NCBI GenBank assembly: GCA_026702745.1
Contig: JAPPBT010000005.1
Location: 15,387 to 79,386, forward strand
Source: Gemmatimonadota bacterium
Lineage (GTDB): Bacteria; JAAXHH01
Direction of reading: 5' to 3'
DNA: 64,000 bases
Shown: piece by piece, positions 1-64,000 of the stretch
How the letters are laid out: every line of letters starts with the position of its first letter
Numbering within the stretch: the first letter of the stretch is position 1
Position numbers and translations under genes: made by a program
Notes under the pieces: generated by a model
What the model saw: only the letters and a program-made list of their open reading frames with translations
The model's database searches: none
Told to the model about the DNA's origin: nothing

Positions 1-441
1 GGTGGATCGGACGACGCCCTCGACGTTACGCAGGAAGCCTTTGTCAAGGCCTACACCACGCTCACCGGAAAGTACGACGCGGAGCGCTGCCGGACGCTCG
101 AAGTCCGTCCCTGGCTGTACCGCATCGTCCGGAACCTGGCGCTGAACAGGCTGAGGTCGCGCAAACGAAGAGACGACGCACTGGTCAGCATGAAGGGCAA
201 CTTGCCTGCACAGGTTGTCGACACCGGAAACGAACGGTCACGGACGAGCACGATCCGGGCGGCCCTCGCTGTGCTGGGAAGGGAAAGCCGGGAACTGATC
301 ATCCTGCGCTTCATCGAGCAGTACACGTACGCGGAAATCGCGACGGTCACCGGCTCTTCGGAATCGGCGCTGCGGGGCAAGGTATACCGGGCGCTGCGTA
401 AACTTCGCAAGATCATGGAGGATGACCCTGGTGGATATTAA
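1..441 (+). CDS. ECF-type RNA polymerase sigma-70 factor (5' end lies outside the window)
   Basis: Frame 1 is open from base 1 (DALDVTQEAFVKAY...PWLYRIVRNLALNRLR, region 2) into ORF 190..441 (RELIILRFIEQYTYAEIATVTGSSESALRGKVYRALRKLR, region 4.2). Confidence 0.9.
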   Translation, partial: GGSDDALDVTQEAFVKAYTTLTGKYDAERCRTLEVRPWLYRIVRNLALNRLRSRKRRDDALVSMKGNLPAQVVDTGNERSRTSTIRAALAVLGRESRELIILRFIEQYTYAEIATVTGSSESALRGKVYRALRKLRKIMEDDPGGY

Positions 442-1321
442 CGAAGCGAGACAGTACCTGGATCGAATCAGGACCGGCGAGGCGGACGACGAGGCCAGCC
501 AGTCCGTGGCGAAACACCTGGAAAGGTGCGCGGATTTGCGCGAAGAGGCCGCTTTTCTGGAAGAACTTGCCGTGGATTCTCCCAAACTGAAAATGACCGC
601 TCCCGCAGGGATCGAGGAGGAAGTGATGATCAGGATTGCAGACCGATACGATGTGATCGACACGGATTTCGGATCGGCACACGTTGGGTTCACACCCAAA
701 GGCATTTCAGCGGTTAAACTCGACGTGGAAGAGGACGGCGCCTTCGAATCCTACTACAAAGACAGATTGGGGCGGCCTGCGGTCAGAGGTTCGCTCCCCG
801 AAGCGTATGCCGAAGCGGTCAGGCGGGCCATAAGAGGAGAGAAGATCGCCAAGCCACCGGTCACGCTGGAAGGGTTGACCGATTTTGAACAGACCGTGCT
901 CGAGCACCTGGCCAGGATTCCGACGGGCGAGGTACGACCCTATGCCTGGCTGGCCCGGGAAGTGGGCCGGCCGAAGGCTATCCGGGCCGTCGGGACCGTC
1001 ATGGCTCGCAATCCCGTTCCCTTCCTGATGCCCTGCCACCGTCTCGTTCCTACGACAGGAGGCGTCGGGAACTACTACTACGGACCGGAAATGAAATGGA
1101 CGCTGCTGGAGCGGGAAGGGATTCCACGGGAAGACCTGGCGAACTGGAAGCAGCGCGGGGTTCGCTTCATCGGCAGCCGGACGACCGGCATCTACTGCTA
1201 TCCGACCTGCCGCGACGCCCGGCGCGTTCAGCCGCGGCACCGGCTGGAATTCAGCTGTACGGAGGAAGCGGTGGACAGCGGATACCGGCCGTGCAAACAC
1301 TGCAGGCCGCTGGGGATGTAG
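422..1321 (+). CDS. Methylated-DNA--protein-cysteine methyltransferase fusion: anti-sigma-like N-terminus, Ogt domain and C-terminal Ada zinc-binding domain
   Basis: PCHR active site (NPVPFLMPCHRLV); C-terminal GIYCYPTC...GYRPCKHCRP matches the Ada metal-binding domain; N-terminal HLERCADL resembles a degenerate zf-HC2; overlaps the sigma gene by 20 bp. Confidence 0.9.
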   Translation: MTLVDINEARQYLDRIRTGEADDEASQSVAKHLERCADLREEAAFLEELAVDSPKLKMTAPAGIEEEVMIRIADRYDVIDTDFGSAHVGFTPKGISAVKLDVEEDGAFESYYKDRLGRPAVRGSLPEAYAEAVRRAIRGEKIAKPPVTLEGLTDFEQTVLEHLARIPTGEVRPYAWLAREVGRPKAIRAVGTVMARNPVPFLMPCHRLVPTTGGVGNYYYGPEMKWTLLEREGIPREDLANWKQRGVRFIGSRTTGIYCYPTCRDARRVQPRHRLEFSCTEEAVDSGYRPCKHCRPLGM

Positions 1322-1350
1322 ATACGGGGATGTAGATACAATGTAGATAC
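1312..1350. repeat. Short tandem duplication (GGGGATGTAGATAC x2 plus a partial copy) that includes the stop codon of the Ogt/Ada gene
   Basis: Read directly from the sequence. Confidence 0.85.
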
Positions 1351-2183
1351 TACCGATTACGCGGAGGAATCCGGTCGCCAACCGGCCTGGGAATGGGCCT
1401 CCAGTAACCCGAGGGATCACTGCCCCGGCAGATTACGGCCCGGTGGTATTCCGGGTAGCGGCCCCGCACGTCCGGCGGCAGGTACCGGATCGTCAGGCCG
1501 CAACGCCGACGGTCGGATACGTTCGGTTCGGAACCGTGCAGCAGCAGGTCGGTGTGCATGGAGATCTGCCCCGCCTTCATGACGAAGGGCACGGGATCTC
1601 CGCCCCACCTAAGCGGGTCCGTTACGGTCTGGCCCAGCACGTTCCGTTCGGCCTTCGTACTGTTCTCGAAGGGGATCTGCCCGTGCAGGTGGGAACCGGG
1701 GATGACCGTCATGGGCCCGTTTTCTTCGTCCACGTCGTCGATGGCCAGCCAGATCGTCACCACCTTGCTCGGGGTCAGGGGCCAGTAGGACGCGTCCTGG
1801 TGCCAGCTCACCCGCTGCACGTCGCCCGGCATCTTGCAGAAATAGTGGGTCATCTCGCAGATCAGCGTCTCCCCGACCAGGTCTTCCGCGTAGGCCAGTA
1901 TCCGCTCGTTCATGGTAAGATTGTAGATCCCCTCGCAATGCCGCTGCCATCCGTTGATCGAGTAGCTGTTGTATCCTTCCTGATCGGCGCGGGCCATAAG
2001 GTCTTCGAAATACAGGCGGTTCTCTTCGGCCTCCTGCGGGGTAAAGACATCGAGGGGGCAGAGATACCCGTTCGCGTTGAAGAAGTCGACCTGTTCGCGG
2101 GAAAGTGTTTTGGGGTGCTCGTTTCTTGCCGGGAAAAACCGCAGTTCCCGCTTCATTTCGGGCAAAGCATCGGTGATGGGCAT
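1350..2183 (-). CDS. Phytanoyl-CoA dioxygenase (PhyH) family Fe(II)/2OG dioxygenase
   Basis: FFNANGYL N-terminus, WHQD and LLHGS iron triad, TIWLAIDDVDEENGPM. Confidence 0.9.
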   Translation of the reverse strand: MPITDALPEMKRELRFFPARNEHPKTLSREQVDFFNANGYLCPLDVFTPQEAEENRLYFEDLMARADQEGYNSYSINGWQRHCEGIYNLTMNERILAYAEDLVGETLICEMTHYFCKMPGDVQRVSWHQDASYWPLTPSKVVTIWLAIDDVDEENGPMTVIPGSHLHGQIPFENSTKAERNVLGQTVTDPLRWGGDPVPFVMKAGQISMHTDLLLHGSEPNVSDRRRCGLTIRYLPPDVRGRYPEYHRAVICRGSDPSGYWRPIPRPVGDRIPPRNR

Positions 2184-2412
2184 GGGTGGGTCCCCACTGA
2201 AAGTACCGACGGGCGAATTCTGTAAGCTACCGCTGTTTCGATGGAGAATATAGCGACATGGGGGGTGGTAGACAACACTGATTGCAACATGGATACACCT
2301 GGAATAGAGCGGACATCTTTATTCCAAAGTAAATGTCATCAATTTGACCACACACGTCACATCATCCGGTTTTTGCCTCAACCGGTTATCTGACTGAAAG
2401 GAGCATCCAACC

Positions 2413-3840
2413 TTGAAACGCGGCACAGCCTCCCTTCTCAGGACCACCACGGAACACGCCCTGAAATGGATCGACGGTCTCGACCACCGGCCAGTCGCGG
2501 CGTTGACCACAATTGATGAGTTACGTCAACGTCTGGACGGACCGATTCCCAATGGTCCTTCGGACGACGAATCCGTCATCAACGAACTTGTATCCCACAC
2601 CGATGGGGGACTGATCGGATGTCCCGGTGGACGATTCTTCGGTTGGGTCATCGGTGGTACGCATCCAGCCGCGCTGGCGGCGGACTGGCTTGTGTCGACC
2701 TGGGACCAGAACGCCGCGTTGGCGGCCTGCTCTCCCGCGGAAGCCGTTATCGAAGAGACCGCCGGACGATGGCTAATCGAGTTGCTTGGCCTGCCCGGCG
2801 ACTCGTCCTTCGCGTTCACATCGGGTTGCCAACTCGCCCATTTGACGGCACTCGCAGCCGCCCGACGTCATTTGCTGGTGGGGTGCGGACACGATCCGGA
2901 ACGAGACGGACTCGCCGGCGGACCCCGCATGCATGTAGTATCGGGCACGCATGGCCATCACTCCGTGGAAAGGGCCGTTCGCCTACTGGGCATTGGATCT
3001 CGGCATCTGCACTTGGTACCCACCACCGATGGCTGCATAGATCCGCTTGCCCTGGGTGCACAACTGGATGCGTTGGGCGATGCGCCCGTTGCGGTGTGTC
3101 TGTCAGCCGGCGACATCAATACGGGCAACTTCGATGACTTCCGCACCGTGATTCCCCTGTGTCGCGTGCGCGACAACACGTGGGTACATGTGGACGGTGC
3201 CTTCGGCCTGTGGGCCAGGGTGTCAGCGCGTTTTTCTCATCTGCTCGACGCAGTGGAAACGGCCGATTCGTGGGCAACCGATGGACACAAGTGGCTCAAT
3301 ACGCCGTTCGACATTGGATTCGTGGCCGTTCGCCATCCCGAGTCCCATCGCGACGCGATAAGCATACGGGCCTCGTACCTGACCCATGGCTCTGCGCGAG
3401 ACCAGCTCGACTGGAACCCGGAATGGTCGCGGCGTGGCCGCGGCGTTCCCGTGTATGCGGTCGTCAAAGCCCTCGGCCGGCAGGGCATCGCCGACATAGT
3501 GAACCGGTGTTGCGACGCGGCGGCGGGTTTGGTTGAGGGGATCGGGTCGCTTCCCGGTGCCGAAATACTCTCCCCGGCGGTCATCAACCAGGGACTGGTG
3601 CGTTTCCTGGACCCAGCAGGTACAGACCACGACCGATTCACTGACCAGGTAATTAACCGTATTCAGTCGGAGGGAACCGCGTGGTTCGGAGGTACCGACT
3701 GGTGTGGGATGCGCGCGATGCGGATCAGCGTCTGTTCCTGGGCTACCCTGGCCTCCGATGTTGAAAAAACCGTGGATGCCGTGCGTCGGATCCTGGACGC
3801 CATGCACAGTGCCGTTGACTCAGATACGTATAAGCCGTAA
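2413..3840 (+). CDS. PLP-dependent group II amino acid decarboxylase family protein
   Basis: WVHVDGAFG and WATDGHKWLN (PLP lysine); TTG start with GAAAGGAG ribosome-binding site. Confidence 0.88.
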   Translation: MKRGTASLLRTTTEHALKWIDGLDHRPVAALTTIDELRQRLDGPIPNGPSDDESVINELVSHTDGGLIGCPGGRFFGWVIGGTHPAALAADWLVSTWDQNAALAACSPAEAVIEETAGRWLIELLGLPGDSSFAFTSGCQLAHLTALAAARRHLLVGCGHDPERDGLAGGPRMHVVSGTHGHHSVERAVRLLGIGSRHLHLVPTTDGCIDPLALGAQLDALGDAPVAVCLSAGDINTGNFDDFRTVIPLCRVRDNTWVHVDGAFGLWARVSARFSHLLDAVETADSWATDGHKWLNTPFDIGFVAVRHPESHRDAISIRASYLTHGSARDQLDWNPEWSRRGRGVPVYAVVKALGRQGIADIVNRCCDAAAGLVEGIGSLPGAEILSPAVINQGLVRFLDPAGTDHDRFTDQVINRIQSEGTAWFGGTDWCGMRAMRISVCSWATLASDVEKTVDAVRRILDAMHSAVDSDTYKP

Positions 3841-3850
3841 ATAACCATGT

Positions 3851-4663
3851 ATGGACGATACCACGAACAGGGCACTTCACTCGCTTGATCTCGCTCCGGG
3901 CGCGTCGCTGGATGACGTGAAGAAATCGTACCGGGAACTGGCGCTGATCTGGCATCCGGACAAAGTGCCCGAACGGGTGAAAGACCGGGCTACCGCCAAG
4001 TTTACGGAGATCAACGAGGCATACCAGTGGCTCGTTCGAAATCCGGAGAACCTGCGGATGTATTCGACTCACAGGTCAACTTCGCAGCGGCAGTCTCCTC
4101 CTCACTATCGTTCTTCCTCGCAATCTTCCCGTACACGAACGGAGTATTCCCGGTCCGGCGCGTCAGGTCGAGCCTCACAGTCTGGTGCCTCCTGGACCGA
4201 CGCCTCCAGCGGCACGGGATCCGGGTCGTCGTCCGATCCTGCTGTTCAGCGTGTCCGACAGGCCGCTCGTGGCATCTTGACCGATGCCAGGGCCGGCCTG
4301 TACGTCTACCCCGATATCGACCCCGACCGGGCGGCGAACTTCGTCGTTTCGCTGCAGCGTGACATACGTTTCAGCGGTGTGGCCGCGACAGTGAACGACC
4401 TGCTGGTGTTTTACGATATCGACGGTTCCGGCGAGGAAGGCATGGCCATCACCCGGTCGAACCACCTGGTCAACAACAACACCGGGACCCTCTATGACAT
4501 CGGCGAGCTGGTGGAAGTCCGTTTGAAGGAAGGGTTCTTCTTCTGGAGCGAGATCGTGGTGCGCAGACTGGGAAGCAGGAAGTTCGAACTCGCGGGTTAT
4601 GCGGAAAATGGACCGGGACGGGCGCTGGTGAGTATTCTCGGAAACCTGATAGGAAATGACTGA
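3851..4663 (+). CDS. J-domain (DnaJ-type) protein with a Ser-rich linker and an uncharacterised C-terminal domain
   Basis: DVKKSYRELALIWHPDK (HPD motif) and FTEINEAYQWL. Confidence 0.85.
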   Translation: MDDTTNRALHSLDLAPGASLDDVKKSYRELALIWHPDKVPERVKDRATAKFTEINEAYQWLVRNPENLRMYSTHRSTSQRQSPPHYRSSSQSSRTRTEYSRSGASGRASQSGASWTDASSGTGSGSSSDPAVQRVRQAARGILTDARAGLYVYPDIDPDRAANFVVSLQRDIRFSGVAATVNDLLVFYDIDGSGEEGMAITRSNHLVNNNTGTLYDIGELVEVRLKEGFFFWSEIVVRRLGSRKFELAGYAENGPGRALVSILGNLIGND

Positions 4664-4864
4664 TCGTAGAGCAAGCTATGTACGCTCAATGTCCGAACCG
4701 AACGTTCGGTCAAGGTCCTCCGGTGGTGGATTAGAGGAGGGCATTTTGCCCTGTGCCTGTATCGCCTGAATACGATTGGAACGCATAACGGCCTCTATTA
4801 CGCCCCCATAACGCTTTGTCGCGCCCCTATCGCGCTCCTGTCGCCCCCCCCCCTATCGCGCCCC

Positions 4865-5060
4865 CCTGCTTGAGTACCCAGCGTGTCGCCGGTCCGCGAT
4901 TCCTGGTCTCGACCAGCCGTTTGTCTCTCAACTCCTCCAGAGGTCTGCGCACCTGGCGTTCGCTGACGCCAGAACCTGAGCGAGCGTGAAGATCGCGGCG
5001 CGTCAGCCCTCCTCTTCGCGATTATGCAAAACGAGAACCTCAGCATACCAGTTTGTGGAA
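4865..5060 (-). pseudogene. Probable remnant of a C-terminal winged-helix domain
   Basis: My minus-strand translation gives GLTRRDLHARSGSGVSERQVRRPLEELRDKRLVETRNRGPATRWVLK. There is no in-frame start, an upstream in-frame stop, and the frame runs into a low-complexity C-rich repeat. Confidence 0.45.
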
Positions 5061-5111
5061 CGACCTCGGCGATCACCCGATTCCGGCACGAACTGCCCGG
5101 GTTAAATAACG

Positions 5112-7280
5112 CTATTCCATCAGCACATTCCTGAACCGGGCAATCGTCTCCTCGTCCAGGTCTTCGATCTGCACTTTGCCGGTTTCGAGCTCATACAGTA
5201 GATTATCCAGATGCCGGTCGCGGTTCTTGAGGCGCTTAAAATCGGCCGTGGTCATATCCCTGTGGATGAGTCGCAGCTGCTCCCGCTGCTCCGAAGTCGG
5301 ATAGGTAAACCGCAACTCGAAACGCCGCGCTTTCAGTTTTTCGTACTCAGATTTCAACATGGCCATGGATTCGCCGAAACCAAGCACGCGAACCCACGCT
5401 TTGCTCCGCGTTATCGCCGTAAACAGGCCGATTCGTACACTCGCCAGATTACGTACCGCTGAATGGCAGTCCTGGGCATTGATGATATAGACCATGCCGG
5501 CTTCGTTGCCCTTGGCGCGGTGAACCCCGGTCAGGGTCACCGATGCTTTGCCCGGTCGAAAGAAGGTATTCGGATCCGTGTCGACTCCGGCGAGATGGGA
5601 TCTGATGCCCATTTCCTTCAAACGTCTGCGTATCGGCTCGACGGTCAGGCGTGTCGAAAGAGGATCGGGGTTGATGACCATGATGTCGTCGTGTCGCAGT
5701 TCGTCTTTACCGAGGTTTTCGGCGATGGCCTCCGTCAGCCATTCCGTCTGTTCGTCTGCGTTCCTGAAGGTGATAAAACAGATCAGGTCATCGGGATCGG
5801 AATGGACTTCCAGAAACCCAGGACTTGTGTCCTCCGTACGGTCAAGCGTAACGGCCGAACCGTCGCGCAATGCACCGGCCCGCACCCTGTAACCGATATC
5901 CTCCCAGATATGTGCCCGATCGAACATCTGGACCAGGCCGGTTTTCGTCCCATGGGACGGTTTCCGGTATACCCCGAATCCGAGGGCAAAAGCCGTGGCT
6001 AAAACCTGCTTCGAATTGCGGTAACATTTCGACAGCATGATATCACGCTGCGGTTCGGGATGACCGGTGTCGTCAAATCGCACTTTGGGCGATCCATTCT
6101 CGTTCTTCCCGAAAATCTCCTCTGGAGAAGGCAGGGAACTGCCTCGAAGACTCTGCAGTTCGTCATAGGCGTACACCAGTCTCCCGGGGTGTTTGAGCAG
6201 TTTGTAGCAAAGCCTCAGAAACATGGGCGGTAAATCCTGCGCTTCGTCGACAAATATCGCGTCGTAGACCGGTTCGCGTTCTTGTGCATAAGCAAGGGCG
6301 TATTCGCACGCCCCTTCGAACTCCCTGCCGGGTCCGAATTTGCTGCGCGCCCTTCCGAAATCGAGGAATGCCATGCCGTGCAGTCGACAGAACTCGTGGT
6401 AGATCCCCTCGTGGTCTTTACCCCGCCAGGAACCCCAGGCGTTTACAATACGCAGCCTGTCCCAGTCAGGCTCTTCGCCGGTCTGGTCTATGAAGAAATG
6501 GTTGGTCAGGCGACGAAAATGATCCTTGAGGGAACGTGAATTGAAGGTGACTGCGATGCGCCAGTCAGGATGATGCACGTGGAGATTGGCCGCTTTCAGC
6601 GCCAGTACGATGGTTTTGCCCGAACCCGCCAGACCACGAATGCGTTGTACGCCCTCGACCGTTTCTATGACAGTTTGACTTTGGATGTTGTCCAGTGTCG
6701 CGATCGATTTCTCGAGTTTTTCCAGCTTCGCGCCGCGCGAGTCCTCCTCCGTTACGCTCCGGCCGATTCCGCTTTTACGAACCGTGGCAATGTGCTCGAT
6801 TGCCGACAGCACCTTCTCACACATATCCTGCATATCCTGGCCATGGGGACCTGACCAGGTGAACCGGTTTAACGCCTCTATGAGTGAGGAAGCGTTCGCG
6901 AGCGGGTAATCGTCGATTCGGCATGAATCCGGGTTCCTCAATGCGGGGGCGAATGAGATGGTATGGATGGGAACCATGAGGTCCCGTCGCTGCATCAGTT
7001 CCTTGTGTACCTTAAGCCGGGCTTCGAGCTTGTTTGCCGCATCGTCCTGCCGCGCTCCGTAATCACCCGTATCGTGTCCCTCGATGAGATCGAAAACGAC
7101 CACACCCATATCTGCCGAAACCAGCAGGGCGTCAATCATCCTGAGTCCTTCGGACGTGCTGTAAATCGGATATCCGATGAACAGTCGCCCCGACCAAGTG
7201 GTCTGCTGGGAAACGATCTCTACCAGGGCATCGCTTGAGACGGGCTTCTGGCTGGTACCTCGAACGATATCCACACTCAT
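5112..7280 (-). CDS. Superfamily I DNA/RNA helicase (UvrD-like) with an N-terminal nuclease-related domain
   Basis: Walker A GLAGSGKT, Walker B FVDEAQD, YDELQSL, KCYRNS, VHRAKGNE, LFTAITRSK. Confidence 0.88.
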   Translation of the reverse strand: MSVDIVRGTSQKPVSSDALVEIVSQQTTWSGRLFIGYPIYSTSEGLRMIDALLVSADMGVVVFDLIEGHDTGDYGARQDDAANKLEARLKVHKELMQRRDLMVPIHTISFAPALRNPDSCRIDDYPLANASSLIEALNRFTWSGPHGQDMQDMCEKVLSAIEHIATVRKSGIGRSVTEEDSRGAKLEKLEKSIATLDNIQSQTVIETVEGVQRIRGLAGSGKTIVLALKAANLHVHHPDWRIAVTFNSRSLKDHFRRLTNHFFIDQTGEEPDWDRLRIVNAWGSWRGKDHEGIYHEFCRLHGMAFLDFGRARSKFGPGREFEGACEYALAYAQEREPVYDAIFVDEAQDLPPMFLRLCYKLLKHPGRLVYAYDELQSLRGSSLPSPEEIFGKNENGSPKVRFDDTGHPEPQRDIMLSKCYRNSKQVLATAFALGFGVYRKPSHGTKTGLVQMFDRAHIWEDIGYRVRAGALRDGSAVTLDRTEDTSPGFLEVHSDPDDLICFITFRNADEQTEWLTEAIAENLGKDELRHDDIMVINPDPLSTRLTVEPIRRRLKEMGIRSHLAGVDTDPNTFFRPGKASVTLTGVHRAKGNEAGMVYIINAQDCHSAVRNLASVRIGLFTAITRSKAWVRVLGFGESMAMLKSEYEKLKARRFELRFTYPTSEQREQLRLIHRDMTTADFKRLKNRDRHLDNLLYELETGKVQIEDLDEETIARFRNVLME

Positions 7281-7312
7281 GACGATTCCTTCCGGTTGGT
7301 CGCTTACACAGT

Positions 7313-7356
7313 CGCACTACGCACGCACTACGCACGCACTACGCACGCATTACCCA
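7313..7356. repeat. 11-bp tandem repeat CGCACTACGCA (3 exact copies plus 1 degenerate) upstream of the helicase
   Basis: Read directly from the sequence. Confidence 0.9.
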
Positions 7357-7612
7357 CTCGCCATGCACGCGTTTTCAGCGGTCCGCAAGCGACGGTTCTT
7401 ACGCAGTCCGCTGCAGCGAGGCCGGGCCTGGCCGGCTGTCCGTACAGACTGCGTTCTCAGGGTTGTGTAATTGATTAGTAGGGAAAAACGGGGGATTCTT
7501 GTAAGAAAAGACCAGCTGGTGGGATGTTTTCAGTTATCCTGTTGCTGTCTATGAGGTAGCCGGGCATGAAGGCTGTGCAGGTGGGTTGGGGTATCGCGCT
7601 CGGTGAGCGAGG

Positions 7613-8032
7613 TCACGGCGTCTTCCACGGATTTACCGTATCGACACCGAGGTCATCGAAGTGCCTGTCGTTCCGGGTGACGACCGCAAGGCTGTGCGCT
7701 TTGGCGGTACCCGCGACGAGTGCATCGCCGAGATCCAGATTACGTCCGGCTTTGCGGGCTCGTGCCCTGAGCTCGGCCGACCACTCCGCTCCCAATCTAT
7801 CCAAGGGCAATATGCGGTCTTCGTAGATCCGCACTACCGCCGCCAGCATCTCAGTCAAACGTTCCCGACGGCGACCTTGCGGGAGTAGCCGGACTCCGTA
7901 CTCGATCTCATGTATAAGGATTGTTGACAACCAGAAGTCTTCGTTTTCTGACAGAAACGCCACCACGCCTTTGTCAGGAGCGGCCCTCGTCAGTTCCGAA
8001 ACGACATTTGTATCCAGCAGGTACCCGCTCAT
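7613..8032 (-). CDS. vapC: Type II TA toxin, PIN-domain VapC family
   Basis: YLLDTNVVSEL...HEIEYG...DALVAGTA...VVTRNDRHF; 4-bp overlap with the antitoxin gene. Confidence 0.92.
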   Translation of the reverse strand: MSGYLLDTNVVSELTRAAPDKGVVAFLSENEDFWLSTILIHEIEYGVRLLPQGRRRERLTEMLAAVVRIYEDRILPLDRLGAEWSAELRARARKAGRNLDLGDALVAGTAKAHSLAVVTRNDRHFDDLGVDTVNPWKTP

Positions 8033-8313
8033 GCTTCATCGTCGTCAGCGAATGGCGTCTTGCGATTGGTGCTGCGGTCCGGTAGGGTCAGTTTGGCGCC
8101 GCGCGGAATGTTTTCCAACAGCCACTGACCGAGCGCTTTCCGCGGACCTTCCTCACGCCCTCGCCAGACACGTTCCGGAATCACGACGAACGGTCTGCGC
8201 GTTCCGATGCGCTGCGGGCCCTCTTCTTCCGACAAACGCAGAATCTCGGACAGCCGCGCCTTGGCCTCGGATACCTTCCAGACTCGTGAAGGTTTAGCTT
8301 CGTACTGATTCAA
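8029..8313 (-). CDS. Phd/YefM family antitoxin
   Basis: WKVSEAKARLSEILR...GPQRI; TTG at 8313 is preferred over 8343 because it has an upstream AAGGGTGG and fits the promoter position. Confidence 0.85.
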   Translation of the reverse strand: MNQYEAKPSRVWKVSEAKARLSEILRLSEEEGPQRIGTRRPFVVIPERVWRGREEGPRKALGQWLLENIPRGAKLTLPDRSTNRKTPFADDDEA

Positions 8314-8342
8314 AGTACCACCCTTTATGTTCGTACCGGACA

Positions 8343-8391
8343 ATTATGGACCATTATGGACTATAATATTAAAACCTATTGCATATGTCAA
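8343..8391 (-). promoter_or_regulatory. Sigma-70 promoter (TTGACA-17-TATTAT) with two ATTATGGAC direct repeats as a likely TA operator
   Basis: -35 at 8386-8391, -10 at 8363-8368, repeats at 8343-8351 and 8353-8361. Confidence 0.7.
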
Positions 8392-8583
8392 GGGAAGTAA
8401 GTTCGATCATAAACCTTGAGGTTATCTAGCTGGCGGGGCCACCTTCAACCTGACTGTTAGGGTTCCAGTGCCGCCCGTCTCATGAGTGTATCCCCGTATT
8501 CACGGCGATCCTGTTCACGGAAGTCAGCGCCTGCGTCAGGTTGTCGTAACCGTTCTGTTAATTCCTGAACACCAAGTCTGCGT

Positions 8584-9267
8584 TCACACCGGCCACTGTT
8601 CCTTCCGATATCCCATGTCCCAGAACATCCACTCGTACCGGCTGGTCGTGACGTAATGCCCCAGCATGGCCTCGCGGTCCTCTAAGGGAAGCCCGTGCGC
8701 GACGCGGTTCGTGATCTCGAGAACGGCGACGACACACTCGGCGAACTGCTCGCCGGCGTAGGTGTCGATCCACTGCTGGTACATGGGATCCGGCGATCCC
8801 TTCTCGGCCAGCGCCTTGCCCACTTCCCAGTAGATCCAGTAGCAGGGGAGCACCACGGCCACGACCTCGTGGAAAGGCCGGCCGTAGGCCACGGAAAGCA
8901 GGTAGCTCGTGTAGGCCTGGCATACCGGCGCCTTGGGCGTGGCCCAGACCTCTTCCGACGACAGCCCGAAGACGTCGAAGAAGTTCTCCTGCATGGCCCG
9001 TTCTTCCACGAGACATCCCTTGGCGTGCTCGTTGAAGAGGATGATGGTGTCCTCGTCCGGGGCCTTCACCGCGGCGAGGCTCAGGGCCCGGGCGTAGTCC
9101 TTGAGATACAGCGCGTCCTGGACGGTGTAGAATTCGAAAGCCGAACGGTCCAGGTCGCCAGAGGTAAGTCCCTTGATGAAGGGGTGGGCGAGTATGGCGT
9201 CGTAGATCGATACCGTCTCCGACCACATGAGATCGGTGATGGATCCTGTCGCCGATGCGGTCGTCAT
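8584..9267 (-). CDS. tenA: Thiaminase II / TenA family protein
   Basis: HPFIKGLTSGDL, YTVQDALYL, VLPCYWIYWEVG (catalytic Cys), YEWMFWD. Confidence 0.92.
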   Translation of the reverse strand: MTTASATGSITDLMWSETVSIYDAILAHPFIKGLTSGDLDRSAFEFYTVQDALYLKDYARALSLAAVKAPDEDTIILFNEHAKGCLVEERAMQENFFDVFGLSSEEVWATPKAPVCQAYTSYLLSVAYGRPFHEVVAVVLPCYWIYWEVGKALAEKGSPDPMYQQWIDTYAGEQFAECVVAVLEITNRVAHGLPLEDREAMLGHYVTTSRYEWMFWDMGYRKEQWPV

Positions 9268-9464
9268 CTAAATGCTCTCTGATTACTTACATCGCAGTAG
9301 GACATATGAAACCTACTGATTTGTAGTCCTGGTGTATGATCCTACAATCTCTTAAAAATACATGTTTCGTATAATGTAATCAAACCCAAAGCGGACTCAT
9401 GGCAATTCAAGTGGACTCATAGCATTTCAAGCGCATCTGACGGACGAATGCTTACCGAGGCGAG

Positions 9465-9532
9465 TGCAATTTCAAGGCAATATACAAAACATATTGAATA
9501 TTGCACAAAAACATTGCATATTTAAAATTGCA
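9465..9532 (+). promoter_or_regulatory. AT-rich promoter/operator region with three ATTGCA direct repeats and an inverted TGCAAT
   Basis: ATTGCA at 9500, 9513 and 9527; TGCAAT at 9465; TTGCAC-16-TAAAAT promoter-like motif; inner inverted repeat CAATAT-N7-ATATTG. Confidence 0.55.
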
Positions 9533-9559
9533 AGACATTTCATTCGCGGGAGGTTATTG

Positions 9560-10666
9560 ATGACGACAGGGCTTATCGGCAGGCGAATCAAGGCGTTGCG
9601 CGAGGAACGCGGGTTATCGCAGGAAAATGTAGCGAAAATCTTCGGGTTCAGTGATCGGCAGACGGTATCGGCTATCGAGACGGGCGCGAGACGCGTGACG
9701 GCGGAGGAACTGCTGCTCGCCGTCGAAAGACTGGGCGCACCGCTTGAGTACTTTACCGACCCGTTCCTGCTGGCGGGAGAAGGACGCTTCTCCTGGCGCC
9801 AGACCGGCGTCGAAATTGAACGGCTTGAGGCCTGTGAACAATGCGCCGGTCGCTGGATCGGCGCGTACCGCACGCTCGCGCCACAGGTCGGATACGAAAC
9901 GCCGCTGATGCGTCGGGCGTTCGGTCTTACCCGCCACGCGCGTTTCGAGGACGCCATGGCACTCGGCGAGCGGTTCGTCACCGAGTTGGATCTAGGTGAA
10001 GTCCCTGCCGTGCGCCTCATGGAAGTCATGGAACGCGAACTCGGTATCCTGGTGCTCATGATGGACGCCGAGCGCGGTATCTCCGGCGCGGCGTGCCGCT
10101 TGCCCGAACTCGACGCGGTGCTGATTGCGCGACATGAAGTCGTCGGACGCCGCCACTTCGATCTCGCCCATGAGTTGTTTCACCTCCTGACCTGGGATGC
10201 GATGCCACCCGAACACTCCGAGGATGCGTTGGAGACCGGAGGCAACCGCACCGAGCAACTCACCAACAACTTCGCGGCGGCGGTTCTGATGCCGGCCGCC
10301 ACCCTGGCAAGGTTCGGAAGCTGGTCTGGCCTCGCAGAAGATAAGTTGATCCGGAAACTACATGCGGTGGCGAACGAGTTGCGCGTGACGGCCTCAGCAC
10401 TGAGATGGCGGCTGGTCGCACTAGGCGAACTGAAACCCGCGGTCGCGCGGTCCGTACCTGATGCAGCATTGCGCAACAATAGCACAGAAATGGCCGAGAA
10501 CGGCCTGCCTGCCCTGTTCTCGAGACCGTTCATGGTGGTACTCAGCCTTGCGATCGAAAGGGGCTACATCTCGGTGCGAAGCATTGCCAGCTTGCTTGAC
10601 CTTGACGTCGAGGACCTCGTAGATCTCTTCGCTGCACATGACGTCCAGTGCGCAATTGAGCTGTGA
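9560..10666 (+). CDS. XRE-family HTH fused to an ImmA/IrrE (peptidase M78) metallopeptidase
   Basis: IKALREERGLSQENVAKIFG HTH; RRHFDLAHELFH (HExxH); ATG at 9560 after GGAGG. Confidence 0.9.
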   Translation: MTTGLIGRRIKALREERGLSQENVAKIFGFSDRQTVSAIETGARRVTAEELLLAVERLGAPLEYFTDPFLLAGEGRFSWRQTGVEIERLEACEQCAGRWIGAYRTLAPQVGYETPLMRRAFGLTRHARFEDAMALGERFVTELDLGEVPAVRLMEVMERELGILVLMMDAERGISGAACRLPELDAVLIARHEVVGRRHFDLAHELFHLLTWDAMPPEHSEDALETGGNRTEQLTNNFAAAVLMPAATLARFGSWSGLAEDKLIRKLHAVANELRVTASALRWRLVALGELKPAVARSVPDAALRNNSTEMAENGLPALFSRPFMVVLSLAIERGYISVRSIASLLDLDVEDLVDLFAAHDVQCAIEL

Positions 10667-10672
10667 GGTGTC

Positions 10673-11188
10673 ATGGCCCGGGATCGAGGTACCGTGTTGG
10701 TTGATACTAACGTCATACTGGAGTCCTATCGGTCAGGCTCGTGGCGAGCGTTGGCCGGTGGTTATCCGGTGGAATCCGTTGAAGAATGCGTCGATGAAAC
10801 GCAGCCGTGTTTTCAGCGTCGCAGGGCGGCGATTCGAGTTAGCGAAGGCGAATTGCGAGATTCCGTGAAAGCGGTCCATTCGGTCGGTAACCCCGAACAC
10901 GCAGGATTGGCCGTTCGAATCCACAATATCGCTTTGGATCGGGGAGAGGCTTCGCTTTGGGCGCATGCACTGAGCAGGACCGACGCATGGGTCTTGTGCG
11001 GACCGGACCGAGCCAGTCTTCGATGCGGTGTCCGGCTTGGGTTCCGACGGCGACTGGTGTCCCTCGAGGAACTCCTCAATGGTGTCGGTTACCGGTCAAG
11101 AATCAACCTTCGCCCGCAGTACACGAAGCGTTGGCATGAGAGCGTGCTTGGTGAAATACTTCTTACGGAAGAAGATCAAATCACATAA
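10673..11188 (+). CDS. PIN-like domain protein, partner of the XRE-ImmA gene
   Basis: VLVDTNVILE, LDRGEASL and CGPDRAS acidic PIN-type residues; 6 bp downstream of the ImmA gene. Confidence 0.75.
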   Translation: MARDRGTVLVDTNVILESYRSGSWRALAGGYPVESVEECVDETQPCFQRRRAAIRVSEGELRDSVKAVHSVGNPEHAGLAVRIHNIALDRGEASLWAHALSRTDAWVLCGPDRASLRCGVRLGFRRRLVSLEELLNGVGYRSRINLRPQYTKRWHESVLGEILLTEEDQIT

Positions 11189-11213
11189 GAACGCTTGGTA
11201 GGACGAAGTGACA

Positions 11214-12020
11214 TTACTCTTCGCTACGTACGGCAATCCCGCCTTGCGTCACACCGTCCTTCCGCCGGTCGACCGCACGCACGTGCTCCGTGTAGTCGTC
11301 GCTGCGAAAGTAGGCGCTGTCCAGGTTGTCCGTTTCGGACGTGACCGATGCGGTGACCCAGTGCGTCGCGTAGCCGCGCCGCCAGCGGTCCGATGTATTG
11401 CGGCGCGAGGAATGGAGCGTTTCCGAGTGGTGGAAGACCACACCGCCCTTGCGCACCGGCGCGGAGGCTTCCATCTCCCAGTCGATCAGGTTGTCCGGGG
11501 GCGCCAGGTTGTAGGGCTGGCCGGGGACCTCCACGTGGTCGATAATCCCCTTCCTGTACGAACCGGAGATGTACCTGAGACAGCCGTTTTCCTCGTCCAC
11601 GTCGTCGAGGGCGATCCATGCCGTGATCACGTGGCCGCCCGGCGTGCACCGGAAATAGAAGTTGTCCTGGTGGTAGGGCTTCTCCGACCCAAAACGTGGC
11701 GGTTTCATGAAGAGTTGGTCGCTCTTGAGCAGGGGTTCTTCACCAGTGAGCTGACGGAGGATGTCCCGAAGCCGGTCATCTATTGCGAAATCGCGGAACG
11801 TCGGGTGGCGCAAATACGGACTGTCGATCTTGCGCGGAGCGGTCTCGCCTGATTCGGAACGATCCAGCAGATAACCCTCCATGGATTCCTCTACGTCCAT
11901 GGCATCCGCCGTTTCCACGGCCAATCGGGCGACTTCGTCCGCTTCATCGGGAGAATAGACGCCCTCGACCACAAGCCATCCACGCTCGTGGAATATCCGG
12001 ACCTGTTCTTCGCTGATCAT
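11214..12020 (-). CDS. PhyH family dioxygenase
   Basis: Start reassigned to MISEEQVRIFHERGWL; YHQD and TLHSS triad. Confidence 0.9.
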   Translation of the reverse strand: MISEEQVRIFHERGWLVVEGVYSPDEADEVARLAVETADAMDVEESMEGYLLDRSESGETAPRKIDSPYLRHPTFRDFAIDDRLRDILRQLTGEEPLLKSDQLFMKPPRFGSEKPYHQDNFYFRCTPGGHVITAWIALDDVDEENGCLRYISGSYRKGIIDHVEVPGQPYNLAPPDNLIDWEMEASAPVRKGGVVFHHSETLHSSRRNTSDRWRRGYATHWVTASVTSETDNLDSAYFRSDDYTEHVRAVDRRKDGVTQGGIAVRSEE

Positions 12021-12054
12021 TCCGTCATCCTTCCCGGTCGCCGCCAATCGTCCG

Positions 12055-12819
12055 TCATCCGTTCCGCAGTGCGTCCAGGTTGTCCTGCAGGACGCGCATT
12101 CCGTAGCCCATTGGGCTTCCGACGTTGATGTACCGATAGCCCCAGTCGATCTTTTCTCGGATCTCCTCCATACCGTCCAGGGTGGTGCCCGCCATGATGC
12201 CTGAACCATCCAGGCGCTTCGGAACATCCCGCATAATCGACTGTACCTCCCTGGAATCCGTCTGGGTGATCACGCCCAGGGTGGCGGACAGGTCCGTGGG
12301 ACCGACGAAGAGCACGTCGATCCCATCGACCTGCATGATCTCGTCGAGGTTCTCGTAGGCTTCCAGGCTTTCGATCTGGAGCACGAGGACGGTCTCTTCA
12401 TTAGCCGTCCGGACCACATGGTTGAAATCCAGTCCCGCCAACATGGCCCAGTAAGGTGAAATACCCCGGTTTCCTTCCGGAGCGTACCGGGCATACTGAA
12501 CGGCGCGCTCCGCCTCTTCGGCGGTGTTGACCTGGGGTATCATGACGGCCACTGCACCGATGTCGTAAGCCTTCTTGACGAGGGCGGGATCGTTCCAGGC
12601 GACGCGGATCATGGGCGCCACGTCTCTCTGGCGCGCGATCACCGGCACCATGTCCAGGTCTTCCACGGCGCTCGCGGAATGCTCGGTGTCGATCCAGAGG
12701 AAATCAACGTCGGAACGGCATACCACCGAGGCCGTGAACGAATCGTGGGCGGGCAGGACCGTGCCCAGCAGCAACTCGCCGTCCCGGATGCGCTGTTTCA
12801 GCGGGTTCGGGTACTTCAT
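12055..12819 (-). CDS. HpcH/HpaI aldolase family protein
   Basis: WIDTEHS, LQIESLEA and LFVGPTDLS motifs. Confidence 0.9.
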   Translation of the reverse strand: MKYPNPLKQRIRDGELLLGTVLPAHDSFTASVVCRSDVDFLWIDTEHSASAVEDLDMVPVIARQRDVAPMIRVAWNDPALVKKAYDIGAVAVMIPQVNTAEEAERAVQYARYAPEGNRGISPYWAMLAGLDFNHVVRTANEETVLVLQIESLEAYENLDEIMQVDGIDVLFVGPTDLSATLGVITQTDSREVQSIMRDVPKRLDGSGIMAGTTLDGMEEIREKIDWGYRYINVGSPMGYGMRVLQDNLDALRNG

Positions 12820-12928
12820 CTAGACCCTGCACCTTTCTGACACGCCGAAACGCGCGCCTTGTTGTCCTGCCGACAGCTGAGACGCCACGGGCTTAAAACG
12901 CACCGCGCACCTGCAACGCACCACACGC

Positions 12929-14089
12929 CTATAACGCGCTGCGTTCCCGCTTGAAGGCGGAGATGAAGGCCTCGTTCTCCCTGGGCAGGCCGACGGATAT
13001 GCGCATGAAGCCTTCCATGTCGAAGGCCTGCCGGACGTAGACCTTCTTCTCCCACAGGCGGTCGATCAGCGTGTTCACGTTGGGACCGACTTCCACGGTG
13101 ACGAAGATCGTCTGCGTACGGATGGGGCTGTACCCCATGGCCTCGAGTTCCGCGTACAGATATGCCTTGCCCCGGCGCGTGGATTCCACCGACCGGCGGA
13201 CATGCTCCTGGTCGTCCAGCGCCGCGAGGGCGGCCACGGTGGACAGGGTATTCTTGTTGAGCATGCCGATGCTGAACCACGCCATGCGGTCAAGTAGCGC
13301 GGGATGGGCGATACCGTAACCGACCCGCATGCCACCCAGTCCGTAGGCCTTCGAGAAGGTCCTGGAAACCAGCAGGTTTTCCACTTCCTTGGTCAGGGAA
13401 ATCATGGATGAATAGTCGGGATCGTCCACGAACTGGATGTAGGCCTCGTCCACACAGACGATGACGTCCTTCGGCATGGCCCGGATCGTCCGTTCCAGTT
13501 CGGCCGGATCGAGTATCTGGCCGGTGGGATTGTTTGGATTGCAGATGCTGATGATCCGGGTATCCCCGTCCACGGCTGCCGCCATGGCGTCCAGGTCCAT
13601 CTGCCAGTCCCCGGTCAGCGGCACTTTCTTGACGGCCTGTCCGAGTTCCTCCGCCGTTCTCGGTATGGACCGGTAGGACGGGAAGGCCGTGACCGCGTTT
13701 CCCGGATTTTCCCAGAAGGCTGCCAGCGTAGCCGTGAGCAGGATCTCCGACGAGCCCACGCCCAGGACAACGGATTCGACGTCGACGTCGTGATGGGCTG
13801 CGAGGGCTTCCTCGAGCCGGTCGTGCATGGTATACCGGTTCATGCCGAACATCTTGCCGGCCACCGCCTCGATGGCCCGTTGCGAGGCGCCCAGGGGATT
13901 CTCGTTGATGCTGAGCTGGACCAGCGTGGGATCGTCGAGTCCGACGCCGTTCACCTCCTGCATCGTGGTTCCGCTGACCATCTGGGCGGCCGCCTCCCAG
14001 ACCGGCGTGCCGATGAGCGAAACGCCCGCGCCTCCCAGCGCCGTGTTTCGCAAGAAACTACGCCGGTTCATGCCTTGTTCGTCAGCCAT
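12929..14089 (-). CDS. HisC-like class II PLP aminotransferase with a Tat signal peptide
   Basis: MNRRSFL twin-arginine motif; CNPNNPTG, VDEAYI, SRTFSKAYGLGGMRVGY. Confidence 0.88.
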   Translation of the reverse strand: MADEQGMNRRSFLRNTALGGAGVSLIGTPVWEAAAQMVSGTTMQEVNGVGLDDPTLVQLSINENPLGASQRAIEAVAGKMFGMNRYTMHDRLEEALAAHHDVDVESVVLGVGSSEILLTATLAAFWENPGNAVTAFPSYRSIPRTAEELGQAVKKVPLTGDWQMDLDAMAAAVDGDTRIISICNPNNPTGQILDPAELERTIRAMPKDVIVCVDEAYIQFVDDPDYSSMISLTKEVENLLVSRTFSKAYGLGGMRVGYGIAHPALLDRMAWFSIGMLNKNTLSTVAALAALDDQEHVRRSVESTRRGKAYLYAELEAMGYSPIRTQTIFVTVEVGPNVNTLIDRLWEKKVYVRQAFDMEGFMRISVGLPRENEAFISAFKRERSAL

Positions 14090-14288
14090 GATAACCTCCG
14101 TACTAGTTGGTAATCTAATTGCATGTTATCTCGGGGGAAATGTGCGTCCCGAATGATGGAAAGTCAAAGTTTCTTTTGGCCTTGAAAAGGGTGCGCGATA
14201 TGGGTACACTGGAGGCGGTGCCGCGTTCGCTGCAACGCCGTTTTATTTGCAGCGCCTTTCAGCTACCCAGCCATCGCGAGGAGTTTTC

Positions 14289-15296
14289 ATGAACGTACCA
14301 GACTATCAGGATTTCGATCGGAGCTTCTGGGACGAGGAACTGGCCGGTTTCGTGCCGGATACCGTCTACGACATGCACGTGCACATGTGGTCGGAACGGC
14401 ACCGGGGCAAGCTGCCCCCGGACCCCACCGGGCTCCGGGTGGAGATCGACTACCAGGACCACCTGGCCTGGGCGGAGAAACTGTATCCGGGCCGCAGGAT
14501 ACATTACCTGGTTCTGGGCACGCCGATCCCCGGCGGGATCGACACGGAAGGCCACAACGACTGGATGGCCGAGGAGATGAAGCAGGACCCCGAATCGGCG
14601 ATCAACATGATGGTCACGCCCGACATGTCGCCGGAATATGTTGCAACGCAGGTCAAGCGACACGGGTTCCTGGGCCTGAAACCCTACCGGACCTTCGCGC
14701 CGGACCCCACCCACTGCCGCATCCGGGACTTCCTGCCCGAGTCCTTCATCGAGGTGGCCCACGACCTGGGCCTCGCCATCACCATGCACATGTCCAAGCC
14801 CGAAGGGCCGGCGGACGCGGACAACCAGCAGGATCTGGCGGACTACACGAAGCGTTATCCCCGCGCCCAGTGGATCCTCGCCCATTGCGCCCGGGCCTTC
14901 AACTGCTTCATGATGGAGCGCGCCATCCACTTTCTCACGGACCTGCCCAATATCTGGTACGACACGTCGGCCGTGAACGACCTCTACTCCCAGTACCTGC
15001 TGATGAAACACGAGGACCGCTCGCGCGTCATGTTCGGTTCGGACAACGTGGTGGCGGGCTGCGCCCGGGGCAAGTACGTCACCTACGGGCGGGCGTGGAC
15101 CTACTACGAGGGCACGACGGAGACGACGCCCCACTGCGATTCGCGGGCGACGCTGGTCATCTACGAGCAGCTGCGGCAGGAGAAACAGGTGGCGGACATG
15201 CTGGGCCTGACGTCGCAGGAGATCGAAGACCATTTCTCCGGCAACGCCCGGCGGTTCCTGCAGCAGGTCCGCGGGCAACAGGACTGGCGGCGGTAA
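14289..15296 (+). CDS. Amidohydrolase family protein (TIM barrel)
   Basis: DMHVH, TMHM, ILAHCAR, YDTSA, MFGSD; ATG at 14289 after GAGGAG. Confidence 0.85.
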   Translation: MNVPDYQDFDRSFWDEELAGFVPDTVYDMHVHMWSERHRGKLPPDPTGLRVEIDYQDHLAWAEKLYPGRRIHYLVLGTPIPGGIDTEGHNDWMAEEMKQDPESAINMMVTPDMSPEYVATQVKRHGFLGLKPYRTFAPDPTHCRIRDFLPESFIEVAHDLGLAITMHMSKPEGPADADNQQDLADYTKRYPRAQWILAHCARAFNCFMMERAIHFLTDLPNIWYDTSAVNDLYSQYLLMKHEDRSRVMFGSDNVVAGCARGKYVTYGRAWTYYEGTTETTPHCDSRATLVIYEQLRQEKQVADMLGLTSQEIEDHFSGNARRFLQQVRGQQDWRR

Positions 15297-15327
15297 GTCG
15301 GCAGGCCGCCCCATAAGCGATCGCATC

Positions 15328-16179
15328 CTACCCCCTCGACGGCTCCTCCATCCTCAGCCTGGCCTTGCGGACTTCCTCCACGAGATGATCCTGGTGGGCC
15401 AGGGGTTGTTCCAGGTGCTTCATGCGCGCCGGACCGGCCGTTTCCAGCATGGCTTCCCCGTAGATGCTGTCGAGCCAGAAACGGGCGGCAGCGGCGATCT
15501 CGTTCTTCAGCAAATGTACATCCTTTTCGCTGAACCGGGCCGTGCAGTTGATCGTGAACATCCTGCGCCGGTCGCTCCCGCCCCATGCGCTGTGCTTGGT
15601 GTTCTGGTTGAAAACGACGATGTCCCCCGGCTGCGTCTCGAGGGCCACAGCCGGTACCTCCCAGCCTCCAATACCCCAGTTTTCACCCGATTTCCTGATC
15701 TGGGATTCAAGCGAATCGGCATATGCATCGCCCCACCGGTGACTGCCCGGAATGACCCGCAGCGCGCCCGTTTCCCGCGTAAGTGGGTCGAGGTAGAGGG
15801 CCATTTTGAAATAGATGCGGGGTGGGGCACCACGCTTCTTGCCGGACCAGTCCGTGTCGGAATGCCAGTTGGTATCGCTGACATAGAAGTTGCCGTCGCT
15901 GCCCAGGTAGACAAAGTCATCCCCCAGGAGGCTGCCAAAAATGCCGTTGACGCGGGGGTCGTCGATGAGCGAGGACAGCACGGGATGCTGGTCGATGAAG
16001 GGCACGATACAGGACCGCGCCGTCCCGTCGTGGGGCTTGCCGTCATGGCCGCCGCCGCGCTCGTCCCATACGGCCTCGAAGGCGCCCGTGATCTCTTCGA
16101 TACGGTCCTTCAGCAACCCGGGAAAACCGAGGTAGCCGAAGGTGTCCATGAACGCGAGTTGCTCTTTCGTCAGTCGCAT
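15328..16179 (-). CDS. PhyH family dioxygenase
   Basis: LTKEQLAFMDTFGYL, WHSD, TKHSA. Confidence 0.88.
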   Translation of the reverse strand: MRLTKEQLAFMDTFGYLGFPGLLKDRIEEITGAFEAVWDERGGGHDGKPHDGTARSCIVPFIDQHPVLSSLIDDPRVNGIFGSLLGDDFVYLGSDGNFYVSDTNWHSDTDWSGKKRGAPPRIYFKMALYLDPLTRETGALRVIPGSHRWGDAYADSLESQIRKSGENWGIGGWEVPAVALETQPGDIVVFNQNTKHSAWGGSDRRRMFTINCTARFSEKDVHLLKNEIAAAARFWLDSIYGEAMLETAGPARMKHLEQPLAHQDHLVEEVRKARLRMEEPSRG

Positions 16180-16194
16180 GGGATGTTCTCCGCG

Positions 16195-16278
16195 CCGGAC
16201 CGATGCAAGCACCGGACCGCTACAGGTGCCGGACCGCTACAGGTGCCGGACCGTTGCAAGCACCGGACCGCTGCCAGG
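16195..16278. repeat. 17-bp tandem repeat with CCGGACCG core (5 units in an A-B-B-A'-B' pattern) in a divergent intergenic region
   Basis: CCGGACCGATGCAAGCA, CCGGACCGCTACAGGTG x2, CCGGACCGTTGCAAGCA, CCGGACCGCTGCCAGG. Confidence 0.85.
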
Positions 16279-16444
16279 GTCAGGTTTAGGGCTTGTAAGG
16301 CTTCGGTGGATCGAATACGTTCCTGAATATAACGCGCCTATGCCGCAAGGCGATAGAAAACACCCCGGAAATCGTAACAATATCACAATCGCACTCACAG
16401 TTAAAACCGTTTGGCCAGGTTGGACCCAAAGGAAGGAGCGTTCC

Positions 16445-17377
16445 ATGCGCCGGTTTACCCGCACCCCCTATCTCTCCGGACCGGACGATCCGGCATTCAA
16501 GGAGATCCGCGGCGTCCTCGAACCCGGTGAGACGGTCCAGGTCGAGACCTACGGCGGGCACGACCAGGACTATCTTGCCAAGAAGGACCTGCGGGCCGGG
16601 GCGGTCATGGACGTGGATCCCTACCGGTATTCACGGCCGTGCGGACCCTTCCACATCGAGGGGATCGAGGCCGGGGACTGGGTGTCCGTGGAGATCCTCG
16701 ACATGGAGGTCGGTCCCTACGGCTTCTACCGCAACGGCGGCCCCCACTGGGGCAGTCTGCGCCTGATCGCGCCGGTGCGGGACGGCCTGGTCCATTTCCC
16801 GCCCGATTTCGTGGTGCCGGTCCGGCCCATGATCGGCGTCGTCATGCTGGAATCGGTCGCCCTCCACCAGATCGATACGGGCGGCAACATGGACTTCAAC
16901 GCGATCCAACCGGGCAGCACGGTCCACATTTGTGCCCAGAAACCGGGTGGACTGCTGTCCCTGGGCGACGTGCACGCCCGGATGGGGGACGGCGAGCTGA
17001 CGGGGACAGGCGTGGAGATCGATTCGACGATCACGATGCGCGTGGACCGGTCGCCCGGGTTTCCGTGCAGCGCTCCGGTCGTAGAGAAGACCCGCATCGT
17101 GGAGTCGCAGGAGGAGTATCTGACCAGCGGGCAGGGCTACAATTGGGAAGAGGCCGTCAAGATCGCCTGGAGCGAGATGAACGCCCTGATCGCGGAACGG
17201 TACGATACCACCGTGGAGTACGCCAACCTCATCGTCGGCACCATCGCCGACGCCCGTCCGGGCTACGCCGCCGGCCTGCTGAACCGCCGCGGCAACGTGG
17301 ACGCCCAGGCCTACGTGACCTGCCAGATGGCGGTGACGAAGGACCTGCGGCGAACAGGGACGCCCTACGTGCCCTAA
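16445..17377 (+). CDS. Acetamidase/formamidase family protein
   Basis: GGNMD and LSLGDVHARMGDGE metal-binding motifs; ATG at 16445 after AAGGAG. Confidence 0.88.
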   Translation: MRRFTRTPYLSGPDDPAFKEIRGVLEPGETVQVETYGGHDQDYLAKKDLRAGAVMDVDPYRYSRPCGPFHIEGIEAGDWVSVEILDMEVGPYGFYRNGGPHWGSLRLIAPVRDGLVHFPPDFVVPVRPMIGVVMLESVALHQIDTGGNMDFNAIQPGSTVHICAQKPGGLLSLGDVHARMGDGELTGTGVEIDSTITMRVDRSPGFPCSAPVVEKTRIVESQEEYLTSGQGYNWEEAVKIAWSEMNALIAERYDTTVEYANLIVGTIADARPGYAAGLLNRRGNVDAQAYVTCQMAVTKDLRRTGTPYVP

Positions 17378-17446
17378 GCAGGATAGAGCGTCGGAAGGCG
17401 GCATCGCCCACGCGGCCATGCCCGACGAGACCGTCAACTACGTGCC

Positions 17447-19552
17447 CTAGTCGTGGTACATCCGCCGGAAGGCGTTCAAGTCCCCGGGATCGCCGATGAC
17501 GGTCAGCAGATCGCCCGACTTGATCACGGTGTCGCCCGAGGGGACGATCACCTCGTCGAACTGGCGTATCCACACGATCCGGCATCCCCCCGGGATTTCC
17601 ATTTCCGAAACAGGCACTCCAATCAGGCCGCTCGCGGGCGACTGGGGAAGGACCGGGACGGTCAGGTACCGGTCACTTCGCAGGAAGATGTCGCGAAGGG
17701 CGTGTTCGTCGACCGCGGCGATCCACACCAGGCCGAAGTTTACGTCGTCGGTCCGTTCCGCGATCCGGGCCAGCATGCGCAAATGCAGTGAGGTGTGCTC
17801 CGCGGGGCTGACCAGGAAGAAAAACGCGTGGATTTCGTCGGAATTCAATTTGCCGGTCACGGGGTTTACATAGTCTACCTGCACGCCCTCGAATGCGCGG
17901 ACGAGTACCAGTTCCGGCAGGGCGATACCCGGCATGCGAAAATGGCGCAACATCACGCCGTCGGCAACCGGTGTCCCGCCCGCAGGTGTCCCGCCCGCAG
18001 GTGTCCCGCCCGCATCGGTCTTCTGCATAAATCTGTCTTTGATTTCACCCATTGAAAGCCCCACCCGTGGCGACAGCTTTTCCGATGCGACGGCGAGCAC
18101 CCGATCGAAATCGACTTCCTCTTCGAAATCGACCGGCTGGCACCGGGTGATCATGTCTTCAAAGGGGTCTTCGTCCCGAAGCCCTTTTTCCTTCAGGATC
18201 CCGCGCAGTTCCCGGTCCAGCCCCTGGTAGCGCGACCGGCCGAGCCGTTCGAATATGTGGTAGATCGCGCCGTTGCGGTCCGCCCTGAACCGTGCGTAGT
18301 AGAAGTACCACAGGGTCCCGGCGGCGATGAAGCCGACGATGAACAGGATGGCGGGCCAACCCATCTGCCAGATCACCAGGAAGGGCAGTATCATGCCCGC
18401 GATGTGCATCCAGGGGTACCAGGGCGAGCGGTATCCCGGGTCGTACTCGGCGATGCGGCTTTCGCGCATCACGACGACTGCGAGGCACACGACGGCGAAT
18501 ACGACGAGTTGAAAGGCGCTTGCCAGCTTGGCAATGCCCACGGGGTCGAGGGTCAGCAGGATGAAGAGGATGCTGCCCACGGTAACGATCAGCGAGCGGA
18601 CGGGAACGCCCTTGGCGGTTACCTGGCTCATTCCGACGGGCAGCAGGCGGTCCCGGCTCATGGCCAGCGGATAGCGGGAAGCGCTCAGGATGCCCGCGTT
18701 CGCCACGGAGACGAAGGCGAGCAGGGCCGCCACGGAGAGGAGTACATTCCCCCACCAGCCGTACAGGATGCCGGCCGCCGTCGCCGCCGGAGTCAGGTCA
18801 CCCGCCAGGCGTTCGATGGGAATGACACCTACCATGACTGTCGTACCGAGCGCGTACACTGCGATGGCAGTGGCCAGGGCCAGGAATACGCCCCGGGGTA
18901 GCGTCTTTTCCGGTTTCTCGATCTCTTCCGCGAGACTCGCGACCTTGGTCACACCTACGTAGCTGATGTAGACCAGTCCCGCCGTCCCCATGAGCGTGGT
19001 AATCTCGACGTCGAAAAGGCCCTCGAACGCGACGGCATCCAGCGCCGGGACCCCGCCGCCGATAAAACCGGCCAGCAGCAGGAGCAGGGCCATCACCAGG
19101 TAGATCTGCAGGCGGCCGCTCTTCGCGGTGCCGAAGAAGTTCACCGCGCCGAGACCCGCCGCCAGCGCCAGGGCCACGGGCAGCTGGGGCAGGCCCGGGA
19201 AGAAAAGGGCGATGTAGGCGCCCATGCCCACCAGCGCGAAGGTGACCTTGAGGATAAGCGCCAGCCAGGTCCCGATCCCCGTGATCAGCCCGGCGAAAGG
19301 TCCGAGGGACCGGTCGACGAAGTAGTACACGCCGCCTGCGCGGGGCATGGCGGTGGCCAGTTCCACGACGCAGAGCATGGCCGGTATGAGGGGAAGGGTC
19401 GCCAGCAGGTAGGCCAGCACCAGGGAAGGACCGGCCTCCATCGCCGCAAGGCCCGGCAGTAGAAAGAAGCCCGCGCTAAGCGTCGTTCCCGTCGCGACGG
19501 CATAGACTTCGAAGAACCGAAGTTCCTTCCGCAAGCGCTGTTGTTTCGCCAT
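17447..19552 (-). CDS. APC-family amino acid permease fused to a PTS EIIA-like domain and an RCK_C (TrkA-C) domain
   Basis: Multi-TM N-terminus (SAGFFLLPG, SYVGVTKVASLAEE); C-terminal HLRMLARIA EIIA-like segment; IVPSGDTVIKSGDLLTVIG TrkA-C; in-frame 15-bp repeat encoding AGGTP x3. Confidence 0.85.
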   Translation of the reverse strand: MAKQQRLRKELRFFEVYAVATGTTLSAGFFLLPGLAAMEAGPSLVLAYLLATLPLIPAMLCVVELATAMPRAGGVYYFVDRSLGPFAGLITGIGTWLALILKVTFALVGMGAYIALFFPGLPQLPVALALAAGLGAVNFFGTAKSGRLQIYLVMALLLLLAGFIGGGVPALDAVAFEGLFDVEITTLMGTAGLVYISYVGVTKVASLAEEIEKPEKTLPRGVFLALATAIAVYALGTTVMVGVIPIERLAGDLTPAATAAGILYGWWGNVLLSVAALLAFVSVANAGILSASRYPLAMSRDRLLPVGMSQVTAKGVPVRSLIVTVGSILFILLTLDPVGIAKLASAFQLVVFAVVCLAVVVMRESRIAEYDPGYRSPWYPWMHIAGMILPFLVIWQMGWPAILFIVGFIAAGTLWYFYYARFRADRNGAIYHIFERLGRSRYQGLDRELRGILKEKGLRDEDPFEDMITRCQPVDFEEEVDFDRVLAVASEKLSPRVGLSMGEIKDRFMQKTDAGGTPAGGTPAGGTPVADGVMLRHFRMPGIALPELVLVRAFEGVQVDYVNPVTGKLNSDEIHAFFFLVSPAEHTSLHLRMLARIAERTDDVNFGLVWIAAVDEHALRDIFLRSDRYLTVPVLPQSPASGLIGVPVSEMEIPGGCRIVWIRQFDEVIVPSGDTVIKSGDLLTVIGDPGDLNAFRRMYHD

Positions 19553-19564
19553 GTCGGTGCCGAT

Positions 19565-19634
19565 CTACTGCAGGGGTGTTTACTGCAGGGCATTCTACTG
19601 CAGGGCATTCTACTGCAGGGCATTCTACTGCAGC
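19565..19634. repeat. 15-bp tandem repeat (CTACTGCAGGGCATT-like, about 5 units) derived from the 3' end and stop codon of the NIPSNAP gene
   Basis: Read directly; the unit at 19625 carries the TAG stop on the minus strand. Confidence 0.9.
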
Positions 19635-19951
19635 GGTGAGAAGGGAACCGGCGTCAGGATCCGGTTGGCCACCTCGGCGACCAGCGCGCCGTTCCTTTCG
19701 CTTTCGGCCTTGGCCTTGATCCATGCGGGGTCGGCCATGAAAGCCGCCCAGGCCCGATCGCGGTGGTTCGCGTCATCAAAGGCCAGCAGGTAGGTGAGCT
19801 CGTGGTTGCTCGGGCCCACCGCGGTCTGCCAGAAACCGACCAGCTTCATGCCGTGTTTCTCGAAGAGGGGCACGGCGTGGTTCGTGAACCGGTCCAGGAC
19901 ATCCGGCACGCGGCCGGGCATGATTTTGTAAATCCGTTCTTCGTAGATCAT
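19625..19951 (-). CDS. NIPSNAP family protein
   Basis: MIYEERIYKIMPGR...LVGFWQTAVG...RDRAWAAFMADPAW; start reassigned to 19951. Confidence 0.9.
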   Translation of the reverse strand: MIYEERIYKIMPGRVPDVLDRFTNHAVPLFEKHGMKLVGFWQTAVGPSNHELTYLLAFDDANHRDRAWAAFMADPAWIKAKAESERNGALVAEVANRILTPVPFSPLQ

Positions 19952-20034
19952 ATTGGGGTCTCCCACGGCGGCGACTCGACGTGCCTGCCCGATCATTCAG
20001 TGCCGGGCGGTCAGGGGTCGGGCGAACTGCGGTT

Positions 20035-21180
20035 TCAGTCCAGGCCGGCCAGGCACGCGCCGCGCGCCACGTCGAATCCCTGGCGGCGCAGGTACTGTTC
20101 CAGGCCGACGAGGAAGGGCGTCACGGCCTCCAGGTTGGCGTTGTGCGCCATGTGGCCCACGCGTACAGAACGGTTCACGTAGTCGCCCAGGCCCAGGCCG
20201 ACATGCATGCCGTATTCGGCCTTCATGAAATCGGAGAAGGCGGTGGGCTTGAACCGGTCTTCCGACAGGATGACCGTCATGTTGACACAGGCGGCCCGTT
20301 CCTCGGCCATGACCTTGAGGCCCATCGCGCGCACGCCTTCCCGCACCACGCGGGAGACCTTGCGGTGCCGGGTCCAGCAGGCCTCGAGTCCCTCTTCCAG
20401 GATGTCGTCCGTGCTGCGGATCAGCGCGACGAAGTTGTTGACGGGCATGGTGCCGGGATGGGGATGGACGTCGGCCTGGGTCTCGGCGAAGTGGCGCAGG
20501 TTCTGCAGGTCGGTCATGAACCCGCGGGGCTCCCGCCGGTCCTTCATGGCGTCCCAGGCCCGGTCGCTCACGGCCACGAGGGCCAGGCCCGGTGGCGCGC
20601 CCAGGGCCTTCTGGGAGGCGCAAACCGTGACGTCGATGTCCCAGGCGTCCATCAGATACTGCTCGCCGCCCAGGGACGCGATGGTGTCCACCAGGACGAG
20701 CATCCCGTGTTCCCGGGCGGCGGCGGCCAGTTCGTGTACCGGGTTGGCCACGCCCGTCGACGTTTCCCCGTGCACCATGAAGACCGCCTTCAGGCCTGGA
20801 TTCGCCGCGGCGGCCTCGTGGATGTCCGCAGCCTCGAAGGGCACGCCCCATGGCTTTTCCAATACCACCGAATCCAGCCCGAAAGCCCTGGCGAGGTCGT
20901 CCAGGCGCTTACCGAAGAGCCCATTGTCGAGTGTCAGGATCCGGTCGCCCGGATTGAACAGGCTGTTCATGACCACGTCGTTGGCCGTGTGGCCCGACCC
21001 CACGAGCGGAAAAACATCGCCTTCCGTCCCGATCACGCGCTGGAGATTGGATACGGTCTTCCGCCAGGTTTCAACCCATCGGTCGCCGTAGTGGGCGGTG
21101 AGGGGATCGCTCATGTGGGCGAGCACGTCGGGGCTGACTTCGATGGGGCCGGGGATCATCAGACGGTAGTGTTTGCGCAT
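20035..21180 (-). CDS. Alanine--glyoxylate aminotransferase-like class V PLP enzyme
   Basis: LMIPGP, VHGETSTGV, VDTIASLGG, ASQKALGAPPG. Confidence 0.9.
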   Translation of the reverse strand: MRKHYRLMIPGPIEVSPDVLAHMSDPLTAHYGDRWVETWRKTVSNLQRVIGTEGDVFPLVGSGHTANDVVMNSLFNPGDRILTLDNGLFGKRLDDLARAFGLDSVVLEKPWGVPFEAADIHEAAAANPGLKAVFMVHGETSTGVANPVHELAAAAREHGMLVLVDTIASLGGEQYLMDAWDIDVTVCASQKALGAPPGLALVAVSDRAWDAMKDRREPRGFMTDLQNLRHFAETQADVHPHPGTMPVNNFVALIRSTDDILEEGLEACWTRHRKVSRVVREGVRAMGLKVMAEERAACVNMTVILSEDRFKPTAFSDFMKAEYGMHVGLGLGDYVNRSVRVGHMAHNANLEAVTPFLVGLEQYLRRQGFDVARGACLAGLD

Positions 21181-21467
21181 GGAGGTTACCTGTGGATATG
21201 GAGCATCAAATGAGTTCAGTCGTCGTTTCCTGATTCGTTTCCTGGCGGTCGAAATATCGTTCGAATATACGGCAACACGACAGGTGGATCAACAGAGAAA
21301 AACTGAAGGCAAACGGGGTGTCCGCCGTATCTTAAAATAGTGTGTTTTGTGACCTTTCGCAGGTTGCCGGATATACATTGGCCTTGACGCGGACGGGATG
21401 CTCACCTTTATTACTTCAGTCTGTACCTACTAGCGGTATCGCCCCCATAAGCATGAGGTTTCGATAA

Positions 21468-23240
21468 ATGAACCATCGATTCAAAACCCTGGTCGTTCTG
21501 TGCGGCTTCATTCTGCTGTCCACCACCGTTCAAACTTCCCATGCGGCCTCGCGCAAGCCTGTGGTCGGCGAGAAGGGCATGGCGGTGGCCGTCGAACCCC
21601 TGGCCACGCAGATCGCCGCGGACATCCTCAAGAAGGGCGGTAACGCGGTGGACGCGGCCGTGGGACTGGGGCTGGCCCTGGCGGTGACCCATCCTTCCGC
21701 CGGCAACATCGGCGGCGGGGGCTTCATGGTCATCCGTCTGGCGGACGGAACGGCCGTTGCCGTCGACTATCGGGAGAAGGCACCCGGGAAGGCCCATGCC
21801 GGGATGTACCTGGATCCGGACGGCAACCGGGCCGTGAACCCTAACATCGTCCTCACCCGTGGCGACGGCACCCCCTACCATCCCTTTACCAACCGGATCC
21901 ACCACCTGGCCATCGGCGTGCCGGGCACCGTCGCGGGATTCGCCCTGGCCCTCGAGAAGTACGGCACCATGTCTATGGCTGAGGTCGTCCAACCCGCCAT
22001 CGATCTCGCCGAGAACGGTTTTATCCTGACCGAACGCATCGCCCGGGGATTGAACGGCCGCAAGGTAATCTTCGACCAGATCCCCGCGAGCAAGGCAGCC
22101 ATGCTCCGCAGCGACGGCGAGGCCTGGAAGGAAGGCGACCGCTGGATCCAGAAAGACCTGGCGGAGACCCTGAAGCTTATCGCACAACACGGTCACGATG
22201 GCTTTTACAAGGGCAGGACCGCCGAGCTGATCGAGAAGGACATGATGGCCGGCGGCGGCATGATCGACCGGACCGACCTGGCCAACTACCAGGCGATCGT
22301 CAGGGAACCCATACGCAACACCTACCGCGGGGAATACGAGATCATCTCCATGCCCCCGCCGAGTTCGGGCGGCATCACCATGTCGCTGATGCTCAATATA
22401 CTCGAAGGGTACGACGTGAGCCGGATGGGGCACAACGCCTCCAACACCCTTCATGTCATGACCGAAGCCATGCGCCGGGCCTACGCCGACCGCGCCCGGC
22501 ACCTGGGAGACGCGGACTTCGTCGAGATTCCGGGACATCTCACGACGAAGGAGTACGCCGCGAAGCTTCGGGCCACGATCGATCCCTACTTCGCCACGCC
22601 CAGCGAGGAAGTGGGACCGGAACTGACCATGGCAGAGGAGCCCATGGAAACAACCCATTATTCCGTTGTTGACCAGTGGGGCAATGCCGTATCGAACACC
22701 TACACGCTTGAAGGCGGGTACGGCTCCCACATCGTCATCGCGGGAACAGGCATGATCACGAACAACGAGATGGGCGATTTCAATTACCAACCGGGGGTCA
22801 CCAGAAATACCGGACAGATCGGCACGCCGCCGAATCTCATCGAACCGAACAAGCGGATGCTGAGTTCGATGTCGCCGACCATCGTTACGCGCAACGGCGA
22901 ACTGTACCTGGTAGTGGGCAGCCCCGGGGGACGCACGATCATCAATACGACCATGCAGCTGATCCTGAATGTCGTCGATCACGGCATGAATATACAGGAA
23001 GCAGTCGACGCGCCGCGCATCCACCACCAGTGGTTCCCGGACTTCCTACGCGTGGAAGGCGGAGTGGGGACCGACGTCGTCGACGCCCTGAAGACGAAGG
23101 GGCACAGTCTCAGCAGTCGCGGATGGGGAGGCGGTTCATACCGCCAGGGAGATGGCCACAGCATCATGGTGGACCCCGATACCGGCGATCGCCTGGGCGC
23201 CCCGGACCCAAGGATCGAAGGCGCTGCATTCGGACATTAG
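21468..23240 (+). CDS. ggt: Gamma-glutamyltransferase with a signal peptide
   Basis: GGNAVDAAV, GNIGGGGFM, ETTHYSVVD (autocleavage Thr), RMLSSMSPT, GSPGG. Confidence 0.95.
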   Translation: MNHRFKTLVVLCGFILLSTTVQTSHAASRKPVVGEKGMAVAVEPLATQIAADILKKGGNAVDAAVGLGLALAVTHPSAGNIGGGGFMVIRLADGTAVAVDYREKAPGKAHAGMYLDPDGNRAVNPNIVLTRGDGTPYHPFTNRIHHLAIGVPGTVAGFALALEKYGTMSMAEVVQPAIDLAENGFILTERIARGLNGRKVIFDQIPASKAAMLRSDGEAWKEGDRWIQKDLAETLKLIAQHGHDGFYKGRTAELIEKDMMAGGGMIDRTDLANYQAIVREPIRNTYRGEYEIISMPPPSSGGITMSLMLNILEGYDVSRMGHNASNTLHVMTEAMRRAYADRARHLGDADFVEIPGHLTTKEYAAKLRATIDPYFATPSEEVGPELTMAEEPMETTHYSVVDQWGNAVSNTYTLEGGYGSHIVIAGTGMITNNEMGDFNYQPGVTRNTGQIGTPPNLIEPNKRMLSSMSPTIVTRNGELYLVVGSPGGRTIINTTMQLILNVVDHGMNIQEAVDAPRIHHQWFPDFLRVEGGVGTDVVDALKTKGHSLSSRGWGGGSYRQGDGHSIMVDPDTGDRLGAPDPRIEGAAFGH

Positions 23241-23315
23241 GCGAACGCGCCGGATGATTCCCGCTGGGATGATTCCCGTGGGAAACCCGGCCTCTCGCCT
23301 GCTGGAGCAGCCATA

Positions 23316-24335
23316 TTGAAGTTGTACGACCGTGACGCCGCGCAGGAACTGCGTCACCTTCTGGGCAGGTTCACCCGAGCGCCGGTGGCCCACCTGCCCA
23401 CTCCGCTACAGGACTGTCCTCGCCTCGGGGAGGCCCTCGGGGGCCCCCGCATATTCATCAAACGCGATGACATGACCGGACTGGCCATGGGCGGAAACAA
23501 GGCCCGCCAGTTCACCTACTCGCTGGGTCCCGCCCTCGAGACCGGGTGCGACTACCTGGTCCACGGCTCCGATTCCCAGTCCAACCAGTCCGCGCAGACC
23601 GCCGCAGCCGCCGCCCGGCTGGGCATGAAGTCCATCGTGGTCATCCCGCGGGACCACCGATCCTATCCCGTTTCCGGCAACCTGCTGCTCAACCACCTCA
23701 TGGCGGACCAGATCAAGTACGTCTTTCCGCTGACCGTGAAGGACGAGTTGAGGAAGCAGATCGAGGAACTGGAGTCGAAGGGATCGAAGGCATACGACAC
23801 GAGCAGCGACGGTGCGATCCTGCGTGCCGTGGCCTACGTCGATGCCGTTCTCGAACTGTGCGAACAACTCGCGCAGCGGAGCATTACGCCAAGGGCCATC
23901 TATACGAGTTCCATGACCCATACCATCGTCGGTCTGGTGGTCGGACTGCGCGCCGTCTCCGCCAGCTTCAAGGCCGTCGGGCTCAACTACTGGGTGGGAG
24001 ACGACCGGGAGATGCAGGAACGTCTCGCGCCCGTGGCCAACGAATGCGCCTCGGTCATCGGACTGAAACACACTTTCACACCGGACGATTTCGATGTCTC
24101 CTGCACGTTCGCCAAACCGGATTTCGGCGAACCGTCGCGAACCAGCCTCGAGACCATGCGCCTGGTGGCGCAGACCGAGGGCATCGTACTCGACCCGGTA
24201 TACACGGCCAAGGCCATGGACGGCCTGGCCATACACATCCGCGAGGGGCGGTTCCAGACGGACGAATCCGTCGTATTCCTTCACACGGGAGGAACGCCCG
24301 CCGTATTCGCTTATGGAGACGAGCTCTTCGGTTGA
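23316..24335 (+). CDS. D-cysteine desulfhydrase / ACC deaminase family PLP enzyme
   Basis: PTPL, IKRDDMTGLAMGGNKAR, LDPVYTAKA, FLHTGG; TTG start. Confidence 0.88.
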   Translation: MKLYDRDAAQELRHLLGRFTRAPVAHLPTPLQDCPRLGEALGGPRIFIKRDDMTGLAMGGNKARQFTYSLGPALETGCDYLVHGSDSQSNQSAQTAAAAARLGMKSIVVIPRDHRSYPVSGNLLLNHLMADQIKYVFPLTVKDELRKQIEELESKGSKAYDTSSDGAILRAVAYVDAVLELCEQLAQRSITPRAIYTSSMTHTIVGLVVGLRAVSASFKAVGLNYWVGDDREMQERLAPVANECASVIGLKHTFTPDDFDVSCTFAKPDFGEPSRTSLETMRLVAQTEGIVLDPVYTAKAMDGLAIHIREGRFQTDESVVFLHTGGTPAVFAYGDELFG

Positions 24336-24447
24336 GCCGCTCCGGTTGGATCCACCAACCCATTCACGAGAGGTTATATCTATTTTGTTTCGCAGATCAT
24401 CCAGGACGTCACGAACGTCCAAGACAGGCAGCAAGGAGCAGGCCGTC

Positions 24448-26274
24448 CTGACCAGACGGGTTACCAGAGACCGGATACACCAGGTATTCGGGCCGAACGT
24501 CTCGCCGGCCATTACGGTGAGCCGCGGCGAAACCGTCGTAGTGGAAACGCAGGACTGCTACCGGGGCCTCCTTACGAAAGAACCCCGAACCGATGGAGAG
24601 GACGGCCGGTCCGGGGGTATACCCGTAACCGGTCCGATCTACGTGGAAGAAGCCAGCATCGGCGATGTACTGTCGATCCAGGTCAAGCAGATCGAGACGG
24701 CCGGTACCGGCGTGTTCGCCGTGCGGCCGGAGACGGGCGTTCCCGGTCAGGATATCAAGAAACCGGAGGTGCGCGTCCTCGAAGTCAACGAGAACCAGGT
24801 CCACCTGGACGACCGGCTCAAGCTGCCGCTTCACCCGGTGATCGGGAGCATGGGCGTGGCGGCCAAGCACGGGGAAATCGATACCGTCTACCCGGGCCGG
24901 CACGGCGGAAACATGGACACCCTGGAAATCACGACCGGGTCCCGAGTCTACCTCCCCGTGCAGGTCAACGGCGCCCTGTTGTCGCTGGGCGATGTGAAGG
25001 CCTGCGTGGGAGACGGACAGATCGCCGGTTCCGGCGTGGAAGTTGAAGCGGAGGTCACCCTGCGGGTGGACACGCTGCCGGGCGGCCGGTTCTCCTGGCC
25101 CCGGGTCGAATCGAAGGGCGAATGGATCACCATCACGTCCGCGTCCACGGTAGACCAGGCGGCGCGGTTGGCGATCACGGAAATGGTAAAGTGGATCTCG
25201 CAGGACAAGGGGCTCGACTTCGATACGGCCTACGCGCTGGTCAGCCTGGGTGGCAGCCTGCGTGTCAGCCAGTGGGGGAATCCGCTCACTACCGCGCGCA
25301 TGGTCTTTCCCAAGCGCCTGATCAACAAGCTCAAATCGGTGCCCGCCGCATCCGGCCGACTGAATTACCGGGTGCTGCCGCCCGCGGCCAATGGCGACGC
25401 CGCGTCTGATACCGTGGCGGCCGAAGCGGAACAACCCGCGGCCCGTTCATCCCGCAAATCCGGTTCAGGACGTTCGCAGCGAGGATCGGGCAGGTCCCGG
25501 CAATCCGGCGGCCGTCGGGGAACGCGTCAGAAGTCAAACGGGACGCCGGCTCCCGCGAGCGGCGAAAACGATCAGCAGGTCGCAGCCAAAGACGACCGGA
25601 AGGATGCCGCCCAGGAGGACCAGCAGGTCACAGCCGGGGACGACCAGCAGGTCACAGCCAAAGACGACCGGAAGGACGTAGCCGGGGACGATCAGCAGAC
25701 CGCGGCCGAGGTAGCCAGGAAGGACACGGTCAAAGTGGACCGGAAGGACGGTACCAAAGAGAGCCGACGAGCTACGGCCGAGGGCGAGGGGAAGGTCGAC
25801 GCGCAGGTAGACCAGCAAGTCGAGGCTACAGAAGGTCCAAAGGACGCGGACGGGGACGACAGGCAAGCGGCGGCCCAGGACGGCCCTGAGGACGCGGCCA
25901 GGGACGATCAGCAGGTCGCGGCTACAGAAAAACGGCCGGGTTCGGCCAGAAGAAAGCGTGGCGGAAAGGCAAGCCCGGGTGCCGCGCGAGGCAATGGTCA
26001 CCGGCGGACCCGGGGCAGATCCGCCAAAAAAGACGAAACGGACTCACAAAAGGATCCATCACCGGCGCAATCGGACGCCGGATCCGTCCCGGTGGAACCC
26101 GCTACGGCGGCCCGCGACGGAAAGGATGCCGTAACGGAATCGGCGGAAAACCCCGCGAAAGCCACGGATTCCCGCAAGGAGACGCAGCAGGCCGCAGACG
26201 AGACCGCTCAGGATACCGCTCCCCCCAAGCCCACGTTCGGAAGGAGGCAGCGTCGAGCGGTCCGCCGCTCGTAA
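24448..26274 (+). CDS. Acetamidase/formamidase-like domain with a long low-complexity C-terminal tail (start codon uncertain)
   Basis: HGGNMD and LSLGDVKACVGDGQ; roughly 280-aa tail with DDQQV/DDRKD repeats; AAGGAG at 24433 precedes an in-frame CTG at 24448. Confidence 0.75.
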   Translation: MTRRVTRDRIHQVFGPNVSPAITVSRGETVVVETQDCYRGLLTKEPRTDGEDGRSGGIPVTGPIYVEEASIGDVLSIQVKQIETAGTGVFAVRPETGVPGQDIKKPEVRVLEVNENQVHLDDRLKLPLHPVIGSMGVAAKHGEIDTVYPGRHGGNMDTLEITTGSRVYLPVQVNGALLSLGDVKACVGDGQIAGSGVEVEAEVTLRVDTLPGGRFSWPRVESKGEWITITSASTVDQAARLAITEMVKWISQDKGLDFDTAYALVSLGGSLRVSQWGNPLTTARMVFPKRLINKLKSVPAASGRLNYRVLPPAANGDAASDTVAAEAEQPAARSSRKSGSGRSQRGSGRSRQSGGRRGTRQKSNGTPAPASGENDQQVAAKDDRKDAAQEDQQVTAGDDQQVTAKDDRKDVAGDDQQTAAEVARKDTVKVDRKDGTKESRRATAEGEGKVDAQVDQQVEATEGPKDADGDDRQAAAQDGPEDAARDDQQVAATEKRPGSARRKRGGKASPGAARGNGHRRTRGRSAKKDETDSQKDPSPAQSDAGSVPVEPATAARDGKDAVTESAENPAKATDSRKETQQAADETAQDTAPPKPTFGRRQRRAVRRS

Positions 26275-26276
26275 GA

Positions 26277-26666
26277 TCAGGGGCGTTTCGATTCGACGTC
26301 GATCCGGATTTCTGTCTCGAAAGCGGTGCTGAAATCGAAAACCTCGTCGAAGTCTTCGATGGAGTCTTCCTCGGTCTTGCGCAGTAGTCCCTCGTTGACG
26401 AGATTGAATACGATATCGCCGAAGTGCCGGGTTTTCGAGATGTTCCACTCGTCGAAGACCAGCTTCGCCGCGATGCCGAACCGCTCGAGGGCCAGATCCC
26501 GGATTCCGAGGGAGAGTTCCTTGCCCGTGATGTGCCTGCGGACGGTCAGTTTTTCCACGGTGAAGGAAACCGCCTCCATGACGAAGAGGTAAGCCCGCCG
26601 GGGATATCGGACGTCCTTTTCCAGGATGCAGTCGAGTACTTCCTGGGGATCTTTCTCTTCCGACAC
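26277..26666 (-). CDS. Minf_1886-like conserved hypothetical protein
   Basis: RYPRRAYLFVMEAV, HITGKELS, FGDIVFNLVNEGLL, EEDSIEDFDEVFDF resemble this PVC-type family (recognised from memory). Confidence 0.7.
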   Translation of the reverse strand: MSEEKDPQEVLDCILEKDVRYPRRAYLFVMEAVSFTVEKLTVRRHITGKELSLGIRDLALERFGIAAKLVFDEWNISKTRHFGDIVFNLVNEGLLRKTEEDSIEDFDEVFDFSTAFETEIRIDVESKRP

Positions 26667-26709
26667 GTCACACCTCCGTCAATCGTACCTCGTCACCTGT
26701 ACCGTTCGG

Positions 26710-28701
26710 TTACCAGTTCTGTACGGGATGTCCGGCCCGTGGGAACCAGGTGACGTCCGCCACGTAGGACAGAAACACGCCCAGCACGAAGGCCACGAGC
26801 ATGCCCATCACCGCGGGTATGGCCTGCCGGTAGAGCTGGATGCCGCCGATCTTCAGCAGCAGGGCCTTCACGCACCAGACCAGGAACAGGGTGAAGGCCG
26901 AACTGGCCATGCCCGGCGTCAGGACCACGGTGAACCCGATGGGATGCAGCGACCACCACGTGAACCGGTGGTGAGCCTGGATCAAAAGGGCGGTGATCAA
27001 ACCGCCGAACATCATGAACCAGAACTCGGTGCCTGTGATCGCCTCCCTGTTATTGATCCATTTAACCAGATTATCGTAAGGTAGCTTGGTCCCGTTGTTG
27101 AACGCAGGCTCGAAGAACTGCGAAGCCCCTCCGTGGTTGTATCCCAAATACAGCGTGAAGATCAGCGCCACCACGATACTCATCGCGAGGACGGCGGTGA
27201 TCGTCTTGAAAGAACCCTTTCCGGTGCCGCCCAGTTCATCGTCCACCTTCGCGATGTGCCCCATGGAGCACATGCCGAGGGTTCGCCAGTTCCGGGCGTA
27301 GGAATTCGCGATGGCCAGGTTGGTCAGGTCCCGCGTGCTGATGCTCCCGGACCCGATGACGGCCACGGTGAAATCGTGGGTCTCGAATGGCAGGTCCAGG
27401 AAAACGATGCCCGTCTCCGCCACGATACGGGTAACGCCCACGAACATGATCAGGAGAGAGCCCATCATGAAGGCGATGATGCCGAGGGACATGCCCGACG
27501 CGTACAGCCAGCAGACGATGTACGAAATGCCCCCCAGCACGCCCAGCACGGCCATTCGGTAAGAGAAGAACTCCCTGGAGTCGTCCACGTGGGGCGCCTT
27601 GCCCAGTGCCTTCATCACGACGTCCTTCAGGTGCCGTCTTGCGGACCACAGCGCGAAAAGGGTAAACACGAGAAAACCACCGGAATGCTGCGATTTGACG
27701 ACGGCAAAGGCCCCGGGCACGCCGAGGCGCGTCATGATGCCCTGCTGAATCGTCATGATGACGAAAAACACCCAGATGCTGAACAGGACGTTCAGGTTGG
27801 TAAAGTATCCGACACCCGCGACCAGGAAATTGAATTTCACGGGAATGGCGGGAAACGACCGCGCCAGCACAAGGTTGAAAAAATGCAGTGGACCGAGGGG
27901 GATCGGACTGACCCAGTTGAAGAAACCGACGATGTTCCAGAGGAAAATGAACAGCGTAATGCCGAAGGCGTACCAGAACAGCTTGGATTGCATCACGGCG
28001 GGCAGCGCCCGGCCCTTTTGCTCCTCGATCATGATCAGCGGGATCTGGGCGAGGGGAAAGGTCAGCCGCTCGTGTTCCACCCACTGCTTGCGGAGCATGA
28101 CCATGGCCGATGCGCCGACCACGAAGATGGCGAGGAAGAAGGTGATCCACCAGACCATCGGAACCGTCCAGGCAGCGCGGATCATACCGAGTACCGGAGG
28201 GCGGCTGTCCGGGATGCCCTCGAAAAACCATGTGAGGGCTTGCTGTTCGTCCTGGACGATGAGCCAGGAGGGCAGGTACTGGAAGAACAGTTCCGCCCAC
28301 TGGTTCTCCGTGGTGGCGTTGTAGTATGGTCCCGTGATGCCGCCGATCCAATAGGAACTGAAGGGCCACGCCGGAATGGTCGAAGCAGTGAAAACCAGGA
28401 AGAAGACGATGATCAGTTCGTTCCGGTTAAGCACCCTGGACGGCCAGAAGCGTTTCAGCAGGGGATTGAGCCCCAGCACCACCAGCAGGAAGGGGAACAG
28501 CGCGGAAACGGGCAGGTGAGTCAGACTGATAAAGGACGACTGGGAGATATAGCCCGCGTGGATCGTCCAGATGTTCAGAAGAATGGACAGAAAGACGCCG
28601 ATCAGCAGCGCCCTTCGAGTGAGCCCGGTGGTCAATGTGGTTGCCAGGCCCCCGCTTCCGGACTCGCCGGTACGTGGGGTGGTCTCGCTGGTCTGGGACA
28701 T
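26710..28701 (-). CDS. Large polytopic membrane protein, DUF6785/DUF6784-like putative transporter
   Basis: Many TM segments; QWVEHERLTFPL, YARNWRT, WWSLHPIGF; paralogous to 32646..34628. Confidence 0.75.
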   Translation of the reverse strand: MSQTSETTPRTGESGSGGLATTLTTGLTRRALLIGVFLSILLNIWTIHAGYISQSSFISLTHLPVSALFPFLLVVLGLNPLLKRFWPSRVLNRNELIIVFFLVFTASTIPAWPFSSYWIGGITGPYYNATTENQWAELFFQYLPSWLIVQDEQQALTWFFEGIPDSRPPVLGMIRAAWTVPMVWWITFFLAIFVVGASAMVMLRKQWVEHERLTFPLAQIPLIMIEEQKGRALPAVMQSKLFWYAFGITLFIFLWNIVGFFNWVSPIPLGPLHFFNLVLARSFPAIPVKFNFLVAGVGYFTNLNVLFSIWVFFVIMTIQQGIMTRLGVPGAFAVVKSQHSGGFLVFTLFALWSARRHLKDVVMKALGKAPHVDDSREFFSYRMAVLGVLGGISYIVCWLYASGMSLGIIAFMMGSLLIMFVGVTRIVAETGIVFLDLPFETHDFTVAVIGSGSISTRDLTNLAIANSYARNWRTLGMCSMGHIAKVDDELGGTGKGSFKTITAVLAMSIVVALIFTLYLGYNHGGASQFFEPAFNNGTKLPYDNLVKWINNREAITGTEFWFMMFGGLITALLIQAHHRFTWWSLHPIGFTVVLTPGMASSAFTLFLVWCVKALLLKIGGIQLYRQAIPAVMGMLVAFVLGVFLSYVADVTWFPRAGHPVQNW

Positions 28702-28760
28702 GTAAGCTTCAGTTTCCGTTGTTGTTCAGGCACGGCCGCCGGGGCCGGAGCCGGCGCGGT

Positions 28761-30131
28761 TCAATCCCAGGTGTTTAGTCCTTCTCTGCCGAATGCCGGA
28801 AGAAGGACGAAGTGATCATCGGTTTCCTTCATCCGCTGCCGAAGCAGGTCGTGGTGCCGCGTGACCTCCGCCCGGTACGCCGGATCCTCCACGAGATTCC
28901 GCTGTTCCCATGGGTCCGCTGCAAGGTCGAAGAACTGCCAGGGCGTGCCGCCGTGGTTGTCGCCGCGTACGGTGTACTTATACCGGGCGGTACGGAACCC
29001 GCGCCATACCCAGTCGTGGAAGGCCACGCCTTTCCGCTGCTCCGCCACAAATTCCAGCATTACGCCTTCCCGGTCCAGCCTGCTGACGCCGCCGTGTATC
29101 AGCGGAGCCAGGTTATCGCCGGGCAGGGCGTCTCGCGGCTTCAGGCCGGCCAGGCCCAGTATAGTGGGTAACAGGTCCTCGGTGGAGACCGGGTCCCCGA
29201 TCACGGCGCCGGCCCGGTCCGGGTGGCGGGGGTCCGCCACGATGAGGGGAATCCCCGCGGACTCTTCGTAGGGCCACTGCTTTCCCCGAAGACCATGGGC
29301 GCCGCCGAGCTCTCCATGGTCCGCCATAAACAGCACAACGGTCTCGCCGTGCAGTCCGGTGCGCAAAAGGAATGCGCCCAGGCGGCCCATGTTCCAGTCC
29401 AGGTTCTCGACCATGGCGTAGTACAGCTTCCGGTTGAGCATGACCCGTTCCATGGCCTCGGCGTCGGCCGCTTCCACGTTAGGCGGCAGCACGATGTCCA
29501 TCGCCTCCCAGCTGCGCTGCAGGGCTTCCGGCGCCTCGAAGGGGTCGTGGGGCGGTTCGACGGAGATCACCATGCAGAAGGGACGGGACGGGTCCCGGTG
29601 CTCGAGGTAGTCCATGGCGAGGTCGAAGAGTCCGTCGGTCTGATATCCTTCGACCGGCCTGGGGACCGGGTCGTCATCCTCGAAATAGTAGGTGTCGAAG
29701 GGTCCGTTCCTGAGTTCGAAGCCCATCCATTTCCGCCACCGGCCCCGGTACGCCTTCTTTACGGCCGTCCTCCCGCACTGGACTGCGGACCCCATGCGTC
29801 CGTGTCCGCCGTCGAGATGCCATTTCCCCGTGTAGATCGTCTCGTAGCCCGCTTCGTTGAACTCATCGGCCAGGGTCCGTTCAGCCGGAGACATCCTGTA
29901 CTCGATCGCGGGAACCTTCCGGTCGTGGGCGTACAGTCCCGTCATGAGGGTAAAGCGGAAGGGGACGCAGATGGGGCAGGTCGAACTGGCGTGCTCGAAA
30001 CGCACGCCCCGTCCGGCCAGCGCGTCGACGTGGGGTGTGACGATGTTCGGGTCCCCGTAGGTGGACAGGGCCTGCCGCCGCAGTTGGTCACTCAGGACGA
30101 TCAGCACATTGGGTGGTGATGGTGCCTTCAT
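28761..30131 (-). CDS. Sulfatase
   Basis: PNVLIVLSDQLR, CVPFR (CxPxR formylglycine motif), GKWHL, ADHG. Confidence 0.92.
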   Translation of the reverse strand: MKAPSPPNVLIVLSDQLRRQALSTYGDPNIVTPHVDALAGRGVRFEHASSTCPICVPFRFTLMTGLYAHDRKVPAIEYRMSPAERTLADEFNEAGYETIYTGKWHLDGGHGRMGSAVQCGRTAVKKAYRGRWRKWMGFELRNGPFDTYYFEDDDPVPRPVEGYQTDGLFDLAMDYLEHRDPSRPFCMVISVEPPHDPFEAPEALQRSWEAMDIVLPPNVEAADAEAMERVMLNRKLYYAMVENLDWNMGRLGAFLLRTGLHGETVVLFMADHGELGGAHGLRGKQWPYEESAGIPLIVADPRHPDRAGAVIGDPVSTEDLLPTILGLAGLKPRDALPGDNLAPLIHGGVSRLDREGVMLEFVAEQRKGVAFHDWVWRGFRTARYKYTVRGDNHGGTPWQFFDLAADPWEQRNLVEDPAYRAEVTRHHDLLRQRMKETDDHFVLLPAFGREGLNTWD

Positions 30132-30161
30132 TCAAATCGCCTCGTCCGGTCTTCTGAAGAC

Positions 30162-30207
30162 GAAAAAACAACGAAAAACCCGGTCGGCGGCGCCGGCTGA
30201 ACCGGGT
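30162..30207 (-). terminator. Terminator-like hairpin with a U-tract upstream of the sulfatase start
   Basis: Minus strand ACCCGG...CCGGGT stem followed by TTTTTCGTTGTTTTTT. Confidence 0.35.
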
Positions 30208-30312
30208 CAATTAGGTTGTGTTACGACGACGGGTCTGCTATATTGCCGCACAAGAGAATAACGAATAAACGGTCGTAAATCAACCCGATTCCCCTGGAGG
30301 CGACGCCACCCT

Positions 30313-31158
30313 ATGACCAGACCGGACGACCTGGACATCTACCTGTTCGACCTGCAGGGCTTCCTCCGCCTGGAGCAGGCCCTGACAAAGGCCGAGGTGG
30401 CGGAACTGAACGCCTGCCTGGACGCGATCCCGTCCCTGTCTCCCGGTGAATGGCACGGTTACGTCCACGCCCACACCTACGGCACCGTGGACGGCCTGAA
30501 CCTGCAGCAGATCTACGAAGCGGGCGCCCCTTTCGAGGCGCTGATCGACCATCCATCCTGGATCGACAGGATCAAGCACTTCGTGGGCGGGGAGGGTACC
30601 TTCGACTATGCCCACGGCCCCCTGTTCATCGATGAGAACTTCGCCAATTTCCGGGAACCGGGCGAGGCGATCGGACTGCACTCCGGCGGATATCCGCCCA
30701 TCATGCGCAACGGATTCCGCTACCACGGCGGCCGGTTCATGTGCGGCCAGATCAACGTGCTGATGGCGCTGACCGATATCGGACCCGGCGACGGCGCCAC
30801 CATGGTCATCCCCGGCAGCCACAAGTCCAACTTCACCCATCCCGATTTCGCCCGGCACGCCATGAAGCCGAAGGGCGCCTCGGTGGAAGGCATCGCCGCG
30901 TCGGTCGAACTTTTCATGGAAGCCGGCGACGCGCTGCTCTTCGTGGACGGTATCTCCCATGGTTCGGCCATGCGGCGGAACGCGGGCACCCGCCGTATCG
31001 TGGTCTACCGGTACGGACCGTCATGGGGTAACTTCCGCCACGGCTACCAGCCGTCTCCCGATCTGCTGGATCGCCTTACTCCGGAACAGCGGCAAATCGT
31101 CTCACCGCAAAAGGCCTCGCCCGAAGGCGCGCCCTACGACGGGCCCGGCCTGGACTAG
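30313..31158 (+). CDS. PhyH family Fe(II)/2OG enzyme with HxG in place of HxD
   Basis: YLFDLQGFL, IGLHSGG, VLMALTDIGPGDGATMVIPGSH, ISHGS. Confidence 0.85.
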   Translation: MTRPDDLDIYLFDLQGFLRLEQALTKAEVAELNACLDAIPSLSPGEWHGYVHAHTYGTVDGLNLQQIYEAGAPFEALIDHPSWIDRIKHFVGGEGTFDYAHGPLFIDENFANFREPGEAIGLHSGGYPPIMRNGFRYHGGRFMCGQINVLMALTDIGPGDGATMVIPGSHKSNFTHPDFARHAMKPKGASVEGIAASVELFMEAGDALLFVDGISHGSAMRRNAGTRRIVVYRYGPSWGNFRHGYQPSPDLLDRLTPEQRQIVSPQKASPEGAPYDGPGLD

Positions 31159-31167
31159 GCGGCAGCG

Positions 31168-32589
31168 TCACGGCGGGAAGTGAAATCGCCGGCGCAGCCG
31201 CCTCCGCAGCGCCGCGACCATTTCCAGCTGTTCGTCCGCCACGTTATCTAACTCGTCCGGATCGCTTACCAGATCATACAGTTCGACCTCGCCCGTGTGA
31301 TGCGCCACCAGCTTGTGTTCCGCGGTCCGGATCAGCCTGAACTCCCGCAGTGCACTGGCCGCTTCCTCCCGATGCGTCGTCCGTTCCCCCGCGAGCACGG
31401 GGCCCAGGTCTCGCGCATCGAGGCCTTCCTGGGCGGGCAGGCCCGCCAGTGAACACAGCGTGGGATTGACATCGATCAGTTCCACGAGGGCGTCGGACGT
31501 ACGTCCGCCCGGTATGCCCGGCCCGGCGGCGATCAGGGGCACCCGCAGGGCCGCCTCGTAGGGCACAGACTTGGTGTACAGCCCGTGATCGCCCAGCATC
31601 TCGCCGTGGTCGCTGGCGAAGACGACCACGGTGTTCTCCCCCATGCCCCTCCGTTCAATCGCTTCAATGATCCGGCCCACCTGGTCGTCGATCAGTTCGA
31701 TGGCCGCGCAGTACTGACGGCGGGTTACGGCAATCTCCTCGGCGGAAAGATCGCGGCGCCGGGCCTTGACCCAGTCCGGCTTTCCCTCGCGGTCTCCGTC
31801 TTCGCGACTGCCACCCTCGCAGCCATCATCCCCGTGCCCGCCACCCTCGTGCCCACTGTGCACGGCCGGCGGCACCGCCGCATCCCGGTAACGGTCGGCG
31901 TATTCGGCGGGCGGATCGAAGGGGTCATGGGGCCCCACAAAGCTGACGAAGAGGTGCCACGGGTAGTCGTCCGGCACGGCGTCGATCCATTCGGCGGCGC
32001 GGCGGCCGATGTAGACGTCCTCGAAGGCTTCGGCGGGCAGTACCGAATCGTGGGAAGCGCCTTCGATCCATCCCCGTGCCTGGCGGGCCGCGTAATCCGT
32101 ACGGAATGCTTCGAACAGTCCCTGCTCCTGCAGCCAGAAGCCGTAGGGTCCCCGCGGTTCGTCCGCCATGCCCGCGTGCATCTTGCCCTCGCATTCCACG
32201 GGATGGGTGAAGCCCCAGCCGAAGACCCGGGGCCGGTCGCCGCGGCGGCCGTTGTAGGGGTCCGGCTTGGCCAGGTCGAGCTTGCCCACGCCACCGACCC
32301 GGTACCCCGCGTCCCGCAGGCGGGCGTAATAGGGCGTGATATGCCGGGGCAGGTAGCAGTTGTTGTCGAGGCACCCCAGCCGCGCGGGCTGGAGTCCGCT
32401 GGCCAGGCCGATGCGCGCAGGGGCGCAGACCGGGGCGTTGGTGATGCATTGCGTGAAACGGATCCCGCGTCTCGCCAGGCGGTCCAGGTTCGGCGTATTC
32501 AGGAACGACGCGCCCGCGGCCGACAGGTAGTCGTGGCGGTGCTGGTCGTCCATGATGAAGAGCAGATTGGGGCGTTTGGATTCGGCCAT
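31168..32589 (-). CDS. Sulfatase
   Basis: RPNLLFIMDDQHR, CAPAR motif, GPHDPF, SDHGEMLGDH. Confidence 0.92.
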   Translation of the reverse strand: MAESKRPNLLFIMDDQHRHDYLSAAGASFLNTPNLDRLARRGIRFTQCITNAPVCAPARIGLASGLQPARLGCLDNNCYLPRHITPYYARLRDAGYRVGGVGKLDLAKPDPYNGRRGDRPRVFGWGFTHPVECEGKMHAGMADEPRGPYGFWLQEQGLFEAFRTDYAARQARGWIEGASHDSVLPAEAFEDVYIGRRAAEWIDAVPDDYPWHLFVSFVGPHDPFDPPAEYADRYRDAAVPPAVHSGHEGGGHGDDGCEGGSREDGDREGKPDWVKARRRDLSAEEIAVTRRQYCAAIELIDDQVGRIIEAIERRGMGENTVVVFASDHGEMLGDHGLYTKSVPYEAALRVPLIAAGPGIPGGRTSDALVELIDVNPTLCSLAGLPAQEGLDARDLGPVLAGERTTHREEAASALREFRLIRTAEHKLVAHHTGEVELYDLVSDPDELDNVADEQLEMVAALRRRLRRRFHFPP

Positions 32590-32645
32590 GTCTGGGTCCT
32601 TGTCGAGTTAGGGGCGCCAATCAACACGGTTCCCCCGAGAGCAGC

Positions 32646-34628
32646 TTAGTTTATGAACGACTCGAACTGGTGCGGCGCCGCCGGAAACCACATGCTGTCC
32701 ACGAGGAACGAGAGCGCCATGCCGAGGACATACCCCACCAGGATGCCGAGGAACAGCGGCTGGGCCCTGCGGTAAAGCGCCCCTCCGCCCAAACGCAGCA
32801 GGATCACCTGGATGAGCCATGCCAGGAAGAAAGGCAGGAACATGAACCGCACGGTGTCCGCGGCCACGGCGACCAGCCCGATGGGATGGAGCGGCCACCA
32901 GAGGAACAGGAATCGACCGAGGATCATCAGCATGTACAGGACGATGCCGTTCCCGAAGAAGATCAATTCCAGGTCCGAGACGCTGCTTACGCTGCTGTTC
33001 CACGTCATGATCGTGTTGTAGAAGAAGGGCACGAGGTCGCCGGGCTTGGAAAGGAGATTGTCGGCGCCGACGGCGTATCCCGCGCTGATGTAATAGTAGA
33101 GAGAAGTCACCACGCTGACGGCGAAAGCCAGACAGATCCAGAGGAATAGATGCCGGGTGGCCGGCGTTACCCAGCGCTGCAGGAAGGCGGCGTGGGACAG
33201 CCCGATCATCGTGAAGGTCCGCCAGTTCCGGGCGAAAGCGTTCGTCATGCCGAGGGCGGTGATCGTGGACGGGTCCAGGTTGTCGGCGCCGATGATGCCC
33301 GCGGTGAAGTTGTTGGCGTTCACCGGCAGGTCCATGGCGACCAGTCCCGCCTCTGCGACGATCCGGGCCATGCCGAGGTAGATGGTGAAGAGGACCGCCA
33401 GGAGGATCAGGCTGACCGGCAGGGACATGCCGATGCTGTACAGCCAGGCCAGCAGGTAGAACACGCCGAAAATCAAACCAAAAACCGCCACCCGGTACGA
33501 GAAGAACTCGCCGCTGTCATCCACCGACGGATCCTTGCCGAAGGCCCGCCGGGCCACAGAGGCCAGGTGCCGGCGCGCCATCCACAGTCCCCACACCACC
33601 AGGGCGATCAGGGCGCCGATGGACTGGGTGCCCACGAGACCGGTCGGCGACATGGTCGTCGCCGCCGTAATTCCAAGCATGTTCAACAGCCCTCGCTGCA
33701 GCGTGGTGAACAGCAGGAAGAAACACAGGCTGAACAGGATTTCGGCATTGATGAAGAAGGCGAAGCAGAATACGAAGACATTCAGCCGGATGGGAAGGTC
33801 CGGGATCGACGGATGGACCTGTAATTGCAGCAGGTCCGGTCCCATGATGGGGACGGGCGTAACAATGTCCCAGTAGGAGGCGATGTTCCAGCACACGACG
33901 GCCAGCGACAGACCGGCGCCGATCCGGAAGGCGGTCGTGCGGACCATGGGCGGTTCGTCCCGGTCCTTCCCTACGCCCATCAGGTTGAGTGCCACCTCCC
34001 CCAGGGGAAAGCGCAGCCGTTCGTGGCTCACCCACTGCTTCCTCAGGATGACCACGATGCATGCGCCCGTCCACATCAGGGCGCCGAAACACGACATCCA
34101 CCACAGCAGCGGCGAAATCCAGGCCATCCAGGGGATCCGGTAGCCCGGCACGGCGCCCTCGTAGAAAACACGTACCGCGTCGGTCTTTCCGCTGATTACC
34201 AGCCACGTGGGCAGCGTGTCGAAAAACGTCTCCGCCCAACGGTTTTCGGGACTCGCATGGTAGAAGGGTCCGGTGATGATGGAGACCAGGTACCGGGTCA
34301 TGCCCCAGTCGGGCACCATGGATCCGATCATGCCCATGGCGAAGACCACGATCAGTTCGGACTTAGTCAGGGCGTACCCGGGCGCCAGCCTCTTGAGCAG
34401 GACGTGGGGACCCAGAATGAGGACCAGGAAGGGGATCAACAGCGCCGCGGGGAGATGGGCGTAAGTGGAGTAGTTGTATCCGGCGTGATCGGCGGAGAAC
34501 TGGCCCCAGAAGGCGACCACGGCGGAGAGCGCGAGCCCGATGATCCCGGCCCGCAGGGTTATGGCCGAAGCGCCCCGGGACCTGGGAGGTTCAGGGGACA
34601 TGGCGTTCATCCGATCCGATTGCGGCAC
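32646..34628 (-). CDS. Large polytopic membrane protein, DUF6785/DUF6784-like putative transporter
   Basis: QWVSHERLRFPL, FARNWRT, WWPLHPIGL; paralogous to 26710..28701. Confidence 0.75.
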   Translation of the reverse strand: MPQSDRMNAMSPEPPRSRGASAITLRAGIIGLALSAVVAFWGQFSADHAGYNYSTYAHLPAALLIPFLVLILGPHVLLKRLAPGYALTKSELIVVFAMGMIGSMVPDWGMTRYLVSIITGPFYHASPENRWAETFFDTLPTWLVISGKTDAVRVFYEGAVPGYRIPWMAWISPLLWWMSCFGALMWTGACIVVILRKQWVSHERLRFPLGEVALNLMGVGKDRDEPPMVRTTAFRIGAGLSLAVVCWNIASYWDIVTPVPIMGPDLLQLQVHPSIPDLPIRLNVFVFCFAFFINAEILFSLCFFLLFTTLQRGLLNMLGITAATTMSPTGLVGTQSIGALIALVVWGLWMARRHLASVARRAFGKDPSVDDSGEFFSYRVAVFGLIFGVFYLLAWLYSIGMSLPVSLILLAVLFTIYLGMARIVAEAGLVAMDLPVNANNFTAGIIGADNLDPSTITALGMTNAFARNWRTFTMIGLSHAAFLQRWVTPATRHLFLWICLAFAVSVVTSLYYYISAGYAVGADNLLSKPGDLVPFFYNTIMTWNSSVSSVSDLELIFFGNGIVLYMLMILGRFLFLWWPLHPIGLVAVAADTVRFMFLPFFLAWLIQVILLRLGGGALYRRAQPLFLGILVGYVLGMALSFLVDSMWFPAAPHQFESFIN

Positions 34629-34634
34629 TTGAAG

Positions 34635-35486
34635 TTACCCGATCCAGGGATCGAGGCGGAACAGTTTGCGGCCCAGCGGGGTCAGCGCGTCCAGGGCGTC
34701 CGGACTCAGGGGCCGGTCGGGACCAGGCGCCTGGCGGGCTTCTTCTTCGGACAGGGCCTGCAGGCGGGTGAACTGGGCGATCCTGGGCGAGGCATTATGA
34801 TTGGCGCTGGCGGAGTGCGGCATCAGGTGGTGCATGAGCACATAGTCGCCGGCATCGCCCGTAACCTCCCTGGACGACTCGAAATCGACGATCTTGCCCC
34901 AGCCGTCGTTGCGCGCAAGCCCATCCGGCTCGCTTAACATGATCTCCCGCACCCGGTTCGGCGCGCCAGGCACCACGTGGATGCCGCCGCCATTGTCTTC
35001 CACGCGGTTCAGGTAATAGCATCCACCGATGCCGATGCCCGTGCGCAGGAAACCCTCGTTCAGTTCCTCCGGACCCTTCGGCACGGCGTCGAGATGGAGG
35101 TTCTGGAGCCGCCCTTCCATGGCACGGTTCCGGAGGGTGATCCCTGCCGAGCCGTCCCACACCTGGATAAACTCGGTCTCCAGGATATCCACCGCAGCAC
35201 CGTACAGCCCCTCGTTCTGCAGCAGGGGCAGCATGGCTGGCTCAAAAAAACTGCCGTTACCGTCCGGATTGTGGGGTTTGAACCGGGCGTGGTTCGCGTG
35301 ATAATGGTCCGGGATGACCAGGTCCCGCGGGATCAGGTCCAGTAGGAAGTCACGGGCCGTCCTGACGACGTTGTCATCCAGCGTGCCCTTCAGGACGAGG
35401 TAGCCATCGGACCAGAATTGTTCCAGTCGCTCTGCGGTCAGGTAACGGGGGGATGGGGTCATGGAGTTACTGGATTTCGACTGCAA
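34635..35486 (-). CDS. PhyH family dioxygenase
   Basis: QFWSDGYL, LHLD, MPHSA; the start may be at 35462. Confidence 0.82.
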   Translation of the reverse strand: MQSKSSNSMTPSPRYLTAERLEQFWSDGYLVLKGTLDDNVVRTARDFLLDLIPRDLVIPDHYHANHARFKPHNPDGNGSFFEPAMLPLLQNEGLYGAAVDILETEFIQVWDGSAGITLRNRAMEGRLQNLHLDAVPKGPEELNEGFLRTGIGIGGCYYLNRVEDNGGGIHVVPGAPNRVREIMLSEPDGLARNDGWGKIVDFESSREVTGDAGDYVLMHHLMPHSASANHNASPRIAQFTRLQALSEEEARQAPGPDRPLSPDALDALTPLGRKLFRLDPWIG

Positions 35487-35556
35487 CGTAAATCGGATCG
35501 CTATTGAATGGACCGTTACGCAAACCTACGCAAACCGGTTCCAGGGATCCGCCAGC

Positions 35557-36306
35557 TCAGATCGCCCAATACTTCCACAGGTCCTCCGGAATCTCGTATC
35601 TGAAGTCCTGCTCCAGGTGTTTCTCGTGGTTCCAGCGGGCAAAAAGGGCGAAGCGCGGCGAGTGGCTCGTGTTCTCCGATCCGTTGTGGGTCAGGTACGA
35701 ATGCCAGAGCACCACGTCGCCGGCGTTCGCGGTGAATTCCCGGCCGCCGGTGGTCGGGTTATCGCAGAAAACATCCCAGGAAAAACCTTCGATCTCCAGG
35801 AAACTCCCGTCGACATGCGAGGGATACTCCAGGAAATACCGGTGGGCGGCATGGTGGCTTCCCGGCCAGTAGATCAGGGCGCCGCCGCCGGGTTCCACGT
35901 CGTACAGATAGGTCGTCGCGCCGATCATGAAGGGCAGCCAGCGTCCCCCGTAGGCGTCGATATGGCCCGTTTGGGGGATTTCGAATGTCCGCTCCGGCTC
36001 AGGCCAGCGAATGATGGGGATGCCGTCGCCCGCGACGAAGTGTCCCCCGCTGAGCTGGTCGATGATCGACATCATGTTCGGATGGTGCACGAGGGCCGAA
36101 TTGGGTGGATCGTATTCGTATCCGTCGAGACCACTCGTCTCCCGTGGCCAGGTCGCGGGATCCTCCAGGCTGCCATCGAGCGCCCGCCAGATCTGCCGCC
36201 GCCATGCTTCCAGGGTCGCCTCGTCGAACACGTTCTTCAGCACCAGGTAGCCGTTCAGCTTGAAGTGGGCGATCTGCTGGGCGTTCAAGGGTTGTGCGTT
36301 GGACAT
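35557..36306 (-). CDS. PhyH family dioxygenase
   Basis: Start reassigned to MSNAQPLNAQQIAHFKLNGYL; GHID and LTHNG. Confidence 0.85.
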   Translation of the reverse strand: MSNAQPLNAQQIAHFKLNGYLVLKNVFDEATLEAWRRQIWRALDGSLEDPATWPRETSGLDGYEYDPPNSALVHHPNMMSIIDQLSGGHFVAGDGIPIIRWPEPERTFEIPQTGHIDAYGGRWLPFMIGATTYLYDVEPGGGALIYWPGSHHAAHRYFLEYPSHVDGSFLEIEGFSWDVFCDNPTTGGREFTANAGDVVLWHSYLTHNGSENTSHSPRFALFARWNHEKHLEQDFRYEIPEDLWKYWAI

Positions 36307-36313
36307 AGGCGTG

Positions 36314-36495
36314 AACTTAAGCGGCGCGCCGGATGCTGTCAAGACCCGCGATTTGAACGGCGAAAGTGACTCGAACGGGATGGATTGTTCCTGCTTGACA
36401 CGATGCACATAATCCGTGTAACATTGCAGAAAGATTTTCGTTCCCACAGTGCTGATCATTCGCAATACATATACATTGTATCTGCAGTGTTACAC
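36314..36495. promoter_or_regulatory. Divergent sigma-70 promoters with a pair of inverted operator-like sites
   Basis: Minus strand TTGACA-17-TAAGTT; plus strand TTGACA (36395-36400)-18-TAACAT; 15-bp inverted arms at 36416-36430 and 36481-36495 match at 14 of 15 positions. Confidence 0.6.
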
Positions 36496-36533
36496 AGTCC
36501 GCGACGTAGTAGCGGCAGACGGGACATCACCAA

Positions 36534-36896
36534 ATGCAATCTGATATCAGAAAGTGGATCGCCGAAAGCAGAGTTAAACTGGACGGGAAGGGGCTGGATG
36601 ACAGGGACCTGGATCGGCTGGAGGCGCTCCTTGACGGCAAGTCCCGCCCGAAGATCATGTACCTGACGGCCCGGTCGATTAATATGCGATCCGGGATCGC
36701 CGGTTGGGCGGTTTTCGTACCGGGCGAGGGACCGGAGCTCAAGTTGCCGAGTGACGAGCCGCCTTACGAATCCGTACTGGATGCGGTTGCCGACGGGTGG
36801 CGCGTGGTGCAGTACCCCATAAATAAGCTTTACGAATACAAGGACCTCGAAAACGACTACGTGGGTTTCGATTTCATACTCGAGAAGTGGAACTGA
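36534..36896 (+). CDS. Hypothetical 120-aa protein, first gene of a PhyH/cupin/enolase operon
   Basis: Clean ORF with host-like codon usage; EPPYESVLDAVADGWRVVQYP motif; 12 bp before the PhyH gene. Confidence 0.75.
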   Translation: MQSDIRKWIAESRVKLDGKGLDDRDLDRLEALLDGKSRPKIMYLTARSINMRSGIAGWAVFVPGEGPELKLPSDEPPYESVLDAVADGWRVVQYPINKLYEYKDLENDYVGFDFILEKWN

Positions 36897-36908
36897 GGAG
36901 GCGTTGCC

Positions 36909-37712
36909 ATGGCGGAGATCAGACCGACGATGACCGATGACGACGTGATGGATTTCGTGGCCAATGGATACGTCGTGCTCGACGAGATGGTGGGTGCCGA
37001 TTTCAACGAGCGGTGCAGGAACCTGAAGCAAGGCCCCGCGAAGGAAACGGTCGGCTCGCACGATTTCATCCGCGAAGTACTGCTCCATCCCCGGTTGGCC
37101 GGCGTGATCCGATCGTTGCTCGGTCCGAACTTCCTGATGCCGACGGGGGGCCATCACCATCTCATCGACCAGCCGGTCTCGGGCCAGGATTGGCATTCGG
37201 ATGGCATTTCCGGCCTCGGATACGAGATCAACGAACTGCAGTGCTACTATTATCCTCAGGACGTGAACATCGAAGACGGTCCGACCATGATCCTGCCCGG
37301 TTCCCACTGCCGGGCGGTCAACCGCGACGCCCTGGCCCACTACGGCGATCTTGCCGGTCAGCTTTCACTCGTTGTGAAGGCCGGCACCGTGGCCATTACC
37401 CGGTACGGCATCTGGCACCGGGCCGGCCCCAAGCTCAATCACAAGCCCCGCAGCATGATCAAGTTCTCCTACTTCCGCAATTCGGATCCGCGACGGCGTG
37501 ACTGGCTGATCGATTCGGAAGAAATCCCTGCGTATCGGGATCGCCCGGCCGCGCCCTACACGAGCGGGGTGGAATCCTACCGGGACCTGAGGCGCCGCAT
37601 CCACACCTGGAACTGGCTGTGCGGGCTGAGCGAGGAAGAGTCCATGGCCCACGACCGGTGGCGGCCCGCCTACGAGACCGGCACGCAGCCCGTCGAGGAA
37701 GTGGCCCTTTGA
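36909..37712 (+). CDS. PhyH family dioxygenase
   Basis: DFVANGYV, WHSD, IWHRA. Confidence 0.87.
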   Translation: MAEIRPTMTDDDVMDFVANGYVVLDEMVGADFNERCRNLKQGPAKETVGSHDFIREVLLHPRLAGVIRSLLGPNFLMPTGGHHHLIDQPVSGQDWHSDGISGLGYEINELQCYYYPQDVNIEDGPTMILPGSHCRAVNRDALAHYGDLAGQLSLVVKAGTVAITRYGIWHRAGPKLNHKPRSMIKFSYFRNSDPRRRDWLIDSEEIPAYRDRPAAPYTSGVESYRDLRRRIHTWNWLCGLSEEESMAHDRWRPAYETGTQPVEEVAL

Positions 37713-37762
37713 GGTTGATACCCCTTGAGGTAGATGCCCCTTGAGGTAGATGCCCCTTGAAG
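37705..37762. repeat. 16-bp tandem repeat (CCCCTTGAGGTAGATG-like) beginning at the PhyH stop codon
   Basis: Read directly from the sequence. Confidence 0.85.
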
Positions 37763-37819
37763 TTCCTGCAGGCTCACACCCCCGGATGAGGATATCGCCG
37801 GGAGCCCGGAGCGGCCAGC

Positions 37820-38635
37820 ATGCGGATTACCCATACCAGGCGTGAAGAGATGCACCTGGGCGTTAGCCACGGCGGCGCCGCGGCAAGCTACTTCAACCCA
37901 GGCTTCAGCGAACGTGACTTCGAGTCGCCGTGGACGTTCATCCACTCGGTGATCTTCCCGCCCGGCAGCGGCATAGGACAACACAGCCACACCCACGCGG
38001 AAGAAATCTTCGTTACCATCGACAACGCCGCGCAATTCACCCACAACGGCCGCACGGCCGAAGTCGTCGGCGGCGCCGCGGTGCCCCTGCGCTCGGGCGA
38101 GTCCCACGGCATCTACAACCACACGGACCGGGACACCTGGTTCTTCAATTTTCACTGCGTGGATACGGTCCGCGAACCGAAGCACGAGGATTTCGACGAC
38201 CCGCGCATCGGGGTCGAGCTGGAGTCCACGGACCGCCTGCCCGTGGGGCGTTTCGACCGCGCCCTGCTGAAACCTCGACGGCACCACGGCGGCAAGGGCG
38301 AAGTGTTTTTTCGGGAGGTATGGGGCAGCCGGGATTTCCAGACGAATTTCGAGTATCTCTGCCATATACTGCTGCCGCCAGGCACTTCCGTAGGTTACCA
38401 CCGGCACGTGATCGTCGACGAGGCCTATATGATCATGAACGGCAGCGGCCGGATGACGGTCGACGACGAGACGGAAGAGGTCGTCCGCGGGGACGCTATC
38501 CCGAATAACATGGGAGGGGCGCACGGTATCTACAACCATACGGATGAGGACCTGGAACTTTTTGTCGTCGGCGTGAGCCTGGAAAAGGGCAAGGTGGACG
38601 CGACCGACCTGGGCGACGACCTGGCAGGACGATGA
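37820..38635 (+). CDS. Bicupin (double cupin domain) protein
   Basis: GQHSHTHAEE...ESHGIYNH and GYHRHVIVDE...GAHGIYNH. Confidence 0.85.
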   Translation: MRITHTRREEMHLGVSHGGAAASYFNPGFSERDFESPWTFIHSVIFPPGSGIGQHSHTHAEEIFVTIDNAAQFTHNGRTAEVVGGAAVPLRSGESHGIYNHTDRDTWFFNFHCVDTVREPKHEDFDDPRIGVELESTDRLPVGRFDRALLKPRRHHGGKGEVFFREVWGSRDFQTNFEYLCHILLPPGTSVGYHRHVIVDEAYMIMNGSGRMTVDDETEEVVRGDAIPNNMGGAHGIYNHTDEDLELFVVGVSLEKGKVDATDLGDDLAGR

Positions 38636-38669
38636 CGGCCAGGCACCCCGTGGAAGCCGAATCTATACC

Positions 38670-39473
38670 ATGACAGACGAATCCTTTCAAGCCCACGTAC
38701 TGGACCTCAAGGTCGAAGGCTACACCATCCTGACGGGCCAGTTGACGGCGGAGGAGTGCGCCGAGGCGCGCAGGGAACTGGAAGCCCGTTACCCCGACCG
38801 GGAACAGGGCAGTTTCGAGTGGCTGTTCAACAAGGCGCGGGTCTTCGAGCGGTTCTACCAGCTGCCCGACCTGCTGCGGCTGGTCCGCCACTTCCTGGGT
38901 TCCGACGCGCTCCTGAGCGCGGTGTACGGTTCGGTGGTGATACCCGGTGAAGGCGGCCACGGCCTGCATTCCGACAGCGGCATCACGGGACACAACCGCG
39001 AGGCGTCCATGCCCGATGCCGACGAAGGACGCCGGATCACCAGCCATTCGATCGCGCTGAACGTGATCTTCTGCCTGAGCCCTTTCACCGAGACCAACGG
39101 CGCCACCGAGTTCGTCCCCGGAAGCCACCGATACGAGTACCTGGACGTGCCCGATTCGGCCTACGGCAACGCCCGGACCGCCGTCGCCCCGGAAGGGTCG
39201 CTGGTGCTCTTCGACGTGAATACCTGGCACGGCACGACGAAGAACCAGACCGATGCGCCGCGCTACGCGGTATTGAGCCCGTGGCGGAGGCGCTGGACGA
39301 AATGCGAATACGAGATGGCCCGCGTGGTCAAGCCCGACGTACTCGAGCGGGCAGGCGAGGACGGACCGGTCATCTTCGGGTTCCAGGCCCAGTCCCCCTA
39401 CACGGAACTCTGGCAATGGGACCGGGAAGAAGGCGGTCCGAAACCGGAGTTCAATCACCTGCGGCGGGACTGA
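38670..39473 (+). CDS. PhyH family dioxygenase
   Basis: LKVEGYTI, GLHSD, FTETNGATEFVPGSH, TWHGT. Confidence 0.88.
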   Translation: MTDESFQAHVLDLKVEGYTILTGQLTAEECAEARRELEARYPDREQGSFEWLFNKARVFERFYQLPDLLRLVRHFLGSDALLSAVYGSVVIPGEGGHGLHSDSGITGHNREASMPDADEGRRITSHSIALNVIFCLSPFTETNGATEFVPGSHRYEYLDVPDSAYGNARTAVAPEGSLVLFDVNTWHGTTKNQTDAPRYAVLSPWRRRWTKCEYEMARVVKPDVLERAGEDGPVIFGFQAQSPYTELWQWDREEGGPKPEFNHLRRD

Positions 39474-39574
39474 GGGCGTAGAGTCTTCAAACGGTCCTGG
39501 CCACCGGCAGCAGTTGTCGGCGACCGAAAGACTGCAGGCAACCACGCGGCCGAGATGACGTCCGGAGGAAACCG

Positions 39575-40696
39575 TTGAAAATCACCGATGTGAAAGTTCA
39601 CCTGGTAGAGTCCTGGCGCAAAACCCGGGACATCGGATCGCCGTGGATCTTCGTCCAGGTCCATACCGACGAGGGCGTCGTGGGCCTGGGGGACGCCACG
39701 AACTGGCCGGGCGGTACGATCATCGCCCAATCCGTGGAGGAACTGGGCAAGCTCATCATCGGCGAGAATCCCTTCCACATCGAGTACCTGTACCATCGCA
39801 TGTACTACGCCCTGGAGCAGATCGGGCAGACCGGCGCGGTCATCGCGGCCGTCAGCGGCATCGAGATCGCCCTGTGGGACATCGTGGGCAAGGTCACCGG
39901 GCAACCTATTTACAACCTCATCGGCGGACCGTGCCGCGACCGCATCCGGTTCTACAGCCACGCCTCCAACCCGGAAGAATGCGCAGCGCTGGCCGAGAAG
40001 GGCGTTACCGCCATCAAGGCGTACTTCCCCGCCGACCCGATGGTCAAAGGTGAACGCATTGACTCACCCAGGTCCGTCACGCTGCGGGAAGAGAAGCTCG
40101 CCCTGGAACACATGCGCCGGTGCCGCGAGGCGGTCGGCGACGAGGTGGACCTCTGCACCGACGTGGGATGCCGGTACACCACGAGTGCCGCGATCCGCAT
40201 TGGCAACCGGCTGGAGGAGATCGGCCTGCTGTTCTACGAGGAGCCCGTCCACCCGGAGAACATCGATGCCCTGGCCCGGGTGACGGCGTCTGTCAACGTG
40301 CCCGTGTGCGTGGGGGAGCGCCGGTACACGCGCTTCGGCTTCCGGGACCTGATCGCCGCCCAGGCCGTCGACATGATCATGCCCGACGTGGTGCGCACGG
40401 GCGGCATCATGGAGACCAAGAAAATCGCCGCCATGGCCGAAAGCTACTACATGCAGGTCTCGCCCCACAATCCGAACAGCGCCCTGTCGACGACAGCGAG
40501 CCTCCACGTTATGGCCAACATCCCGAACGCCCTGGTCCTCGAGTTCGTGGACGAAAAATGGGACGCACCCTGGCGCGACGATCTGCTGACCGATCCGCCG
40601 GTCGTGGAAAGCGGCTATTTCCGGCTGCCCGAGAAACCCGGGCTGGGGACGGAGCTGAACATGGACGTCGTGGAGAAGTATCGATTCGAAGGTTGA
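39575..40696 (+). CDS. Mandelate racemase/muconate lactonizing enzyme family (galactonate dehydratase-like)
   Basis: GIEIALWDIVGK, FYEEP, CVGER, PHNP; TTG start after GGAGG. Confidence 0.9.
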   Translation: MKITDVKVHLVESWRKTRDIGSPWIFVQVHTDEGVVGLGDATNWPGGTIIAQSVEELGKLIIGENPFHIEYLYHRMYYALEQIGQTGAVIAAVSGIEIALWDIVGKVTGQPIYNLIGGPCRDRIRFYSHASNPEECAALAEKGVTAIKAYFPADPMVKGERIDSPRSVTLREEKLALEHMRRCREAVGDEVDLCTDVGCRYTTSAAIRIGNRLEEIGLLFYEEPVHPENIDALARVTASVNVPVCVGERRYTRFGFRDLIAAQAVDMIMPDVVRTGGIMETKKIAAMAESYYMQVSPHNPNSALSTTASLHVMANIPNALVLEFVDEKWDAPWRDDLLTDPPVVESGYFRLPEKPGLGTELNMDVVEKYRFEG

Positions 40697-40708
40697 AGGA
40701 GCAGGCCA

Positions 40709-41863
40709 ATGCAGTTACATGACGACAAACAATCCAACCGCGCGGACAATATCCAGGGCGCCGAGATCCGGCTGCCGTCCGAGGACCTGACCGCGGACCT
40801 GGCCTTCTTCATGAAGACCCTCGGGTTCCGCATGGACAAGATCTACCCCGCCGACTACCCGACGATCTCCGTACTGTCGGGTCATGGACTGACCATCCGG
40901 CTGGAGCAGGGCGCGCCCGAGCCGCCCGGGACGCTGCGGATCCTGTGCCGCGATCCGGCAGTCCTGGCGGGCGGCGAGACCGAACTCACCGCGCCGAACG
41001 GCACTCGTGTCGAAATCGTACAGGCCGATCCGCCGCTGGAGATTCCGCCGACGCAGCACGCCTTCCTCGTGCGGCGCCTCAAGGACAACACGCCCTGGGT
41101 GATCGGCCGCGCGGGCATGCACTACCGCGACCTGGTGCCCGGACGCCTGGGTGGAAGCATTATCGCCTCCCACATCCGGATCCCCGATGCGGGTCCCGTA
41201 CCCGACGTCGTGCACTACCACACCGTGGGATTCCAGTTGATCTTCGCCTACCGGGGCGAGGTGAAGCTCGTCTACGAGGACCAGGGACCGCCCTTCATGC
41301 TGAAGGCCGGGGACTGCGTCATCCAGCCCCCGGAGATCCGGCACCGGGTGCTCGAATCGTCCGAGAACCTGCAGGTGATCGAGATCGGCGTTCCGGCAGA
41401 CCACGTGACCACTATCGATCACGAGGTCGAGTTGCCGACCGGGGTGCTGAATCCCGCTCGCGTCTTCGGCGGTCAAACGTTCTGCCGCCACCAGCTCAAG
41501 GACGCGGAGTGGGAACCGTGGAGACTGGCGGGATTCGAGGCACGGGAAACGGGCATTGGAAAGGCGACGGGCGGTGTGGCCTCGGTGCAGGTTGCCCGCG
41601 CGACGACGGGCACGGATGGCGCGGACGGCCGCTCCTCTGACGGCGGCGAACAGGTCACGAGCCACACGGGCGATATCCTCTTCACCTTCGTGATGGAAGG
41701 GGAGGTGACGCTGAACGGGGAAAACCAGGTCGCCCACAGGCTCGAGGCGGGGGACGCCTACGTCATTCCGCCCCACACGAAGACCTCACTCACGGACCGC
41801 TCGGCCGACCTCGAACTCCTCGAGGTGGCGCTGCCCGCGCAGTTCGAGACCATCGTGCACTAA
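40709..41863 (+). CDS. VOC-fold plus cupin fusion protein
   Basis: N-terminal DLAFFMKTLGFR glyoxalase-like segment; VHYH...PEIRHRV cupin; a second cupin-like segment at the C-terminus. Confidence 0.78.
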   Translation: MQLHDDKQSNRADNIQGAEIRLPSEDLTADLAFFMKTLGFRMDKIYPADYPTISVLSGHGLTIRLEQGAPEPPGTLRILCRDPAVLAGGETELTAPNGTRVEIVQADPPLEIPPTQHAFLVRRLKDNTPWVIGRAGMHYRDLVPGRLGGSIIASHIRIPDAGPVPDVVHYHTVGFQLIFAYRGEVKLVYEDQGPPFMLKAGDCVIQPPEIRHRVLESSENLQVIEIGVPADHVTTIDHEVELPTGVLNPARVFGGQTFCRHQLKDAEWEPWRLAGFEARETGIGKATGGVASVQVARATTGTDGADGRSSDGGEQVTSHTGDILFTFVMEGEVTLNGENQVAHRLEAGDAYVIPPHTKTSLTDRSADLELLEVALPAQFETIVH

Positions 41864-41913
41864 TCCACTAAGCACACCCGGTCGATATCGGGGCTGGGGC
41901 GCAGTCTGTTACG

Positions 41914-42711
41914 TCACACGCCCAGCACCCCGCGCAACCGGTCGGACGCCCGGGACAGCACCGTGGGCGGCACGGGTACGTGGTTATAATCGGAAAATCG
42001 CCGGTGGGCCCAGTGGGCGGCATACTGGGACTGGAAGACGTAGCGCATCCGGTCGGACGTGACCGGCGCTCCCCGGTGCCAGCACTGGTTGTTCTGAAGG
42101 TAGACGTCACCCGCCTTGCAGAAGACCGATACCGGTCCCCGGCCTTCGAACTCGGGGTGATCCTGGCTGTTGGGGTCCCTGCCGGAATAGTGGCTGCCGG
42201 GGACGAACTGCGTCGGGCCGTCCTCGACCGTGTCGATGTCGGTGAGCGCCATCTGGATGGTGAACCACTGCACCGGCATGCGGATGCGGGGGTCGTGGCG
42301 GGGCACGTCGTCCGGCAGCGGGAACTCCACCCGGTCGTCCACGTGCCACAGATCGATCGCCTGGCCCGGCGCGTTGCGGATCACGTTCTGACCGCAGAAC
42401 TTGCAGTCCTCTCCCACGACCGCCTCGGCCAGGCTCAGGATCGGCTCCCGGATCAGCATGTCCACGAACACCGCGTCCAGCTCCAGCGTGTTCCGCAACA
42501 CGAATCCGTCGCCCTGTCCGCTCACGTAGTCGGTGCCGGCCAGCACGGGATCGTTGAAGCAACGGTCCGTGACCTCGCGGAGTGCGTCGATTTCTTCCCG
42601 CGTCAGCACCCCGGGGATGAGGGTGACACCATTCCTGAAAAAGTCCTCGAGAATCACTTCCATTTGGGCGTCGTCGAGGCGCTCGCCGGGTAGTATGCGT
42701 TTTGAGATCAC
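41914..42711 (-). CDS. PhyH family dioxygenase
   Basis: FFRNGVT, WHVD, GPTQFVPGSH, CWHRG. Confidence 0.88.
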   Translation of the reverse strand: MISKRILPGERLDDAQMEVILEDFFRNGVTLIPGVLTREEIDALREVTDRCFNDPVLAGTDYVSGQGDGFVLRNTLELDAVFVDMLIREPILSLAEAVVGEDCKFCGQNVIRNAPGQAIDLWHVDDRVEFPLPDDVPRHDPRIRMPVQWFTIQMALTDIDTVEDGPTQFVPGSHYSGRDPNSQDHPEFEGRGPVSVFCKAGDVYLQNNQCWHRGAPVTSDRMRYVFQSQYAAHWAHRRFSDYNHVPVPPTVLSRASDRLRGVLGV

Positions 42712-42753
42712 GGTTCATCCTTCCGTTTACCAATCCCAGACAGTCGATATTCG

Positions 42754-43242
42754 CTAAACACTCGCCCTTTCAGCAGCAGTTCTCAAGACATCTACTATAC
42801 GTTGGGCTCGCTCACCTACTTGATTGAACCAACGCGAGTCCTCGGCCTCAATGGCAGCGAGGGCATAGTCACGCTTTTCTATGGCCACGATCGTTTTTTT
42901 GAACTTCCGAAACGTTGTCAGACCGAGGTTGAACATCATGTTCGATACTACCCGTTTAACATCATCAGGATGAGAATCGAAGTCGGTGAAGACGCCACGT
43001 GCTTCAATGTGGCATCGTTCGATATCGTTCTGACAAAGGTATTTCGCTTCTTTGTCAGTGATTCCGTCATCAACGTTACTCCGACCTAAATAGGCTGCTT
43101 CCTCCTCCGAAATACCTACGTCCTCAAGGTTTCGACCAATACCAATGGTCTTTTTGTTTGCCGGACACATGTAGGGTATAAGACGAACCCCTTCGTCTCT
43201 CTTCAAGTCTTCAAAAAGGCGGTCTTTCCAGTCCATTTTCAA
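42754..43242 (-). CDS. Phage T4-type lysozyme (glycoside hydrolase family 24)
   Basis: DEGVRLIPYMCPANKKTIGIGRNL (Glu/Cys/Thr at the catalytic positions), NMMFNLG, AEDSRWFNQVGERA; no signal peptide. Confidence 0.88.
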   Translation of the reverse strand: MKMDWKDRLFEDLKRDEGVRLIPYMCPANKKTIGIGRNLEDVGISEEEAAYLGRSNVDDGITDKEAKYLCQNDIERCHIEARGVFTDFDSHPDDVKRVVSNMMFNLGLTTFRKFKKTIVAIEKRDYALAAIEAEDSRWFNQVGERAQRIVDVLRTAAERASV

Positions 43243-43296
43243 AACTCCAAATTGTTCAACTGTATGGATATTACCAGTAGTTTCTACATCCCGTTT

Positions 43297-43854
43297 TTAG
43301 TTGTATGGATTCCTCCCGTGTCTACTAATCCGGTTTCTGCGAATGAATCGATGTAGTCCATCACCAGAATCCTTAATTATGAAACGGTGTTTTCGCGCCC
43401 ATTGGTCCTTTATCGCCGCCGCTTCATTTTCACTCAACAGATCCTGATCTATCATGGATTCGAGCAGATCTGGTGTTGTAATGACTTTAAGATTTTGGTT
43501 GATACTATGAGCATGCTTAATGGCACGGCGGTCATCCATTGCCAGGATGAGATTACGATGGACCGCAAGCGCGATGGCAGAACACTCACCACCACCCAGG
43601 ATCCTCGTTGCGATAAGTGATCCAAAAAGCTCCAGTTCATCAGTACTCTTTATGGTCATTTGCTGTAGCGTGCCGTCAGAAATGGAGTTTCGTAGTTGAA
43701 GCTTCTGTACCGCGTAATGATCGGTTATTTCTGACACGACATGATCCGTAACGATGTAATTAAGGGAATGTCGCCTTAATAGGTCCATACGAGCTATTCG
43801 CAGGAAATTGACAAGCACAGATGTATCCAGAGCGACTGAGGACATTTGCATCAC
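43297..43854 (-). CDS. PIN-domain protein (DUF3368-like)
   Basis: VALDTSVLVNF, LGGGECSAIALA, LAMDDRRA. Confidence 0.82.
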   Translation of the reverse strand: MMQMSSVALDTSVLVNFLRIARMDLLRRHSLNYIVTDHVVSEITDHYAVQKLQLRNSISDGTLQQMTIKSTDELELFGSLIATRILGGGECSAIALAVHRNLILAMDDRRAIKHAHSINQNLKVITTPDLLESMIDQDLLSENEAAAIKDQWARKHRFIIKDSGDGLHRFIRRNRISRHGRNPYN

Positions 43855-43863
43855 AATTACCCT

Positions 43864-45096
43864 TTAATCCCCTCGAGCTTTAGCAGCAAGGTCCAGGAAT
43901 CGTGGACCATCGATTTTAAGTACTTTACTAAGTTCGAGAAGTCGTCCCTGCGAAATCTCCTCCTGTCGATAGGCTTCAATGGCCAGATTTGCAACCTCGA
44001 AACGCAATTCACGCCCTGACCGTTGTATATTGTCTTTTCGTTCGACACTATCTGCGTCATTCAGCTCATTGAGTAGCTGTTTACCGAATCCCTCAAGTGA
44101 CTTTAGGCTGTCCGTCTCCTTATCAGTTAACAACTTAAGGCTTTTAAGTCTATATAGAGCCGCTTGATAGCTAACCCCGAAACGATGTGCAACTTGTGCC
44201 ACATCCTTGTATGAGATTGTTTTGGAACTTGACTCTTTACGTATTACTCCTTCAGAAGAACCACCGCTGGCAGCATCATAGACAGTCTGAATCCTGTGGT
44301 ACGGGGTTTTAAGTTCCAGATTCTGAAAAATCTCATAAACGCCATCGGCAGGTATCAAGAAAGACGCTGCAAAAGCATTGGCTCGTACTTCAACGAGTTC
44401 TGATGAATTATCACTACTCGAAACAGACAACTGTCCATTTCTATCCATTAAGGCATGCGCGTATTCATGAGCATACGAGAACTTCTTGCGTCCTCGAGAA
44501 TGGTTAGCATTGACTACAATGGCCAGACCGAATGAGATATGATTCAGAAAAAGACCAGAAACACCATTAGGCAGTTCTGCATCTGATGCCCAAACGCCTT
44601 GAGATACGATGAGTTCCGAGATTCCGCGAACCGGAGATTCGCTCAGACCCAGGCGACGGCGTTCTTCGACTGCCGCTTTGTTGCCTTGAGTAATGGCTTC
44701 TCCCTTCGTCCTGGGAGTTCTGAAATCATACGTGGGTAAACCGGTACGAGAATCCAGTCCAAGGACCTCCTTCAGGGCAACACCTTCTTGAAAAAGACTA
44801 AGGCACCCCCAGACCTGCTCACGCACAGTAGGATCCACATTTAATTCCGGCGCGACACGATACAAGGCAACGAAGATATCCTTTTCCTCGGCAGCCTCCT
44901 GAAAGAAGAAGCCTATCGGTCGTCGAAAGCATTCAGCAAGTCTTGCCAGTTCCATTGTCGAAACTGACCGGTTACCGGATTCCATCTGAGTTATTGCTGT
45001 TCTTGTCACCCCAATGGCATCCGCCGTCGCCTGTTGACTGAGCCCCCTGAACTCCCGCGCATAACGCAGTCTTTGTCCGAGCTCTCCGAGATCCAT
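43864..45096 (-). CDS. XRE-family HTH fused to an ImmA/IrrE metallopeptidase
   Basis: LRYAREFRGLSQQATADAIG HTH; RKKFSYAHEYAH (HExxH); EVRANAFAASFLIP. Confidence 0.9.
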   Translation of the reverse strand: MDLGELGQRLRYAREFRGLSQQATADAIGVTRTAITQMESGNRSVSTMELARLAECFRRPIGFFFQEAAEEKDIFVALYRVAPELNVDPTVREQVWGCLSLFQEGVALKEVLGLDSRTGLPTYDFRTPRTKGEAITQGNKAAVEERRRLGLSESPVRGISELIVSQGVWASDAELPNGVSGLFLNHISFGLAIVVNANHSRGRKKFSYAHEYAHALMDRNGQLSVSSSDNSSELVEVRANAFAASFLIPADGVYEIFQNLELKTPYHRIQTVYDAASGGSSEGVIRKESSSKTISYKDVAQVAHRFGVSYQAALYRLKSLKLLTDKETDSLKSLEGFGKQLLNELNDADSVERKDNIQRSGRELRFEVANLAIEAYRQEEISQGRLLELSKVLKIDGPRFLDLAAKARGD

Positions 45097-45144
45097 TACT
45101 CACCTCCCTCGCAGTGGTGGATCGGTTGGCGATACGTAATAGGA

Positions 45145-45173
45145 CATATACTCATTTCGAACATTAATGTCAA
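45145..45173 (-). promoter_or_regulatory. Sigma-70-like promoter (TTGACA-17-TATATG) with a perfect palindrome ACATTAATGT overlapping the -35
   Basis: -35 at 45168-45173, -10 at 45145-45150, palindrome at 45161-45170. Confidence 0.55.
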
Positions 45174-45286
45174 TATAGTTCCGTTATTGTTTGAAATTAA
45201 AACACACGTGGCAACGTATTTCGACAAGCTATTGCCGGTCAAATACCGATTAGATGGTTGAGTATATTCTGAAGAACCGGGTGGCC

Positions 45287-46273
45287 CTACCCCTCGTCCA
45301 TCACGGCCTGGATCATGGCCCGGATGTAGCCGAACTCGTAGGCGAAGGCCTGCCGGTAGCTGTCCGGATCCTTGTGACCCGGCGCGTGGTCGGGCACGCA
45401 CATGTGCGGGTAGCCAACCTCTTTGAGCGCCTGCATGTTGCGGTGCATGTTCATCACGCCCTCGTCGGGCCAGACCTCCTGGAACTTGTTGCGCCCGCCC
45501 ACGATGTTGCGGAAGTGGCAGAGGAAGATCTTCTTGCGCGAGCCGAGGTAGCGGATGATGTCCGGCACTTCGTTGAGGGGATCCAGCGAACTCTCCGCCA
45601 TGCAACCCAGGCAGAGGTTGACGCCGTGATAGGGGCTGGGACAGATCTCGATGAATTGCTTGAAACCATCGAAGCCACCGAGCACGCGGTCGACGCAGCG
45701 ATATCCGGGCGGGAGCCACGGGTCGCAGGGATGGCATGCCATGCGGACCTTGCATTCCGTTGCCACGGGGATCACCCGTTCCAGGAAGTAGGTGATGCGG
45801 GCCCAGTTCATCTCGGCCGTCACGGGCTCGTCGTACCTGGCCGGCCGGTCCTTCGCCTTCTCCAGGTCCCAGGTGCTGTAGATCGAACCGCCGCGTCCGG
45901 GCGGATCGCTCTCGGTGCGCTGGTTCTCCATCTCGCACAGGTAGTACTTGATCGCGGGGATGCCCGCTTCCGAGGCCTGGCGCACCATGTTGCAGACCAG
46001 CTCGATTTCCTTGTCGCCTTCTTCGTACTTGCCCAGCATGTAGTTGGGCACCTGGCCGCCGTCCACGTTCAGGTCGGCGATGGGCAGGGCCACCATTTCC
46101 ATTTCGATCCCGAAACGGGCGCACTTTTCCTTCTTGGCCGCCAGTTCCTCCACGTCCCAGCCGTACTCCCGGTGGAAGGTGATGTTGAGTTCGCTCTTGT
46201 TGAAGACGCCGTGACGGGCCAGGTATTCCAGGTCTTCGTCTGCCGTGCTGAACTGCTGGGTACCGACGTGCAT
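45287..46273 (-). CDS. uxuA: Mannonate dehydratase family protein
   Basis: FLERVIPVATECKVRMACHPCDP, NLCLGC, HFRNI, VPDHAP. Confidence 0.85.
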   Translation of the reverse strand: MHVGTQQFSTADEDLEYLARHGVFNKSELNITFHREYGWDVEELAAKKEKCARFGIEMEMVALPIADLNVDGGQVPNYMLGKYEEGDKEIELVCNMVRQASEAGIPAIKYYLCEMENQRTESDPPGRGGSIYSTWDLEKAKDRPARYDEPVTAEMNWARITYFLERVIPVATECKVRMACHPCDPWLPPGYRCVDRVLGGFDGFKQFIEICPSPYHGVNLCLGCMAESSLDPLNEVPDIIRYLGSRKKIFLCHFRNIVGGRNKFQEVWPDEGVMNMHRNMQALKEVGYPHMCVPDHAPGHKDPDSYRQAFAYEFGYIRAMIQAVMDEG

Positions 46274-46286
46274 GGGATCCTCCGTG

Positions 46287-47417
46287 TTATGTAAACTTGC
46301 GGGTGCTGGCGATGCCCAGGATGCGCGCGGCGGTACCGCCCATGATCGCGGCCAGGTCCGCCTCGCTCAAGAAATCCGCGTACTTCTCGATCCAGTCCCG
46401 GGACTGGCGGTAGGTGCAGAACCGGTTCTGGAAGGGCATGTCCGTGCCCCACAGTAACCGGTCCGCTCCAATGCGGCCCGCCATCTCCTCCAGCGCCGGC
46501 CAGGCCTCGCGGTAGGGATAATCGAATAGGTCGCCGATGCGCACGGGGAAGCAGACTTCCAGGCTGAGGTTGGGGTTATCGAACGGTCTCCACAGGCCAT
46601 CCGGCAACACGAGACGGTCTCCTTCGATAAACATGCGCCAGGGGAAACCGTGGGTGATGCTGCAGACCGTATCCGGGTAGCGGTCCATCCAGTCCATGAG
46701 CACGCCGAGCTCGCCTAAGTATCCCTGCGTGAGGTCGGCATGGTAGCCGAGGACGGGGCCGGCGCCCAGGGTGAAAAAAACAGGGACGTTCATCGCGGCC
46801 ACGGCGTCCCAGAACGGACGGTAGGCGCCGCCGCTCCACGGCTGCTCGCTTCCGCGGTAGGCCAGCGAGGCATTGAACTTGACGGCGTGCAGCCCGTGTT
46901 CCCGCACGGCCCGTTCGATCTCTTCGATTACCCGGTCCGGTTCCGCGGCGATGCGCCATTCGTCCACGGGCGCCATGGAATACAGGCGGCCGGGAAAGGC
47001 GGCGACGCATTCGGCCTGGAACGCGCTGTCGCGGCCCAGCATGGGATTGGTATGGAGCAGGGCGGCGTCCACGCCCGCGTAGTCCAACTCGGCGATCAGG
47101 TCGCAGGGCGTGTATTCGAGATTGCGCAGGTGGGGCGGGTAGAACTGCTTGGTGTAGTCTTCTCCGTCGATCGTCCACACCACGCGGCCGTGAGTTCGAT
47201 CGACGCGGAAATCCACGTCGGGGAGCGTGGACCAGTCTCCGGGGGCCTCAGGCGCGATCGCCTCAGACGAGGCGGGCGCCCGGTCCCGGACCCGCCAGGC
47301 CGGCTGGTGATGGACCGCGTGCTCGGCCTGCATCCATCTCAGGTGGTCCCGGGCGTCGGCGTACCCGGCCTTCGCGTCACCCGGCGGAAAGCAGTACGCG
47401 TGGGAATCGATGATCAT
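46287..47417 (-). CDS. Amidohydrolase family protein
   Basis: IIDSHAY, ITHGFP, RLLWGTDMP. Confidence 0.85.
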   Translation of the reverse strand: MIIDSHAYCFPPGDAKAGYADARDHLRWMQAEHAVHHQPAWRVRDRAPASSEAIAPEAPGDWSTLPDVDFRVDRTHGRVVWTIDGEDYTKQFYPPHLRNLEYTPCDLIAELDYAGVDAALLHTNPMLGRDSAFQAECVAAFPGRLYSMAPVDEWRIAAEPDRVIEEIERAVREHGLHAVKFNASLAYRGSEQPWSGGAYRPFWDAVAAMNVPVFFTLGAGPVLGYHADLTQGYLGELGVLMDWMDRYPDTVCSITHGFPWRMFIEGDRLVLPDGLWRPFDNPNLSLEVCFPVRIGDLFDYPYREAWPALEEMAGRIGADRLLWGTDMPFQNRFCTYRQSRDWIEKYADFLSEADLAAIMGGTAARILGIASTRKFT

Positions 47418-47435
47418 GGATCGGGAAACGGTTCC

Positions 47436-48617
47436 CTAGCTTTCGAAGGTCCGTATAGTGCGAGTTACCTGCCCGTTGCTCTCCCAGTAAGTCTTCTTGC
47501 CGGCCAGGTACGGGTCGTCCGGCGCCGGCTGCATCGTACCGGCCGTCGTTATGCCCCGCGACGTGATCGTATGCTCGCCGGGGGACGGGCGGTCCCAGTC
47601 CAGCCGCCAGAACTTCCAGGCGTACTCGGCGTCCTCGCCCTCGATGATCTCCGCCGTCTGCCACGGACCGTCGTCGATGCACACCTGCACCTCCCTGAGC
47701 GGTTCGCCCCAGACCGCGCCGTAGATCCGGTGCAGGGGACCGACCCGGGTGACCCGCGCCGTGACGGAGTTGATGCGGCCCTTGCCCACGGACTCCTGGC
47801 GCCACACGGTCTCTCCGTTGTGGGTCTCCTCGCGGATCGTGACGTAATCCCGCGAAATGAACCGCCCCATGTACCGCGTGGTGCGTACTTCGATGCGCTT
47901 CAGCCACTTCACCTGGGTAATCCCGTACCAACCGGGTACGATGAGGCGCAGGGGATAGCCGTGCTTCGGCGGCAGCGTCTGGCCGTTCACCTCGTAACAC
48001 AGCAGGATGTCCGGGTCCATGGCCTGCGCCATGGTGAGGGAACGGGCGAAGTTCTGCTTCATGGTCAGCGGTTCGCTCCGGCGGGGGGTGATGACCTCCT
48101 CCCCCTCGTCGTGCCCGAAGAAAACCACCTCCATGCCGTTGTCCCACATGCCCGCCCGCTCCAGGATCGGCGCCAGCGGCGTGCCGGTCCACCGGGCGTT
48201 GAACACGCCGCCGCGGAAGACGGGAACGCCCCGATTGCCCGAGCACTCGAGGGTGAAGTCCAGGTCTTTGCGCGGCATGGATTTGATCTCGTCCAGGCTC
48301 AGGTTGAGCCTCTGTCTCACCGCACCCGTGATTTCGAGACTGTAGGTATCTCCGTCGACAGTCGGCTCGGGATAGTGGCTGGCCGAAAAAAACTGGTCCA
48401 CGGGCGTAATCCATGACTCCAGGCCGTTCCAGTCCAGCAGCACGAAATCGGGGCTTCGCGGCGGCCCGAATTCGTCGATCCAGTTTACGGGGGTTTCGTC
48501 CCTTGCCAGCTGGTCCAACTGGGCCAGCACGTGGGACGGCAACAGCGTCATGCCGGCGGTCGCGATCCCTCCCTTGATCAGCACGTCTCTGCGGGACAGG
48601 TTAGATTTCCCGGCCAT
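47436..48617 (-). CDS. Sulfite oxidase family molybdopterin oxidoreductase with a Tat signal
   Basis: SRRDVL twin-arginine motif; LECSGNR (Mo-ligand Cys), HGYPLRLIVPGWYG, VKWL. Confidence 0.9.
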   Translation of the reverse strand: MAGKSNLSRRDVLIKGGIATAGMTLLPSHVLAQLDQLARDETPVNWIDEFGPPRSPDFVLLDWNGLESWITPVDQFFSASHYPEPTVDGDTYSLEITGAVRQRLNLSLDEIKSMPRKDLDFTLECSGNRGVPVFRGGVFNARWTGTPLAPILERAGMWDNGMEVVFFGHDEGEEVITPRRSEPLTMKQNFARSLTMAQAMDPDILLCYEVNGQTLPPKHGYPLRLIVPGWYGITQVKWLKRIEVRTTRYMGRFISRDYVTIREETHNGETVWRQESVGKGRINSVTARVTRVGPLHRIYGAVWGEPLREVQVCIDDGPWQTAEIIEGEDAEYAWKFWRLDWDRPSPGEHTITSRGITTAGTMQPAPDDPYLAGKKTYWESNGQVTRTIRTFES

Positions 48618-48851
48618 ATGCGTATCCTCCCGGCTCGCTCGGCTCGCTCGGTTCAGTTACTTAGATTCGGTCTCTTCCGATAAACTGATATGGGGGTTGT
48701 TGTGATCGGTTCTATGATACATTGGGTGGGCGGAACAGATCAAGGGCTATGTTCAGATCAAGGGCAATGTTGACAGGCCCTTCCTTACCCGGTAAAATCG
48801 ATTGTTCATCTCACACACCCGGCACTTTGACCCTCCAGGAGCTTTTGATCT

Positions 48852-50006
48852 ATGAACCGACTGCTCGCCGAAGATTACCTCGTTTTGGCTACTTCGCCCG
48901 ATCCGGAGAACGTGTACGCCGGTTCGCCCTCGATCGCCCGGATGGACTCCGGACGCCTGCTGGCCAGTTACGAGTGGTTTCGTCCGTCGCCGCTCAAGGA
49001 AGCCGTGCCGGACCAGACCGAGGTGCTGATCAGCGACGACGACGGCGCCACGTGGAGCCTGGCGGCCCGCCAGGATTTCATCTGGGCGACCATCTGGACC
49101 CACGAAGACGACGCCTACCTCATCGGCAACCGGCGGAAGAGCCGGGATATTGTCATCGGCCGATCCCGCGACGGTGGCGCCAACTGGGAGGGACCCGTCA
49201 CCCTATTCGAGGGCAGGCACCACTGCGCGCCCACGCCGGTATTGATCCACAACGGCTTCGCCTACCGTGCCTTCGAGACCTGCGACGCACCCAGCCGCTT
49301 CGACTGGAAGTCCCTGGTGGTCGCGGGCAACCTTTCACGCGATCTGCTGAATCAGGCGGCCTGGCGGATGTCGAATCACGTCCGGTTCCCGGGCATCCCT
49401 GACGTGCTTTCGCAACGCAGGTACCCGGAGAGCGCGACCCACAAAGTTCCGGCCGACAGTTTCCTGGAAGGCAACATCGTACGGGTGGACGGCGAGATCC
49501 GGATGATCATGCGCACGATCGTAGACGGCCACACGACGTCGAGCCTGGCTTCCATCGGCCGGGTCGAGGACGATGGCCAGACCCTGGACTACCGGTTCGT
49601 CCAGTTCCACCCCATGCCGGGCGCCCAGTGCAAGTTCCAGATCGTCCACGACGAGGAAGGCGGCCTGTACTGGACCACCGTGACCTTGTCCACCAACCCG
49701 TGGCAGGACCGGGAGCCCCTCCGACGCATGGGCTTCAGCGGTCCGCCGGGCAACGAGCGGCGCATCCTCATGCTCATGTACAGCGTGGACGCGCTGAACT
49801 GGTTCCAGGCCGGCTGCGTGGCCATGAGCAGGAGCATGATGGAGTCCTTCAGCTACGCCTCGCAGGTCATCTCCGGAGACGATCTCCTGGTCGTCGCCCG
49901 CACCGCCCGGGGCGGCAAGAACCAGCACGACACCAACCTGATCACCCTCCACCGGGTAAAGGACTTCCGCGATCTGGCCCTGGATCTGCGGCCGGTTGAT
50001 TTGTAA
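48852..50006 (+). CDS. BNR/Asp-box beta-propeller (sialidase-like) protein
   Basis: Asp-boxes SDDDGATW and SRDGGANW; YSVDALNW; FSYAS. Confidence 0.7.
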   Translation: MNRLLAEDYLVLATSPDPENVYAGSPSIARMDSGRLLASYEWFRPSPLKEAVPDQTEVLISDDDGATWSLAARQDFIWATIWTHEDDAYLIGNRRKSRDIVIGRSRDGGANWEGPVTLFEGRHHCAPTPVLIHNGFAYRAFETCDAPSRFDWKSLVVAGNLSRDLLNQAAWRMSNHVRFPGIPDVLSQRRYPESATHKVPADSFLEGNIVRVDGEIRMIMRTIVDGHTTSSLASIGRVEDDGQTLDYRFVQFHPMPGAQCKFQIVHDEEGGLYWTTVTLSTNPWQDREPLRRMGFSGPPGNERRILMLMYSVDALNWFQAGCVAMSRSMMESFSYASQVISGDDLLVVARTARGGKNQHDTNLITLHRVKDFRDLALDLRPVDL

Positions 50007-50065
50007 TGTTGATAACGTAAATTACTGTTAAATAGGTTTGCTACTACTGGCATGTAATTCCACTA

Positions 50066-50704
50066 TTGTGTAATGAAAAATACACTGGAGGTGTTCCAAT
50101 CAACCAGATTCGAAACGAAGTTGTACGTGATGCATTCAACACTGACCGTGATCTTCCTTATCAACTTCGTCTGATGGATTTCGAGTCAGCAATGCAGGAC
50201 GTTTACGATTTCTTTCACGATGTCAATTCCCACCTAGTAGCACGTGGACTGGAACGTCTTGACGATATGTTGCGACCAGCCATCATGTCCGGAGTCCTGT
50301 CTGACATGCTAACGGCAAGTCTTGCCAAACACTCACGCGTACTTACGGAGAACAACTATTTCAATGGGCATCCAGACCTGGTAGTTCAGGGAGTTTATCC
50401 TGGAAACTCGGTAAAGGCTGGAGATCAGGGGGTGGAGATAAAAACCACAAGGAAAAAAGGTGGCGCAGTCGATACACACGGGGCAAGAAATCAGTGGATG
50501 TGTGTATTTGTCTACAAGGTGGACAACAAAACTGAACCAGCTTCAGCAAGACGGCCAATGGTTTTCAAGGAGGTCTACTTATCTCATGTGACCTTGGAAG
50601 ACTTTCGACGGAATCCTCGTAGTGAACTAGGTACACGAACTGCAACGCTCGATCGATATGGCGTGGCGAGATTCCGCGAGAACTGGGTATACAAAGACTT
50701 GTAA
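50066..50704 (+). CDS. Putative type II restriction endonuclease, PD-(D/E)xK fold (start uncertain)
   Basis: NGHPDL...GVEIKTT catalytic-type motif; AT-rich; convergent with a DNA methyltransferase gene. Confidence 0.65.
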   Translation: MCNEKYTGGVPINQIRNEVVRDAFNTDRDLPYQLRLMDFESAMQDVYDFFHDVNSHLVARGLERLDDMLRPAIMSGVLSDMLTASLAKHSRVLTENNYFNGHPDLVVQGVYPGNSVKAGDQGVEIKTTRKKGGAVDTHGARNQWMCVFVYKVDNKTEPASARRPMVFKEVYLSHVTLEDFRRNPRSELGTRTATLDRYGVARFRENWVYKDL

Positions 50705-50728
50705 ATCCTTGTTATTTTGCGTGCACAA

Positions 50729-51859
50729 TCATAGTTCAGAAAGCGATTGGACTGCTTTTTTTGCCATATTGAAATACAGCGAGTCCTTCTCAATTCCAAC
50801 TGACTCATATCCCACTGCTTCCGCTGCAGCTAGCGTAGAACCGGCTCCTGCGAAAGTGTCAACTACTATACCCTGCCCAAGAGGAAGCACGCCTCTTACC
50901 AACATACGCATGAATGTTTGTGGCTTTAAGCTTGGATGTGGCGCGATAGCCCTTTCATTCTTCCTAGTCGGAGAAGATCGGATCACATCTCCAAAGGGTT
51001 TAAAGCTGTCCGGTCGACGAAAACCTCCAGTTCGCCATTTACGCAGATTATCCTGAACCCTTCCTTCGATAGGCCTACGAAATAGCAACCAGGGCTCCCA
51101 CATGGATCTTGGGAGTACACTGACCCCTTCGAATTCATCGTGCGCCGCCTTAGGCCGGTCGCCACCTCGCATTGTCATCACCAACCGTACAATTTCACCC
51201 CTCCTTTCAAGACCCGCGTCCGCAATGGCGCCTGAAACGATATGGGAAAGAAGAGGATTAGAAGCAACAACAACATTAGCGCCCGGTACCAGCTTGGGTA
51301 ACAGTAGCCGGGTCCAAATAAAGAAAAACTCGCGGAGATACAGCTTCTGTCCATCAGTTAGAGTAGTAAATCGGGGTAGTGGCGACCGGACGTTTCCGTC
51401 AAATGAAGGAGGTATTCTCCAGACTCCTCCCTTCCTGCTTCTGAGCTTCGACTGTTCTTTCCTCGAGTATTCCTGCAGACCGTAGGGTGGATCTGTGACT
51501 ATAGCATGTATTGAGCTATCTTCCCGAGCATCCAGCCAGTCTAAACAGTCACCGTGAATTAACGTGGCATTTCCAATTCTGTAAGGTGTCTCCAACTCAG
51601 TATTGCTAAGTATCGTTTGTTGCAAACTGCTGTCATAATCGTCTTTGAGTCGGTAAATTCCTCTTCTTTCCCTTACAAACATTGATGGAGTATTAAGGCG
51701 CAGATAGGATCTTATAGAAGACTCTGGCATGTGTCCTTCGACCTTCGCGACTCTTTCAGCAACTTGCTTCGCCGACAAAGCATCCGACGAAAGCCTCATT
51801 ACTCGTATTATGGCGTCCCTTACTTGCCCTGGAGCATATCGTTTATGATCATTTGCCAT
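50729..51859 (-). CDS. Beta-class N4-C/N6-A DNA methyltransferase with an N-terminal winged-helix extension
   Basis: Motif IV TDPPYG precedes HPSLKP and motif I VDTFAGAGST; the N-terminal ~70 aa (LSAKQVAERV...SSIRSYL...RERRGIYRL) are wHTH-like. Confidence 0.9.
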   Translation of the reverse strand: MANDHKRYAPGQVRDAIIRVMRLSSDALSAKQVAERVAKVEGHMPESSIRSYLRLNTPSMFVRERRGIYRLKDDYDSSLQQTILSNTELETPYRIGNATLIHGDCLDWLDAREDSSIHAIVTDPPYGLQEYSRKEQSKLRSRKGGVWRIPPSFDGNVRSPLPRFTTLTDGQKLYLREFFFIWTRLLLPKLVPGANVVVASNPLLSHIVSGAIADAGLERRGEIVRLVMTMRGGDRPKAAHDEFEGVSVLPRSMWEPWLLFRRPIEGRVQDNLRKWRTGGFRRPDSFKPFGDVIRSSPTRKNERAIAPHPSLKPQTFMRMLVRGVLPLGQGIVVDTFAGAGSTLAAAEAVGYESVGIEKDSLYFNMAKKAVQSLSEL

Positions 51860-51865
51860 AGTAGA

Positions 51866-51894
51866 ATTATAGACGTCGGGACGTCGAAAGTCAA
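51866..51894 (-). promoter_or_regulatory. MTase promoter TTGACT-17-TATAAT with two GACGTC palindromes in the spacer; predicted leaderless mRNA
   Basis: -35 at 51889-51894, -10 at 51866-51871, GACGTC at 51872-51877 and 51880-51885; the ATG is 6 nt after the -10. Confidence 0.75.
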
Positions 51895-51984
51895 CGGTTT
51901 AACCGCAAGAAGACTTAACTTTTTGACTGGAGAAATGACATACGGACAGATTAGGGATTTCCTCGAATGAGGCGATAAACTGAC

Positions 51985-52038
51985 TTGACATTTGCAGGAC
52001 GATGCCTTATATATGACCATAGACATGACTATAGTCAT
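51985..52038 (+). promoter_or_regulatory. TA promoter (TTGACA-17-TATATA) followed by tandem palindromic operators
   Basis: Perfect palindrome ATGACTATAGTCAT at 52025-52038 and imperfect ATGACCATAGACAT at 52013-52026. Confidence 0.75.
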
Positions 52039-52059
52039 TTTATACCAAACGAGGACCGC

Positions 52060-52290
52060 ATGCCGACGATTTCGAAAAGCAAGCTCAAAGCCAACATGCT
52101 CCAAGTTTTCAGGGAGATCGAGGAATCGGGCGAAGAACTGATCGTGACACACAACCGGCGTCCCGTGCTGCGCATTCGGCCCATTGGAACAAAGCAACCG
52201 GTTGACCGGGTATTCGAGAAGCTGCGTGGGAAAGTCGTCTACCGCGAGGACATCAACACGCCCACCACCGACGAATGGGATGAAGCGTAA
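52060..52290 (+). CDS. Phd/YefM family antitoxin
   Basis: ISKSKLKANMLQVFREIEESGEELIVTHNRRPV; ATG at 52060 after GAGG. Confidence 0.88.
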   Translation: MPTISKSKLKANMLQVFREIEESGEELIVTHNRRPVLRIRPIGTKQPVDRVFEKLRGKVVYREDINTPTTDEWDEA

Positions 52291-52670
52291 TGGTCGTACT
52301 GGATACGTCCTCACTGATATTCTGGACGCTCGACCCCGGCCGCCTGTCCGAGACCGCCGAAGAGACCATCGCACAGGCCGACCGCGTAGGCGTCAGTTCG
52401 ATATCGATCTGGGAGATCGGCATCAAAGTAGAACGGGGCAGGCTTGTACTGCCGCTTTCCGGCGCGGAATACCTGGAAAACCTGGAGCAAACCAGTCGGG
52501 TGGAAATATTGCCCGTGGATCTGAGTACCTGGATCAGGAACCTGCAACTGGATTGGAATCACCAGGATCCTGTCGACCGGACGATCGTCGCCACGGCTTC
52601 TCTACACAACTGCCCGCTTGTGACTTCGGACAACGTGCTCCGCAGTTTCTACGAGAAGGCTGTCTGGTAA
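52290..52670 (+). CDS. vapC: Type II TA toxin, PIN-domain VapC family
   Basis: VVLDTSSLIFW, SISIWEI, HQDPVDRTIVATA, LVTSD. Confidence 0.92.
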   Translation: MVVLDTSSLIFWTLDPGRLSETAEETIAQADRVGVSSISIWEIGIKVERGRLVLPLSGAEYLENLEQTSRVEILPVDLSTWIRNLQLDWNHQDPVDRTIVATASLHNCPLVTSDNVLRSFYEKAVW

Positions 52671-52700
52671 GGACCGCCCACCTGGCACCGCAGACACTCC

Positions 52701-53225
52701 TCACACCGGTGCCGGCGCCACGTGTTCCAGCCCGAACTCTTCCCGCAGGCGGTCCATTTCCACTTTCAGTACATCAGGATCGGACGTGTCGGCGGACATG
52801 CGCTCCAGCAGCTGATCGGACGCCTTGAAGAAGCGGTCAAGCCCCGCGGGCGTGCAGATCAGCATAACGTGCGCCGGATCGTCCCCTGTGTTCCAGAACG
52901 AATGGGGTTTCCATCCCGGCACCGTAACCATCTGGCCGGCCTCGAGCACGAAGGCGCTTTCGTTAAGGAATTGGAAGGTAAGCATGCCTTTGACAACCAG
53001 GAACATCTCGATGAAGGCGTGCCGGGTGAATACGGGCGGCGGGCTGTGGGGCGGTTCGACGGCCTCGATGACCGTGACGCGATCCTCCGTGGCGGAACCC
53101 GGGGTCATGACCCGTACGTTCTGGCCCATGAGCGTCCTGAGCCAGGGGCCTCCGAGGTCTCCGGGGCCTCCAAGGCCGCCAGGACCTCCAGGACCTCCAG
53201 GGCCTCCGTTGCTGTCGCCTTTCAT
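52701..53225 (-). CDS. Cupin domain protein
   Basis: FTRHAFIEMF...VPGWKPHSFWN; N-terminal GGP repeats; start reassigned to 53225. Confidence 0.8.
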   Translation of the reverse strand: MKGDSNGGPGGPGGPGGLGGPGDLGGPWLRTLMGQNVRVMTPGSATEDRVTVIEAVEPPHSPPPVFTRHAFIEMFLVVKGMLTFQFLNESAFVLEAGQMVTVPGWKPHSFWNTGDDPAHVMLICTPAGLDRFFKASDQLLERMSADTSDPDVLKVEMDRLREEFGLEHVAPAPV

Positions 53226-53260
53226 GGTTTCGCTCCAACAGTCTGACAACAGGCCCGCGC

Positions 53261-56200
53261 TCAAATCGCTCGCTCTCCCGCGTCTCTGGCGGGTTCCGCG
53301 ACCACTTCACCCGTCACTGCCGCGATCATCTCCCGGCCTTCGTCCGCGTAGACCTTCTTGACCTCCTGGTCCACGGTGCGCCATACCAGGAATTGCTTGC
53401 GCAGCACATTCAGGAAACGCCGGTTGAGCCGCTGCCATGAATCCACGTCGCCGCTCAGGCGGTAGATGTGCACCCACACCGCGTACAGGTCGTGTTCTTC
53501 CTCGGCGGGGGCCGCGTGGAGGGACACGCGTTGGCTGACCCCCGCGTCGTAGGGTGCCAGCCAGGTCTTCATGCTGATTTCGTAAGTGGACGCTTCCGGA
53601 ACAACATCGGACGCCCGCCCCTCGCCCGGAACGGCCGTGGCCGCCCCCCCGACTGCCGAAGCGAGTCCATTCTTCCCGGTCAGGACCACCTCGTCCGTCA
53701 AGAAATTCCCCAGCGTGCTTTCGCCGTGGGATTCGAAGAATCGCGTCAGGTAGGCGTAGAGGCCAAGCGTCTCCGTGCGGCTGATGGTGAAGGGGAACTC
53801 GAAACGCCAGTCGTCGCCCTCGGGCTCGGGGAAGGACCACTGCCGGTTGACGTCCGGCACGGCCATCTGGGAGGCCTTTCGTGCAGGATAGATCGTCGAC
53901 AGCATGACCACCGCCATGACCATGAACGTGGAGGCCACGGCGGAAAGGGACGAGTAGTTCAGGTTCAGCCCCGCGAGCAACTGGTACTCCGTGATCCCCC
54001 GGGCCAGGGTCTGGCCGATCAGGTAGCCGGACATGCCGCCGATGACGGCATACATAGCCGCCTCCGCCATGAATAGCGCGCCGATGTGGGCCGGTGCCAG
54101 GCCCACGGCGCTGTAAACCCCGATCTCGCTGAAGCGTTCGTAGACGGCGTTCATCATGGTGTTCAGGATGATGAGGGCGGCCACGACCATGGGAATGAAC
54201 AGATCGCCGAGTCCGGACAGCGAACTCAACGCCATGGCGCTGTATACCGCGACCTCTCCGTCCACGGACGCCACCACGGGGATCCCGAGACGCTGCATAA
54301 AGCGTTCGATCCGGTTGGCGGCCGCTTCGTCCGTGGGAAACCGGACCGCGACGGAGCGGAGGGTCCCGCCGAGATCATTCACATAGGCCTGCGGGGTCAG
54401 CAGGATGTTCGCGGCCGGCAGGTGCTCGAACGCAGCCATATCCACGGGCTCTTCGTCGTAGTCCATCAGGGCGAGTTCGGTCAGCAGATCCTGGCCCGTC
54501 GCCGTGTAGTCCACGGGTGTGAGCGGCTCGCCGTCCAGGTCGGTAATCCTCTCGAGATCGGCCGCGTCGAACACGCCGATCACCTCGAAGGGCTGTCCGA
54601 ACACGAGGACTTCGGATCCCACGATTTCATCCCCGGTCAAACCGAGCAGCTCCGCCATTTCGGCCGGGACGATGCATACTTCGCGCTCCCCGGGCTCGAA
54701 CCACCGGCCCGATTTCAGCGTGCGGTCCAGGCCGCTCACCTCCCCTTCTTCCGGCAGCAGGCCGAGGATGGCCGAGGCATAGGTGGAATGGTTCGTACCG
54801 TCCGGTCCCTCCCGGTCCATCCTGATGAAGGTCGTCTCGCCGGGGAACGTGCCGGAGTACCACGACCGGGATACGATGGTGATGCCCCGGTCTTCGGCCT
54901 CCGACGAACCGAATTCGGAATCCACGTACTGAAAGGTCTGTTTCTGGAGCGGTCCCCAGTTGGGGTTGCGGACGAGGAAGCCCGTGTAGGTGGGCTCCGT
55001 GTCCCGGCTCAGCGTCTGCAACCTGAGGAAGGTCTGCACGGAGGTGAAGGAAAGCACGGTGAACACCAGGAGCACCAGGGTGACGCAAGTCAGCAGGGTC
55101 CGGGCCTTGCGCTTCCGCATGTTGCCGATGCCCAGGGAGAAGGCCGTGGCCAGGGCGCTCGAGCGCCGCACGTCGGTGGACTGCACGGTACGGTTGTCCT
55201 GCCGGACCTCCCGCATGGTCTGGCTGAATCGTTGGGAAATGATCCAGATGACGACTGCGGCGAGAACGAAGGTCATGAAGGCGAGGAGCACGATGTCGGG
55301 CGCTGTGGTGATCTGGAAGGCCGGGTGGGTGAACCGCAGCAAACCGTATGCAGCCAGGAAGATGGCGACGGTAGTGGCGATCCGCTTGTACACGTTGGCG
55401 AATCCGAAGACCAACCGCTCCAGGGCGTATGCGAACGGGATAACGAGCACCATGTAGAACAGTACGCCCTTCACGACGTCGTTGGCCGTCCCGGTCGCGT
55501 CCGGATAGGCGCGGGACTCGTATCCCCACGCGGCCCGGGCGTGCTTGATGAACCGGTCCCACTGCAGGGCCTGCCGGGCCGCTTCGGCCAGGTCCAGCAG
55601 GCGGCCCGCCTCCCGGTGGAAGTCGTCCAGCCGGGTGTTGCTCACGCCGACGGACTTGAGCGCGCCGATCCGCGCTTCGTCCAGGTGCCACATGTCTTTC
55701 GCCACCTGGTAGGAGGTCAGGGGGATGGCGTCGATCCCCGCCTTGAACCCGATTCCCTCCGGGTTGTTCTCGTCCGCGTTGGTCAGGATGAGGCGGCGGC
55801 CGAACAGGCCGGTGGACATGGTGACCTTGAACCGGCTTTCCGGCGGCATGAAGAGGACGGCCGTGTCCTCCTCGTACGAAAAACCCGTGGTCCACCCGCC
55901 CTCCTGGAAGGTCATGCCCCATTCGAGGGGCGGATTGCCCGACTCGTCGAGCACCACGGCCTCGTTCAGCCGGGTCAGGAAGCGCGGATCCACCAGGTCG
56001 TAGATGTTGGTCGCCTCGGACCGGAAGACCACCGTGGGTTTTTCCTTGTCCACCCAGTCCATCTTGATCTCGAGGGGGTAGGCGCCTTCCCCGTAGGGAC
56101 CGCGGTCCGGCGCGTAGATGATTTCCCCCGTTTCGGGGTCCATCACGTAACCTTCCGTGGGGTAGGTGCGCCCTGCCTCCAGTTCGGTACTTTCGGCTAC

Positions 56201-57883
56201 CCCGGTGCTGTCCGCCACCACGAAGATCTCGTTCTTGACGCCGCTGATGGTCTTGTTGTAGCGGCGGAATCGGACTACGGCGCCGGGTTTGGGCTTGCTC
56301 GGGATGTAGTCCTCCCGGGGATCGAACTCAACGACCCGGATCCTGCCGTTCACGAAGCGGTCCTCGAGCTGCATCTTGAAGTCCGGGAACAGGCGGGGAT
56401 CGTTGACGCCGCGGCCGAAGAGCTCGGTCAGCAGCAGAGTCTGCGTGTACACGTTGCGGAAGTTGACCCGGTCGAGGTCGTCGATGGGCGTGTCCACGAA
56501 CTCTCGGACATCGAACACCGTGGCGAAGGACAGGGCCGGGATCCCCATCCAGAACATGAGTTCGGCTTCGAGGCCGATCTGGCCGGCGGGAAAGAAACCG
56601 GCGGTCCGGTGCCCCTGTGAGGGGGAGATCACGTTCACCAGGGCGTCGACCGGTATGGCGCCCCGCCGGATCACTTCGTCGGCGTAACCCATGAAGGTCC
56701 GGCCGAATGGCGTGAAGAACCGCTGTTTCTCGAAGGAATCCCCCCCGAAGAAGACGCCGGAGTAGATGACGCCGACCTGATCGCGCGCGCTGGACAGGTC
56801 GATACCGGCGAAGAGCTTGATGTTGATGGGGTCTTCCAGCTCGTCCGCGAAGTGACTGGAGATGCGCGCGTGGCGGTAGGAGAAGTCGTTTATCCCGCTG
56901 AGCGACATGAAGTGGCCCGATGTCGCGAGTATCAACACGGTGCGTGCGGGAGGATGGGCCGCGAAGTAGCGGGCCATTTCAAGGAGCGCGGCAACGCCCG
57001 ACGCCTGGTTCGCGCCGGGGGATACGGCCGGCACGGCGGAAATGGAGTCGTAGTAGGCGTTGAGGACGATGACCTCATCCTTCAGCACCGGATGCGTCCC
57101 CGGGATCTTACCGAAGACATTGTAGGCCGGCCGCCGTTTCCAGGTCATGCGTCCTCTTGCCCTGACGTTGATCGAACCGTTGGATTCGAGGTATTCGACC
57201 AGGGGCCGGGCCGCTGCCTTTTTCATCCAGAAACGGGGGAAGTCGAGGGGTACCTGGAGGTGCTTTTCCTCTCCGTCGACCCTCGTGGTGTGGTCGGGTT
57301 CCGCGAAGATCACGGCCCGGCCGCCGAGCTGGGCGGCCCGCTGCCAGTTTACGCCGGAATTGAAATCCATCAGGAAGACGGCGCCGGTGGGATCGATACC
57401 GTTGAAGTCCGCCCACTCGCCATTTCCGACGTAGTGAAGCATTCCCGTGATGCCGCCTGGCGGCGTCGTGGAGGTACGCACCAGGTTGGGCCACAGGGCG
57501 TAAAGGGGGATCGTCCGGGCCTCCAGGGTCGTGGCATCCAGGAGGGTCAGTTCGCCGCCTTCATCCAGGGGGATGGATGAGACGAATTCCTCCATCTCCA
57601 CGTCCTCGAGGCCGATTTCCCGCATGCGGCCGGCCAGGTAGTGAGCCGCTTCGGTGGCGCCCGGGTAACCGGCTACCCGCGAGCCGAAGGACACCAGGTC
57701 GGTAATGGTCTGCCGGATCCGCGCCGAATCGACCACGGCGGCCACCTGGCCGTCGCCGATGGGTTCGGCCAGGTACGCCACGCGATCGCGGACACCCGAC
57801 GTCTGGCACGCGGAGGCCGCGAATTGTACGAGCAGCAGGACCACGCCGGCAAGATTGCAGGCAATGTTTCGATTAAGGTGCAA
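53261..57883 (-). CDS. Very large membrane protein: M28/PA peptidase-like N-terminus plus two FtsX-like permease regions (start approximate)
   Basis: SRVAGYPG, AYYDSIS, GVAALLE, RRARTLL-like RKARTLLT, ERFSEIGVYSAVGL; the annotated 58039 start overlaps the next gene, so an in-frame TTG near 57883 is preferred. Confidence 0.8.
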   Translation of the reverse strand: MHLNRNIACNLAGVVLLLVQFAASACQTSGVRDRVAYLAEPIGDGQVAAVVDSARIRQTITDLVSFGSRVAGYPGATEAAHYLAGRMREIGLEDVEMEEFVSSIPLDEGGELTLLDATTLEARTIPLYALWPNLVRTSTTPPGGITGMLHYVGNGEWADFNGIDPTGAVFLMDFNSGVNWQRAAQLGGRAVIFAEPDHTTRVDGEEKHLQVPLDFPRFWMKKAAARPLVEYLESNGSINVRARGRMTWKRRPAYNVFGKIPGTHPVLKDEVIVLNAYYDSISAVPAVSPGANQASGVAALLEMARYFAAHPPARTVLILATSGHFMSLSGINDFSYRHARISSHFADELEDPINIKLFAGIDLSSARDQVGVIYSGVFFGGDSFEKQRFFTPFGRTFMGYADEVIRRGAIPVDALVNVISPSQGHRTAGFFPAGQIGLEAELMFWMGIPALSFATVFDVREFVDTPIDDLDRVNFRNVYTQTLLLTELFGRGVNDPRLFPDFKMQLEDRFVNGRIRVVEFDPREDYIPSKPKPGAVVRFRRYNKTISGVKNEIFVVADSTGVAESTELEAGRTYPTEGYVMDPETGEIIYAPDRGPYGEGAYPLEIKMDWVDKEKPTVVFRSEATNIYDLVDPRFLTRLNEAVVLDESGNPPLEWGMTFQEGGWTTGFSYEEDTAVLFMPPESRFKVTMSTGLFGRRLILTNADENNPEGIGFKAGIDAIPLTSYQVAKDMWHLDEARIGALKSVGVSNTRLDDFHREAGRLLDLAEAARQALQWDRFIKHARAAWGYESRAYPDATGTANDVVKGVLFYMVLVIPFAYALERLVFGFANVYKRIATTVAIFLAAYGLLRFTHPAFQITTAPDIVLLAFMTFVLAAVVIWIISQRFSQTMREVRQDNRTVQSTDVRRSSALATAFSLGIGNMRKRKARTLLTCVTLVLLVFTVLSFTSVQTFLRLQTLSRDTEPTYTGFLVRNPNWGPLQKQTFQYVDSEFGSSEAEDRGITIVSRSWYSGTFPGETTFIRMDREGPDGTNHSTYASAILGLLPEEGEVSGLDRTLKSGRWFEPGEREVCIVPAEMAELLGLTGDEIVGSEVLVFGQPFEVIGVFDAADLERITDLDGEPLTPVDYTATGQDLLTELALMDYDEEPVDMAAFEHLPAANILLTPQAYVNDLGGTLRSVAVRFPTDEAAANRIERFMQRLGIPVVASVDGEVAVYSAMALSSLSGLGDLFIPMVVAALIILNTMMNAVYERFSEIGVYSAVGLAPAHIGALFMAEAAMYAVIGGMSGYLIGQTLARGITEYQLLAGLNLNYSSLSAVASTFMVMAVVMLSTIYPARKASQMAVPDVNRQWSFPEPEGDDWRFEFPFTISRTETLGLYAYLTRFFESHGESTLGNFLTDEVVLTGKNGLASAVGGAATAVPGEGRASDVVPEASTYEISMKTWLAPYDAGVSQRVSLHAAPAEEEHDLYAVWVHIYRLSGDVDSWQRLNRRFLNVLRKQFLVWRTVDQEVKKVYADEGREMIAAVTGEVVAEPARDAGERAI

Positions 57884-57929
57884 GGCGTCTTCCCGCAGGT
57901 TGGGAGTGACGGCACATCCGCTCAACGCG

Positions 57930-58835
57930 CTAGACCTTCCACTTCCGCCGCATCTCTTCCATGGAAACGGTCTTCCCCTCGGTCCATGCGTAATGGGCGA
58001 CGGGGTTTTCGCCGATCCACCGGTGGTCGACGGGCTCACTGGCCAGTTGGTAGCGGGTATCTGTGCTGATGCGGAACCGGTTCGACGTGTTGTTGATGGA
58101 CCCGTGCATGGTGTACATGCCGAGGACGATCACGTCCCCCATGCTGAACTCGCTCGTCTGCCACTGGCCCCCGTACTGGTCGACCATCTCGATGGGCTCG
58201 TTGGTGAAGTGGCCCGTCACGTGGTCCCGGTCCACATCCATCTGTCCGTAGGTCTCCTTGACGGCCTCGAACTGGTGGGATCCGGCCAGGATGACCAGGG
58301 GTCCCATGTCGTAGGTCACGTCGTCCAGGGGCGTCCACACGGTATACAGGTTCGGCGTGCCCCGGCCCATGTAGACCATGTCGTAATGCGCCCCGGTATT
58401 GTCGCCCGGACCCACGGCCCGAAGCCACTTGTAGTCGAAAGTGAGGACGGGGCCGCCCAGGAACCGCTCGAAGAACCCCATGATTTCGGGAGAATTGACT
58501 ACGGAGAGGAACTCGTCGGTGTGGGTCACCCGCTTGGCGCCGCCGAAGAACGCGCCCCGCTTGCCCGGCGCAGCCACCCCCAGGTCGAGGGGATAGTCCG
58601 GATCGATCTGGTCGTTTGCCTGGAGATTCTCCAGCACGACCCTGCGCGCTTCCCGGACCTTATCCGGATCGTGGAGGCCGCGGATGAGCAGGTAGCCGTC
58701 TTCGGCCATGCGTTCCCGCAGGGCTTCCGCGTCGTCCAGCAGTTCGTTCGCTTCCCGGAGCGTGGACAGGTACTTCCCGTCCATCAGCAATTCGTCCTTG
58801 CCCATGACCAGGCTTGATGGTTCCCGGGTGGTCAT
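57930..58835 (-). CDS. PhyH family dioxygenase
   Basis: MAEDGYLL, AHYD, TMHGS, RISTDTRYQ; start reassigned to MTTREP. Confidence 0.88.
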   Translation of the reverse strand: MTTREPSSLVMGKDELLMDGKYLSTLREANELLDDAEALRERMAEDGYLLIRGLHDPDKVREARRVVLENLQANDQIDPDYPLDLGVAAPGKRGAFFGGAKRVTHTDEFLSVVNSPEIMGFFERFLGGPVLTFDYKWLRAVGPGDNTGAHYDMVYMGRGTPNLYTVWTPLDDVTYDMGPLVILAGSHQFEAVKETYGQMDVDRDHVTGHFTNEPIEMVDQYGGQWQTSEFSMGDVIVLGMYTMHGSINNTSNRFRISTDTRYQLASEPVDHRWIGENPVAHYAWTEGKTVSMEEMRRKWKV

Positions 58836-58857
58836 TGGTTCCTCCGTGGTTGGTCCT

Positions 58858-60090
58858 TCATGAAGCCCGCACGGCCGAGGCGTCGATGGCGGCATACACC
58901 GTATCCCCGACGGTGATGCCCATGCCCGCGAAAGACGTCCGCGCCACGTGGACGGTCAGTCGAAGGCCGGCGGCCGCGTCCGTGTGAGGGCAGGCGGCCG
59001 GTGGTGGGCCGGTGGCCGCGTCCGTGTGAGGGCAGGCGGCCGGTGGCGCGCCGATGTCCCGGCACGGTCCGGCGTCCACGTCCAGACGGATACGGTCTCC
59101 GTCCACCGCCGCCGCGGTCACGACGCCCACGAGCGTATTCGCGGCGTCTGCGAGCGTATTCGCGGCGTCTGCGAGCGTATTCGCGGCGTCTGGCGTACGC
59201 GTCGGCGTGCGCGGCGACCTCGCCAGCCGGATTTCCCGCGAAGAGATGACGATGTGGGCCGGTCCGCGCGCGGCCGTGTCCGATCGCAGGGTCACCCCGC
59301 CGTCCAGATAGACGACCGGTCCGTCGGCAGATTCCTCGATGCGTCCCTTGAAGACGTTCTCCGGTTCCTTCTCGAGCATCCGTCCGTCACGCATGATCAA
59401 CACTTCGTCGGCGATACGATAGGCCTGGTCGTACTGGTGCGTCGAGAGCACGACGGTCATGCGCCGCTGGCGGCAGGTCTCCGCGAGAATCGCCTCGATC
59501 TGCTTCCCGTGTGCCGCGTCCACGCTGGCCGTGGGCTCGTCGAGCAGCAGGACGTCGGGGGCCGTGACCAGGGCCCGGGCGAGTCCCGCGCGCTGCGCTT
59601 CTCCGCCCGACAGGCTGTGGGCGGGCCGGTGGGCGAACTGTCGGAGTCCCACCTTGTCCAGCATGCCGGTCACGCGTGCTTCGATGGCCTCTTTCGCCAT
59701 GCCGCGGAACCGCAGGCCGGAAGCCACGTTCTCGAATACGGTGGACCGGAACAGGTACACGTGCTGCATGAGCAGCGTGACGCGGCGGCGGTACTGCCGG
59801 CTGCGGCCCGGATCGGCCCCGTTCACGGGCCGCCCTTCGAAGAGGATCCGGCCCTCCTGCGGCAGGGTCAGCAGGGCGAGTATGTTCAAAAGCGTGGACT
59901 TGCCCGATCCGTTCGCCCCGTAGACGGCATAGGTCCTTCCGGCGTACAGGGCGAGGTTATCGACCTGTAAATGAAACCCGGGACCGTAACGGTGCGCCAG
60001 GTGCTCGCCCACGATGATCGGATCGGCCGTGTTCGGACCGGCGGTTTTCGGACCGTCCGCGACCGGATCGGCCGTGATCGGATCGGCCAT
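58858..60090 (-). CDS. tupC: Tungstate/molybdate ABC transporter ATP-binding subunit with a TOBE-like C-terminus
   Basis: GANGSGKST, LSGGE, LLLDEPT, LSTH; the ATG at 60090 overlaps the permease stop; internal NTLADAA and PPAACPHTDAA repeats. Confidence 0.8.
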   Translation of the reverse strand: MADPITADPVADGPKTAGPNTADPIIVGEHLAHRYGPGFHLQVDNLALYAGRTYAVYGANGSGKSTLLNILALLTLPQEGRILFEGRPVNGADPGRSRQYRRRVTLLMQHVYLFRSTVFENVASGLRFRGMAKEAIEARVTGMLDKVGLRQFAHRPAHSLSGGEAQRAGLARALVTAPDVLLLDEPTASVDAAHGKQIEAILAETCRQRRMTVVLSTHQYDQAYRIADEVLIMRDGRMLEKEPENVFKGRIEESADGPVVYLDGGVTLRSDTAARGPAHIVISSREIRLARSPRTPTRTPDAANTLADAANTLADAANTLVGVVTAAAVDGDRIRLDVDAGPCRDIGAPPAACPHTDAATGPPPAACPHTDAAAGLRLTVHVARTSFAGMGITVGDTVYAAIDASAVRAS

Positions 60091-60782
60091 CAGTCGTCGA
60101 ACCCCTGCAGCCAGTGAAAGAGAATGTTCGCGCCGAAAGCCGTGAGCAGAAGGATGATCCCGAGGGCGATGGCCAGGCCGAACTCCCCCTTGTTGCTCTC
60201 CAGGGCGATCGCCGTCGTCATGGTCCGCGTGCTTCCCTTGATGTTGCCGCCCAGCATCATGGCCGCGCCTACCTCGGCGATGACCCGTCCAAAGGCGGCC
60301 ACTACCGCCGCCATGATGCCGAACCGGGCCTCGGAAATGAGGGTGCGCGCGGTCTGGGCCGTCGTGGCGCCCAGCGTAAGGGCCGTCTCCGTGATCCGGG
60401 AATCCACGGCCCGAAACGCAGAAAGGGTGAAGGCCGCCACGATGGGCAGGGCGAGGAGCGTCTCGCCGATGATCATGGCGCTCGGTGTATACAGCAGTTC
60501 CATGAAGCCGAGGGGGCCGCGCCGGGAGATCAGGGCGTAGACGAAGAGGCCGATCACCACGGTCGGCATGGCCAGCATCGTATTGAGCACCGTGGTCACC
60601 AGCCGCTGGCCCCTGAACCGGTGGGTGGCGAGCAGGTAGCCCGCGGGCAGTCCCATCAAGGAGGCCAGCAGGATCGCGGACACCGCGACGAACACGGAAA
60701 CGCCGACGATGGTGTACACGCCGGATTCGCCCGTGACCAGCAGGCGGACCGCTTCCTGAAATCCATTGTACAGGTAATCCAT
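60090..60782 (-). CDS. tupB: Tungstate ABC transporter permease
   Basis: NTMLAMPTVVIGL, GPLG, FGRVIAEVGAAMMLGGNI, TRTMTTAIALE. Confidence 0.88.
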   Translation of the reverse strand: MDYLYNGFQEAVRLLVTGESGVYTIVGVSVFVAVSAILLASLMGLPAGYLLATHRFRGQRLVTTVLNTMLAMPTVVIGLFVYALISRRGPLGFMELLYTPSAMIIGETLLALPIVAAFTLSAFRAVDSRITETALTLGATTAQTARTLISEARFGIMAAVVAAFGRVIAEVGAAMMLGGNIKGSTRTMTTAIALESNKGEFGLAIALGIILLLTAFGANILFHWLQGFDD

Positions 60783-60853
60783 AACCCCTATGAAACAACA
60801 AAACGGCCCGGCGAATCAACAGGTTTTTGCCCCGTAGGATCGACCGAAATACG

Positions 60854-60913
60854 TTGACAGAATCCCCGGTGGACCTTAGGTTGTCTGGCATCCAGCGGAG
60901 CCGGACTCCGTTG
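60854..60913 (+). promoter_or_regulatory. Sigma-70-like promoter (TTGACA-17-TAGGTT) and a 5' leader hairpin upstream of the peptide permeases
   Basis: -35 at 60854-60859, -10 at 60877-60882; hairpin CAGCGGAG-CCGGA-CTCCGTTG at 60893-60913. Confidence 0.45.
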
Positions 60914-61020
60914 GCGCCGCGGCCAGTCGGACGGGCTCGCCCCACCAGGCAGTTTCCTCATCCCTCGAATCGCGGTTTCGCAAGTGATTCTCCAGTACAA
61001 GCAAAGGATCAGACGATCGG

Positions 61021-62331
61021 ATGCCCGTTATAGGGATCATTGGCGTCCTGTGGCTGCTGCTCGTCCTGGCCGCGGGATACTGGGGTAACCGGCGAAAACT
61101 GGACGCGACGTTCGTCAAGGGCGTCCAGACGCTGATCACCATCGTCGCCCTGGCCGTCGCGGCGCCGCAGCTCGGCGTGTTCAATACCGCCCTCGCGACG
61201 CTCTGGCTCCTGCTGTTCGTCGCTGCTTCCACCCTGTTGCGGCGCTTTCGCGTGCCGCACCTGGCCGCGCGGGCCATCGCACTGGCGGCCGTGAGCCTGG
61301 CGCTTTGGGGCACCGACTCCCAGAACGTCATGCTGATCCGCACGCTGATCATGCTTGCGGTCACCAGCATTTTCCTCCTCGGACTGAACCTGGGCTTCAG
61401 GTACCTGGTCCGACGCATCCTCTGGATCTTCCCCGTACTCTTCGCCGTCTCGGTCATCACCTTCTCCATCATGCACGCCGTGCCCGGCGGTCCATTCGAC
61501 GCGGGCGGCGAGACCGGCGGCATTCCGCTGACGCCCGAGGTCCGCGCCAACCTGATGCGCAAGTACAACCTCGACCAGCCGCTCCACATCCAGTACATCT
61601 CCTGGGTGAGCAACGTCATTCGGGGCGACTTCGGCTATTCCTTCCAGCACCAGAGCAAGACCTGCCAGGAGCTCATCGCCCAGGCCTGGCCCGTCTCCGT
61701 CCACCTGGGCAGCATGGCCCTGGTCGTGGCCCTTACCGGCGGCTTGTTGCTGGGCATTCTCGCGGCGGTATACCAGAACACCTGGATCGATTACGTCGCC
61801 TCGCTCACGGCGGTATTCAGCATCGTCACGCCCAGTTTCGTCGTCGCCGTCGGGTTGACCGTCGTCTTTTCCCTGTGGCTGCACCTCTTTGAAACGGGAG
61901 GCTGGAATTCGCCCAAGGACTGGGTCATGCCGGTGATTGCCCTGTCACTTGGGGACATGGCCGTGGTGGCAAGGTATACGCGGTCGAACATGATCGAGGC
62001 CATCCGGGCCGACTACGTGCGCACCGCCCGGGCCAAGGGCCTCACCGAGTTCTCGGTCGTGGTGGTGCACGTGTTCAAGAACGCCCTCATCCCCCTGCTG
62101 ACCATCGCGGGACCGATGATGGCCAACCTGATCACGGGGTCCTTCTTCATCGAGACGATCTTCCGGATCCCCGGCCTGGGGCGGTACTTCACCACGAGCG
62201 TGTTCGCCCGGGACTACCCCATGATCATGTCCACGGCCCTGCTCTGGTCGTCGCTCATCGTCGTGATCTACGTCATCACGGACCTCATGTACGCGCTGGT
62301 GGACCCCCGCATCCGGTATAGGAAGGATTAG
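61021..62331 (+). CDS. oppB: Peptide/nickel ABC transporter permease (OppB/DppB type) with an extra N-terminal membrane domain
   Basis: RYLVRRIL...VPGGPF, DYVRTARAKGL, FIETIFRIPGLG; about 125 extra hydrophobic residues at the N-terminus. Confidence 0.88.
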   Translation: MPVIGIIGVLWLLLVLAAGYWGNRRKLDATFVKGVQTLITIVALAVAAPQLGVFNTALATLWLLLFVAASTLLRRFRVPHLAARAIALAAVSLALWGTDSQNVMLIRTLIMLAVTSIFLLGLNLGFRYLVRRILWIFPVLFAVSVITFSIMHAVPGGPFDAGGETGGIPLTPEVRANLMRKYNLDQPLHIQYISWVSNVIRGDFGYSFQHQSKTCQELIAQAWPVSVHLGSMALVVALTGGLLLGILAAVYQNTWIDYVASLTAVFSIVTPSFVVAVGLTVVFSLWLHLFETGGWNSPKDWVMPVIALSLGDMAVVARYTRSNMIEAIRADYVRTARAKGLTEFSVVVVHVFKNALIPLLTIAGPMMANLITGSFFIETIFRIPGLGRYFTTSVFARDYPMIMSTALLWSSLIVVIYVITDLMYALVDPRIRYRKD

Positions 62332-62333
62332 GC

Positions 62334-63620
62334 ATGGATCCGATCGGCACAACGGGCGAAGTCGGCATCGTCTGGGTCCTCGGCGCGATCCTGGGATGGA
62401 GCTGGGACACCATGATCCTCGAGGTGGGACGGATCGCCCTGGCGATCCAGCTGGTGCTCTACCTGCCTCACATGTACCGCCTGGGACACAAGGACGAGAC
62501 CGGAAGATGGGCGTCCTTCTGCCACCGGGTGGTCCAGCGCAAGTCCTACTTCGCAGCCGCGGGCGTCGTCGCCCTGCTCGCGGCGTGGTGGCTGCTCGGT
62601 CCCTGGATGGATCAGTACCCCTACGGCACGGAGGATATCCCCGAAAGCCTGTCGGAATCCATGAGCTGGGACGGCCTCGAACCCTTCTTCTCCTGGGCGG
62701 GGCAGATCTTCCGCGTCGCGCTGGCCACGGAGTTCACCCTGCTCTGGCCGCGGGCCTACCGGTATTTCAAGAAACACGACAGCGGGCTGTGGGCGGACGC
62801 CACGCGGCGTTTCTCCCGCAACAAGCTCTCCCTTGTCGGTCTCTTTCTGGTGCTGCTGCTGAGCAACACGGCGCTGCTCGCGCCCTGGATCGCGCCCCTG
62901 CACTACACAAAGCAGAACTTCCTCGTCGCCTGGCAGGAACCGTCGTGGATGTTTCCCTTCGGCACGGACGGACTGGGCCGCGACCTCTTCAGCCGGGTCA
63001 TCTACGGTGCGGAGATCTCCATGACCGTGGGCGTCCTCGTGCAGGCCATCATCTTCGCCATCGGCGTGCCCCTGGGCTCCCTGGCGGGGTACGCCGGGGG
63101 CCGCGTGGACAGCGTCATCATGCGGGGTGTCGACATCATGTCGGCCTTCCCCGGTCTGCTCTTCATCATCCTGATCATGTCGTGGCTGGGCGCCGGGCTC
63201 TTCAACATCTTCGTCGCCATCGGAGTGACCGGATGGGTAGGGGTATGCCGTCTCCTGCGGGGGCAGATTCTGTCTTTGAAGGAGAAGGAATTCGTCCGGG
63301 CGGCCAAGGCCATGGGCGGCAGCCACCTGCGCATCGTCGTCACCCACATCCTTCCGAACAGCCTGACGCCGCTGATCGTGGCCCTGGCCCTGGGCATCCC
63401 GTCGGCCATCTTCGCGGAAGCCGGCCTGAGCTTCATCGGCATCGGCATCAGCCCGCCCACGCCGAGCTGGGGGCAGATGGTCGGCGAGAACGCCAACTAC
63501 ATCCGGTCCTACTGGCACCTGGCGACCTTTCCCGCCATCATGATCGCCCTCACCATGCTCGGATTCCAACTCATGGGCGACGGACTCCGGGACGCCCTCG
63601 ACCCCAAGATGAACGAGTAG
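62334..63620 (+). CDS. oppC: Peptide/nickel ABC transporter permease (OppC/DppC type) with an extra N-terminal membrane domain
   Basis: RRFSRNKL, FGTDGLGRDLFSR, KEFVRAAKAMG, GDGLRDALDP; about 155 extra residues at the N-terminus. Confidence 0.88.
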   Translation: MDPIGTTGEVGIVWVLGAILGWSWDTMILEVGRIALAIQLVLYLPHMYRLGHKDETGRWASFCHRVVQRKSYFAAAGVVALLAAWWLLGPWMDQYPYGTEDIPESLSESMSWDGLEPFFSWAGQIFRVALATEFTLLWPRAYRYFKKHDSGLWADATRRFSRNKLSLVGLFLVLLLSNTALLAPWIAPLHYTKQNFLVAWQEPSWMFPFGTDGLGRDLFSRVIYGAEISMTVGVLVQAIIFAIGVPLGSLAGYAGGRVDSVIMRGVDIMSAFPGLLFIILIMSWLGAGLFNIFVAIGVTGWVGVCRLLRGQILSLKEKEFVRAAKAMGGSHLRIVVTHILPNSLTPLIVALALGIPSAIFAEAGLSFIGIGISPPTPSWGQMVGENANYIRSYWHLATFPAIMIALTMLGFQLMGDGLRDALDPKMNE

Positions 63621-63679
63621 GCCGCGCCTCAGAAGGGCCCGGCGGCGATTGCGTTTACGAAAAAAAGTGGCCAAGGGAC

Positions 63680-63707
63680 TTGACAGCGCGACTTAAATCC
63701 GTATATT
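63680..63707 (+). promoter_or_regulatory. Sigma-70-like promoter (TTGACA-16-TATATT) for a gene beyond the window end
   Basis: Read directly; followed by about 270 nt with no convincing ORF. Confidence 0.45.
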
Positions 63708-64000
63708 TACCCGTGTCGCCCACTCGGCGGCAGCCCGAACCTTGCACGTTCCCCTGATTGATTCCTCATTGGAAAGCCGAATCTTCCTTAGATCAAGATT
63801 CATGACGGCCGGTACCGCATTCTACGGGATTACCCTATCACCAAGGCAAGTTGCGTTTGCCCGCACCCGCACCCTGATGGCATAACCAGAACCAATACAG
63901 CCGCGCGTCTCCAGACGCGGCACGCCCAGGCCCGACTATCGGAAACGACCCGTTCGCAAGCCGACGTTTCCGCCGCACACCATGTTCACAACCCAGTCTG

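What the first reader, a model, noticed from the sequence alone, without database searches (positions are those of the whole stretch)
1..1321. ECF sigma factor coupled to an anti-sigma-like / Ogt / Ada-Zn fusion: possible alkylation-sensing sigma switch
Seen: the gene overlapping the ECF sigma encodes an N-terminal HxxxC segment like a degenerate zf-HC2 anti-sigma (the second Cys is Leu), an O6-methylguanine methyltransferase (PCHR) and an Ada zinc domain at the C-terminus (CxxxC...CxxC). There is no AraC HTH. Known: in E. coli Ada the Zn domain is N-terminal, and its methylation converts Ada into an activator through the AraC HTH. Inference: here methyl transfer to the Ogt or Ada cysteine could release the partner sigma factor, giving an adaptive response wired through an ECF sigma. 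Comparative ECF surveys may already list this gene pair, so the novelty would be the mechanism.
Basis: partly seen in the sequence, partly recalled or inferred. Interest (0 to 1): 0.75.

Follow-up and report, generated by a model that had tools for sequence, protein, structure and literature searches.

The report
Anti-sigma factor fused to alkyl-repair domains
A stress sigma factor gene overlaps a gene for its likely inhibitor, which is fused to two single-use DNA-methyl-damage repair modules, so repairing alkylated DNA may itself switch the operon on; the gene pair is catalogued, but the mechanism has never been tested.

Summary
Window 1-441 is the 3' part of an ECF sigma gene. It overlaps a 296/299-aa soluble protein (431/422-1321) with three parts. 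The first is a four-helix class-I anti-sigma domain whose zinc motif is degenerate (H32-x3-C36-x2-L39). The second is a complete Ogt alkyltransferase (PCHR, Cys205). The third is a C-terminal Ada-type Cys4 zinc domain. There is no AraC HTH.

The pairing is not chance. All 44 homologous loci with readable upstream DNA, from several phyla, have an ECF sigma directly upstream. All 43 with promoter DNA carry an ECF-type motif, AAC-N16-G(G/T)GTT, before the sigma gene.

Within the window's sponge-symbiont clade, 14 of 22 members have lost anti-sigma zinc ligands in different ways. The Ogt cysteine and the four Ada cysteines are invariant. This argues against thiol or zinc sensing in the anti-sigma domain and favours the methyl-acceptor sites as the sensor.

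One Chloroflexota locus extends the operon with a second Ogt-AdaZn gene and an AlkA-like glycosylase.

A review lists the pair as ECF122, "no anti-sigma factor, mechanism unknown". I could not test sigma binding or release on methylation. I rate it a new variant of known kinds, with moderately high interest.

The parts
1..441 (+). ECF sigma factor gene, cut at its 5' end by the window edge. It is 146 aa here and 186 aa in the closest relative, L001. Region 2 is about nt 7-171 and region 4 about nt 253-411. The stop is TAA 439-441.
   Evidence: Pfam Sigma70_r2 and Sigma70_r4_2; TIGR02937 at 70.1 bits against a cut-off of 42.9. The orthologue in L001 scores E 1.8e-83. The closest solved structure is SigW, 5wuq_A, E 6e-18.
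417..421 (+). Shine-Dalgarno GGAGG. It lies 9 nt before GTG 431 and directly abuts ATG 422.
   Evidence: Read from the sequence. The start is conserved as 'V/M-D-x-N-E-A-R' in 21 clade members, most of which lack the upstream ATG.
431..1321 (+). Anti-sigma::Ogt::Ada-Zn fusion gene. It is 296 aa from GTG 431, or 299 aa from ATG 422. Residue numbers in this report count from 422. It overlaps the sigma gene by 11 nt (20 nt from ATG 422).
   Evidence: AF2 model with mean pLDDT 90.2 and pTM 0.74. The same 11-nt overlap is seen in L042, L043, L044 and L046.
431..637 (+). Class-I anti-sigma domain, residues 4-72, with four helices (6-17, 23-35, 37-56, 64-72).
   Evidence: AF2 secondary structure. Foldseek match to RsiW 5wuq_D: probability 0.99, TM 0.65, 63 columns. 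Family N-terminal profile against PDB: RsiW 3e-5, RslA, DdvA, ChrR. dN/dS 0.35.
515..538 (+). Degenerate ZAS motif H32-x3-C36-x2-L39. The ancestral motif is H-x3-C-x2-C plus Cys6; the window has Ile6.
638..871 (+). Ogt N-terminal (ribonuclease-like) domain, residues 73-150.
   Evidence: Aligns to the C-terminal domain of E. coli Ada (1sfe residues 13 onward). Foldseek 1sfe E 8e-12, TM 0.81.
872..1126 (+). Ogt alkyltransferase / DNA-binding domain, residues 151-235. PCHR is at nt 1031-1042 and the acceptor Cys205 at nt 1034-1036.
   Evidence: Pfam DNA_binding_1, E 2.7e-25. Y174, R188, N197, C205, H206, R207, Y218 and E232 are invariant in 84 sequences. They align with human AGT Y114, R128, N137, C145, H146, R147, Y158 and E172. 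dN/dS 0.05.
1163..1309 (+). Ada-type Cys4 zinc domain, residues 248-296. C259, C263, C291 and C294 correspond to E. coli Ada C38, C42, C69 and C72.
   Evidence: Pfam Ada_Zn_binding, E 8.7e-11. phmmer to 1adn, 1u8b and 1wpk, E 2.5e-7 to 8e-7, query 250-296 against Ada 29-74. Foldseek 1u8b probability 1.00. The four Cys are invariant in 116 of 116 sequences.

Best explanation
This is a self-contained two-gene ECF sigma / soluble anti-sigma module. The anti-sigma factor is itself a double 'suicide' methyl acceptor.

Proposed steps:
1. At rest, the N-terminal four-helix anti-sigma domain holds the ECF sigma (inferred from homology and gene order).
2. When DNA is alkylated, the Ogt domain takes alkyl groups from O6-alkylguanine onto Cys205. 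The Ada-type zinc domain takes methyl groups from methylphosphotriesters onto Cys259. This is inferred from fully conserved catalytic residues.
3. These irreversible transfers inactivate the anti-sigma function. The route could be conformational change or destabilisation and proteolysis of the alkylated protein (inferred; alkylated AGT proteins are known to be destabilised). Alternatively, the methylated zinc domain could bind DNA more tightly (also inferred; this is how E. coli Ada behaves).
4. Freed sigma transcribes its own operon from the conserved promoter CGAAC-N16-GTGTT. The window's own promoter lies just beyond its 5' edge.
5. New unmethylated fusion protein restocks repair capacity and re-sequesters sigma.

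The module would thus be an adaptive response to alkylation in which an ECF sigma replaces the AraC HTH of Ada. In most loci the operon itself appears to be the main output. In some lineages further repair genes are attached.
For: 1. **Three modules.** All three were verified by sequence and by fold.
2. **Matching solved relatives.** The sigma's closest solved relative is SigW and the anti-sigma domain's is RsiW. These are the two chains of one complex, 5WUQ.
3. **Gene order.** An ECF sigma lies directly upstream on the same strand, overlapping or abutting, in 38 of 38 genome loci. The same holds in 6 of 6 further long-form loci from metagenomes and MAGs, two of them labelled Chloroflexota and Longimicrobiales.
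4. **Promoter.** All 43 loci with upstream DNA carry AAC-N16-G(G/T)GTT at a fixed distance from the sigma start. The chance expectation is about 0.01-0.015 per upstream region. The spacer varies and the upstream context is rearranged in some loci, yet only the -35 and -10 blocks are invariant.
5. **Natural experiment.** In the window's clade the anti-sigma zinc ligands are intact in 8 of 22 members and lost in at least 10 different ways in 14 of 22. Cys205 and the four Ada Cys are intact in 22 of 22 (116 of 116 family-wide). The anti-sigma domain is still under purifying selection, with dN/dS 0.33-0.35.
6. **Link to alkylation repair.** The L042 operon reads sigma, fusion, a second Ogt-AdaZn, then an HhH-GPD (AlkA-like) glycosylase.
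7. **Established knowledge, not tested here.** In E. coli, N-Ada Cys38 methylation is the switch of the adaptive response, and methylphosphotriester repair serves mainly as a signal.
Against: - There is no experimental or structural evidence of sigma binding, or of its loss on methylation. I could not model the complex.
- The window's own anti-sigma domain fails Pfam zf-HC2 and lacks two of the four zinc ligands.
- Ogt-AdaZn proteins with no detectable anti-sigma domain are common: 77 of 148 cluster representatives, plus the L042 paralogue. The two acceptor domains can therefore be plain repair modules.
- Actinobacterial relatives keep only about 35 N-terminal residues (end of helix III plus helix IV) yet are still sigma-linked. 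The sigma-binding determinant is therefore uncertain.
- I found no second promoter of this type in the 64-kb window or within +-6-8 kb of 46 loci. No regulon beyond the operon is shown. The whole genome could not be searched.
- No RNA data exist for this organism.
Confidence: 0.55

Rival explanations
1. The fusion is a genuine anti-sigma factor, but methyl transfer is not the signal. Sigma would be released by another cue: oxidation or direct electrophile attack on the ZAS zinc site, regulated proteolysis, or a partner protein. On this reading the Ogt and Ada-Zn domains are cargo, a repair enzyme whose amount simply tracks the sigma/anti-sigma operon.
For: At least 90% of family members keep a full C-H-C-C ZAS site. 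All 13 representatives with a full anti-sigma domain have HxxxCxxC. Soluble ZAS anti-sigma factors such as RsrA sense thiol-reactive compounds (established knowledge). Ogt-AdaZn also exists without an anti-sigma domain.
Against: In the window's clade the zinc ligands were lost repeatedly (14 of 22). The module, its promoter and the acceptor cysteines persisted, and the anti-sigma domain stayed under purifying selection. A ZAS-based sensor therefore cannot work in this window's protein. Actinobacterial short forms have no ZAS motif at all and remain sigma-coupled. This rival also gives no reason why an anti-sigma domain should be fused to two acceptor domains across phyla.
Confidence: 0.2
2. 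There is no anti-sigma function in this clade. The N-terminal helices are a degenerate remnant, or a dimerisation or DNA-handling module. The ECF sigma would be controlled elsewhere, for example only through its own transcription. The downstream gene would be just a sigma-dependent bifunctional repair enzyme.
For: The window's N-terminus has no significant Pfam hit and has lost 2 of 4 zinc ligands. Its dN/dS is the highest of all the domains, at 0.35. The ECF literature files ECF122 under 'no anti-sigma factor'. The depositor's gene call (198 aa, P0043) omits the N-terminus entirely.
Against: AF2 predicts four confident helices (pLDDT about 88 over residues 11-50) that superpose on sigma-bound RsiW (probability 0.99). 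A dN/dS of 0.35 still indicates purifying selection. Helix IV ('TAPAGIEEEVMIR') is nearly invariant in the clade. The overlapping start/stop gene order is the standard sigma/anti-sigma arrangement and holds in 44 of 44 loci. From my own knowledge, zinc-free class-I anti-sigma domains such as RseA are functional.
Confidence: 0.12
3. The fusion is a direct chemical sensor. Soluble SN2 methylating agents such as methyl halides, which are plausible in a sponge host, would methylate the Ada-type zinc thiolate directly, without DNA damage as an intermediate. That would release sigma.
For: The window comes from a sponge metagenome, and the whole close clade is sponge or marine associated. The Ada Cys4 site is intact. 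From my own knowledge, E. coli Ada can be activated by direct methylation with methyl iodide.
Against: This is really a sub-variant of the best explanation. The complete DNA-binding and base-flipping apparatus of Ogt is strictly conserved (dN/dS 0.05; Y174, R188, N197). That points to DNA lesions as substrates. The family is not restricted to sponge symbionts.
Confidence: 0.08

Closest known systems
E. coli Ada (adaptive response regulator; PDB 1adn, 1u8b, 1wpk for N-Ada and 1sfe for C-Ada) and B. subtilis AdaA/AdaB
   Same: Both combine an Ada-type Cys4 zinc methylphosphotriester acceptor and an O6-alkylguanine alkyltransferase in one regulatory protein. All acceptor and ligand residues are conserved. 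Both presumably induce their own synthesis.
   Different: The domain order is reversed: the zinc domain is C-terminal here and N-terminal in Ada. There is no AraC/HTH_18 domain. The Ada equivalog NF011964 scores 101 bits against a cut-off of 345. Output would run through sequestration and release of an ECF sigma, not through promoter binding by the methylated protein.
SigW-RsiW of Bacillus subtilis (PDB 5WUQ) and other ECF sigma / class-I (ZAS) anti-sigma pairs (RslA 3HUG, ChrR 2Q1Z, DdvA 8RLZ)
   Same: These are the closest solved relatives of both partners. The anti-sigma domain has the same four-helix layout. The family ancestrally has the same C-H-C-C zinc motif. The co-transcribed sigma-then-anti-sigma gene order is the same.
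   Different: The anti-sigma factor here is soluble, with no transmembrane segment or extracytoplasmic sensor. It carries two DNA-repair acceptor domains instead. The window's copy has lost two zinc ligands. RsiW is released by regulated intramembrane proteolysis (established knowledge).
SigR-RsrA / SigH-RshA (soluble ZAS anti-sigma factors that sense thiol-reactive stress)
   Same: Both have a soluble anti-sigma factor thought to be inactivated by covalent modification of its own cysteines. Both have an autoregulated operon. From my own knowledge, the promoter type is similar (GGAAT-N18-GTT), and AAC-N16-G(G/T)GTT here can equally be written AAC-N18-GTT.
   Different: RsrA did not appear among the PDB hits of the N-terminal profile at E <= 10. 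In RsrA the sensing cysteines lie inside the anti-sigma domain and their modification is reversible. Here the candidate sensing cysteines lie in appended repair domains and are alkylated irreversibly.
ECF122 group of the ECF classification 2.0 (Casas-Pastor et al. 2021, as summarised in PMC8999054)
   Same: It is an ECF sigma group whose conserved genomic neighbour is a 6-O-methylguanine DNA methyltransferase, with mechanism listed as unknown.
   Different: [quoted passage not shown] Its representative is actinobacterial (Cellulomonas), which would fit the short-form partners seen in L023-L038, though I did not test the link. Here the partner has a recognisable anti-sigma domain. I could not test whether the window's sigma belongs to ECF122, because no group HMMs were available.

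Membership tests
ECF (group 4) sigma-70 factors | Only sigma regions 2 and 4 are present, and the protein matches the ECF superfamily model above its cut-off. | tested here: met
   Sigma70_r2 and Sigma70_r4_2 hits; TIGR02937 at 70.1 bits against 42.9 for the truncated window copy and 88 bits for the full-length L001 orthologue.
ECF122 (ECF classification 2.0) | The sigma sequence falls in the ECF122 group by the classification's own HMMs. | not testable with these tools
   Neither the ECF Hub HMMs nor the representative WP_057211282.1 were available. NCBIfam gives only generic ECF hits below the equivalog cut-offs.
ECF122 (ECF classification 2.0) | The conserved neighbour is a 6-O-methylguanine DNA methyltransferase. 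| tested here: met
   44 of 44 loci pair the sigma with the Ogt fusion. The group description is in PMC8999054.
Class-I anti-sigma domain (ASD) / ZAS, Pfam zf-HC2 PF13490 | A four-helix anti-sigma fold at the N-terminus. | tested here: met
   AF2 helices 6-17, 23-35, 37-56 and 64-72. Foldseek RsiW 5wuq probability 0.99, TM 0.65. The family profile hits RsiW, RslA, DdvA and ChrR.
Class-I anti-sigma domain (ASD) / ZAS, Pfam zf-HC2 PF13490 | The H-x3-C-x2-C zinc motif, plus an upstream Cys/His ligand. | tested here: not met
   The window has I6, H32, C36 and L39 and gives no Pfam zf-HC2 hit. The motif is met in at least 90% of the wider family. The window's protein is therefore an anti-sigma-fold protein but not a zinc-binding ZAS.
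Class-I anti-sigma domain (ASD) / ZAS, Pfam zf-HC2 PF13490 | Binds and inhibits the cognate ECF sigma. | not testable with these tools
   A two-chain complex could not be submitted to the structure predictor. No natural single-chain sigma fusion was found among the six longest of the 150 listed cluster representatives.
O6-alkylguanine-DNA alkyltransferase (Ogt/AGT/MGMT; PF01035, TIGR00589) | The PCHR active site with acceptor Cys, the Asn hinge, the Arg finger, the Tyr, and the Glu of the Glu-His-water-Cys network. | tested here: met
   C205, H206, R207, N197, R188, Y174, Y218 and E232 are invariant. They align to hAGT C145, H146, R147, N137, R128, Y114, Y158 and E172. TIGR00589 scores 83.7 bits against 46.4. 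Foldseek 1sfe TM 0.81.
O6-alkylguanine-DNA alkyltransferase (Ogt/AGT/MGMT; PF01035, TIGR00589) | Stoichiometric alkyl transfer from DNA. | not testable with these tools
   This needs a biochemical assay.
Ada N-terminal zinc domain (PF02805) | A Cys4 zinc site, Cys38-x3-Cys42 ... Cys69-x2-Cys72, with the TTGIYC context. | tested here: met
   C259, C263, C291 and C294, with 'RTTGIYCYPTC'. Pfam scores 42.1 bits against 23. The region aligns to Ada 29-74. Foldseek 1u8b probability 1.00. The site is invariant in 116 of 116 sequences.
Bifunctional Ada regulator (NF011964) | An AraC-type HTH between the zinc domain and the alkyltransferase, with the zinc domain N-terminal. | tested here: not met
   No HTH_AraC or HTH_18 hit. 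NF011964 scores 101.5 bits against a cut-off of 345. Canonical Ada proteins in the same search do show these domains (P0242 and P0246).

The most novel reading that the evidence does not exclude
The anti-sigma factor would be a consumable suicide enzyme. Each methyl group it removes from DNA, from O6-methylguanine onto Cys205 or from a methylphosphotriester onto Cys259, would irreversibly disable one inhibitor molecule and free one ECF sigma molecule. Free sigma would then count lesions stoichiometrically, and the operon would refill itself. This would be the first sigma/anti-sigma switch triggered by irreversible alkyl transfer from damaged DNA. It would also be a second, independently wired form of the bacterial adaptive response to alkylation, spread over several phyla.
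Probability: 0.4. Interest if true: 0.8.

Novelty: new variant of a known kind. Interest (0 to 1): 0.64.

Why it matters
The Ada response is the textbook case of a repair protein that becomes a transcription factor by being damaged, and it is wired through an AraC HTH. This module would show the same chemical logic wired through the ECF sigma/anti-sigma system.

That would add a new class of input, irreversible alkyl transfer from DNA, to ECF signalling. It would also explain an ECF group (ECF122-like) currently listed as having no anti-sigma factor and an unknown mechanism.

The module is small: two genes and one promoter. It is easy to test by reconstitution in E. coli. It could also serve as an orthogonal alkylation-damage biosensor.

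The window's clade adds a natural mutant series, with the ZAS zinc site lost and the acceptor sites kept. That series points to where the sensor is.

Tried and rejected
- **Whole-genome search.** I tried to search the window's genome for the promoter motif and for alkA, alkB and ogt paralogues. The genome search and the fetch from genomes were shut, so the regulon beyond 64 kb is unknown.
- **Promoter scan.** Position-weight-matrix and consensus scans found no second site with the N16 spacing in the window. They found none within +-6-8 kb in 46 loci other than the sigma promoter itself.
- **Paralogue search in the window.** There is no second Ogt or AdaZn, no AlkA-like gene and no endonuclease V.
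- **Conserved neighbours.** Nothing beyond the gene pair is shared between clades. The sponge clade has PhyH, a DnaJ-domain protein and an ABC substrate-binding protein. The actinobacterial clade has ArsC-like and class-V aminotransferase-like genes, named from their sequences only. Only L042 carries repair genes.
- **RNA evidence.** No RNA runs hold this stretch. The DNA runs that do are sponge metagenomes.
- **Sigma/anti-sigma complex model.** This was not possible. The predictor takes only single natural chains. The two genes overlap out of frame in the window and in every locus I checked. None of the six longest of the 150 listed representatives is a natural sigma-Ogt fusion.
- **Literature.** No paper combines ECF or anti-sigma terms with O6-methylguanine, alkylation or Ada_Zn_binding in a relevant way. 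'ECF122' occurs only in PMC8999054. The Casas-Pastor main text and preprint do not mention it, and no supplement is held.
- **Rejected: the N-terminus belongs to the Ogt fold.** The Ada C-terminal alignment starts at residue 72.
- **Rejected: the 198-aa depositor gene call (P0043) is the true product.** Homologues at 75-90% identity align over 98-100% of the long form, and the N-terminus is under purifying selection.
- **Other scans.** Rfam, sigma-70 promoter and terminator scans found nothing relevant.
Full report
**What is in the window**

Window 1-441(+) is the 3' part of an ECF sigma factor gene, cut by the window edge. It has Sigma70_r2 and Sigma70_r4_2 hits and passes TIGR02937 at 70.1 bits against a cut-off of 42.9. 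Its stop codon is TAA 439-441.

A second ORF, 422-1321(+), overlaps that stop and encodes 299 aa. Pfam finds an O6-alkylguanine alkyltransferase domain (DNA_binding_1, residues 154-234, E 2.7e-25). It also finds an Ada zinc domain at the C-terminus (residues 246-296, E 8.7e-11). No AraC-type HTH is present. The Ada equivalog model scores far below its cut-off, 101 against 345 bits.

- H32-x3-C36-x2-L39 at nt 515-538;
- PCHR at nt 1031-1042;
- C259-x3-C263 and C291-x2-C294 in the last 50 residues.

The likely true start is GTG 431, giving 296 aa. A GGAGG lies 9 nt before it. Most clade members have only this start ('VDxNEAR'). The resulting 11-nt overlap with the sigma gene recurs in distant phyla. 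The depositor's gene call (P0043, 198 aa) starts at residue 102 and hides the N-terminal domain.

**The three modules are real**

An AlphaFold2 model built on 84 homologues is confident, with mean pLDDT 90.2 and pTM 0.74. It shows four N-terminal helices (6-17, 23-35, 37-56, 64-72) running straight into the Ogt fold.

Foldseek against the PDB matches each module to its prototype:
- the C-terminal domain of E. coli Ada (1sfe, E 8e-12, TM 0.81);
- methylated N-Ada bound to DNA (1u8b, probability 1.00, 39% identity over 54 columns);
- the anti-sigma factor RsiW in complex with SigW (5wuq, probability 0.99, TM 0.65 over 63 columns).

By sequence, the catalytic set of alkyltransferases is complete and invariant in the family. 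Y174, R188, N197, C205, H206, R207, Y218 and E232 align with human AGT Y114, R128, N137, C145, H146, R147, Y158 and E172. The four zinc cysteines align with Ada C38, C42, C69 and C72 and are invariant in 116 of 116 homologues.

The window's N-terminus alone gives only weak anti-sigma hits. A profile of 34 homologous N-termini finds solved anti-sigma factors: RsiW 3e-5, RslA 4e-4, DdvA 5e-4, ChrR 1e-3. 31 of the 34 hit Pfam zf-HC2.

The full-length sigma of the closest relative finds SigW of the same 5WUQ complex as its best solved relative (6e-18). Both partners therefore point to one known sigma/anti-sigma pair.

**The pairing is conserved far beyond chance**

The fusion has 624 homologues at E <= 1e-3 in the word-indexed search. 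The best 120 are almost all 290-305 aa with the same architecture. Their source names include Gemmatimonadota, Acidobacteriota, Chloroflexota, Zixibacteria and Longimicrobiales. An exhaustive profile search gives 608 clusters (50% identity) at E <= 1e-30.

Of 39 genome loci fetched with the fusion as bait, 38 have readable upstream DNA. All 38 have an ECF sigma directly upstream on the same strand. Six further long-form homologues, looked up on their contigs, also have it, overlapping or abutting. That makes 44 of 44.

No other neighbour is shared between clades. The conserved unit is the two-gene module.

**A conserved ECF-type promoter**

All 43 loci with upstream DNA carry AAC-N16-G(G/T)GTT at a fixed distance from the sigma start. 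In the window's clade it is CGAAC-N16-GTGTT, about 72 nt upstream. In actinobacterial loci it is TGCAAC-N16-GGGTT, about 40 nt upstream. The other phyla have CGAACG...GTGTT, 37-107 nt upstream.

The loose pattern is expected about 0.01-0.015 times per upstream region. In an alignment of the clade's upstream regions only the -35 and -10 blocks are invariant. The spacer varies, and several loci have entirely different sequence further upstream.

From my own knowledge, this pattern is typical of an autoregulated ECF promoter, and the motif resembles the SigR/SigH type. The window starts inside the sigma gene, so its own promoter is not in the window.

I found no second site of this kind in the 64-kb window or in the flanks of any locus. 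The only target demonstrable from sequence is therefore the operon itself.

**What this window adds: a natural mutant series**

Across the wider family the anti-sigma domain carries a full ZAS zinc site. C6, H32, C36 and C39 are each at least 90% conserved.

Within the window's sponge-associated clade (22 sequences) the set is intact in 8 and degenerate in 14. There are at least ten different residue combinations: IHCL in the window, then IHCI, RQCL, GQCI, KHCI, SHCS, CQCS, CQSS, RQSC, SHRS, RQCS and SQCS. The Ogt cysteine and all four Ada cysteines are intact in 22 of 22.

The anti-sigma domain has not become a pseudo-domain. Its dN/dS is 0.33-0.35. For comparison:

| Region | dN/dS |
|---|---|
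| Anti-sigma domain | 0.33-0.35 |
| Ogt N-domain | 0.14 |
| Ogt C-domain | 0.05 |
| Ada-Zn domain | 0.17 |

Helix IV is nearly invariant in the clade.

This argues that the anti-sigma zinc/thiol site is dispensable and cannot be the sensor in this protein. The sites under absolute constraint are the two methyl acceptors.

**Variants elsewhere**

Actinobacterial and Acidimicrobiia relatives (L023-L038) have only about 35 residues before the Ogt fold. These are homologous to the end of helix III and helix IV ('...SAPxGxLDxVM...'), with no HxxxCxxC. They are still coupled to an ECF sigma and carry the same promoter type.

This probably explains why the ECF literature files the group as lacking an anti-sigma factor. 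PMC8999054 lists ECF122 with '6-O-methylguanine DNA methyltransferases' as the conserved neighbour, mechanism unknown, with a representative from Cellulomonas. I found no other paper mentioning it.

It also suggests that helix IV, or the Ogt body itself, takes part in holding sigma.

One Chloroflexota locus (L042) has four co-directional genes: the sigma, the fusion, a second Ogt-AdaZn without an anti-sigma domain, and an HhH-GPD (AlkA-like) glycosylase. This ties the module to alkylation repair. It is the only such case in 46 loci.

Among 148 cluster representatives nearest the family profile, 91 have Ogt plus a C-terminal Ada-Zn domain. Only 13 show a full anti-sigma domain with my profile. 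The acceptor pair therefore also exists as a plain repair architecture.

**Mechanism**

Shown:
- the domain content and intact catalytic residues;
- the gene order and overlap;
- the conserved promoter;
- the selection pattern.

Inferred:
- the N-terminal domain binds the sigma;
- alkyl transfer to Cys205 and/or Cys259 abolishes that binding;
- freed sigma transcribes the operon, which restocks the suicide enzyme and resets the switch.

How methylation would be transmitted is unknown. From my own knowledge there are two plausible routes. One is destabilisation and proteolysis of the alkylated alkyltransferase, as known for AGT proteins. The other is the electrostatic switch of the methylated Ada zinc site, which raises DNA affinity.

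I put this explanation at about 0.55. The rivals are:
- an anti-sigma factor with a different signal and repair domains as cargo (0.2);
- no anti-sigma function in this clade (0.12);
- direct chemical methylation without DNA (0.08, a sub-variant of the best explanation).

**Comparison with earlier notes of this scan**

Six look-alike modules in other genomes were read the same way by earlier agents. I treated these as leads only. One supplied the ECF122 pointer, which I verified in the paper. The SigW-RsiW relation was reproduced independently here.

**Limits**

- The genome-wide tools were shut.
- No transcript data exist for this organism.
- The sigma/anti-sigma complex could not be modelled.
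- ECF group membership could not be tested.

**Verdict**

The finding is a new variant of known kinds: an Ada-type adaptive response wired through an ECF sigma/anti-sigma pair. The gene pair is catalogued but mechanistically unstudied.

Noticed in passing
window 1315-1350: The 28-nt gap between the fusion gene and the convergent PhyH gene holds three direct copies of ATGTAGATAC (TGTAGATAC begins at 1317, 1331 and 1342). The first copy contains the fusion's stop codon, TAG 1319-1321. Relatives carry one to three copies or variants (GTAGATAC, CCGTAGATACC) at the same place. Only one other copy occurs in the 64 kb, at 38526 on the minus strand.
   Followed up: partly
window 725-1321: The depositor's gene call for the fusion (P0043, 198 aa) starts at an internal GTG (residue 102). 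It omits the anti-sigma domain and part of the Ogt N-domain. Annotation-based surveys would therefore miss the architecture in this genome.
   Followed up: yes
L042 8970-10671: In a Chloroflexota MAG the module is followed, on the same strand, by a second Ogt-AdaZn gene (244 aa, no anti-sigma domain) and an HhH-GPD (AlkA-like) glycosylase. This is the only locus of 46 with extra repair genes.
   Followed up: partly
L021 5843-6890: The fusion gene of this close relative is split by a frameshift into two overlapping reading frames (P0072, 269 aa). It is either a pseudogene or an assembly error.
   Followed up: no
L023-L038 (e.g. L026 1516-2277): Actinobacterial and Acidimicrobiia homologues are short forms. 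They have about 35 N-terminal residues (helix-IV-like 'SAPxGxLDxVM') in place of the four-helix anti-sigma domain, and they are still sigma-coupled. Judged by sequence only (no domain search), several have an ArsC/low-molecular-weight-phosphatase-like gene just upstream and a class-V aminotransferase-like gene downstream.
   Followed up: partly
window 1350-4663; L040 9053-12311: PhyH-family dioxygenase genes flank the module in the sponge clade. One lies convergent downstream in the window at 1350-2183(-). It is followed by a PLP-dependent decarboxylase (2413-3840) and a DnaJ-domain protein (3851-4663). A more distant relative (L040) keeps PhyH and DnaJ and has an endonuclease V gene between them.
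   Followed up: partly
L001-L022, about 20-40 nt upstream of the -35 box: A second conserved block, CTGTCAAG(A/C)(A/G)GGAT(A/G), lies upstream of the ECF promoter in about two thirds of the clade. It is absent where the upstream context is rearranged. It could be an operator, an UP-like element, or just shared ancestry.
   Followed up: no

Follow-up and report, generated by a model that had tools for sequence, protein, structure and literature searches.

The target, a PhyH-family protein encoded in the window (the whole stretch of 64,000 nucleotides that was analysed, C15:15387-79386 of a genome assembly of 3.88 Mb in 102 contigs), is probably an Fe(II)/2-oxoglutarate (2OG) oxygenase of the HygX type, in which the carboxylate of the iron-binding triad is relocated, so that the iron site would be formed by H123, H216 and D212 and would not serve halide transfer. 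HygX, from Streptomyces hygroscopicus, is the Fe(II)/2OG oxygenase that forms the orthoester of hygromycin B (PDB entries: 4XC9, 4XCA, 4XCB and 4ZPI). The variant of the iron site is itself already described from this enzyme, and the target is a further member of the type.

The target gene and its product

The open reading frame starts with an ATG codon, in agreement with the N-termini of the homologues (Table 1). The encoded protein matches the Pfam family PhyH (PF05721) with 64.4 bits (cut-off 22), covering positions 1-212 of the 213 positions of the model, and it matches no other Pfam family. The homologue search gives more than 3000 homologues, a protein atlas search returns only clusters named 'PhyH family', and the matches to NCBIfam models (SpoChoClust_3, with 21 bits, ectoine hydroxylase and PhnY-like) are all below threshold. 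The gene is the only one on its strand between two minus-strand pairs, each consisting of a sulfatase gene and a DUF6785/DUF6784 gene; a scan for sigma-70 promoters upstream of the target finds nothing convincing.

The AF2 model, calculated from 90 diverse sequences, has a pLDDT of 92.2 and a pTM of 0.91 and supersedes a model calculated from 29 close homologues (pLDDT 65). The top matches of this model in Foldseek and in the VIA comparison are all PhyH-type oxygenases, with Z-scores of 21-26, which identifies the fold as a PhyH-type double-stranded beta-helix.

Table 1. Features of the target gene, its neighbours in the window and the non-HxD PhyH paralogues of the genome. Positions are those of the window, except for the paralogues, which are given as contig:start-end.
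Feature	Position	Strand	Remarks
PhyH-family Fe(II)/2OG oxygenase gene (target), probable HygX-like relocated-triad subtype	30313..31158	+	281 aa; PF05721, AF2 model, fold match
Ribosome-binding site GGAGG	30296..30300	+	12 nt 5' of the ATG; read from the sequence
H123-S124-G125	30679..30687	+	codons CAC TCC GGC; aligns with HygX H102-G103-G104
N148	30754..30756	+	aligned with HygX Lys137 (HMMER alignment to 4xc9_A)
D212-G-I-S-H216 (D-x3-H)	30946..30960	+	D212 = HygX Glu202 and H216 = His206 by alignment
R227-R228	30991..30996	+	R227 = H216+11; counterpart in the alignment of Arg at His206+11 of HygX
DUF6785/DUF6784 polytopic membrane protein, downstream of first sulfatase	26710..28701	-	Pfam 363 and 62 bits
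Type I sulfatase, CxPxR (CVPFR), divergent from target	28761..30131	-	Pfam Sulfatase 150 bits
Type I sulfatase, CxPxR (CAPAR), convergent with target	31168..32589	-	Pfam Sulfatase 143 bits
Second DUF6785/DUF6784 membrane protein, upstream of second sulfatase	32646..34628	-	Pfam 350 and 64 bits
Non-HxD paralogue	C89:678-1682		Glu at -4
Non-HxD paralogue	C7:8445-9509		Glu at -4
Non-HxD paralogue	C29:84277-85233		Glu at -4
Non-HxD paralogue	C31:54165-54968		Glu at -4
Non-HxD paralogue	C58:5015-5935		Glu at -4
Non-HxD paralogue	C15:97467-98759		Glu at -4
Non-HxD paralogue	C29:31764-32594		Glu at -4
Non-HxD paralogue	C89:1-727		Glu at -4
Non-HxD paralogue	C62:13326-14231		Glu at -4
Non-HxD paralogue	C33:12463-13278		Glu at -4
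Non-HxD paralogue	C29:23559-24467		Glu at -4

The first iron-binding motif has no carboxylate

In an iterated HMM search of all open reading frames of the window, ten PhyH proteins in all are obtained, the target being one of them. In the other nine proteins the first iron-binding motif reads HSD, HID, HVD, HQD, HLD, HQD, HSD, HSD and HYD, and the distal histidine, which is H216 in the ISHGS sequence of the target, is invariant in all ten. The canonical HxD/E...H facial triad, with its acid two residues past the first histidine, is absent in the target, which has H123-S-G125 at this site. H123 is the predicted proximal iron-binding histidine, and G125 takes the position of the Asp/Glu ligand of the canonical enzymes. 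The sequence-only reading had noted an HxG motif where the nine paralogues have HxD, with the distal histidine being kept, and the alignment of the ten paralogues bears this out.

All of 29 homologues with 67-90% identity, which belong to Latescibacterota, Gemmatimonadota, Zixibacteria, Handelsmanbacteria and Chloroflexota, have the H-S-G-G sequence as part of GEAIG[LI]HSGG. Because of this invariance across several phyla, G125 is neither a sequencing slip nor a private mutation. When 90 relatives with sequence identities down to about 25% are considered, position 125 is glycine in 82, serine in six, alanine in one and proline in one of them, and it is never Asp or Glu. Glycine at position 125 is a fixed character of the family.

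An invariant aspartate precedes the distal histidine

H216 is the predicted distal iron-binding histidine, and D212, four residues before it, very probably replaces the acid of the HxD motif as an iron ligand, as in HygX, when the two proteins are aligned. All 29 homologues of the close family have D212, and position 212 is acidic in all 90 diverse relatives, being glutamate in 54 and aspartate in 36 of them. In the AF2 model, D212 is at the end of the strand formed by residues 207-211, and H216 begins the next short strand. R227, the position of which is occupied by arginine in 89 of the 90 relatives, is at the usual site of the arginine that binds the C5 carboxylate of 2OG, a role that is presumed here from general knowledge of PhyH enzymes. 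Both histidines, the acid at -4 from the distal histidine, the 2OG arginine and a PGSHK loop are 99-100% conserved in the 90 relatives.

The residues around position 212 depend on which acid is present. Among the 90 relatives, aspartate co-varies with S124, Q146, N148 and S218, and glutamate with Gly, Leu, Val and Thr at these positions; this co-variation around the site in the Asp group indicates that its iron site is remodelled. Position 148 is asparagine in 29 and aspartate in three of the 36 Asp-type relatives, and it is lysine in two of the 90 relatives overall.

Loss of the HxD acid is coupled to the acid at -4

The genome encodes 112 proteins matching PF05721, or 114 when a custom HMM is used. 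When these copies are aligned to one HMM, 95 of those with both histidines read HxD. Twelve copies are without the HxD acid (HxG/A/N/K/S/Q), and all twelve have Asp or Glu at -4 from the distal histidine, mostly in the sequences FTEALTHGT or FNEATTHGA, whereas such an acid is present in only three of the 95 canonical copies (Fisher p = 1.8e-13). In a maximum-likelihood tree the 12 non-HxD copies are found in one clade of 16 (support 0.96), and two further members of this clade have Glu at -4, their first motif being represented by a gap in the alignment. The frequencies (12/12 versus 3/95) together with the shared clade therefore indicate that the HxD acid is lost and the acid at -4 gained as one coupled character, which belongs to one PhyH subfamily. 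Such a coupling is what replacement of the ligand would predict. Of the 12 non-HxD paralogues, the target alone has Asp at -4; the other eleven have Glu.

One of the three canonical copies with an acid at -4 is encoded in the window (positions 1350-2183, minus strand). Its first motif is W-H-Q-D, the aspartate at -4 is found in the sequence HTDLLLHGS, and its best relatives of known structure include SyrB2 and CytC3, with 54 and 46 bits, respectively. Another PhyH match of the genome (C55:75528-76232, minus strand) is interrupted by two in-frame TAA stop codons and is probably a pseudogene.

HygX is the closest relative of known structure

HygX is the only characterised relative of the target, and it is also the best match among solved structures, with E-values of 1e-12 for the single protein, 4e-16 for the profile of the close family and, over the full length, 3e-31 for the profile of the diverse family. 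In the HMMER alignment to 4xc9_A and the profile alignment to 4xcb_A, LHGGNS of HygX is paired with LHSGG of the target and LNEALMHGT with FVDGISHGS. Counting along the alignment gives the correspondences H123=H102, G125=G104, N148=K137, D212=E202, H216=H206 and R227=R217, and the number obtained in this way for K137 agrees with the literature. The comparison of the folds gives the same result, as the HygX chains are the best PDB matches of the AF2 model in Foldseek (E 3e-18, TM 0.70-0.77), and VIA-align superimposes 214-216 residues with a Z-score of 26.0, an rmsd of 2.1 Å and 23-24% identity. The next fold family, comprising TlxI, SptF, PrhA and FtmOx1, has Z-scores of 22-23, about 3 Z below HygX.

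The iron motif of HygX is H-X-G E-X3-H, having a relocated acid, and the gap left by the glycine is filled by Lys137, as described in a 2026 review (PMC13374393), on which this account of the HygX ligands relies. According to the same review, HygX makes an orthoester by oxidative cyclisation, and the enzyme is no halogenase. The fold, the H-x-G motif, the acid at -4 from the distal histidine and the arginine 11 residues past it are thus common to HygX and the target. From the alignment we infer that D212 binds the iron in the way of the relocated glutamate. The canonical PhyH hydroxylases PAHX (human, PDB entry: 2A1X) and EctD (ectoine hydroxylase, PDB entries: 3EMR and 4MHR) also share with the target the Pfam family, the fold and the positions of the two histidines and of the 2OG arginine, but they keep the HxD motif and have no acid at -4, as is the case for 92 of the 95 canonical paralogues of the genome.

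There are also differences between the target and HygX. The sequence identity of the two proteins is only 21-24%, they differ in the relocated acid, with Asp in the target and Glu in HygX, Asp being one methylene shorter, and Lys137 of HygX is replaced by Asn148. The aminoglycoside/orthosomycin cluster context of HygX is not found for the target, which adjoins modules of sulfatase and DUF6785 genes, and the neighbours are heterogeneous in other lineages. Unlike HygX, the target belongs to a very large family that is highly conserved among uncultured bacteria of marine, sponge and freshwater origin. Because of the replacements of Glu by Asp and of Lys137 by Asn, the site of the target is a variant rather than a copy of the HygX site, which leaves some room for a site with only two histidine ligands.

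The predicted reaction and the role of D212

The target would be a soluble enzyme with the PhyH fold, in which the iron is held by H123, H216 and a carboxylate that is moved from the HxD motif to D212, and in which R227 would hold 2OG. Two histidines and one carboxylate, together with bidentate 2OG, would leave one free position on the iron, for O2. With a single free position, oxygen-atom transfer or oxidative C-H functionalisation would be expected, and not halide transfer; hydroxylation, desaturation and oxidative cyclisation are the kinds of reaction that would fit.

There is a small chance that the iron is bound by the two histidines only and that D212 is in the second sphere or binds the substrate, the free site then being available for water or for a heteroatom of the substrate. 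This would be in agreement with the shorter side chain of Asp when compared with the HygX glutamate and with the remodelling seen in the co-variation of Asp with S124, Q146, N148 and S218. There is also a precedent, as AspH (human aspartate/asparagine beta-hydroxylase) is an active hydroxylase with only two histidine ligands (PMC10947486). AspH resembles the target in being without the HxD/E acid, but it belongs to another subfamily and is not detected as a relative, and a relocated carboxylate is not described for it. The perfect coupling of the loss of the HxD acid to the gain of the acid at -4, as predicted by ligand compensation, and the interchange of D and E at -4 within one clade argue against such a site and favour D212 as the third ligand.

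A little less probable still is a reading in which D212 is not on the iron, or only transiently so, and in which the H-S-G-G/N148/D-x3-H family catalyses a non-hydroxylating reaction, with a free small molecule from marine or sponge sources as the substrate, the candidate reactions being halogenation, oxidative cyclisation and oxidative cleavage of a sulfate ester. If true, this would add a new class of reaction to those of the large PhyH expansions in sponge symbionts.

Comparison with the PhyH-fold halogenases

The sequence-only reading had proposed that the target is a candidate radical halogenase or else another non-canonical oxygenase. It is very unlikely that the target is an Fe(II)/2OG halogenase, in which chloride or bromide would be bound at a site opened by G125, and D212 would not be a metal ligand. 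The target has the HxG motif, which is invariant, halogenases with the PhyH fold exist, and two of them, SyrB2 and CytC3, are weak matches of the family profile (E 3-4e-4); sponges and their symbionts are also rich in halogenated metabolites. The comparison with these enzymes, however, favours the oxygenase. SyrB2 and CytC3 (PDB entries: 2FCT and 3GJA; TIGR01762), which depend on a carrier protein, resemble the target in the PhyH-like fold and in having a small residue instead of the acid, but the first motif of SyrB2 is WHQA and its second is FWSTLMHAS, when aligned to a canonical paralogue of the window, with Ser, and not an acid, at -4. The family profile gives only 23 bits for SyrB2 and CytC3, compared with 111 for HygX and 53-54 for the hydroxylases PAHX and EctD. 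An Asp or Glu elsewhere at the third ligand site had been named in the sequence-only reading as evidence against halogenation, and the sequence and fold comparisons find such a residue in D212, which is invariant, is aligned with the iron-binding glutamate of HygX and is at a position where all 90 relatives have an acid. This speaks against the proposal of a halogenase, and the HygX-type motifs and the fold match support the proposal of another non-canonical oxygenase.

The searches for halogenase relatives are in agreement with this. The TIGR01762 model of chlorinating enzymes has no match to the target at E <= 0.01; genome-wide, none of the proteins reaches its cut-off of 226 bits, and several canonical HxD paralogues, but not the target, match it weakly. 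WelO5 and BesD chains are not present among all 23 PDB sequences found for the target at E <= 1. In the fold comparison, SyrB2, CytC3 and WelO5 are not among the best 50 of 1000 chains, a ranking with which some similarity is still compatible. Genes for carrier proteins or NRPSs are found neither among the four flanking genes nor in the representative loci (best 25 of 111 families).

An HxG motif in 2OG oxygenases is often taken as a signature of halogenases, but it is insufficient in PhyH proteins. The activity of AspH with two histidine ligands (PMC10947486) likewise means that HxG alone does not imply halogenation. The caution expressed in the sequence-only reading, that HxG PhyH-like proteins are widespread and are not proven halogenases, is correct. 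The residue at -4 from the distal histidine needs to be checked as well, as an acid at this position marks the relocated triad of the HygX type; SyrB2, with Ser, is the sole halogenase for which this position was checked.

That the target is a catalytically dead paralogue, being a pseudo-enzyme or a binding protein after loss of the iron site, is hardly credible, because, although degenerate copies are to be expected among about 114 PhyH genes and one copy elsewhere has stop codons, its reading frame is uninterrupted and preceded by a good ribosome-binding site, the family is 67-90% identical across phyla, and both histidines, the acid at -4, the 2OG arginine and the PGSHK loop are conserved as described above.

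Distribution of the family

The nearest loci, with 95-96% identity and the same synteny, are found in sponge-derived MAGs that are labelled Gemmatimonadetes or Latescibacterota. Relatives having both signature peptides are present in 480 of about 185,000 species genomes, including Poribacteria, Chloroflexota, Zixibacteria and the verrucomicrobial Moanabacter, and identities of 67-90% are seen within the family across Latescibacterota, Gemmatimonadota, Poribacteria, Chloroflexota and others. Expansions of PhyH genes, the functions of which are largely unexplained, have been documented in sponge symbionts, including Poribacteria (Kamke 2014, PMC3909097). The 112-114 PhyH genes in the 3.88 Mb genome, ten of them in the window, form an expansion like that of Poribacteria. 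The substrate of the target family would be the first functional handle on these expansions in sponge symbionts.

Gene neighbourhood and the possible substrate

Each of the two sulfatases that flank the target is paired with a DUF6785/DUF6784 membrane protein. Both sulfatases look cytoplasmic, as judged from their sequences, which start straight at the catalytic core (...NVLIVLSDQ and ...NLLFIMDDQ) and have no obvious signal peptide. The membrane protein encoded downstream of the first sulfatase has a weak similarity to OPT transporters. When 80 loci are compared after clustering, this arrangement of sulfatase and DUF6785 genes is common only to 17-20 close relatives, and no conserved operon partner is found across the 80 loci. 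Among the dereplicated neighbours, sulfatases (5/83) and PhyH proteins (4/83) are the commonest families.

In at least 17 Latescibacterota loci (L022-L044 type, for example L023:6830-9711), which represent one related group only, the homologue is encoded 5-7 bp from an upstream enolase-superfamily (MR_MLE) gene and a downstream gene for an RmlA-like sugar-phosphate nucleotidyltransferase. This layout suggests an operon tied to the metabolism of sugars or sugar acids. The neighbours in other lineages include a 2-hydroxyacid dehydrogenase, an RmlD-like epimerase, an apiosidase-like glycosidase, a sulfatase, an amidohydrolase, UbiA, an O-methyltransferase and a second copy of the family.

HygX acts on a pseudo-trisaccharide. 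The best guess for the substrate of the target is a sugar-like or desulfated small molecule, because of the sugar substrate of HygX and because of weak but recurring links to carbohydrates and sulfate esters, with sulfatases flanking the gene in this genome and in two further lineages.

In about ten Latescibacterota and Gemmatimonadota genomes the target family is present as a tandem pair (L053, at about 5100-7000, and L056, L062, L063, L066, L067, L074, L075, L077 and L079), with a 3-hydroxyacyl-CoA dehydrogenase gene before the pair and an O-methyltransferase gene after it.

What the first reader, a model, noticed from the sequence alone, without database searches (positions are those of the whole stretch)
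42754..45173. AT-rich three-gene cassette: XRE-ImmA peptidase, PIN nuclease and an orphan T4-type lysozyme
Seen: three co-oriented genes (gaps of 9 and 54 bp) behind one promoter with a palindromic operator, in a visibly AT-richer block inserted among GC-rich catabolic genes. There is no holin, spanin, signal peptide, integrase or phage structural gene. Known: HTH-Zn-peptidase/toxin pairs act in abortive defence (RosmerTA), and GH24 lysozymes normally need holins or SAR anchors. Inference: this may be an undescribed defence or programmed-lysis module in which a damage-sensing peptidase releases an RNase and a muramidase, or the lysozyme acts on neighbours once the cell lyses. The paralogous pair at 9560-11188 lacks the lysozyme and is a natural control.
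Basis: partly seen in the sequence, partly recalled or inferred. Interest (0 to 1): 0.8.

Follow-up and report, generated by a model that had tools for sequence, protein, structure and literature searches.

The report
Toxin-antitoxin pair with passenger phage lysozyme
The three genes are real, but only the first two (a repressor-peptidase and a PIN nuclease) form a widespread, already predicted toxin-antitoxin/defence pair; the phage-type lysozyme behind them is a swappable passenger seen only in this one group of sponge-associated bacteria.

Summary
Observation confirmed. Three co-oriented minus-strand genes lie in a low-GC islet (GC3 0.41-0.48; flanks 0.85-0.88): XRE-HTH/M78 peptidase (45096-43864), DUF3368 PIN-like nuclease (43854-43297) and a signal-less GH24 lysozyme (43242-42754). 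No holin, integrase or phage structural gene is nearby.

Interpretation only partly supported. Genes 1 and 2 form a fixed two-gene unit: all 80 species genomes holding a DUF3368 relative have the XRE-M78 gene directly upstream. This architecture is already published as a predicted TA and resembles RosmerTA. The lysozyme is not part of that unit:
- 0 of 80 pair loci carry it.
- 0 of 161 loci of lysozyme relatives (mostly phage lysis cassettes) carry the pair.
- At the same chromosomal slot, sister Gemmatimonadota carry a methyltransferase-HNH gene instead, or nothing.
- Other metagenomes cover the pair but not the lysozyme.

The lysozyme still looks active and maintained: the catalytic Glu is present, the Asp20-to-Cys change is subfamily-typical, and dN/dS is 0.24.

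Best reading: a RosmerTA-like pair in a recombination-prone accessory slot, with a captured endolysin as cargo. A lineage-specific functional coupling is not excluded (about 0.15-0.2). Interest is low to moderate.

The parts
45145..45173 (-). Promoter-like site TTGACA-17 nt-TATATG, overlapped by the palindrome ACATTAATGT (45170-45161). Probable autoregulated promoter/operator of the pair.
   Evidence: Read. The TTGACA and adjacent AATGTTCGA blocks are conserved in L004, L010 and the 65 %-identical L251 allele. The scanner lists a second candidate at 45214-45186. Function is inferred.
43864..45096 (-). XRE-family HTH (residues about 5-63) fused to an M78/ImmA-IrrE-type Zn-peptidase (HEYAH at 210), plus an unassigned C-terminal region of about 150 aa. 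RmrA-like antitoxin/repressor, 410 aa.
   Evidence: Pfam. PADLOC RmrA 2.3e-26. NCBIfam spr1629 repressor/antitoxin scores below cut-off. HExxH motif. An orthologue lies directly upstream of the PIN gene in 80 of 80 genomes. dN/dS 0.14-0.15.
43297..43854 (-). DUF3368/COG2405 PIN-like nuclease, 185 aa. Predicted toxin/effector.
   Evidence: PF11848 precomputed. PADLOC PDC-S70 1.5e-10. Acidic residues D10, E90 and D108 are invariant, and D107 is nearly invariant, in 27 sequences. AlphaFold2 model has pLDDT 86. Best structural matches are VapC PIN toxins 5h4g and 5x3t. dN/dS is about 0.2.
43243..43296 (-). 54-nt spacer holding a GGAG ribosome-binding site 8 nt before ATG 43236. No promoter or terminator detected.
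   Evidence: The GGAG is kept in L010, but the promoter-like hexamers are not. The recombination breakpoint against the methyltransferase-type loci lies exactly at the PIN stop codon.
42754..43242 (-). GH24 T4-type lysozyme, 160-162 aa, cytoplasmic (no signal/SAR). Lineage-specific cargo gene of phage-endolysin origin.
   Evidence: PF00959. T4 lysozyme in PDB at 7e-14, best hit being the D20C mutant chain 1qtz. Glu17 (T4L E11) is invariant; Cys26 (T4L D20) is found in 53 of 91 relatives and Asp in 38; Thr32 (T4L T26) is found in 82 of 91. Nearest relatives are about 50 % identical or less, many of them phage endolysins. dN/dS is 0.24 against L010, binomial p = 0.005.
42712..42753 (-). 42-nt spacer to the co-directional PhyH gene (41914-42711), with no terminator. 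Marks the right end of the low-GC block.
   Evidence: Homology to the methyltransferase-type loci resumes at the PhyH start.
45285..45316 (-). Last 32 nt of the UxuA/AP_endonuc_2 gene, at the left end of the islet. The same sequence is duplicated around or beside the pair in sister lineages (att-like repeat).
   Evidence: Single copy in the window. Two copies flank the pair in L008 (4536 and 6672). Two tandem copies lie upstream of the pair in L251.

Best explanation
The locus is a horizontally acquired two-gene toxin-antitoxin-type module of the RosmerTA kind, with a phage endolysin gene captured as cargo in the variable position directly behind it.

Inferred mechanism of the pair:
1. The HTH domain of the 410-aa protein binds the operator that overlaps its own -35 element and represses the operon.
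2. The same protein neutralises the PIN-like nuclease.
3. A trigger such as phage infection or DNA damage activates or consumes the M78 peptidase-antitoxin.
4. The nuclease is freed and growth stops.

Role of the lysozyme. It is probably an active muramidase and is probably transcribed as a third cistron, or by read-through that continues into PhyH. It has no holin, SAR or signal route to the cell wall. It is not a conserved partner of the pair and is best seen as a maintained passenger. If it has any effect, it would be to speed lysis once the membrane is already breached.

Shown here: gene structure; domain identities and catalytic residues; strict pair linkage across phyla; absence of the lysozyme from all other pair loci; cargo swapping at the orthologous slot; purifying selection.

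Inferred by analogy with ImmA/ImmR, IrrE/DdrO and RosmerTA: toxicity, neutralisation, the trigger, and co-transcription.
For: Pair identity:
- Gene 1 matches RmrA and gene 2 matches PDC-S70, with supporting Pfam hits.
- The PIN fold and its acidic residues are confirmed.
- The HTH-DUF955 + COG2405/DUF3368 architecture is described as a predicted TA in PMC5499597. The ImmA-antitoxin hub with PIN partners is described in PMC10440598. RosmerTA is defined in bioRxiv 10.1101/2022.05.11.491447.
- XRE-M78 lies directly upstream in 80 of 80 genomes.

Lysozyme is not core:
- 0 of 80 pair loci carry it, by tblastn and by HMM.
- 0 of 161 lysozyme-relative loci carry the PIN gene.
- Downstream neighbours of the pair in 75 genomes fall into 64 Pfam families, none present in more than 3 genomes. 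Many are defence or mobile genes such as Cap15, SAVED, type ISP, GmrSD, HipA and transposases.
- The orthologous slot holds either the lysozyme, a methyltransferase-HNH gene, or nothing.
- The breakpoint lies at the PIN stop codon.
- Metagenomes X3 and X4 have zero depth over 42635-43222 while the pair has depth 30 (X3) or low, patchy depth of 0-4 (X4). X5 has 2.5 against about 30.

Lysozyme comes from phage lysis cassettes:
- Relatives are annotated phage endolysins, and there are at least 595 matches in IMG/VR.
- 76 % of relatives have a small same-strand membrane ORF within 1 kb, against 29 % at decoy positions. The window has none.

Lysozyme is intact and maintained. D20C/A are the only Asp20 substitutions that keep activity (bioRxiv 10.1101/418723).
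Against: - All three genes have the same foreign composition (GC3 0.41-0.48), so they may have arrived together from an unsampled donor in which they were already linked.
- The lysozyme occurs in at least two, probably three, diverged lineages: the window, L010, and a 92 %-identical contig in run X5. It is under purifying selection, has a good conserved RBS, and has no detectable promoter of its own. These features fit a functional third cistron as well as a passenger.
- In the methyltransferase-type loci the PIN gene has lost its native stop and runs into scar sequence. This suggests the lysozyme-type arrangement may be the older one.
- No expression data could be obtained.
- Toxicity, neutralisation and defence are untested for this PIN subfamily.
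Confidence: 0.65

Rival explanations
1. Lineage-specific three-gene system. The endolysin has been recruited as a second effector of the RosmerTA-like module. Derepression after the trigger would raise both the PIN nuclease and the cytoplasmic muramidase, so that an infected or damaged cell is first arrested and then lysed as soon as its membrane is compromised, for example by the phage's own holin.
For: - One promoter region, gaps of 9 and 54 nt, no terminator, and a conserved RBS.
- The same foreign GC3 in all three genes.
- The lysozyme is kept in two or three diverged lineages with dN/dS 0.24, p = 0.005.
- Catalytic residues are intact.
- The native PIN stop codon is preserved only in the lysozyme-type loci.
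Against: - No second, independent occurrence in 80 pair loci or 161 lysozyme loci.
- Sister lineages keep the pair without it, and it is absent or a minority in other populations.
- No membrane-lesion component is encoded, so the enzyme cannot reach its substrate on its own.
- Synonymous divergence of the lysozyme (dS 0.11) is a quarter of that of the PIN gene (0.40) in the same genome pair. The two therefore do not share one history.
Confidence: 0.2
2. Prophage relic. The XRE-M78 gene is the immunity repressor/antirepressor, and the lysozyme is the last surviving lysis gene of a degraded prophage. They were brought together by internal deletions and have no present function.
For: - ImmR/ImmA-type modules control phages and ICEs.
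- The lysozyme's relatives are phage endolysins.
- The composition is foreign.
- A 32-nt att-like duplication of the 3' end of the neighbouring gene occurs in sister lineages.
Against: - The XRE-M78 gene always travels with the PIN gene as a compact unit of about 1.76 kb, in very varied contexts across 80 genomes that often hold defence or mobile genes.
- No integrase, structural gene or recognisable phage gene fragment is present.
- All three genes are intact and under purifying selection.
- The spacers are clean and short.
Confidence: 0.1
3. The lysozyme is a bacteriocin-like or contact-dependent peptidoglycan toxin with its own immunity partner (pesticin/Pim-like), unrelated to the pair.
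For: Earlier notes of this scan describe signal-less GH24 genes paired with lipoprotein immunity genes in other genomes. This is a lead only.
Against: - The protein is a bare 160-aa catalytic domain with no translocation or receptor-binding domain.
- No adjacent small lipoprotein or membrane ORF exists on either side.
- The neighbours are the PIN gene and PhyH.
Confidence: 0.03

Closest known systems
HTH-DUF955 (M78/COG2856) + COG2405/DUF3368 PIN-like predicted toxin-antitoxin systems (Matelska et al. 2017, PMC5499597)
   Same: Same two-gene architecture and the same Pfam families. The HExxH motif and the PIN acidic residues are kept, and the genes are in the same order and co-oriented.
   Different: Nothing essential differs for the pair. 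That class has no third peptidoglycan-hydrolase gene. It is predicted only and has not been experimentally characterised.
RosmerTA (RmrT/RmrA) anti-phage toxin-antitoxin systems (Millman et al. 2022; Ernits et al. 2023, PMC10440598)
   Same: The antitoxin has an N-terminal HTH and an ImmA-type Zn-peptidase, and it matches the PADLOC RmrA models at 2e-26. A toxin gene is adjacent. Neighbours in other genomes often look like defence islands.
   Different: The toxin here is a PIN-like nuclease, with no RmrT model hit. The founding system's toxin is of unknown function, and the Kita-phage RmrT depolarises membranes. Gene order relative to the founding systems was not checked, and defence is untested.
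Phage GH24 endolysins (T4 gp e; marine phage endolysins such as Shewanella phage ZP9)
   Same: Full-length alignment to T4 lysozyme. The catalytic Glu and Thr are kept, and the Cys variant of Asp20 is typical of the subfamily. Size is 160 aa with no export signal, as in holin-dependent endolysins.
   Different: No holin, spanin or any phage gene is beside it. It sits as the third cistron behind a TA pair in a bacterial catabolic gene string.
VapBC-type PIN toxin-antitoxin pairs
   Same: The effector has a PIN fold; best structural matches are VapC4 (5h4g) and M. tuberculosis VapC (5x3t).
   Different: The antitoxin is a 410-aa HTH-peptidase fusion, not a small VapB. The PIN belongs to the DUF3368 family, which has no PDB match by sequence.

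Membership tests
HTH-M78 + DUF3368 PIN predicted TA (Matelska 2017) | PIN-like protein of family PF11848/COG2405 with conserved acidic active-site residues | tested here: met
   PF11848 is on record for this protein and all relatives. D10, E90 and D108 are invariant and D107 is nearly invariant. The PIN fold is confirmed by AF2 and Foldseek.
HTH-M78 + DUF3368 PIN predicted TA (Matelska 2017) | Directly upstream, co-oriented gene that fuses an XRE HTH to a DUF955/M78 peptidase with HExxH | tested here: met
   HEYAH at residue 210. The linkage holds in 80 of 80 genomes.
RosmerTA | RmrA-type antitoxin (HTH + Zn-peptidase) | tested here: met
   15 RmrA models match, the best at 2.3e-26 over residues 8-253.
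RosmerTA | Partner recognised as an RmrT toxin family | tested here: not met
   Gene 2 hits only the PDC-S70 models in PADLOC and no RmrT model. PIN partners of the ImmA hub are nevertheless reported in PMC10440598.
RosmerTA | Toxicity neutralised by the antitoxin; protection against phages | not testable with these tools
   Needs cloning and phage challenge.
GH24 T4-type lysozyme | PF00959 above the gathering score and a full-length match to T4 lysozyme | tested here: met
   34.7 bits against a cut-off of 22.3. PDB T4L at 7e-14 over residues 9-156.
GH24 T4-type lysozyme | Catalytic triad Glu11 / Asp20 / Thr26 (T4 numbering) | tested here: inconclusive
   Glu and Thr are present, but Asp20 is Cys. 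Cys occurs in 53 of 91 relatives, and the best PDB match is the T4L chain carrying Cys20. D20C/A are reported as the only Asp20 substitutions that keep activity. Activity itself is untested.
Phage lysis cassette (holin-endolysin-spanin) | Adjacent small membrane protein(s) on the same strand | tested here: not met
   None in 42400-45400. Among relatives the rate is 76 %, against 29 % at decoy positions.
Prophage / integrative element | Integrase, structural or replication genes; att repeats | tested here: not met
   No such genes lie within +/-10 kb. The window holds only one copy of the 32-nt repeat. Duplicates exist only in sister lineages.
   0 of 80 and 0 of 161. It is found only at the orthologous locus of one Gemmatimonadota lineage.

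The most novel reading that the evidence does not exclude
In this sponge-associated Gemmatimonadota lineage, a RosmerTA-like module may have recruited a holin-less phage endolysin as a co-regulated second effector, making a 'nuclease arrest plus primed lysis' abortive-infection operon. More generally, the XRE-M78/DUF3368 pair may act as the regulatory anchor of a small att-flanked element whose downstream position accepts swappable effector cargo (lysozyme in one lineage, methyltransferase-HNH in another).
Probability: 0.15. Interest if true: 0.6.

Novelty: new member of a known kind. Interest (0 to 1): 0.3.

Why it matters
The result separates a real and very widespread module from a local add-on.

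- **The pair.** The HTH-peptidase/DUF3368-PIN pair is strictly linked in 80 of 80 species genomes from many phyla, often next to defence or mobile genes. No member of this PIN subfamily has been characterised experimentally. It is therefore a reasonable target for TA and defence testing, but it is not a new kind of system.
- **The lysozyme.** Its linkage would matter only if the enzyme proved to be a functional second effector. That would be an example of an endolysin domesticated into a defence operon.
- **Natural controls.** The orthologous loci with lysozyme, with methyltransferase-HNH, or with nothing are better natural controls than the distant second pair in the window.

Tried and rejected
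The window's own genome and its relatives could not be scanned. I used the search for related loci, the look-up of encoding contigs and read laying instead.
- The lysozyme alone found only one archaeal locus at 38 % in genome contigs. An alignment was needed.
- The first script failed because the loci were not yet on disk.
- No RNA run holds the stretch, so co-transcription could not be tested.
- A sequence profile of the PIN family found nothing in the PDB. The fold was confirmed by AF2 and Foldseek instead.
- The Erwinia pangenome paper linking endolysin-like hydrolases and defence holds nothing about a RosmerTA-lysozyme linkage.
- Rejected: complete phage lysis cassette (no holin or spanin).
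- Rejected: prophage (no phage genes).
- Rejected: pesticin-like toxin with an immunity partner (bare catalytic domain, no partner).
- Rejected: pseudo-enzyme (catalytic Glu invariant; Cys20 typical of the subfamily).
- Rejected: the pair at 9560-11188 as a control (25 % identity for XRE-M78, no significant similarity for the partner).
- Limit: the lysozyme HMM covers this GH24 subfamily only. Other peptidoglycan-hydrolase families next to the pair were checked only through the immediate downstream gene in 75 genomes. Only the 25 commonest of 64 Pfam families were visible there, and none of those 25 was a hydrolase.
Full report
**1. What is there**

On the minus strand lie three ORFs: 45096..43864 (410 aa), 43854..43297 (185 aa) and 43242..42754 (162 aa). 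The third most likely starts at ATG 43236, which gives the 160-aa form held in the protein database. The gaps are 9 and 54 nt.

- Gene 1 carries an XRE-type HTH (HTH_3, 1e-11) and Peptidase_M78 (4e-18). It has HEYAH at residue 210.
- Gene 2 has no hit in the Pfam scan run here. It is on record as PF11848/DUF3368 and matches the PADLOC candidate PDC-S70 at 1.5e-10.
- Gene 3 is PF00959 Phage_lysozyme.

The block is compositionally foreign. The three genes have GC 0.455-0.479 and GC3 0.41-0.48. The co-directional flanking genes (Oxidored_molyb, Amidohydro_2, UxuA/AP_endonuc_2 upstream; PhyH downstream) have GC 0.625-0.66 and GC3 0.85-0.88.

No integrase or phage structural gene lies within 10 kb. 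No same-strand small ORF with a membrane helix lies in the cassette.

A plausible promoter is TTGACA-17-TATATG at 45173-45145, overlapped by the palindrome ACATTAATGT. Its -35 element and nearby blocks are conserved even in a 65 %-identical allele. No terminator-like site separates the genes or follows the lysozyme.

**2. Source organism**

The best named relative of the locus is a MAG labelled Gemmatimonadetes bacterium SB0665_bin_8. Its flanks are 92-95 % identical and its pair is 86 % identical to the window.

**3. Genes 1 and 2 are a fixed, widespread unit**

A search with an alignment of DUF3368 relatives returned 80 species genomes. They include Gemmatimonadota, Spirochaetia, Alpha- and Gammaproteobacteria, Latescibacterota, Binatia, Acidobacteriota, Chlamydiota, Verrucomicrobiota and Planctomycetota.

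- In all 80, an XRE-M78 gene (39-61 % identical outside the clade; full length wherever the contig and assembly allow) lies directly upstream on the same strand.
- PIN residues D10, E90 and D108 are invariant, and D107 is nearly invariant.
- An AlphaFold2 model (pLDDT 86) matches VapC PIN toxins best.
- Gene 1 matches 15 PADLOC RmrA models, the best at 2e-26.

The architecture is already in the literature. HTH-DUF955 + COG2405/DUF3368 is described as a predicted multi-component TA (PMC5499597). An ImmA-protease antitoxin hub with PIN partners is described in PMC10440598. RosmerTA is defined as a Zn-peptidase antitoxin plus toxin defence system.

**4. The lysozyme is not part of that unit**

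- None of the 80 pair loci has this lysozyme within 5 kb, by tblastn or by an HMM built from 91 relatives.
- None of 161 loci holding lysozyme relatives (80 genomes, 80 IMG/VR contigs, one archaeon) has a DUF3368 gene. Only two have weak generic HTH hits.
- The gene directly downstream of the pair in 75 other genomes falls into 64 Pfam families, none seen more than three times. Many are defence or mobile genes: Cap15, SAVED/2TM, type ISP, GmrSD, HipA, transposases, ArdC.

**5. The orthologous slot is a natural experiment**

In related metagenomic lineages the same gene string (Oxidored_molyb, Amidohydro_2, UxuA-like, [pair], X, PhyH) is present, and X differs:

- X is the lysozyme in the window, L002, L003 and L010.
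- X is a 600-604-aa SAM-methyltransferase/HNH fusion on the other strand in L004-L009 and L011.
- X is nothing in L251, where a 57 %-identical PIN gene overlaps the PhyH start.

The breakpoint between the first two types lies exactly at the PIN stop codon. In the methyltransferase type the stop is lost. The ORF then runs 45-54 codons through a scar made of a reverse-complement piece that, read by eye, resembles the downstream bicupin gene, plus a 32-nt duplicate of the UxuA-like 3' end.

Laying other metagenomes on the window gives these depths:

| Run | Pair | Lysozyme (42635-43222) |
|---|---|---|
| X3 | 30 | 0 |
| X4 | 0-4 (patchy) | 0 |
| X5 | about 30 | 2.5 |

So the lysozyme is dispensable and is a minority state in those populations.

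**6. The lysozyme itself**

It aligns over its full length with T4 lysozyme (7e-14). The best PDB chain is the one carrying Cys at position 20. Residues, in T4 numbering:

- Glu17 (E11) is invariant in 91 relatives.
- Cys26 (D20) is Cys in 53 and Asp in 38.
- Thr32 (T26) is Thr in 82.

D20C/A are reported as the only Asp20 substitutions that keep activity, and as common in phage lysozymes (bioRxiv 10.1101/418723).

The nearest relatives are about 50 % identical or less. They include annotated endolysins of marine phages and at least 595 IMG/VR matches. One is a typical lysis cassette on a contig binned as Gemmatimonadota (L103). A small same-strand membrane ORF lies within 1 kb of 76 % of relatives, against 29 % at decoy positions. 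The window has none.

Against L010 the gene shows 10 nonsynonymous and 11 synonymous differences. This gives dN/dS 0.24, with binomial p = 0.005 against neutrality. It is therefore most likely an active, maintained, cytoplasmic muramidase with no route to the wall of its own.

**7. History**

Two signals point in different directions.

For co-acquisition, or for the lysozyme type being the older state:
- All three genes share the same foreign GC3.
- The native PIN stop survives only in the lysozyme type.
- The window and L010 are two deep lineages of the pair (87.5 % identical), while the methyltransferase-type loci form one tight clade of 91-95 %.

For separate histories:
- Between the window and L010, synonymous divergence is 0.40 in PIN. 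It is only 0.11 in the lysozyme and 0.15 in PhyH.
- The identity profile dips over the pair (79-93 %) and returns to flank level (92-96 %) over the lysozyme.
- This means either the pair's alleles are older or faster-evolving, or the lysozyme-PhyH segment was exchanged more recently.

I cannot decide which arrangement is ancestral. Either way the locus is a recombination-prone accessory slot.

**8. Mechanism**

Most likely (0.65): an autorepressed HTH-peptidase antitoxin/repressor plus a PIN nuclease toxin working as a RosmerTA-like TA/abortive-defence pair. The lysozyme is cargo, transcribed as a third cistron or by read-through.

Rivals:
- A lineage-specific three-gene arrest-and-lysis operon (0.2).
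- A prophage relic (0.1).
- A bacteriocin-like lysozyme toxin (0.03).

Toxicity, neutralisation, the trigger and co-transcription are inferred. No RNA data exist for the stretch.

**9. Verdict**

The pair is a new member of a known, predicted kind. The three-gene cassette is a local arrangement, not a conserved system. Interest is 0.3. The boldest reading still open is that the endolysin has been domesticated as a co-regulated second effector, or that the pair anchors a small att-flanked element with swappable cargo. I put this at about 0.15.

Noticed in passing
window 45285-45316; L008 4536-4558 and 6672-6694; L251 1-23 and 73-95: The last ~32 nt of the UxuA/AP_endonuc_2 gene (ATGATCCAGGCCGTGATGGACGAGGGGTAGGG) is duplicated in sister lineages. 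One copy lies on each side of the XRE-M78/PIN pair in L008, and two tandem copies lie upstream of the pair in L251. The window has one copy. It looks like an att-type target duplication left by repeated insertions at this site, with no integrase nearby.
   Followed up: partly
L004 6785-8599 (-), L008 6725-8527 (-): The alternative cargo in sister lineages is a 600-604-aa fusion of a class-I SAM methyltransferase (N-terminal) and an HNH_4 endonuclease motif (near residue 500). Its GC matches the host (0.64), and it weakly matches PADLOC mad2 through the methyltransferase part.
   Followed up: partly
L004 6001-6720, L008 6001-6699: In the methyltransferase-type loci the PIN ORF has lost its stop. 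It reads on for 45-54 codons through a reverse-complement piece that, read by eye, resembles the downstream bicupin gene. It ends in the same ...MIQAVMDE(G/A) peptide as the UxuA-like protein, because it runs into the duplicated 3' end in frame.
   Followed up: partly
window 43297-45096 compared with flanks: Synonymous divergence of the pair between sister lineages (dS 0.40-0.50) is about twice that of the flanking genes (0.15-0.30) and four times that of the lysozyme (0.11). The pair's alleles are either old polymorphisms or evolving fast. L251 carries a 65 %-identical allele at the same site, while its PhyH start (54 aa) differs from the window's at only 3 positions.
   Followed up: partly
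window 9560-11188: The second XRE-M78 gene (RmrA 3e-17) is only 25 % identical to the first. Its 171-aa partner has no Pfam or PADLOC hit and no significant similarity to the DUF3368 protein, although it aligns with the PIN acidic positions. It is a different toxin family behind the same kind of antitoxin.
   Followed up: partly
L010 4746-5982 and 2420-3534: In contig L010 both the XRE-M78 gene and the unrelated Amidohydro_2 gene are split into two ORFs. The contig name indicates 9x coverage, so these may be assembly indels rather than pseudogenes.
   Followed up: no
window 45034-45261 (+): A 75-aa plus-strand ORF with one hydrophobic segment overlaps the pair's promoter region and the start of gene 1. 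It is probably spurious.
   Followed up: no
L012-L090: The XRE-M78/DUF3368 pair has an almost constant length (about 1.76 kb) across many phyla. In most genomes it has host-like GC. Only in the Gemmatimonadota clade is it 15-18 points below its flanks, which suggests recent import there.
   Followed up: partly
L252 172-3549: In one metagenomic contig the pair lies directly behind an N6_N4 methyltransferase (792 aa) and an HNH_2 protein, and ahead of a DUF2971 gene. This is another defence-island-like context.
   Followed up: no
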